DNA from: Macrostomum lignano
Taxonomy: Eukaryota
Assembly (NCBI GenBank): GCA_002269645.1
Contig: NIVC01001463.1
Location: 1-64,000, forward strand
Length of the DNA: 64,000 nt
Reading direction: 5' to 3'
The notes under the pieces were generated by a model. The model worked only from the letters and a program-made list of their open reading frames with translations, was not told the DNA's origin and ran no database searches. Made by a program: the position numbers and the translations under genes. Of the stretch, positions 1-64,000 are shown piece after piece. Positions within the stretch are counted from its first letter, which is position 1. Each line of letters opens with the position of its first letter.

Positions 1-660
1 CAGTCCCCTGTCTCTCCTCTCAGTCCCCTGTCTCTCCTCTCTTCCCCTGTCTCTCCTCTCTGTCCCCTGTCTCTCCTCTCTGTCCCTGTCTCTCCTCTCT
101 GTCCCCTGTCTCTCCTCTCAGTCCCCTGTCTCTCCTCTCAGTCCCCTGTCTCTCCTCTCTGTCCCTGTCTCTCCTCTCTGTCCCCTGTCTCTCCTCTCTG
201 TCTGTCTCTCCTCTCTGTCCCCTGTCCTCCTCTCTGTCCCTGTCTCTCCTCTCTGTCCCCTGTCTCTCCTCTCTGTCCCCTGTCTCTCCTCTCTGTCCCC
301 TGTCTCTCCTTCTGTCCCTGTCTCTCCTCTCTGTCCCTGTCTCTCCTCTCAGTCCCCTGTCTCTCGTCTCTCTTTTCCTGTTTGTCGTCTCTGTCCCCTG
401 TCTCTCCTCTCTGTCCCCTGTCTTCTCCTCTCTGTCCCTCTGTCTCTCCTCTCTGTCCCCTGTCTCTCCACTTTGTCCCTGTCTCTCCTCTTTGTCCCCT
501 GTCTCTCCTCTTGTCCCTGTCTCTCCTCTTTGTCTGTCTCCCTCTCTGTCCCTGTCTCTCTCTCTCCCTGTCTCTCCTCTGTCTCTCCTCTTTCTTACCT
601 GTCTCTTCTCTCTCTACCTGTCTCTACTCTTTCTTCCATGTCTCTCCGCTTTCCACTGTC
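1..660. repeat. Intronic CT-rich minisatellite, ~20 bp (CTGTCCCCTGTCTCTCCTCT)
   Basis: Tandem units degenerating rightwards. Confidence 0.9.
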
Positions 661-750
661 TCTCCTGTCATTTCATACACTACTTTGTTATTGTTTAGTA
701 GCCTAGATCGTTATAAACCCCAGCGCTCTCCACTTAACGCCACCTCCCAG

Positions 751-37536
<36,786 letters not shown>

Positions 37537-37589
37537 GTGTTCCAGGCTTGGATACTGTTAATTACTAGGCTGATTGACATTGCTGTCCG

Positions 37590-38660
<1,071 letters not shown>

Positions 38661-38994
38661 GCAGAGCCTTAAGTATGTCAGTTTGACTCTAAAAAGGCAC
38701 GCAACAGGCGCAAATACTGTAGCTTATCTGCCCGACACTATAATTCAGTCGGTTTGTTATGGCTATTACAGAAATAAGAAAAAATACACAAAAATACTCA
38801 AAACCCTGGCAGGCTTGCCGAATCTCTGGTGTTTGGCGAAAGCCTTTTTTATGCAAAATATTTGCGTTTGATAAAAACGTGGGCTCATGCTATCTGTGGT
38901 GTGTAAAATTTTGAATTGAGTATATGATATTATGGAATGCATTTAAACTGCATACGCTCGTAAATATTTGCTCGAGTGTTTCAGATTTCAGGTT

Positions 38995-41138
38995 GGATTC
39001 TCCTGACAGATCAGATAATGTCAGACTGAAGTCTCCTGACAGATTAGATGATGTCAGACTGAAGTCTCCTGACAGATTAGATGATGTCAGACTGAAGTCT
39101 CCTGACAGATCAGATGATGTCAGACTGAAGTCTCCTGACAGATCAGATGATGTCAGACTGAAGTCTCCTGACAGATTAGATGATGTCAGACTGAAGTCTC
39201 CTGACAGATTAGATGATGTCAGACTGAAGTCTCCTGACAGATTAGATGATGTCAGACTGAAGTCTCCTGACAGATCAGATGATGTCAGACTGAAGTCTCC
39301 TGACAGATCAGATGATGTCAGACTGAAGTCTCTTGACAGATCAGATGATGTCAGACTGAAGTCTCTTGACAGATCAGATGATGTCAGACTGAAGTCTCCT
39401 GACAGATCAGATGATGTCAGACTGAAGTCTCCTGACAGATTAGATGATGTCAGACTGAAGTCTCTTGACAGATCATATGATGTCAGACTGAAGTCTCCTG
39501 ACAGATTAGATGATGTCAGACTGAAGTCTCTTGACAGATCATATGATGTCAGACTGAAGTCTCCTGACAGATCAGATGATGTCAGACTGAAGTCTCCTGA
39601 CAGATCATATGATGTCAGACTGAAGTCTCCTGACAGATCAGATGATGTCAGACTGAAGTCTCTTGACAGATCATATGATGTCAGACTGAAGTCTCCTGAC
39701 AGATTAGATGATGTCAGACTGAAGTCTCCTGACAGATCAGATGATGTCAGACTGAAGTCTCTTGACAGATCATATGATGTCAGACTGAAGTCTCCTGACA
39801 GATCAGATGATGTCAGACTGAAGTCTCTTGACAGATCATATGATGTCAGACTGAAGTCTCCTGACAGATTAGATGATGTCAGACTGAAGTCTCCTGACAG
39901 ATTAGATGATGTCAGACTGAAGTCTCTTGACAGATCATATGATGTCAGACTGAAGTCTCCTGACAGATTAGATGATGTCAGACTGAAGTCTCCTGACAGA
40001 TCAGATGATGTCAGACTGAAGTCTCCTGACAGATCAGATGATGTCAGACTGAAGTCTCCTGACAGATCAGATGATGTCAGACTGAAGTCTCCTGACAGAT
40101 CAGATGATGTCAGACTGAAGTCTCCTGACAGATTAGATGATGTCAGACTGAAGTCTCCTGACAGATTAGATGATGTCAGACTGAAGTCTCCTGACAGATT
40201 AGATGATGTCAGACTGAAGTCTCCTGACAGATCAGATGATGTCAGACTGAAGTCTCCTGACAGATCAGATGATGTCAGACTGAAGTCTCTGACAGATCAG
40301 ATGATGTCAGACTGAAGTCTCTTGACAGATCAGATGATGTCAGACTGAAGTCTCCTGACAGATCAGATGATGTCAGACTGAAGTCTCCTGACAGATTAGA
40401 TGATGTCAGACTGAAGTCTCTTGACAGATCATATGATGTCAGACTGAAGTCTCCTGACAGATTAGATGATGTCAGACTGAAGTCTCTTGACAGATCATAT
40501 GATGTCAGACTGAAGTCTCCTGACAGATCAGATGATGTCAGACTGAAGTCTCCTGACAGATCATATGATGTCAGACTGAAGTCTCCTGACAGATCAGATG
40601 ATGTCAGACTGAAGTCTCTTGACAGATCATATGATGTCAGACTGAAGTCTCCTGACAGATTAGATGATGTCAGACTGAAGTCTCCTGACAGATCAGATGA
40701 TGTCAGACTGAAGTCTCTTGACAGATCATATGATGTCAGACTGAAGTCTCCTGACAGATCAGATGATGTCAGACTGAAGTCTCTTGACAGATCATATGAT
40801 GTCAGACTGAAGTCTCCTGACAGATTAGATGATGTCAGACTGAAGTCTCCTGACAGATTAGATGATGTCAGACTGAAGTCTCTTGACAGATCATATGATG
40901 TCAGACTGAAGTCTCCTGACAGATTAGATGATGTCAGACTGAAGTCTCCTGACAGATCAGATGATGTCAGACTGAAGTCTCCTGACAGATCAGATGATGT
41001 CAGACTGAAGTCTCCTGACAGATCAGATGATGTCAGACTGAAGTCTCCTGACAGATCAGATGATGTCAGACTGAAGTCTCCTGACAGATCAGATGATGTC
41101 AGACTGAAGTCTCCTGACAGATTAGATGATGTCAGACT
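38995..41138. repeat. 33-bp minisatellite (GATGATGTCAGACTGAAGTCTCCTGACAGATCA)
   Basis: About 65 copies. The unit is an imperfect palindrome (TGTCAG AC TGAA GT CT C CTGACA). Confidence 0.97.
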
Positions 41139-41574
41139 GTCAAGTCAGATTATGATAAGGGTAAATTTGAAACCAAAGAGAGTCAGTCGAAACAAAGTTG
41201 AAGATATAAAACTATTAGAACTAAATTTTTAATTCTTATTTTAAAAATGTTCCCACGACAAAAGAATGTATTAATTTGAGTTATTTCAAGTTTAGCTCAA
41301 AAAGGAACGCCCAAAATCGATTGACGAGCATAGCTTATCGCTCAGCTAGGCTAGATTGCGAAGTTAAGTTACGCTGGCATGACAGACAAGAGACGGGCAT
41401 TCCACTGTCGAGTTCGACCGCACTTCCAAATTGGCCTCTCTAGTGCGCTCGAGCCGTTGTTTTAGCCTTGCATTCATTTTAATTCAAATTCGCTGTCTTA
41501 TTGTAGCGGATATATGCAGATCCTAAGCTGGGAAAATGCACTGCAATTGACTGTTAATTTGTCAGCGTCAAGCT

Positions 41575-42205
<631 letters not shown>

Positions 42206-42531
42206 ACGGACAGCTGGTTGAGTGCTTTTCGAGCGGCGGCGACTTCTTCAACTACTGTATCCGCGTGTAATATACATATTATACACTGTAGATATAATGA
42301 GTATATATCTGGCTCGTATTTTATGTACAGCGAGGTCGATATTGTCTAACTGGGCCAATTTGTATAAGCGCTCTCTAGTTTAGATATGGGATATAGAGCT
42401 GGCCTTTCTCTCCCACCCCCTCCTACTCAACACCCTACGCCACCCCTACTCTCTGCCCATTTTCTCCCTCTGTGTCTGCTGGGCGATGCGCCACATTCCA
42501 ATTGGACAAAAATGCAATTACAGAGCTCGTT

Positions 42532-43377
42532 CTAGTGCTTATAGCCATGGAGACTCAGAACTGCATCCTGGTAGACCCACTCTTCCTCGATGCTGCCATT
42601 CTCAGAGAACTGTAGGCTGATTATAGTTTTGCTTTTTTTAGTTTGAGTATTTCAGTAAAAACTCGTTGAATTCTTAGTGAGAGAATCCCGCTATTAGAGA
42701 CTTGCTTTTCACTGTAGCTGTAGCTGTCATTGGCATCAAATTATGGTATCCCATCTAATCTAATCCATCTAATTTTGTAATTAAACTTTTAACCGCTTGA
42801 GGGTTAAATGCTTCTTCATAACTTTTGTTGGCATTAGCTCATAGGCTGCAGTTTGGATTGCTTGACAAAAGAGGAAAAAGAAATTCTATTCTATTTTGTG
42901 CGCGAACTGTCACCTCTGCAGTCAGCCTACAGTTGTCTGCAAATGGCGATTCGGGCAAGGTCGATAAGGCATTCCAGGTTCTTGTTCTTCGGTGTCCTTG
43001 GCTCAGCTTGGTTGAGTATAGAGTATTTTTGAAATTGGGGAGAAGAGAGAGGAGGGTCTGAGACAAACAGGTGTTGTTATAGTCGGGACTGGTTGGTTGG
43101 TAGCTTGCCTACTGCTCCCGGAACTGACTAAGCCATACATACACTCGTGCATACAGCAATTACGCTCATACCTGTTCGATATCATTGCTTGCACCACTGG
43201 CTAAAAGAGCCATAACAGTTCTTTTTTATCGGCTCTGAACAGGCGCATGGGTTTAGAAACCATTAACTATCCCCTCTAATCTGCTCGCTTCACTTATCGA
43301 CCTGGCAACGGAGCTGAGCCGGGAAAGGCGGCGCCATGGTACGACTTAAGCTGGCCATTAGTAGGCTCCTTCACAAC
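42532..43377 (-). CDS. Possible 3' end of an unidentified minus-strand gene (4 short exons)
   Basis: Exons 43377-43302, 43200-43172, 43006-42914 and 42609-42532 join in consistent phase with GT-AG introns and end at TAG. No homology recognised. Confidence 0.3.
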
Positions 43378-43629
43378 CTGGTGAGTGCTGCGCTGCATTT
43401 TCAGCACAAATTAATTGGACTATTATTAGTTAGCCATAAGAGTACTGTATATACTGTATACGTGCTAGCAAGAAATGTAAGATTATAAATTACCAATAAG
43501 GCATTCCTCCATGCCAAGTGCGTAGTAGGTGCACTAATTATGACTTTTTCATTATGAGTCTTAAAGTAAAAATACTTGTAGTACCCTTGTACATTTATCT
43601 CTGCTTTGGGCCGATAGCAATTTTGTGTA

Positions 43630-45526
43630 GGGCTGCCACTACTCTCTTTGATCCTTTGGATTGGGACTGCCACTACTCTCTTTGATCCTTTGGATTGGGG
43701 CTGCCACTACTCTCTGATTCTTTTGGATTGGTCTACCACTACTCTCTTTGATCCTTTGGATTGGGGCTGCCACTACTCTCTTTGATCCTTTGGATTGGGG
43801 CTGCCACTACTCTCTTTGATCCTTTGGATTGGGACTGCCACTACTCTCTTTGATCCTTTGGATTGGGGCTGCCACTACTCTCTTTGATCCTTTGGATTGG
43901 GACTGCCACTACTCTCTTTGATCCTTTGGATTGGGGCTGCCACTACTCTCTGATTCTTTTGGATTGGTCTACCACTACTCTCTTTGATCCTTTGGATTGG
44001 GGCTGCCACTACTCTCTTTGATCCTTTGGATTGGGGCTGCCACTACTCTCTTTGATCCTTTGGATTGGGGCTGCCACTACTCTCTTTGATCCTTTGGATT
44101 GGGGCTGCCACTACTCTCTTTGATCCTTTGGATTGGGGCTGCCACTACTCTCTTTGATCCTTTGGATTGGGGCTGCCACTACTCTCTTTGATCCTTTGGA
44201 TTGGGGCTGCCACTACTCTCTTTGATCCTTTGGATTGGGGCTGCCACTACTCTCTTTGATCCTTTGGATTGGGGCTGCCACTACTCTCTTTGATCCTTTG
44301 GATTGGGGCTGCCACTACTCTCTTTGATCCTTTGGATTGGGGCTGCCACTACTCTCTTTGATCCTTTGGATTGGGGCTGCCACTACTCTCTTTGATTCTT
44401 TTGTATTGGTCTGCCACTACTCTCTTTGATCCTTTGGATTGGGGCTGCCACTACTCTCTTTGATCCTTTGGATTGGGACTGCCACTACTCTCTTTGATCC
44501 TTTGGATTGGGGCTGCCACTACTCTCTTTGATCCTTTGGATTGGGGCTGCCACTACTCTCTTTAATCCTTTGGATTGGTACTGCCACTACTCTCTTTGAT
44601 CCTTTGGATTGGGGCTGCCACTACTCTCTTTGATTCTTTTGTATTGGTCTGCCACTACTCTCTTTGATCCTTTGGATTGGGGCTGCCACTACTCTCTTTG
44701 ATCCTTTGGATTGGTACTGCCACTACTCTCTTTGATCCTTTGGATTGGGGCTGCCACTACTCTCTTTGATCCTTTGGATTGGGGCTGCCACTACTCTCTT
44801 TAATCCTTTGGATTAGGGCTGCCACTACTCTCTTTAATCCTTTGGATTAGGGCTGCCACTACTCTCTTTGATCCTTTGGATTGGTCTGCCACTACTCTCT
44901 TTGATTCTTTGGATTGGTCTGCCACTACTCTCTTTGATCCTTTGGATTGGGGCTGCCACTACTCTCTTTGATCCTTTGGATTGGGGCTGCCACTACTCTC
45001 TTTGATCCTTTGGATTGGGGCTGCCACTACTCTCTTTGATCCTTTGGATTGGGGCTGCCACTACTCTCTTTGATCCTTTGGATTGGGGCTGCCACTACTC
45101 TCTTTGATCCTTTGGATTAGGGCTGCCACTATTCTCTTTGATCCTTTGGATTGGTCTGCCACTACTCTCTTTGATCCTTTGGATTGGTCTGCCACTACTC
45201 TCTTTGATTCTTTGGATTGGTCTGCCACTACTCTCTTTGATCCTTTGGATTGGGGCTGCCACTACTCTCTTTGATCCTTTGGATTGGGGCTGCCACTACT
45301 CTCTTTGATCCTTTGGATTGGGGCTGCCACTACTCTCTTTGATCCTTTGGATTGGGGCTGCCACTACTCTCTTTGATCCTTTGGATTGGGGCTGCCACTA
45401 CTCTCTTTGATCCTTTGGATTAGGGCTGCCACTATTCTCTTTGATCCTTTGGATTGGGGCTGCCACTACTCTCTTTGATCCTTTGGATTAGGGCTGCCAC
45501 TATTCTCTTTGATCCTTTGGATTGGT
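43630..45526. repeat. 34-bp minisatellite (GATCCTTTGGATTGGGGCTGCCACTACTCTCTTT)
   Basis: About 56 copies. Confidence 0.97.
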
Positions 45527-46231
45527 CAGACGGTTTAATCTCCTTTAGTCAAGAGTGTTACAGATATGCAAACAAATTTTTGTTTATTAGAATTTTTAGT
45601 CAAAAAATGATTATATCGTAAGAAAGTCAGAGAGCAAATGCAGATACCAGTTAGCCAATGGGTGACATTTAGCGCAGTGTGTAAATATAAGACTGTTTTG
45701 TTTGCCTTCGCTTTGCCAGTGTTGCCATGCAGGGTATTTCGTTAGCCTTATGCGTCATCTAGCCGGCCATGTAGGCGCACTATAATAAGGCAAATATTCG
45801 ATAGCATAATAGCGCACCGGCCGCTAATATACAGAGCCGCCTGACTTTGAGTAAATGCCATAGAAAGAGATAAAAATAAGACGTTGAGAGCAAACTTTTT
45901 GAGAGGCCGTTTTTAATGAAAGAAAAATGCGAAGATTTCTGTTGCGCTGCGTTACCAAAGCGTCAAGGTGCGCAGTTCGAAGCCTAGCAACTGTCTGGCC
46001 AGGGCTAGAGATTAGCGTTGGCAATAAATCACCTGGAGTGTTGAGAAACAGATGGCGACGCCTACTGTACAGGGTAAGACTGCGCTATCGCTAAAGTTCA
46101 GATTACGACTGGGTGCGCTGTGCGCGATTCTGACTTTGCTAGGAGCAGATGGAGTTTAAAACAGTCCGAAACAGTGTATTTAGCCATGAAAAACTAAATC
46201 TGAGCAATTCCCCCTGAGCCACGGCTCACAG

Positions 46232-48030
<1,799 letters not shown>

Positions 48031-48126
48031 GCGGCCTCGAGTTCTGTGAATTGGCGCCGGAATTATGGAGCTAAAAGTGATGATCTAAACCCAAGCGATT
48101 GCAATCAAATAAAGGCCTATGCAGAC

Positions 48127-51100
48127 TAAGGGATGAATGGCAGTCTAAGGGATGAATGGCAGTCTAATGGTTGGATTAATGGCAGTCTAAGGGATGAATG
48201 GCAGTCTAATGGTTGGATTAATGGCAGTCTAAGGGATGGATGAATGGCAGTCTAATGGTTGGATTAATGGCAGTCTAACGGTTGGGTGAATGGCAGTCTA
48301 AGGGATGAATGGCAGTCTAATGGTTGGATTAATGGCAGTCTAACGGATGGGTGAATGGCAGTCTAAGGGATGGATGAATGGCAGTCTAATGGTTGGATTA
48401 ATGGCAGTCTAACGGTTGGGTGAATGGCAGTCTAAGGGATGAATGGCAGTCTAAGGGATGAATGGCAGTCTAACGGTTGGGTGAATGGCAGTCTAACGGC
48501 TGGGTGAATGGCAGTCTAAGGGATGAATGGCAGTCTAATGGTTGGATTAATGGCAGTCTAAGGGATGAATGGCAGTCTAATGGTTGGATTAATGGCAGTC
48601 TAAGGGATGGATGAATGGCAGTCTAATGGTTGGATTAATGGCAGTCTAACGGTTGGGTGAATGGCAGTCTAAGGGATGAATGGCAGTCTAAGGGATGAAT
48701 GGCAGTCTAATGGTTGGATTAATGGCAGTCTAAGGGATGAATGGCAGTCTAATGGTTGGATTAATGGCAGTCTAAGGGATGAATGGCAGTCTAATGGTTG
48801 GATTAATGGCAGTCTAACGGTTGGGTGAATGGCAGTCTAATGGTTGGATTAATGGCAGTCTAACGGTTGGGTGAATGGCAGTCTAAGGGATGAATGGCAG
48901 TCTAATGGTTGGATTAATGGCAGTCTAAGGGATGGATGAATGGCAGTCTAATGGTTGGATTAATGGCAGTCTAATGGTTGGATGAATGGCAGTCTAATGG
49001 TTGGATGAATGGCAGTCTAAGGGATGGATGAATGGCAGTCTAATGGTTGGATTAATGGCAGTCTAAGGGATGGATGAATGGCAGTCTAATGGTTGGATTA
49101 ATGGCAGTCTAATGGTTGGATGAATGGCAGTCTAATGGTTGGATGAATGGCAGTCTAAGGGATGGATGAATGGCAGTCTAAGGGATGGATGAATGGCAGT
49201 CTAATGGTTGGATTAATGGCAGTCTAAGGGATGGATGAATGGCAGTCTAATGGTTGGATTAATGGCAGTCTAAGGGATGGATGAATGGCAGTCTAATGGT
49301 TGGATTAATGGCAGTCTAATGGTTGGATGAATGGCAGTCTAATGGTTGGATGAATGGCAGTCTAAGGGATGGATGAATGGCAGTCTAAGGGATGGATGAA
49401 TGGCAGTCTAATGGTTGGATTAATGGCAGTCTAAGGGATGGATGAATGGCAGTCTAATGGTTGGATGAATGGCAGTCTAATGGTTGGATGAATGGCAGTC
49501 TAAGGGATGGATGAATGGCAGTCTAATGGTTGGATGAATGGCAGTCTAAGGGATGGATGAATGGCAGTCTAAGGGATGGATGAATGGCAGTCTAATGGTT
49601 GGATTAATGGCAGTCTAAGGGATGGATGAATGGCAGTCTAATGGTTGGATTAATGGCAGTCTAATGGTTGGATGAATGGCAGTCTAATGGTTGGATGAAT
49701 GGCAGTCTAAGGGATGGATGAATGGCAGTCTAAGGGATGGATGAATGGCAGTCTAATGGTTGGATTAATGGCAGTCTAAGGGATGGATGAATGGCAGTCT
49801 AATGGTTGGATTAATGGCAGTCTAAGGGATGGATGAATGGCAGTCTAATGGTTGGATTAATGGCAGTCTAATGGTTGGATGAATGGCAGTCTAATGGTTG
49901 GATTAATGGCAGTCTAAGGGATGGATGAATGGCAGTCTAATGGTTGGATGAATGGCAGTCTAAGGGATGGATGAATGGCAGTCTAAGGGATGGATGAATG
50001 GCAGTCTAATGGTTGGATGAATGGCAGTCTAATGGTTGGATGAATGGCAGTCTAAGGGATGGATGAATGGCAGTCTAATGGTTGGATGAATGGCAGTCTA
50101 AGGGATGGATGAATGGCAGTCTAAGGGATGGATGAATGGCAGTCTAATGGTTGGATGAATGGCAGTCTAATGGTTGGATGAATGGCAGTCTAAGGGATGG
50201 ATGAATGGCAGTCTAAGGGATGGATGAATGGCAGTCTAATGGTTGGATGAATGGCAGTCTAATGGTTGGATGAATGGCAGTCTAAGGGATGGATGAATGG
50301 CAGTCTAATGGTTGGATGAATGGCAGTCTAAGGGATGGATGAATGGCAGTCTAAGGGATGGATGAATGGCAGTCTAATGGTTGGATGAATGGCAGTCTAA
50401 TGGTTGGATGAATGGCAGTCTAAGGGATGGATGAATGGCAGTCTAATGGTTGGATGAATGGCAGTCTAAGGGATGAATGGCAGTCTAAGGGATGAATGGC
50501 AGTCTAAGGGATGGATGGCAGTCTAAGGGATGAATGGCAGTCTAAGGGATGAATGGCAGTCTAAGGGATGGATGGCAGTCTAAGGGATGAATGGCAGTCT
50601 AAGGGATGAATGGCAGTCTAAGGGATGGATGGCAGTCTAAGGGATGAATGGCAGTCTAAGGGATGGATGGCAGTCTAAGGGATGAATGGCAGTCTAAGGG
50701 ATGAATGGCAGTCTAAGGGATGAATGGCAGTCTAAGGGATGAATGGCAGTCTAAGGGATGGATGGCAGTCTAAGGGATGAATGGCAGTCTAAGGGATGAA
50801 TGGCAGTCTAAGGGATGGATGGCAGTCTAAGGGATGAATGGCAGTCTAAGGGATGGATGGCAGTCTAAGGGATGAATGGCAGTCTAAGGGATGAATGGCA
50901 GTCTAAGGGATGAATGGCAGTCTAAGGGATGAATGGCAGTCTAAGGGATGGATGGCAGTCTAAGGGATGAATGGCAGTCTAAGGGATGAATGGCAGTCTA
51001 AGGGATGGATGGCAGTCTAAGGGATGAATGGCAGTCTAAGGGATGGATGGCAGTCTAAGGGATGAATGGCAGTCTAAGGGATGGATGGCAGTCTAAGGGA

Positions 51101-52007
51101 TGAATGGCAGTCTAAGGGATGAATGGCAGTCTAAGGGATGGATGGCAGTCTAAGGGATGAATGGCAGTCTAAGGGATGAATGGCAGTCTAAGGGATGGAT
51201 GGCAGTCTAAGGGATGAATGGCAGTCTAAGGGATGGATGGCAGTCTAAGGGATGAATGGCAGTCTAAGGGATGAATGGCAGTCTAAGGGATGGATGGCAG
51301 TCTAAGGGATGAATGGCAGTCTAAGGGATGAATGGCAGTCTAAGGGATGGATGGCAGTCTAAGGGATGAATGGCAGTCTAAGGGATGAATGGCAGTCTAA
51401 GGGATGAATGGCAGTCTAAGGGATGAATGGCAGTCTAAGGGATGGATGGCAGTCTAAGGGATGGATGGCAGTCTAAGGGATGAATGGCAGTCTAAGGGAT
51501 GAATGGCAGTCTAAGGGATGAATGGCAGTCTAAGGGATGGATGGCAGTCTAAGGGATGGATGGCAGTCTAAGGGATGAATGGCAGTCTAAGGGATGAATG
51601 GCAGTCTAAGGGATGGATGGCAGTCTAAGGGATGGATGGCAGTCTAAGGGATGAATGGCAGTCTAAGGGATGAATGGCAGTCTAAGGGATGAATGGCAGT
51701 CTAAGGGATGGATGGCAGTCTAAGGGATGGATGGCAGTCTAAGGGATGGATGGCAGTCTAAGGGATGGATGGCAGTCTAAGGGATGGATGGCAGTCTAAG
51801 GGATGAATGGCAGTCTAAGGGATGAATGGCAGTCTAAGGGATGAATGGCAGTCTAAGGGATGGATGGCAGTCTAAGGGATGAATGGCAGTCTAAGGGATG
51901 AATGGCAGTCTAAGGGATGAATGGCAGTCTAAGGGATGGATGGCAGTCTAAGGGATGGATGGCAGTCTAAGGGATGGATGGCAGTCTAAGGGATGGATGG
52001 CAGTCTA
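48127..52007. repeat. Mosaic 19-23-bp satellite with constant core ATGGCAGTCTAA
   Basis: About 3.9 kb. Variant linkers GGGATGA, GGGATGG, GGGATGGATGA and TGGTTGGAT(T/G)A. Confidence 0.97.
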
Positions 52008-52683
52008 ATAAAGGGACTTGGGCTATATGACACCTGGAGACTAAAAGACACCTCAAGTCAACTAAAAGTTCGAAAAGTAGCCGATCACGGTCTGCTGGGT
52101 GTGGGGCTTACTTCGGGTTGAATTCCGGTGCTCAATTTGACACCCCTTAACTGCTACCAGCTTTTTTAAATCTGATTTTCCTAGCAGCATATTATTAAAT
52201 TTATTCAGTATTTAACTGTGCCAAGTTCTGTCCGAGAATGAACGCATTAAAGAGATGGGAAGTTTTCTGTGACTTTGAAAATAAAATTACTTTTGCTCGT
52301 TTTTTTTATTTCCTTAGTTGCCACCCAAGCTTCATAAAACACGAATATATTTATTTCGGCACCGTTTCCATTGTCATAATGTTTGCAATATTTCATATTT
52401 AATGCTAACTAACATGACTTTGCTTGAGCTCATTGCTAATCGGAGAGGATTTTGCTTTTTTAATTACTGTTTTCCTACAGTACCTTTACAGTATTGCACA
52501 TGATAGAATTTTTTTAACAAACTTTTTTTGACGTTCAGCATATGCTTCGAGTTTGGTGCTGTTTGACATTACCATGGCAACCAGTATATGATTGATCGCT
52601 GAATTCTCATTAAATGTTGTGATTTGATCCTGCTATACTCATATGCGCCTTTTTTTCTAGCTTGCTTGCACTTTCATCTACGG

Positions 52684-52844
52684 GGGTCGCCATCATAAAC
52701 CCAAAAAATCACAACTCCGAAAGCACTTACCATCATAAACCCGAAAGATCATAACTCCGAAAACCAAAATAGTGTTGGACATTGCTAGAACTTTCGGAGT
52801 TATGATATTTCGGAGTTGTGATTTTTCGGGTTTGTGATGCCCCC
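52684..52844. mobile_element. MULE-type MITE, 161 bp
   Basis: 9-bp TSD CATCTACGG at 52675-52683 and 52845-52853. Imperfect TIRs built from ATCA(T/C)AA(A/C)(C/T)CCGAAA subrepeats. Confidence 0.75.
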
Positions 52845-54602
52845 CATCTACGGTATGTAAAAAAACTGCTGTGTTATAACTCTTTTAAAAAAAAAATTTT
52901 TCAATGCATTCCCATAGCTTTATCTCATAACTTATACACGCGAATACGTTTGTAGCTGGTATTGTTTGTTTTACGATTAAATGCAAACAAAATTGAACCG
53001 CATCCTCTGCACCTGCAGCTTCAGCCAGAGCATTGAATTTGCGGCGCTGGATTTATTAAGATACTTGACTCGAAATGCTGAGATTTTAAAGAGTTTTCTT
53101 AACGATAGAAATGAGAGCGTGATAAAACGTATATTTGAAATTGAGATTGCACGGTACAATGATTAAGTAGATATATATATATTACAGCTGTATATTATAC
53201 AAGTCAAGAATCATTTTTTACTTTTGAGTAGCATAATTTGCTGCTCTGTTGGAGACTAAAGTTACTAAAGCAATTCATTCATTTTTGTGTGCCTCCGTTG
53301 GCGCCCTAGCTGGCTCTCACTTTCTCGTTTTGGCGCCAGGGAATAGTCAGTATAGTTTTAGAAGTTCAGCTTCTCTAGATTTTCTAGTCTAGAAGTCCTA
53401 ATTCTTAATTTTTAACCCATGCATGTTTCAACATATTCGAAATGAAAGGGAACTGTTTTCGTGTTTGAATGGTATATTACTGTATGGGTATTAACTGTTA
53501 TCGCGCCATATTTTTTCCTCAGCAAGCTATAGGCTGCGGGATAATTAGAATGAAAGAGTAGGGGAAAGTGGGGCTGCGGGAGCCGAGCCCCGCGGCTGGG
53601 CATTTCAACACATAGGCACTTTTCATTTGATGAAAACGAAGTTCCTTCTGTTTGGTTAGATTAGATAGATCAAACTGCTGTTTGATCAAAATAGGTGAGG
53701 CTATAAAATACATGTAAAAATTCTGTGTTCGGAAAATGAATATTTAAGCAACCCTTTGTGAAGCCTGCACTTTTATGTCTATGGCCTAAACCACAAACTT
53801 TGACAGAACGAGAACTAAACTACTCACAAAGCAGCGGACTGCTTTAATATTCATTTTTACCTTATTGTGTACCTGCATGCTCTGACACAAAATACGACAC
53901 AAAACACAACGTCCTCCAGCAAAGTTGTAAAGAATGCCAAGTATAAAGGCTGATTAAATCATTCGTGTAGCTATTCAATTCAATAGCGCGTTGAAATTTT
54001 CTGTCTTATAGGAGCCTCAAAAAAAGAATTTATGACGTCTTTCTAAAACGTGGGTGTAATTTTACGTAGAGGTGAAAACAATGGTTTTTTAATTTTATAT
54101 ATCTAATGATGAAAATACCTAAATAAAAAACTTGTTGTTAAGTGTTTGTTTACTAATAATTAAATAGCTTAATATTTGTTTTAACTAAAAGCATTTGTTG
54201 TATTCGAATAAAAATGTTTTCAAATTACAAGCAGTTTTTAAAAGCATTTTCATCACTTTTTAACTGTTACTACACTGTCTTAAACGGTACTACTTCTATT
54301 CTAGGAACTTCTTCGTGGAATAGTTGTTTGTTTGGGTAAATAAGTGTGCCAAACCAGGTGACAAAGTTAATGTAAATTTTCAAGTTAACATGTCAATAAA
54401 TTGTACAAATGAAGATCTCATTTGTATAATGACAAACTCTATATTATAGGCCTAATATATTCTACAAGCAGTGAATCTACTACACTACAGCTACAGACAG
54501 TCGACAGTCGGAATGATAATATTCTAAAACTATAGAAGAAAAAGTAACTTTTTATCATTTTTCTACTCTTCTAGCAAACAATTAGTATTCCGCGGATGTA
54601 AG

Positions 54603-55370
54603 TGTGACAGGCCTTTTGGCTCTGTCTTTCTAAACTTCTAACTATTAGTGTTTATTAAATATCCTACGAGCTGCCACCAAAGTTGTTACAGGCCTTTCAC
54701 CTCTTACTTTATCAATTTTAATCCCACCGATTTGCCAACTACAGTTATCCTGATTATACTTGCTTTTACTCCCTAACTATTTCTTAGAATTTCATTTAAA
54801 TATTTCTGGGTAGCGTTCTTAGTAGCGTTTCTGGTAGCGTTCTTAGTAGCGTTTCTGGTAGCTTATGGCTTGCTTTCTGGTAGCGTTCTAGTAGCTTATG
54901 GCCTGAGCGGTCTAGTACTGGTATATGTATTAGTGTATAGTCCTAATCGGGCGTTCACCGAGACTAGAGGGTCACGGCGCCTCTCTTGGTATATCTCCAA
55001 GAATTAGTCCCAATTCCCTTCTCTTAGCAAATTTCTTAGAATCGTTTCACAGGTTTTGCAAATAAATAAGTCGCTATTTAGCTCAAAGACTTTGAAATGG
55101 TTTAGATTGAACTGCTTATTCTGTTCGCAATTATTTGCTCACGAGTAAAAGACAGTTAGAGTATATTTGTCGCAAAACCGCTCCTATATATAGTGATTTT
55201 CCCCACATACGATTAAAACAAAAAAATAATTCTCCAATTTATTTCGCGCATTAAAACAAACTATTATTTGGCGTTCGCGTAGATTCAGTTTCTAAGAAAG
55301 ATTCGAATATACAGTTATTACATTGAAAGAACATTTGAGTATACTATGATAAAGGCATAGCACTAGTACA
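54603..55370 (-). repeat. 3' LTR (768 bp)
   Basis: Direct repeat of 58908-59675. Minus strand reads TGTACTAG...CCTGTCACA. Confidence 0.95.
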
Positions 55371-55371
55371 A

Positions 55372-55383
55372 CTTTCCTCCTCT
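55372..55383 (-). promoter_or_regulatory. Polypurine tract
   Basis: AGAGGAGGAAAG lies 1 nt before the 3' LTR on the minus strand. Confidence 0.8.
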
Positions 55384-55656
55384 ATATATCAAATTTTGAA
55401 CGAAATACTATATTATATGTATACAGTGAAAAATTGATATCGTAGGAAAATGCAGGTGAAAAGGTGCAAAGCAAGGTGCAGAAAACACAATTCAGTGCTA
55501 AAACAATTGGTGCATAAAATGGTTGTGATAGAACTATTATGTAGGTAAACCATTAAAGTGAGAACTATTATGGAAGCAAAACGAACTATTATAAAAGTAT
55601 TATAAAAGGCAAAATTGTTATTAAAGGCAACGCAAAAGTTAGTTCACCTCAATAGT

Positions 55657-56532
55657 TCAGATAAACATGCAGGGCTCCGGGAGGTCGCGATAGTAGGGCC
55701 AGCCGACTTGAGCGAAAAACCATCGGTACTCTTCGTCGAGGACCGTCAGCGCTGGCGGCGGGTTGGCTCTTATAGCTCGCTGGAGGCGATAGGCGACGTC
55801 CTGGAGAACAGCGACAGCTTCCTGGTAACTGAATTGATCCCTCAGAAACTTCAGGTGTGTCCAAATTTGCGAGCATTGGGGGTAGCGCTGTCGGCTGTCG
55901 GATCGGTGGTACGCTACTTTCAGTGCGTATTGCTCAATGTGGAAGCGTAGCTTTTCCACCTCTGCTCCGCGAGTCTCCACAAGTTCTCGGACGATGCGAT
56001 GAAAATCTCTCTGCGAATTCGATTGCTGCTGGCTCGGCTGTAGTGCTGATGGCTGGCTAGACTGCTGCGCTGATTGCAGGCTCGGCTGCAGCGCTGACTG
56101 CTGCGCTGATTGCAGGCTCGGCTGCGACGCTGGCTGCTGAGCTGGCGGTGTCGCAGCTGTCGATTTCTTCTGCCGTGGTGCCGGGGTCTTTCTCGATGAT
56201 GGGGCAGCTGGCGGTGACACCAACTGCTGCGTTCGGCTTGATGTCGACGATCCTGGCGTGGCCTTGACAACATAGGAGCGCACGGGCGCAGCTGCCTGTG
56301 CTGCCACCAGGGCGGCGCGCTTCTGCTCGGGGCCTTCGACCCTCATTTGGCGGCAAGGCGATGAAGCTGGCGATGATGTTCTTGGTCGTTTGCTGGATAC
56401 ACCAGGCGCCTTTGGACGTGTTGCACATCGAAGCGGTGCCTCATTTTCGTCGGTGTTGGGCGCTGGCTGGGGCTCCATATCGTCTGACAGATTGCCAATT
56501 AACTCGTCCAAGATATCAATAGAGTTGTTCAT
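55657..56532 (-). CDS. Unknown 291-aa ORF inside the LTR element
   Basis: Intact ATG-TGA ORF that is markedly more GC-rich than the flanking element sequence. It has an acidic N-terminus, an S/P/Q-rich disordered middle and a ~115-aa predicted helical C-terminal domain. Confidence 0.7.
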   Translation of the reverse strand: MNNSIDILDELIGNLSDDMEPQPAPNTDENEAPLRCATRPKAPGVSSKRPRTSSPASSPCRQMRVEGPEQKRAALVAAQAAAPVRSYVVKATPGSSTSSRTQQLVSPPAAPSSRKTPAPRQKKSTAATPPAQQPASQPSLQSAQQSALQPSLQSAQQSSQPSALQPSQQQSNSQRDFHRIVRELVETRGAEVEKLRFHIEQYALKVAYHRSDSRQRYPQCSQIWTHLKFLRDQFSYQEAVAVLQDVAYRLQRAIRANPPPALTVLDEEYRWFFAQVGWPYYRDLPEPCMFI

Positions 56533-56615
56533 TTTGATTTCTCTGCGAATGGCTCTTAGAATAGAAAGGAAGCTAGCAGTGAGCTATGGGATCTGTGGGG
56601 CCTGCAGGGTGCTCG

Positions 56616-56682
56616 TATTTATAGGCTGGCGGGCCGAAAAACTGGACCTCTTCGAAGCACTTCTCTCGCGCGTGGGGCGGGG
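56616..56682 (-). promoter_or_regulatory. Internal Pol II promoter candidate for the 291-aa ORF
   Basis: On the minus strand, GC box CCCCGCCCC (56682-56674), then CCCGCC, then TATAAATA (56623-56616) about 85 nt upstream of the ATG. An AATAAA lies further upstream near 56750. Confidence 0.55.
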
Positions 56683-56932
56683 CATGCCAGATTTGACAGA
56701 TTTGACAACTAAATTTTTATGGATTTTCTATTTCTTTTTATAACTTTTTTATTTTTTGATAGATTTTCTTGAGTAAAGTATCAAATTAAAGATCGCATTT
56801 TGTAGATTAATATGGTATTTACAGATTCGCTCTATGTACAGCATGTCAAATTTTATAAGCAGATAAGTAATTCTAATACGGAATTTTAACTATTTAACAC
56901 TGTTTCTTATGGGAAATTGCTTACGTCATGAT

Positions 56933-57950
56933 TTAAGGTGCTAAATATTTCGCGTAGCGCCTTCGGGGCACAAATCCTGTCGCGCCTTCTCTTTCTCTCC
57001 TTCGCTGAGTCATCCTAAAGTTATACCTATTCTCTGGCTGAACTCGTTCCTCCTCTAACTCTAATGCTCCTTCTTCTTCTTCTGATGGCTCATCTGAGTC
57101 AGTCGCTCTCTCTGTATTTTCACTGTTTACTTCTTCATTTCCTTCGTTTTCACTCTGCGAATTCGGATCTGCGAATACTCTCCATTGAATTCTGTTTTCT
57201 TCGTCTGAGCTTTCCTCCTCTAAAATTTGAACTTCTGGAATTCTAACTTCTTTTTGTCTATGGCAAATTCTTTTCTTCGGCTTCGGCGGTTCCTTCTTCT
57301 TAGTTGGCACTATTGCTGGTTCTAAATTATCATTATTAATTTCTTCTGGTAAATCAATTTCGGATTTCGGCACTGGAGTCAGATTATTACTGTTTTTCTT
57401 CGAACAATTTTGCAAATTCTCACAGCTTCTCTTCGAAATCTCATCTTCATTTCATCTCATCTCAACTCAACAACTTCTCGACTCAATATCTCAACTCGAC
57501 CCTGACCTCTCGAAAGCTTCTCTGCTGAACTCATGCCAGCTACAGCTCTACTGTCACGGGTCCTACAACTCTTAACAAATTCTCAAATCTCGAATCTCCT
57601 TCCGCTATCTCAGTTTGGCCTCGTCAGTAGAATCATAGAAATTCTGTATTAATCTGCTCTTTAGGCCTTACTGCCCTTCCTTTCCTGCATGGCCTGACTC
57701 TCTGAACCTTTTTTGGCTCTTCTGAAAGCGTCATCGGCCTCTTCTTTCTGCCTTTGGCCAATCCGCAATTGGTCAGCATGCGTAGCTGTCCGCGCGTCAT
57801 GCCAATCTCTGCAATCCAATCTTTTCGACAATTCTCTTCGCACAATTCTGCACAGTTCTCTCAGCATCAACTTCTCGTCAACTTCTCTGAGTAAAATAAT
57901 CTTCCTTCAATGTTTTCAGTCCGAAATTGCAGTTCCCTGGCTTTCCTAAA
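56933..57950 (-). pseudogene. Probable decayed pol C-terminal remnant (post-integrase acidic tail)
   Basis: The 160-aa acidic frame has no ATG and is closed upstream by TGA at 57454-57452. It ends RYNFR...RRR, and there is a faint RVVGPVTVEL motif among multiple stops upstream. Confidence 0.4.
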
Positions 57951-58227
57951 TAAGTTTCTTAGTAAAACGGCCCTTTTAAGGTCAAACGGCCCTTTTAAGG
58001 GTTACCTCCTAAATTTTTAGCTATTTAACGAACTTTAGACGGCTTACTTGGTCAGTACATTGCAGTATGCAGACGAAATACTTCTTAAACAAATATTTTT
58101 TTTTTGGGTTTTCTGAATTTTTTTTATTCGTTTTTATATTTATGCATATATATTTGAAACATATTTACAGATTTGCTTTACAGACACTTTTAATTTGCTG
58201 ATTCGCTTGAGTTCGCTCACTTTCTGA

Positions 58228-58806
58228 TTATGGCGGCTTCTGCTGGGCGTACCGATTGAAGTTGATTCGGCACTGGTGTCCTGCTTGAGGCCTAATGGGT
58301 CCTGGCTGGTTGCAGAAGAAGCAGTGACCAGGTGTCGGCTCTGGCCTGATTCCACTGAATCTGTTCAGGCGGCGCGGTCTTGGTACTGACTGATGCTGCT
58401 GCCCTGTCTTTGGCTCTAGGCTTATGTTCGTTAGCACAATTGACAGAGTCATTAGACACTCTACTAATGCGTCAATCCCTTCTTTCTTGTTCTGCTGCTT
58501 CGGCTCAAATTCTTCGATGATCCTTCGCCTAATCTCCTGGTACTGACTCTGCTCTTTTCTGTGACTGATTCGGCGTTTCAGTCCCTCTGGGATGTTTAGA
58601 TTAGCAAAGAGAGCTTCCTTCTGTTTCTCGCCTGTAATCCCTTGGATTCTGCACTGCTGCTCAAACGTGTTCATCCACTGCCTAATGTTCTGACCAGGTG
58701 TGAACTTTTCTACTTGCACTTCAGCCTCCTTCGATCCTAACTTGAGATGTTTCCTCAGTTCCTCTGCCAGCATGGCGATGGCATCATTAGCCTGATTCTG
58801 ATTCAT
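58228..58806 (-). CDS. Gag-like protein (192 aa) with degenerate zinc knuckle
   Basis: ATG about 90 nt after the PBS. Capsid-like KFTPGQNIRQWMNTFEQQC motif. CFFCNQPGPIRPQ is a CX2CX4H knuckle with His replaced by Pro. Confidence 0.75.
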   Translation of the reverse strand: MNQNQANDAIAMLAEELRKHLKLGSKEAEVQVEKFTPGQNIRQWMNTFEQQCRIQGITGEKQKEALFANLNIPEGLKRRISHRKEQSQYQEIRRRIIEEFEPKQQNKKEGIDALVECLMTLSIVLTNISLEPKTGQQHQSVPRPRRLNRFSGIRPEPTPGHCFFCNQPGPIRPQAGHQCRINFNRYAQQKPP

Positions 58807-58894
58807 CTTCTCTTTACGAAAAACTTTTCAAATTATTCTTCGGAATTCTTCTGAATCTAGCTTTAAGAGTTCGCGCCGTTTCTCTAATCCTTAT

Positions 58895-58905
58895 CGCTGC
58901 CACCA
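58895..58905 (-). promoter_or_regulatory. Primer-binding site, probably tRNA-Leu
   Basis: TGGTGGCAGCG lies 2 nt after the 5' LTR and is complementary to the ...CGCUGCCACCA 3' end of eukaryotic tRNA-Leu(AAG/UAG) (recalled). Confidence 0.8.
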
Positions 58906-58907
58906 GC

Positions 58908-59675
58908 TTTGACAGGCCTTTTGGCTCTGTCTTTCTAAACTTCTAACTATTAGTGTTTATTAAATATCCTACGAGCTGCCACCAAAGTTGTTACAGGCCT
59001 TTCACCTCTTACTTTATCAATTTTAATCCCACCGATTTGCCAACTACAGTTATCCTGATTATACTTGCTTTTACTCCCTAACTATTTCTTAGAATTTCAT
59101 TTAAATATTTCTGGGTAGCGTTCTTAGTAGCGTTTCTGGTAGCGTTCTTAGTAGCGTTTCTGGTAGCTTATGGCTTGCTTTCTGGTAGCGTTCTAGTAGC
59201 TTATGGCCTGAGCGGTCTAGTACTGGTATATGTATTAGTGTATAGTCCTAATCGGGCGTTCACCGAGACTAGAGGGTCACGGCGCCTCTCTTGGTATATC
59301 TCCAAGAATTAGTCCCAATTCCCTTCTCTTAGCAAATTTCTTAGAATCGTTTCACAGGTTTTGCAAATAAATAAGTCGCTATTTAGCTCAAAGACTTTGA
59401 AATGGTTTAGATTGAACTGCTTATTCTGTTCGCAATTATTTGCTCACGAGTAAAAGACAGTTAGAGTATATTTGTCGCAAAACCGCTCCTATATATAGTG
59501 ATTTTCCCCACATACGATTAAAACAAAAAAATAATTCTCCAATTTATTTCGCGCATTAAAACAAACTATTATTTGGCGTTCGCGTAGATTCAGTTTCTAA
59601 GAAAGATTCGAATATACAGTTATTACATTGAAAGAACATTCGAGTATACTATGATAAAGGCATAGCACTAGTACA
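58908..59675 (-). repeat. 5' LTR (768 bp)
   Basis: Direct repeat of 54603-55370. Terminal CA is mutated to AA, and there is one internal substitution at 59641. Confidence 0.95.
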
Positions 59676-60362
59676 TAAGCACAATTTTGGTTATCGATCA
59701 TTTTTATCTAAAAGTTGTCTTTTAGATAATTGATTATTAAATATTAAATTATTAATTAATTATTATTAATTATTATTATTATTATTAATTATTAATTATT
59801 AAATATTAAATATTAAATTTTAATGATCATTAAAATATTGTCTTCTAAAATTGAGAGGGGGATAGCGTGGTACAGATTTCGCTTTGTAACCCCTCTCAAT
59901 TCTCTCTTTAAACAATTCTCTTTGCACTATGTAACGAGTCAGTGAAAGTGGAGGACTCTGTGCTGTGCAAGTGGGGTTTACAATGGCTGCCTTTATTGTC
60001 GCCAGATTGCCTTTTCTGTTTGCATCTCTTACTTCTACACCTTTTTCCATTCTATTTTGGCAAATGTACAATCAAAGTCAAAATCTTTTCATTCAATTCA
60101 GATAGTTTATGGTAGTTCTTGGCTGGACATGCATTTATTTCTGACAAATGTGCTTTCAAAAGCAATAATTTTCAAACAAAGCAAACAAGCTACCACAAGA
60201 AACTGACACTTTGCAATCAATTCCAACAATTGGCTATGAATTGGCTTTTTCTGTCCTAATGTCTATGGCTCATACTGCGAAATTTCCAATCAATTCTGAC
60301 AAATTTCAATCTATTTAAACAAGCTACTTTTTACTTTGGTTGGGACCAGGGCTAGATGCCAT

Positions 60363-62850
60363 GGTCCCAGGTCAATTCGGTGACAAGACATTTCGGTGAC
60401 AACAACTTCGGTGACAACTTGGGACGTTTCGGTGACACCAGTGGTCAATTCGGTGACAAGCTTTTTAGACTTGATTTGACTATTTTTCGTTGTTAAATAT
60501 TAAAATATAGCTGTCACTATAAACTCTTATTAAAGTATTGATGGTTCGTATGCTATCAATTATCATTTTGTTTGAGTGCGTTTCGAGGCATAATCACTTA
60601 TAGCGCGCACTTAATTTTATCCATACTTTTAATTTTTCAACTCAAGTCAACGATCCAATTGATGATTAGCGCCCCTCATACTCATGTTGGCGCCCAAAAC
60701 TTGGACCGACGCCCCCCCTTTCGGCCCCCAAATGAAATTCTAGATCCGCTACTGTATGTGCGCCTCACAGAGTATAGATTACGAGTGTGGGTGAGTTGGC
60801 TTGAAATTATCTTGTAATTAATTTTGGCGCTTATTGACAACTGTCCTATGCGTGTACAGTAAACTTATGGTCGCGGCTCGTGACCATGTCAACATAAACA
60901 CGTACATGTGTATAAATGTAGTCATTTTAGTCCCTTAAAGCCATTTTAAGGGAAGTTCGAAGATTCGCTCCCGATTTCTCACCCGCGAGATTTGTTCTCG
61001 ACTATGAGCAGCCATGCGGTTCGACGCATCTTTCCGCAGGCTGAAGTGCAGGGCTGCAATTTCCACTGGACCCAGGCAGTCTGGCGAAAAGTTCAGAACG
61101 TGGGTCTGCAGCAGTCCTATCGTGATGATGATGGCACAGAACGGTTCGTCCGGAAGTTGATGGCACTGCCGTACCTGCCACGTGACGAGATTAACGAGGT
61201 GTTTGAAAGCCTCCGAGCTTCGCAAGCTGCTCAGGCAGACGAAAGACTGCAGGAACTATGCGAGTACATTGGCAGTACATAGTTGGGCAAAGGCAGCAAC
61301 TGGAAAGCGGATGACATTTGCGTGTTTGGTCAGCCCATCAGGACCAACAACGACCTGGAGGGCTGGCACTATCGCCTAAACCGTAAAGCTGGGAGGCGCA
61401 ACCTCCAGTTCTATCTGTTGCTGCAACTGCTCCACGAGGAAGCTATCCTGGTGCCACTCCAGGCTCACCTGCTGTCCAGAGGGGTACTGCGTCGAGAGCA
61501 GCGGCAAGGGTACCGCACAGTTCAGTCTCGTTTATTTCGCTACTGGGCGGAACATGAACAAGGTACTCGAAGCACTTCGGCGGCTTCTTAAATTCTGTGG
61601 TCGTCTCTTTAATCCGAAGTGACATGACGACTGTGTTGCACCAAAGACTACATATGTACTAGACATATACACTAGACTGTACATGTACTAGAATCGAAGG
61701 CCGGATATTTAGGGAACTATACTACTCGTGTATACCATGTACTCTCGCAGTAGTGCAACTTGAGGGGGGGGGCGAATCATTCGCTTGGTCCCCTTTGATT
61801 TTTTCCGGTGTCCCCCGAAGGAGGGGCAACCGCCCCCCCCCCCGGTTGCGCCACTGTTACTCATTCTAATTCGTGTACTCATTATATTAAATACTGTACT
61901 GTACATGTTGTGTCGACTTGTGTTGACGCCTTTTTTGGTGCAAATATGTTTACTGCTTAGTTCTCTGTCCTTATTAAAATACACTGCTAAATAGCTGAAC
62001 TATCGTTCAGCTCATTATACTATCGATTCATATACTTGCACTGCACTGTAACTAACTGCTTTGAAATAGCTTGATTTAGAAACCACAATAAATTTGTTTA
62101 CGAAAATTAGACACCAAGAAGAAGCTATAGCTTTTGACTATACATCAAAGGGGGGAGCTGGGGGCGGGGGGCGCGGTCGGTTCAAGTTTTGGGCGCCAAC
62201 ATGAGTATGAGGGGCGCTAATTTATTTTAAGCTAGGGGTGCAAAAATGCGTGTAGGAGGCGAAAAATCTAGTTTAAATGGTGCTCAATAAGTTTTTGGGT
62301 TAATAAGTTTTTAGGTTTTAGGGGGCTCAATAAGTTCTATCAAGCTCTATCCGCGGGTCCGCCCCTATTGGCGCCCCTTGCCTTTAGTCCCTGAATTAGC
62401 ACATAACATATATTACAGTCATAAGCTACGCTATAGGTATACAGTTGTTTTCTAAACTCGTTCAATGGCTTTTAAGACGTACATGTACATGTACATCTAC
62501 AATACATGTACATGTAGTAGATGTAGTACAAAAAATCGAATCATCAATTGGATCGTTGACAGTTGATTTGAGTTGAAAAATTAAAAGTATGGATAAAATT
62601 AAGTGCGCGCTATAAGTGATTATGCCTCGAAACGCACTCAAACAAAATGATAATTGATAGCATACGAACCATCAATACTTTAATAAGAGTTTATAGTGAC
62701 AGCTATATTTTAATATTTAACAACGAAAAATAGTCAAATCAAGTCTAAAAAGCTTGTCACCGAATTGACCACTGGTGTCACCGAAACGTCCCAAGTTGTC
62801 ACCGAAGTTGTTGTCACCGAAATGTCTTGTCACCGAATTGACCTGGGACC
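60363..62850 (+). mobile_element. Internally deleted MULE (Mutator/Phantom-like) with sub-repeat TIRs
   Basis: 8-bp TSD GATGCCAT at 60355-60362 and 62851-62858. Near-perfect ~305-bp TIRs containing five TTCGGTGACA subrepeats. An inner TIR extension pairs 60666-60715 with 62165-62220. Confidence 0.9.
60933..61591 (+). pseudogene. MULE transposase C-terminal fragment
   Basis: FVLDYE, frameshift, then AVRRIFPQAEVQGCNFHWTQAVWRK and RTNNDLEGWHYRLN. In-frame TAG (probably from TGG) at 61280-61282. The N-terminal half is missing. Confidence 0.88.
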
Positions 62851-63145
62851 GATGCCATAGACACATCATGGAAAGAAACTTGGAGATTCAGAACACCCAT
62901 AGATAGATTTAGCCTTGCATATATACTTCTGTACTTTTGCAATGAACAGAAACAAAAGTTTTTTCCAACTATTGAAGTTAGATAGGGCCATGACTCAATG
63001 CCATAGATATATCATGAAAAAAAATTTTGAAATTTAAGTATAGGTACCATTTCATTTGACAGAATGAAGCATACATATAGGAGCTACTGTAGCCTTTTGA
63101 ATCAAATTGTATTGTACAGAAGAAGACCTCAAGAATATGCTCATA

Positions 63146-63410
63146 ATGCCAAATGCAAAAGTGAGTAACAACAATTGGTAGAGGCTCATTGATGCACACA
63201 TAAATAGAGACGATTTTGTGCATCTTGCTTTAGCAATGGGCATCAAGCAAACAACTATGTATACAATTGTGAAAAGTGGAAGGCCAGCTAAAATGCCAAA
63301 AAAGGTCCTAAGCATGTTAGCATGTGAGAGTGGATCAAGAGATGTTGGATTTTCTTGAAGAGTTGATTCAAGTTAACCCCTATATTACTCTAGCCGAACT
63401 GAAGACTGGC
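63146..63410 (+). pseudogene. Tc1-like transposase N-terminal HTH relic
   Basis: MPNAKVSNNNW*RLIDAHINRDDFVHLALAMGIKQTTMYTIVKSGR, then in another frame VDQEMLDFLEELIQVNPYITLAELK. No DDE domain. Confidence 0.55.
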
Positions 63411-64000
63411 CTTCATGCTTGCTTTTCTGAAAAACCCAAAGTAGCAATGTAGTATGTACTCCAATAGCTTGTCTAAATAGATTGAAATTTGTTGGAATTG
63501 ATTAGAAATTTTGCAGTATGAGCCATAGATAGGAAGACAGAAAAAGCCAATTCATAGCCAACTGTTGGAATTGATTGTAAATTGTTTGAATTGATTACAA
63601 AGTGTCAGTTTCTTGTGGTAGCTTGTTTGCTTTGTTTGAAAATTGTTGCTTTTGAAAGCACATTTGTCGGAATTGAATGCACATTTAGCTAAGAACTACC
63701 ATAAACTGTCTGAATTGAATGAAAAGATTTTGACTTTGATTGCACGTTTGCCAAAATAGAATGGAAAAAGGTATATACACTTTGTTATAGGCCTACTCCA
63801 TAGGCCTATCAGTTATACGCTATACAACACAGTTGACAAATAAAAAGTTGACAAGTTTACCTAGATCTGTTCAAGTGGGGGCCTCTTGAGACAGAGAAAT
63901 AGGCCTATAGTGCTATAGGCCTAGTTTCAGAATGTGGTTAATTTTTGGGGCAATTTTTGTTTAAATGATTGTCTTCTGAAACTGAAATAGGCCTAGTATA

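Follow-up and report, generated by a model that had tools for sequence, protein, structure and literature searches.

The window analysed here, 64,000 nucleotides of Macrostomum lignano contig NIVC01001463.1, contains on its minus strand a Ty3/Gypsy-type LTR retrotransposon of 5,073 bp (54603-59675), flanked by the tetranucleotide TAAG as left TSD (54599-54602) and right TSD (59676-59679). Read in the direction of the element, the 5' LTR (58908-59675, 768 bp, with a TATA-like TATATATA at 59497) is followed after 2 nt by an 11-nt PBS (58895-58905) and then by a short gag (58228-58806, 192 aa), a broken pol remnant with stops in every frame (57452-57960) and an acidic open tail of 172 codons (56933-57451). 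This tail is followed by an AT-rich spacer (56701-56932, GC about 0.27) that includes AATAAA at 56753-56748. In the region between the spacer and ORF3 we located a canonical GC box GGGGCGGGG (56674-56682) and a GC-box-like GGCGGG (56628-56633), both read on the plus strand, as well as a candidate internal promoter TATAAATA (56616-56623), 91 nt 5' of the ORF3 ATG. ORF3 itself (55657-56532, 291 aa), characterised by its frame, paralogs, composition and AlphaFold model, is followed by an AT-rich 3' untranslated spacer (55384-55656, GC 0.30), a PPT of 12 purines (55372-55383) and, 1 nt further, the 3' LTR (54603-55370, 768 bp, TG...CA).

The sequence-only reading had described a young element with two LTR differences in 768 positions and with intact TSD, PBS and PPT. 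Alignment of the LTRs gave exactly two mismatches, and TAAG on both sides, the 11-nt PBS and the 12-purine PPT were all found. One mismatch is the terminus of the 5' LTR, which reads AA instead of CA. At the other, position 55336, the letter of the 5' LTR was present at full depth in all four sequencing runs compared, so the letter of the 3' LTR either is peculiar to this copy or arose as an error of assembly. The description as a young non-autonomous LTR element was thus in agreement with our results: the LTRs are near-identical, the cis signals are complete and an RT or integrase core is lacking. The PBS, which we take to be of the tRNA-Leu type, was longer in other copies, and related PBS/LTR junctions were seen in further contigs of the runs. 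The flank contig of run X1 stopped precisely at 54602, which fits the boundary of a 4-bp TSD and possibly represents an empty allele. We found no canonical heat-shock element within the element. Its LTR and PBS motifs were not found in the supplements of PMC12801592, in which the long alignment rows are incomplete, and a literature search for the PBS motif returned unrelated papers only.

Both gag (58806-58228, 192 aa) and ORF3 (56532-55657, 291 aa) were uninterrupted, as had been noted before. By eye, Gag apparently comprises one capsid lobe and a degenerate zinc knuckle without its histidine. Pfam, homolog and PDB sequence searches gave no match for it, and no longer gag relative was present among 509 candidates. 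By language-model (Atlas) features, on the other hand, it reached 0.92 with Ty3 capsid/Retrotrans_gag clusters, and all ten of the ten best matches having a family belonged to the Retrotrans_gag/Ty3_capsid family or clan; we assign it to Ty3-type capsids with moderate confidence. A second gag variant, aligned without gaps over 226 bases, showed 21 differences, about 16.5 of them silent and about 4.5 replacement changes (dN/dS about 0.06). Since this variant was collinear through the site expected for a second capsid lobe, either the short gag seems to have evolved under purifying selection as it now stands or the gag of this lineage is natively short.

Past gag, an AT-rich spacer leads into a stretch of about 500 nt in which every frame has stops, and this in turn into the open acidic tail. 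The earlier description of the pol remnant as full of stops was correct for 57452-57960, but the last 172 codons (57451-56936) are open. From their position and motifs, we take the tail and the remnant to be the integrase C-terminal region; in the case of the remnant this resemblance was seen by eye, and neither part had HMM support. When the region from gag to the tail was translated in all three minus frames, with X at stops, no Pfam match to an RT or integrase core was obtained at E ≤ 0.3, which bore out the reported absence of both. Since neither family was found, the element cannot move by itself.

In 2000 base shuffles of ORF3, none yielded a frame as long. A HMMER scan of its C-terminal 120 residues against 1.84 billion representative proteins returned five matches, four of which span most of the C-terminal domain (E 2e-18 to 5e-5) and correspond to three named M. 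lignano protein clusters and one Logan cluster (a pair). The remaining match, the fungal TPR protein P0004 (E 1.5e-5), covered 39 residues of a repeat and was excluded from the alignment as a repeat artefact. Accessions among the relatives are PAA77797.1, PAA83213.1, PAA73844.1, PAA76031.1 and PAA60020.1. Two of the paralogs are full-length, with 38% and 31% identity to ORF3, and another relative matched as a 90-aa fragment with 47% identity. Residues 31-100 are identical at 37/66 and 31/61 positions in the two full-length paralogs and residues 172-291 at 45/117 and 45/118; in the 71-residue linker only 39 and 27 residues align, of which 14 and 6 are identical. ORF3 and these paralogs have in common the acidic N-terminal helix and the motifs PLR-x-TRP, KRP and K-R/K-AA. 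The end of the C-terminal domain, GWPYY...C-x-F, is also kept, while the linker varies freely. The C-x-F terminus occurs in all four lineages retaining the C-terminus, with the cysteine fourth from the end in two of them and third in the other two. Such modular conservation is the pattern that would be expected from purifying selection on a separate protein.

One paralog begins at the equivalent methionine with the same acidic helix, which argues that ORF3 is a separate gene, and about 400 nt of mostly AT-rich sequence with stops in all frames lie between ORF3 and the pol tail. The sequence-only reading had named a frameshifted piece of pol as one way of being wrong; this is excluded because start, motifs and domain are all retained in diverged paralogs. 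The claim that the gene is real and intact now has paralog conservation as additional evidence. The search for relatives outside Macrostomum gave nothing credible among the 1.84 billion proteins, none of 89 and none of 37 pattern matches were confirmed in metagenome and viral contigs, respectively, and a word-index search with residues 172-291 confirmed none of 123 candidates or, with the alignment, one of 7999, which was already a member. As judged from these comparisons, ORF3 can be regarded as a real gene of a family found only in Macrostomum. The paralog gene identifiers were absent from the main texts and readable supplements searched, and expression tables might list them. We found no description of the protein family in the literature searched, although one may exist in the classification of M. 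lignano LTR elements published in 2020; the available part of the 2025 paper on M. lignano LTR elements had none, and its approach, which starts from RT, would pass over this element. The ORF3 protein family thus appears to be undescribed. The annotation places one and the same 349-aa paralog on two contigs, with a different transcript-cluster name on each, as would be expected of mobile copies.

The ORF3 protein was predicted to be modular as well. AlphaFold, run with a seven-row alignment, gave an amphipathic N-terminal helix at residues 4-16 and, beyond a disordered middle part, a helical domain (residues 167-275, pLDDT 57-93 by block), which lies within the conserved C-terminal region of about 120 aa (residues 167-291, approximately). 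The conserved basic and linear motifs occupy residues 31-100, and the variable Q/S/P linker contains a 36-bp duplication (about 56132-56061) whose copies are identical at 34 of 36 positions, just as previously described. The acidic character assigned earlier to the N-terminus was evident from a net charge of -9 over residues 1-32, and the helix is shared by a paralog; residues 33-130 carry +16 and the C-terminal domain is weakly basic (net +2). Among the NLS-like motifs proposed before, KRP is kept in the paralogs but RQKK is not. The maximal 19-residue Kyte-Doolittle value was 1.02, so ORF3 has no hydrophobic segment, and the six paralog sequences likewise contained no membrane segment (0.22-0.90). 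Given the absence of a membrane segment from ORF3 and every paralog, together with the acidic N-terminus, the protein is not Env, as the sequence-only reading had concluded.

That reading had also left the helical C-terminal domain without a recognised family, and our searches did not change this. Pfam searches with ORF3 and seven aligned members assigned no family, and no viral family was reached at E ≤ 1. The best Pfam match, Histone (E 0.11), was confined to the low-complexity linker of one of seven members, and histone-tail mimicry was rejected. ESM Atlas gave no usable match for residues 172-291, and a PDB sequence profile search for the family gave nothing under E 3.6. In the fold check, which had been suggested with Foldseek, neither the PDB, searched with both models, nor a viral library, searched with the first model, gave a match at E ≤ 0.001, and the domain stays without an assigned fold. 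The best VIA-align scores (Z 8.2, rmsd 3.6, 106 residues aligned; Z 8.7, rmsd 2.9, 101 aligned) belonged to unrelated helical proteins and are within the range expected of helical bundles; neither a capsid lobe nor a viral regulator was among the best 50 matches listed. The fold searches bear mainly on the C-terminal domain and barely cover the N-terminal half. A homodimer prediction for residues 168-291, in which the alignment was not used, gave no answer (score 0.00).

Upstream of ORF3, the signals noted by the sequence-only reading were partly recovered. AATAAA, TATAAATA and a canonical GC box are present; the second GC box is only GC-box-like, and the octamer on its own occurs at chance level, as it was found twice in the window against 0.95 expected and 26 of 100 shuffles reached two. 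The internal promoter is therefore best called a candidate, defined only by an arrangement of motifs, and what argues for it is the placement of TATAAATA ahead of a proven ORF. The AATAAA at 56753 sits in an A-tract of 26% GC and is cut by a 90-nt deletion in two of the four runs; it would be at most leaky as a poly(A) site, since a strong site at this position would be expected to truncate the genomic RNA. AG dinucleotides follow a pyrimidine tract near 56555 and 56543, where splicing or trans-splicing would be possible, and no splice joint into ORF3 was present among the 15 joints listed of 17 in the run contigs. Donor-like motifs occur in the element at 59014, 58222 and 58049. The TATA regions of the LTR and of the internal promoter match at 12 of 14 bases, a value reached by 101 of 300 shuffles, and in the comparison of the LTR U3 with the internal promoter no common element stood out, the best matches being reached by 100-281 of 300 shuffles. 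The end of an X5 contig at 56605, just below the TATA, was considered as a hint of a transcription start and dismissed, as the contigs of X1, X6 and X19 run through it. The flank was absent from runs X5 and X6, which do cover the element. None of the listed runs is on record as RNA.

The four runs, which come from four studies (four of the 19 listed runs with sequence), were compared over 54200-58907. In X19, a run of unrecorded kind, the flank had a depth of 14-15 and the ORF3 contigs, with 0-1 differences, a depth of 199-201 (about 14 times the flank, depth being different from copy number); the promoter-to-tail contig reached 223. The broken pol remnant had a depth of 133, about nine times the flank, and the two gag variants 97 and 37 (133 together). 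The depth of ORF3 in this run is thus at least that of gag and of the pol remnant, which is again no copy count. Loosely read, these values suggest that ORF3 has recently expanded to a dozen or so near-identical copies, a third of them without this pol remnant. One contig departs from the window sequence at 57388, and the letters beyond this point, read by hand, resemble an uninterrupted integrase C-terminal motif. This is a hint that pol-bearing, possibly autonomous relatives carry the same 3' end including ORF3. Hints of an autonomous element sharing the LTR ends and PBS were limited to the depth excess, the loose end at 57388 and the related PBS/LTR junctions. The ORF3 copies are too young for dN/dS, since the only ORF3 difference among those listed was silent (32 of 40 listed rows used).

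What characterises additional-ORF elements is an ORF of its own located between pol and the 3' LTR, which is the position of ORF3; the following comparisons draw on the available parts of the cited papers. In the maize element Grande, gene23 encodes a nuclear protein, has its own promoter and is an additional ORF between pol and the 3' LTR (PMC7264820). Grande gene23 and Retand TRP28 (PMC7264820, PMC11963269) share with ORF3 the position, a role that is not established, retention across copies and restriction to a lineage; however, the plant ORFs are antisense, whereas ORF3 is a sense frame in an animal with no detectable sequence similarity to them. The non-autonomous element TelKA2n of bdelloid rotifers has lost the gag C-terminus and most of pol and kept its ORF3 (PMC5408684). 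In rotifers the ORF3 products are of env-like, GDSL, DEDDy, coiled-coil or TM type and are described as coming from spliced messages, while the M. lignano protein is a soluble orphan behind a TATA. In Oikopleura Tor3b and Tor4b, an internal promoter drives env (PMC4402516); these are animal LTR elements with a third gene behind an internal promoter, located after pol in Tor4b. Their product is, however, a membrane glycoprotein Env and the promoter was mapped by 5' RACE, whereas ORF3 has no TM segment and its promoter is a candidate only.

Among viruses, tas of foamy viruses is driven by an internal promoter (PMC4929722), and Tas, a soluble regulator of similar size encoded near the 3' LTR, can serve as a model for ORF3. 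Bovine Tas binds DNA through its N-terminal part and activates through its C-terminal part (PMC4929722), the order in ORF3 being reversed; moreover, foamy viruses are retroviruses and not Ty3-type elements, the two proteins showed no sequence match, and no element shared by the LTR and the internal promoter was found here. No viral family was present in the Pfam matches to seven members and no viral protein among the five HMMER matches, so no homology to Tas was detected in these searches. CERV of Cer1 offers a parallel from an animal LTR retrotransposon, being a novel accessory protein of the nucleus (PMC10309623). It is translated from a spliced mRNA, however, and serves to export gRNA, and the searches run found no similarity to ORF3. 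The layout of an extra ORF with an internal promoter is thus already known in LTR elements, and it is the protein family that appears to be new.

The element might owe ORF3 to its own lineage or to a host, and we consider it quite probable that ORF3 is a resident accessory gene of some kind. That the frame is spurious, dead or a frameshifted piece of pol is very improbable and largely refuted: half of the protein is low-complexity and the copies are too young for stops to have accumulated even without selection, but the base shuffles, the retention of start, motifs and domain in diverged paralogs and the stop-filled 400 nt before the pol tail speak against it. Capture of ORF3 together with its promoter from a Macrostomum-specific host gene family, the named paralogs being host members of a family that the element now amplifies, has more in its favour but is still unlikely. 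Every named relative with the full domain is an M. lignano gene model, and the GenBank annotation of this species, to which the named paralogs appear to belong judging by their locus tags, is described in the available part of PMC5730564 as RNA-based, with transcripts overlapping repeat annotations excluded. The named paralogs are probably transcribed and yet may be ordinary host genes. However, the LTRharvest step of the repeat library used there demanded TSDs of at least 5 bases (PMC5730564), so elements with a 4-bp TSD, such as this one, could escape the library. The nearest named relatives, with 38% identity over the full length to 47% over the 90-aa fragment, also leave no recent donor visible.

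Base composition had been part of the earlier argument, in which a GC-rich ORF contrasted with an AT-rich element. The block formed by ORF3 and its promoter is indeed a GC-rich island (GC 0.54-0.58) between AT-rich spacers (0.27-0.30), as host capture would predict, and the GC4 of the ORF3 C-terminal part (0.655 over 55 sites) exceeds that of gag (0.41). The contrast is nevertheless partly due to amino-acid composition: GC3/GC4 is 0.60/0.56 for ORF3 and 0.57/0.41 for gag, both under the 0.76-0.83/0.74-0.84 of five host exons in the window, and the ORF of the window's non-LTR retrotransposon has the same GC4 as the C-terminal part of ORF3. Since the silent-site GC of ORF3 lies between gag and host genes, the GC contrast is no proof of capture. 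For the earlier suggestion of a captured viral or host gene, a recent capture is not borne out by these values or by the searches, in which no viral relative was found. In the other earlier suggestion, a trans-mobilised vector for a nuclear accessory factor, the factor remains the best guess, but "vector" probably overstates the case, as the read depth and the contig end at 57388 hint at a family gene. It is more likely that ORF3 is a family gene inherited by a deletion derivative rather than vector cargo, and we infer that it resided in the parent lineage.

The explanation that we prefer overall, tentatively and at somewhat under an even chance, is that ORF3 is the lineage's own accessory gene and encodes a nuclear activator or anti-silencer that raises expression of the family. 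The element would be a young deletion derivative of a Macrostomum Ty3/Gypsy-type retrotransposon that has retained all cis signals, with RT and integrase presumably supplied by a related autonomous helper. ORF3 would be an old accessory gene, with paralogs diverged to 30-45% identity, which came with the 3' end and was not captured by this copy. The TATA/GC-box promoter may give a short ORF3 mRNA ending in the 3' LTR; the conserved KRP and K-R/K-AA basic motifs may direct nuclear import; the folded helical C-terminal domain could bind element DNA or RNA or a host chromatin factor, and the acidic amphipathic N-terminal helix could recruit the transcription machinery. As a net effect, family members would be expressed more, in trans, through activation or relief of silencing. 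The activator role is proposed by analogy, from the charge pattern and the layout only, and the weakly basic domain (+2), the lack of an element shared above chance by the LTR and the internal promoter and the reversed domain order speak against a close parallel to Tas.

Other roles can be envisaged for the same family gene. The protein may act outside transcription, as a particle-associated or host-modulating factor, for example one that attaches to Gag, to membranes by way of a lipidated cysteine at its C-terminus, or to a host restriction or survival pathway of stem cells. We regard this as rather unlikely, although the conserved PLR-x-TRP and V-R/Q-x-x-V/M motifs resemble docking sites for host proteins, the C-x-F terminus is found in 4/4 lineages keeping the C-terminus, and gag is short and yet under purifying selection; the variable position of the cysteine means that a CaaX box is not conserved, and the basic KRP motifs would fit nuclear import better. 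Alternatively, ORF3 may have a Rev/CERV-like role in binding unspliced element RNA and exporting or stabilising it, the acidic hydrophobic N-terminal helix then being an export or adaptor motif. In favour of this are the solubility, low complexity and basic charge of the protein and its small folded domain, as well as the example of C. elegans Cer1, which has a factor of this sort (available part of PMC10309623); with the three donor-like motifs, moreover, unspliced RNA could need help in leaving the nucleus. We consider an export role improbable, since CERV comes from a spliced mRNA (PMC10309623), whereas ORF3 sits behind a TATA/GC-box arrangement, and since no arginine-rich RNA-binding run is conserved across the paralogs. 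A bolder form of the activator reading seems to us quite unlikely. In it, an animal Ty3-type element would have arrived independently at a foamy-virus-like circuit, its internal promoter yielding a novel transactivator or anti-silencer that turns on the LTRs of the family; pol-less derivatives, rather than being passive parasites, would be under selection to retain and amplify the regulator along with a one-lobe Gag, sharing the labour of mobilisation with a helper.

Complex retroviruses are known to have soluble regulatory proteins, but in animal LTR retrotransposons few have been characterised, CERV being one. The ORF3 family is apparently undescribed, has a small folded domain and is carried by an element that is currently expanding. 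LTR elements make up 21% of the M. lignano genome (available part of PMC5730564), and pol-less elements such as this one are invisible to RT-anchored surveys. If the ORF3 protein does activate or unsilence in trans, it would represent a new tool of transposon counter-defence in a stem-cell-rich animal. M. lignano permits transgenesis and LTR reporter assays, as described in the available part of PMC12801592, so the function of ORF3 is directly testable. Elsewhere in the 64-kb window are a galactosyltransferase gene, the non-LTR retrotransposon and a large hemicentin-like gene (Ig/TSP1/G2F) whose introns are filled with minisatellites.

The candidate promoter region of ORF3, the 291-aa gene of the element, departs in the window's copy from most copies of the family just below the GC box, since at both 56662 and 56664 a different letter was found at full depth in three of the four sequencing runs (X5 gave no cover at these sites).

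The U5 end of the LTR (54603-54750, as well as 58908-59055) contains a degenerate second copy of the 'LTR end + PBS' arrangement, at approximately 54661-54715, and perhaps also a further, third copy. In the run contigs, the leader of another element copy meets the window sequence at 54670, and the PBS is longer there. Together, the repeated arrangement and this junction suggest that subfamilies with shorter LTRs exist and that the LTR has grown through a move to a downstream PBS. In U3, an exact E2F-type site, GCGCGAAA, stands at 59554 and 55249 and precedes the TATA box of the LTR by about 55 nt; the whole window has seven exact E2F-type sites. The U3 site could possibly link the element to proliferating cells.

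The short gag (58228-58806) seems to have neither the second capsid lobe nor the zinc-knuckle histidine. Between two collinear gag variants dN/dS was about 0.06 over 76 codons, and the clustering of their differences in 58384-58540 suggests a recombinant patch.

The ORF3 protein ends with C-M-F-I, a CaaX-like C-terminus (55660-55671). Two lineages have this Cys at the fourth-to-last position, and two have it at the third-to-last. P0005 and P0007, M. lignano relatives of 118-119 aa, consist of the C-terminal domain alone, with neither the basic region nor the GWPYY tail, and are possibly domesticated or dominant-negative forms.

Other mobile elements were also present in the window. One of them (60363-62850) is nested in an older element (60036-63775) that has 91% inverted arms. 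The perfect 289-nt inverted repeats of the nested element surround a broken transposase-like frame (~61007-61588); the frame appeared Mutator-like by eye and gave no match in Pfam. A minus-strand non-LTR retrotransposon (5887-10627), whose RT-RNase H frame stays open over 933 aa, lies within an intron of the Ig-repeat gene.
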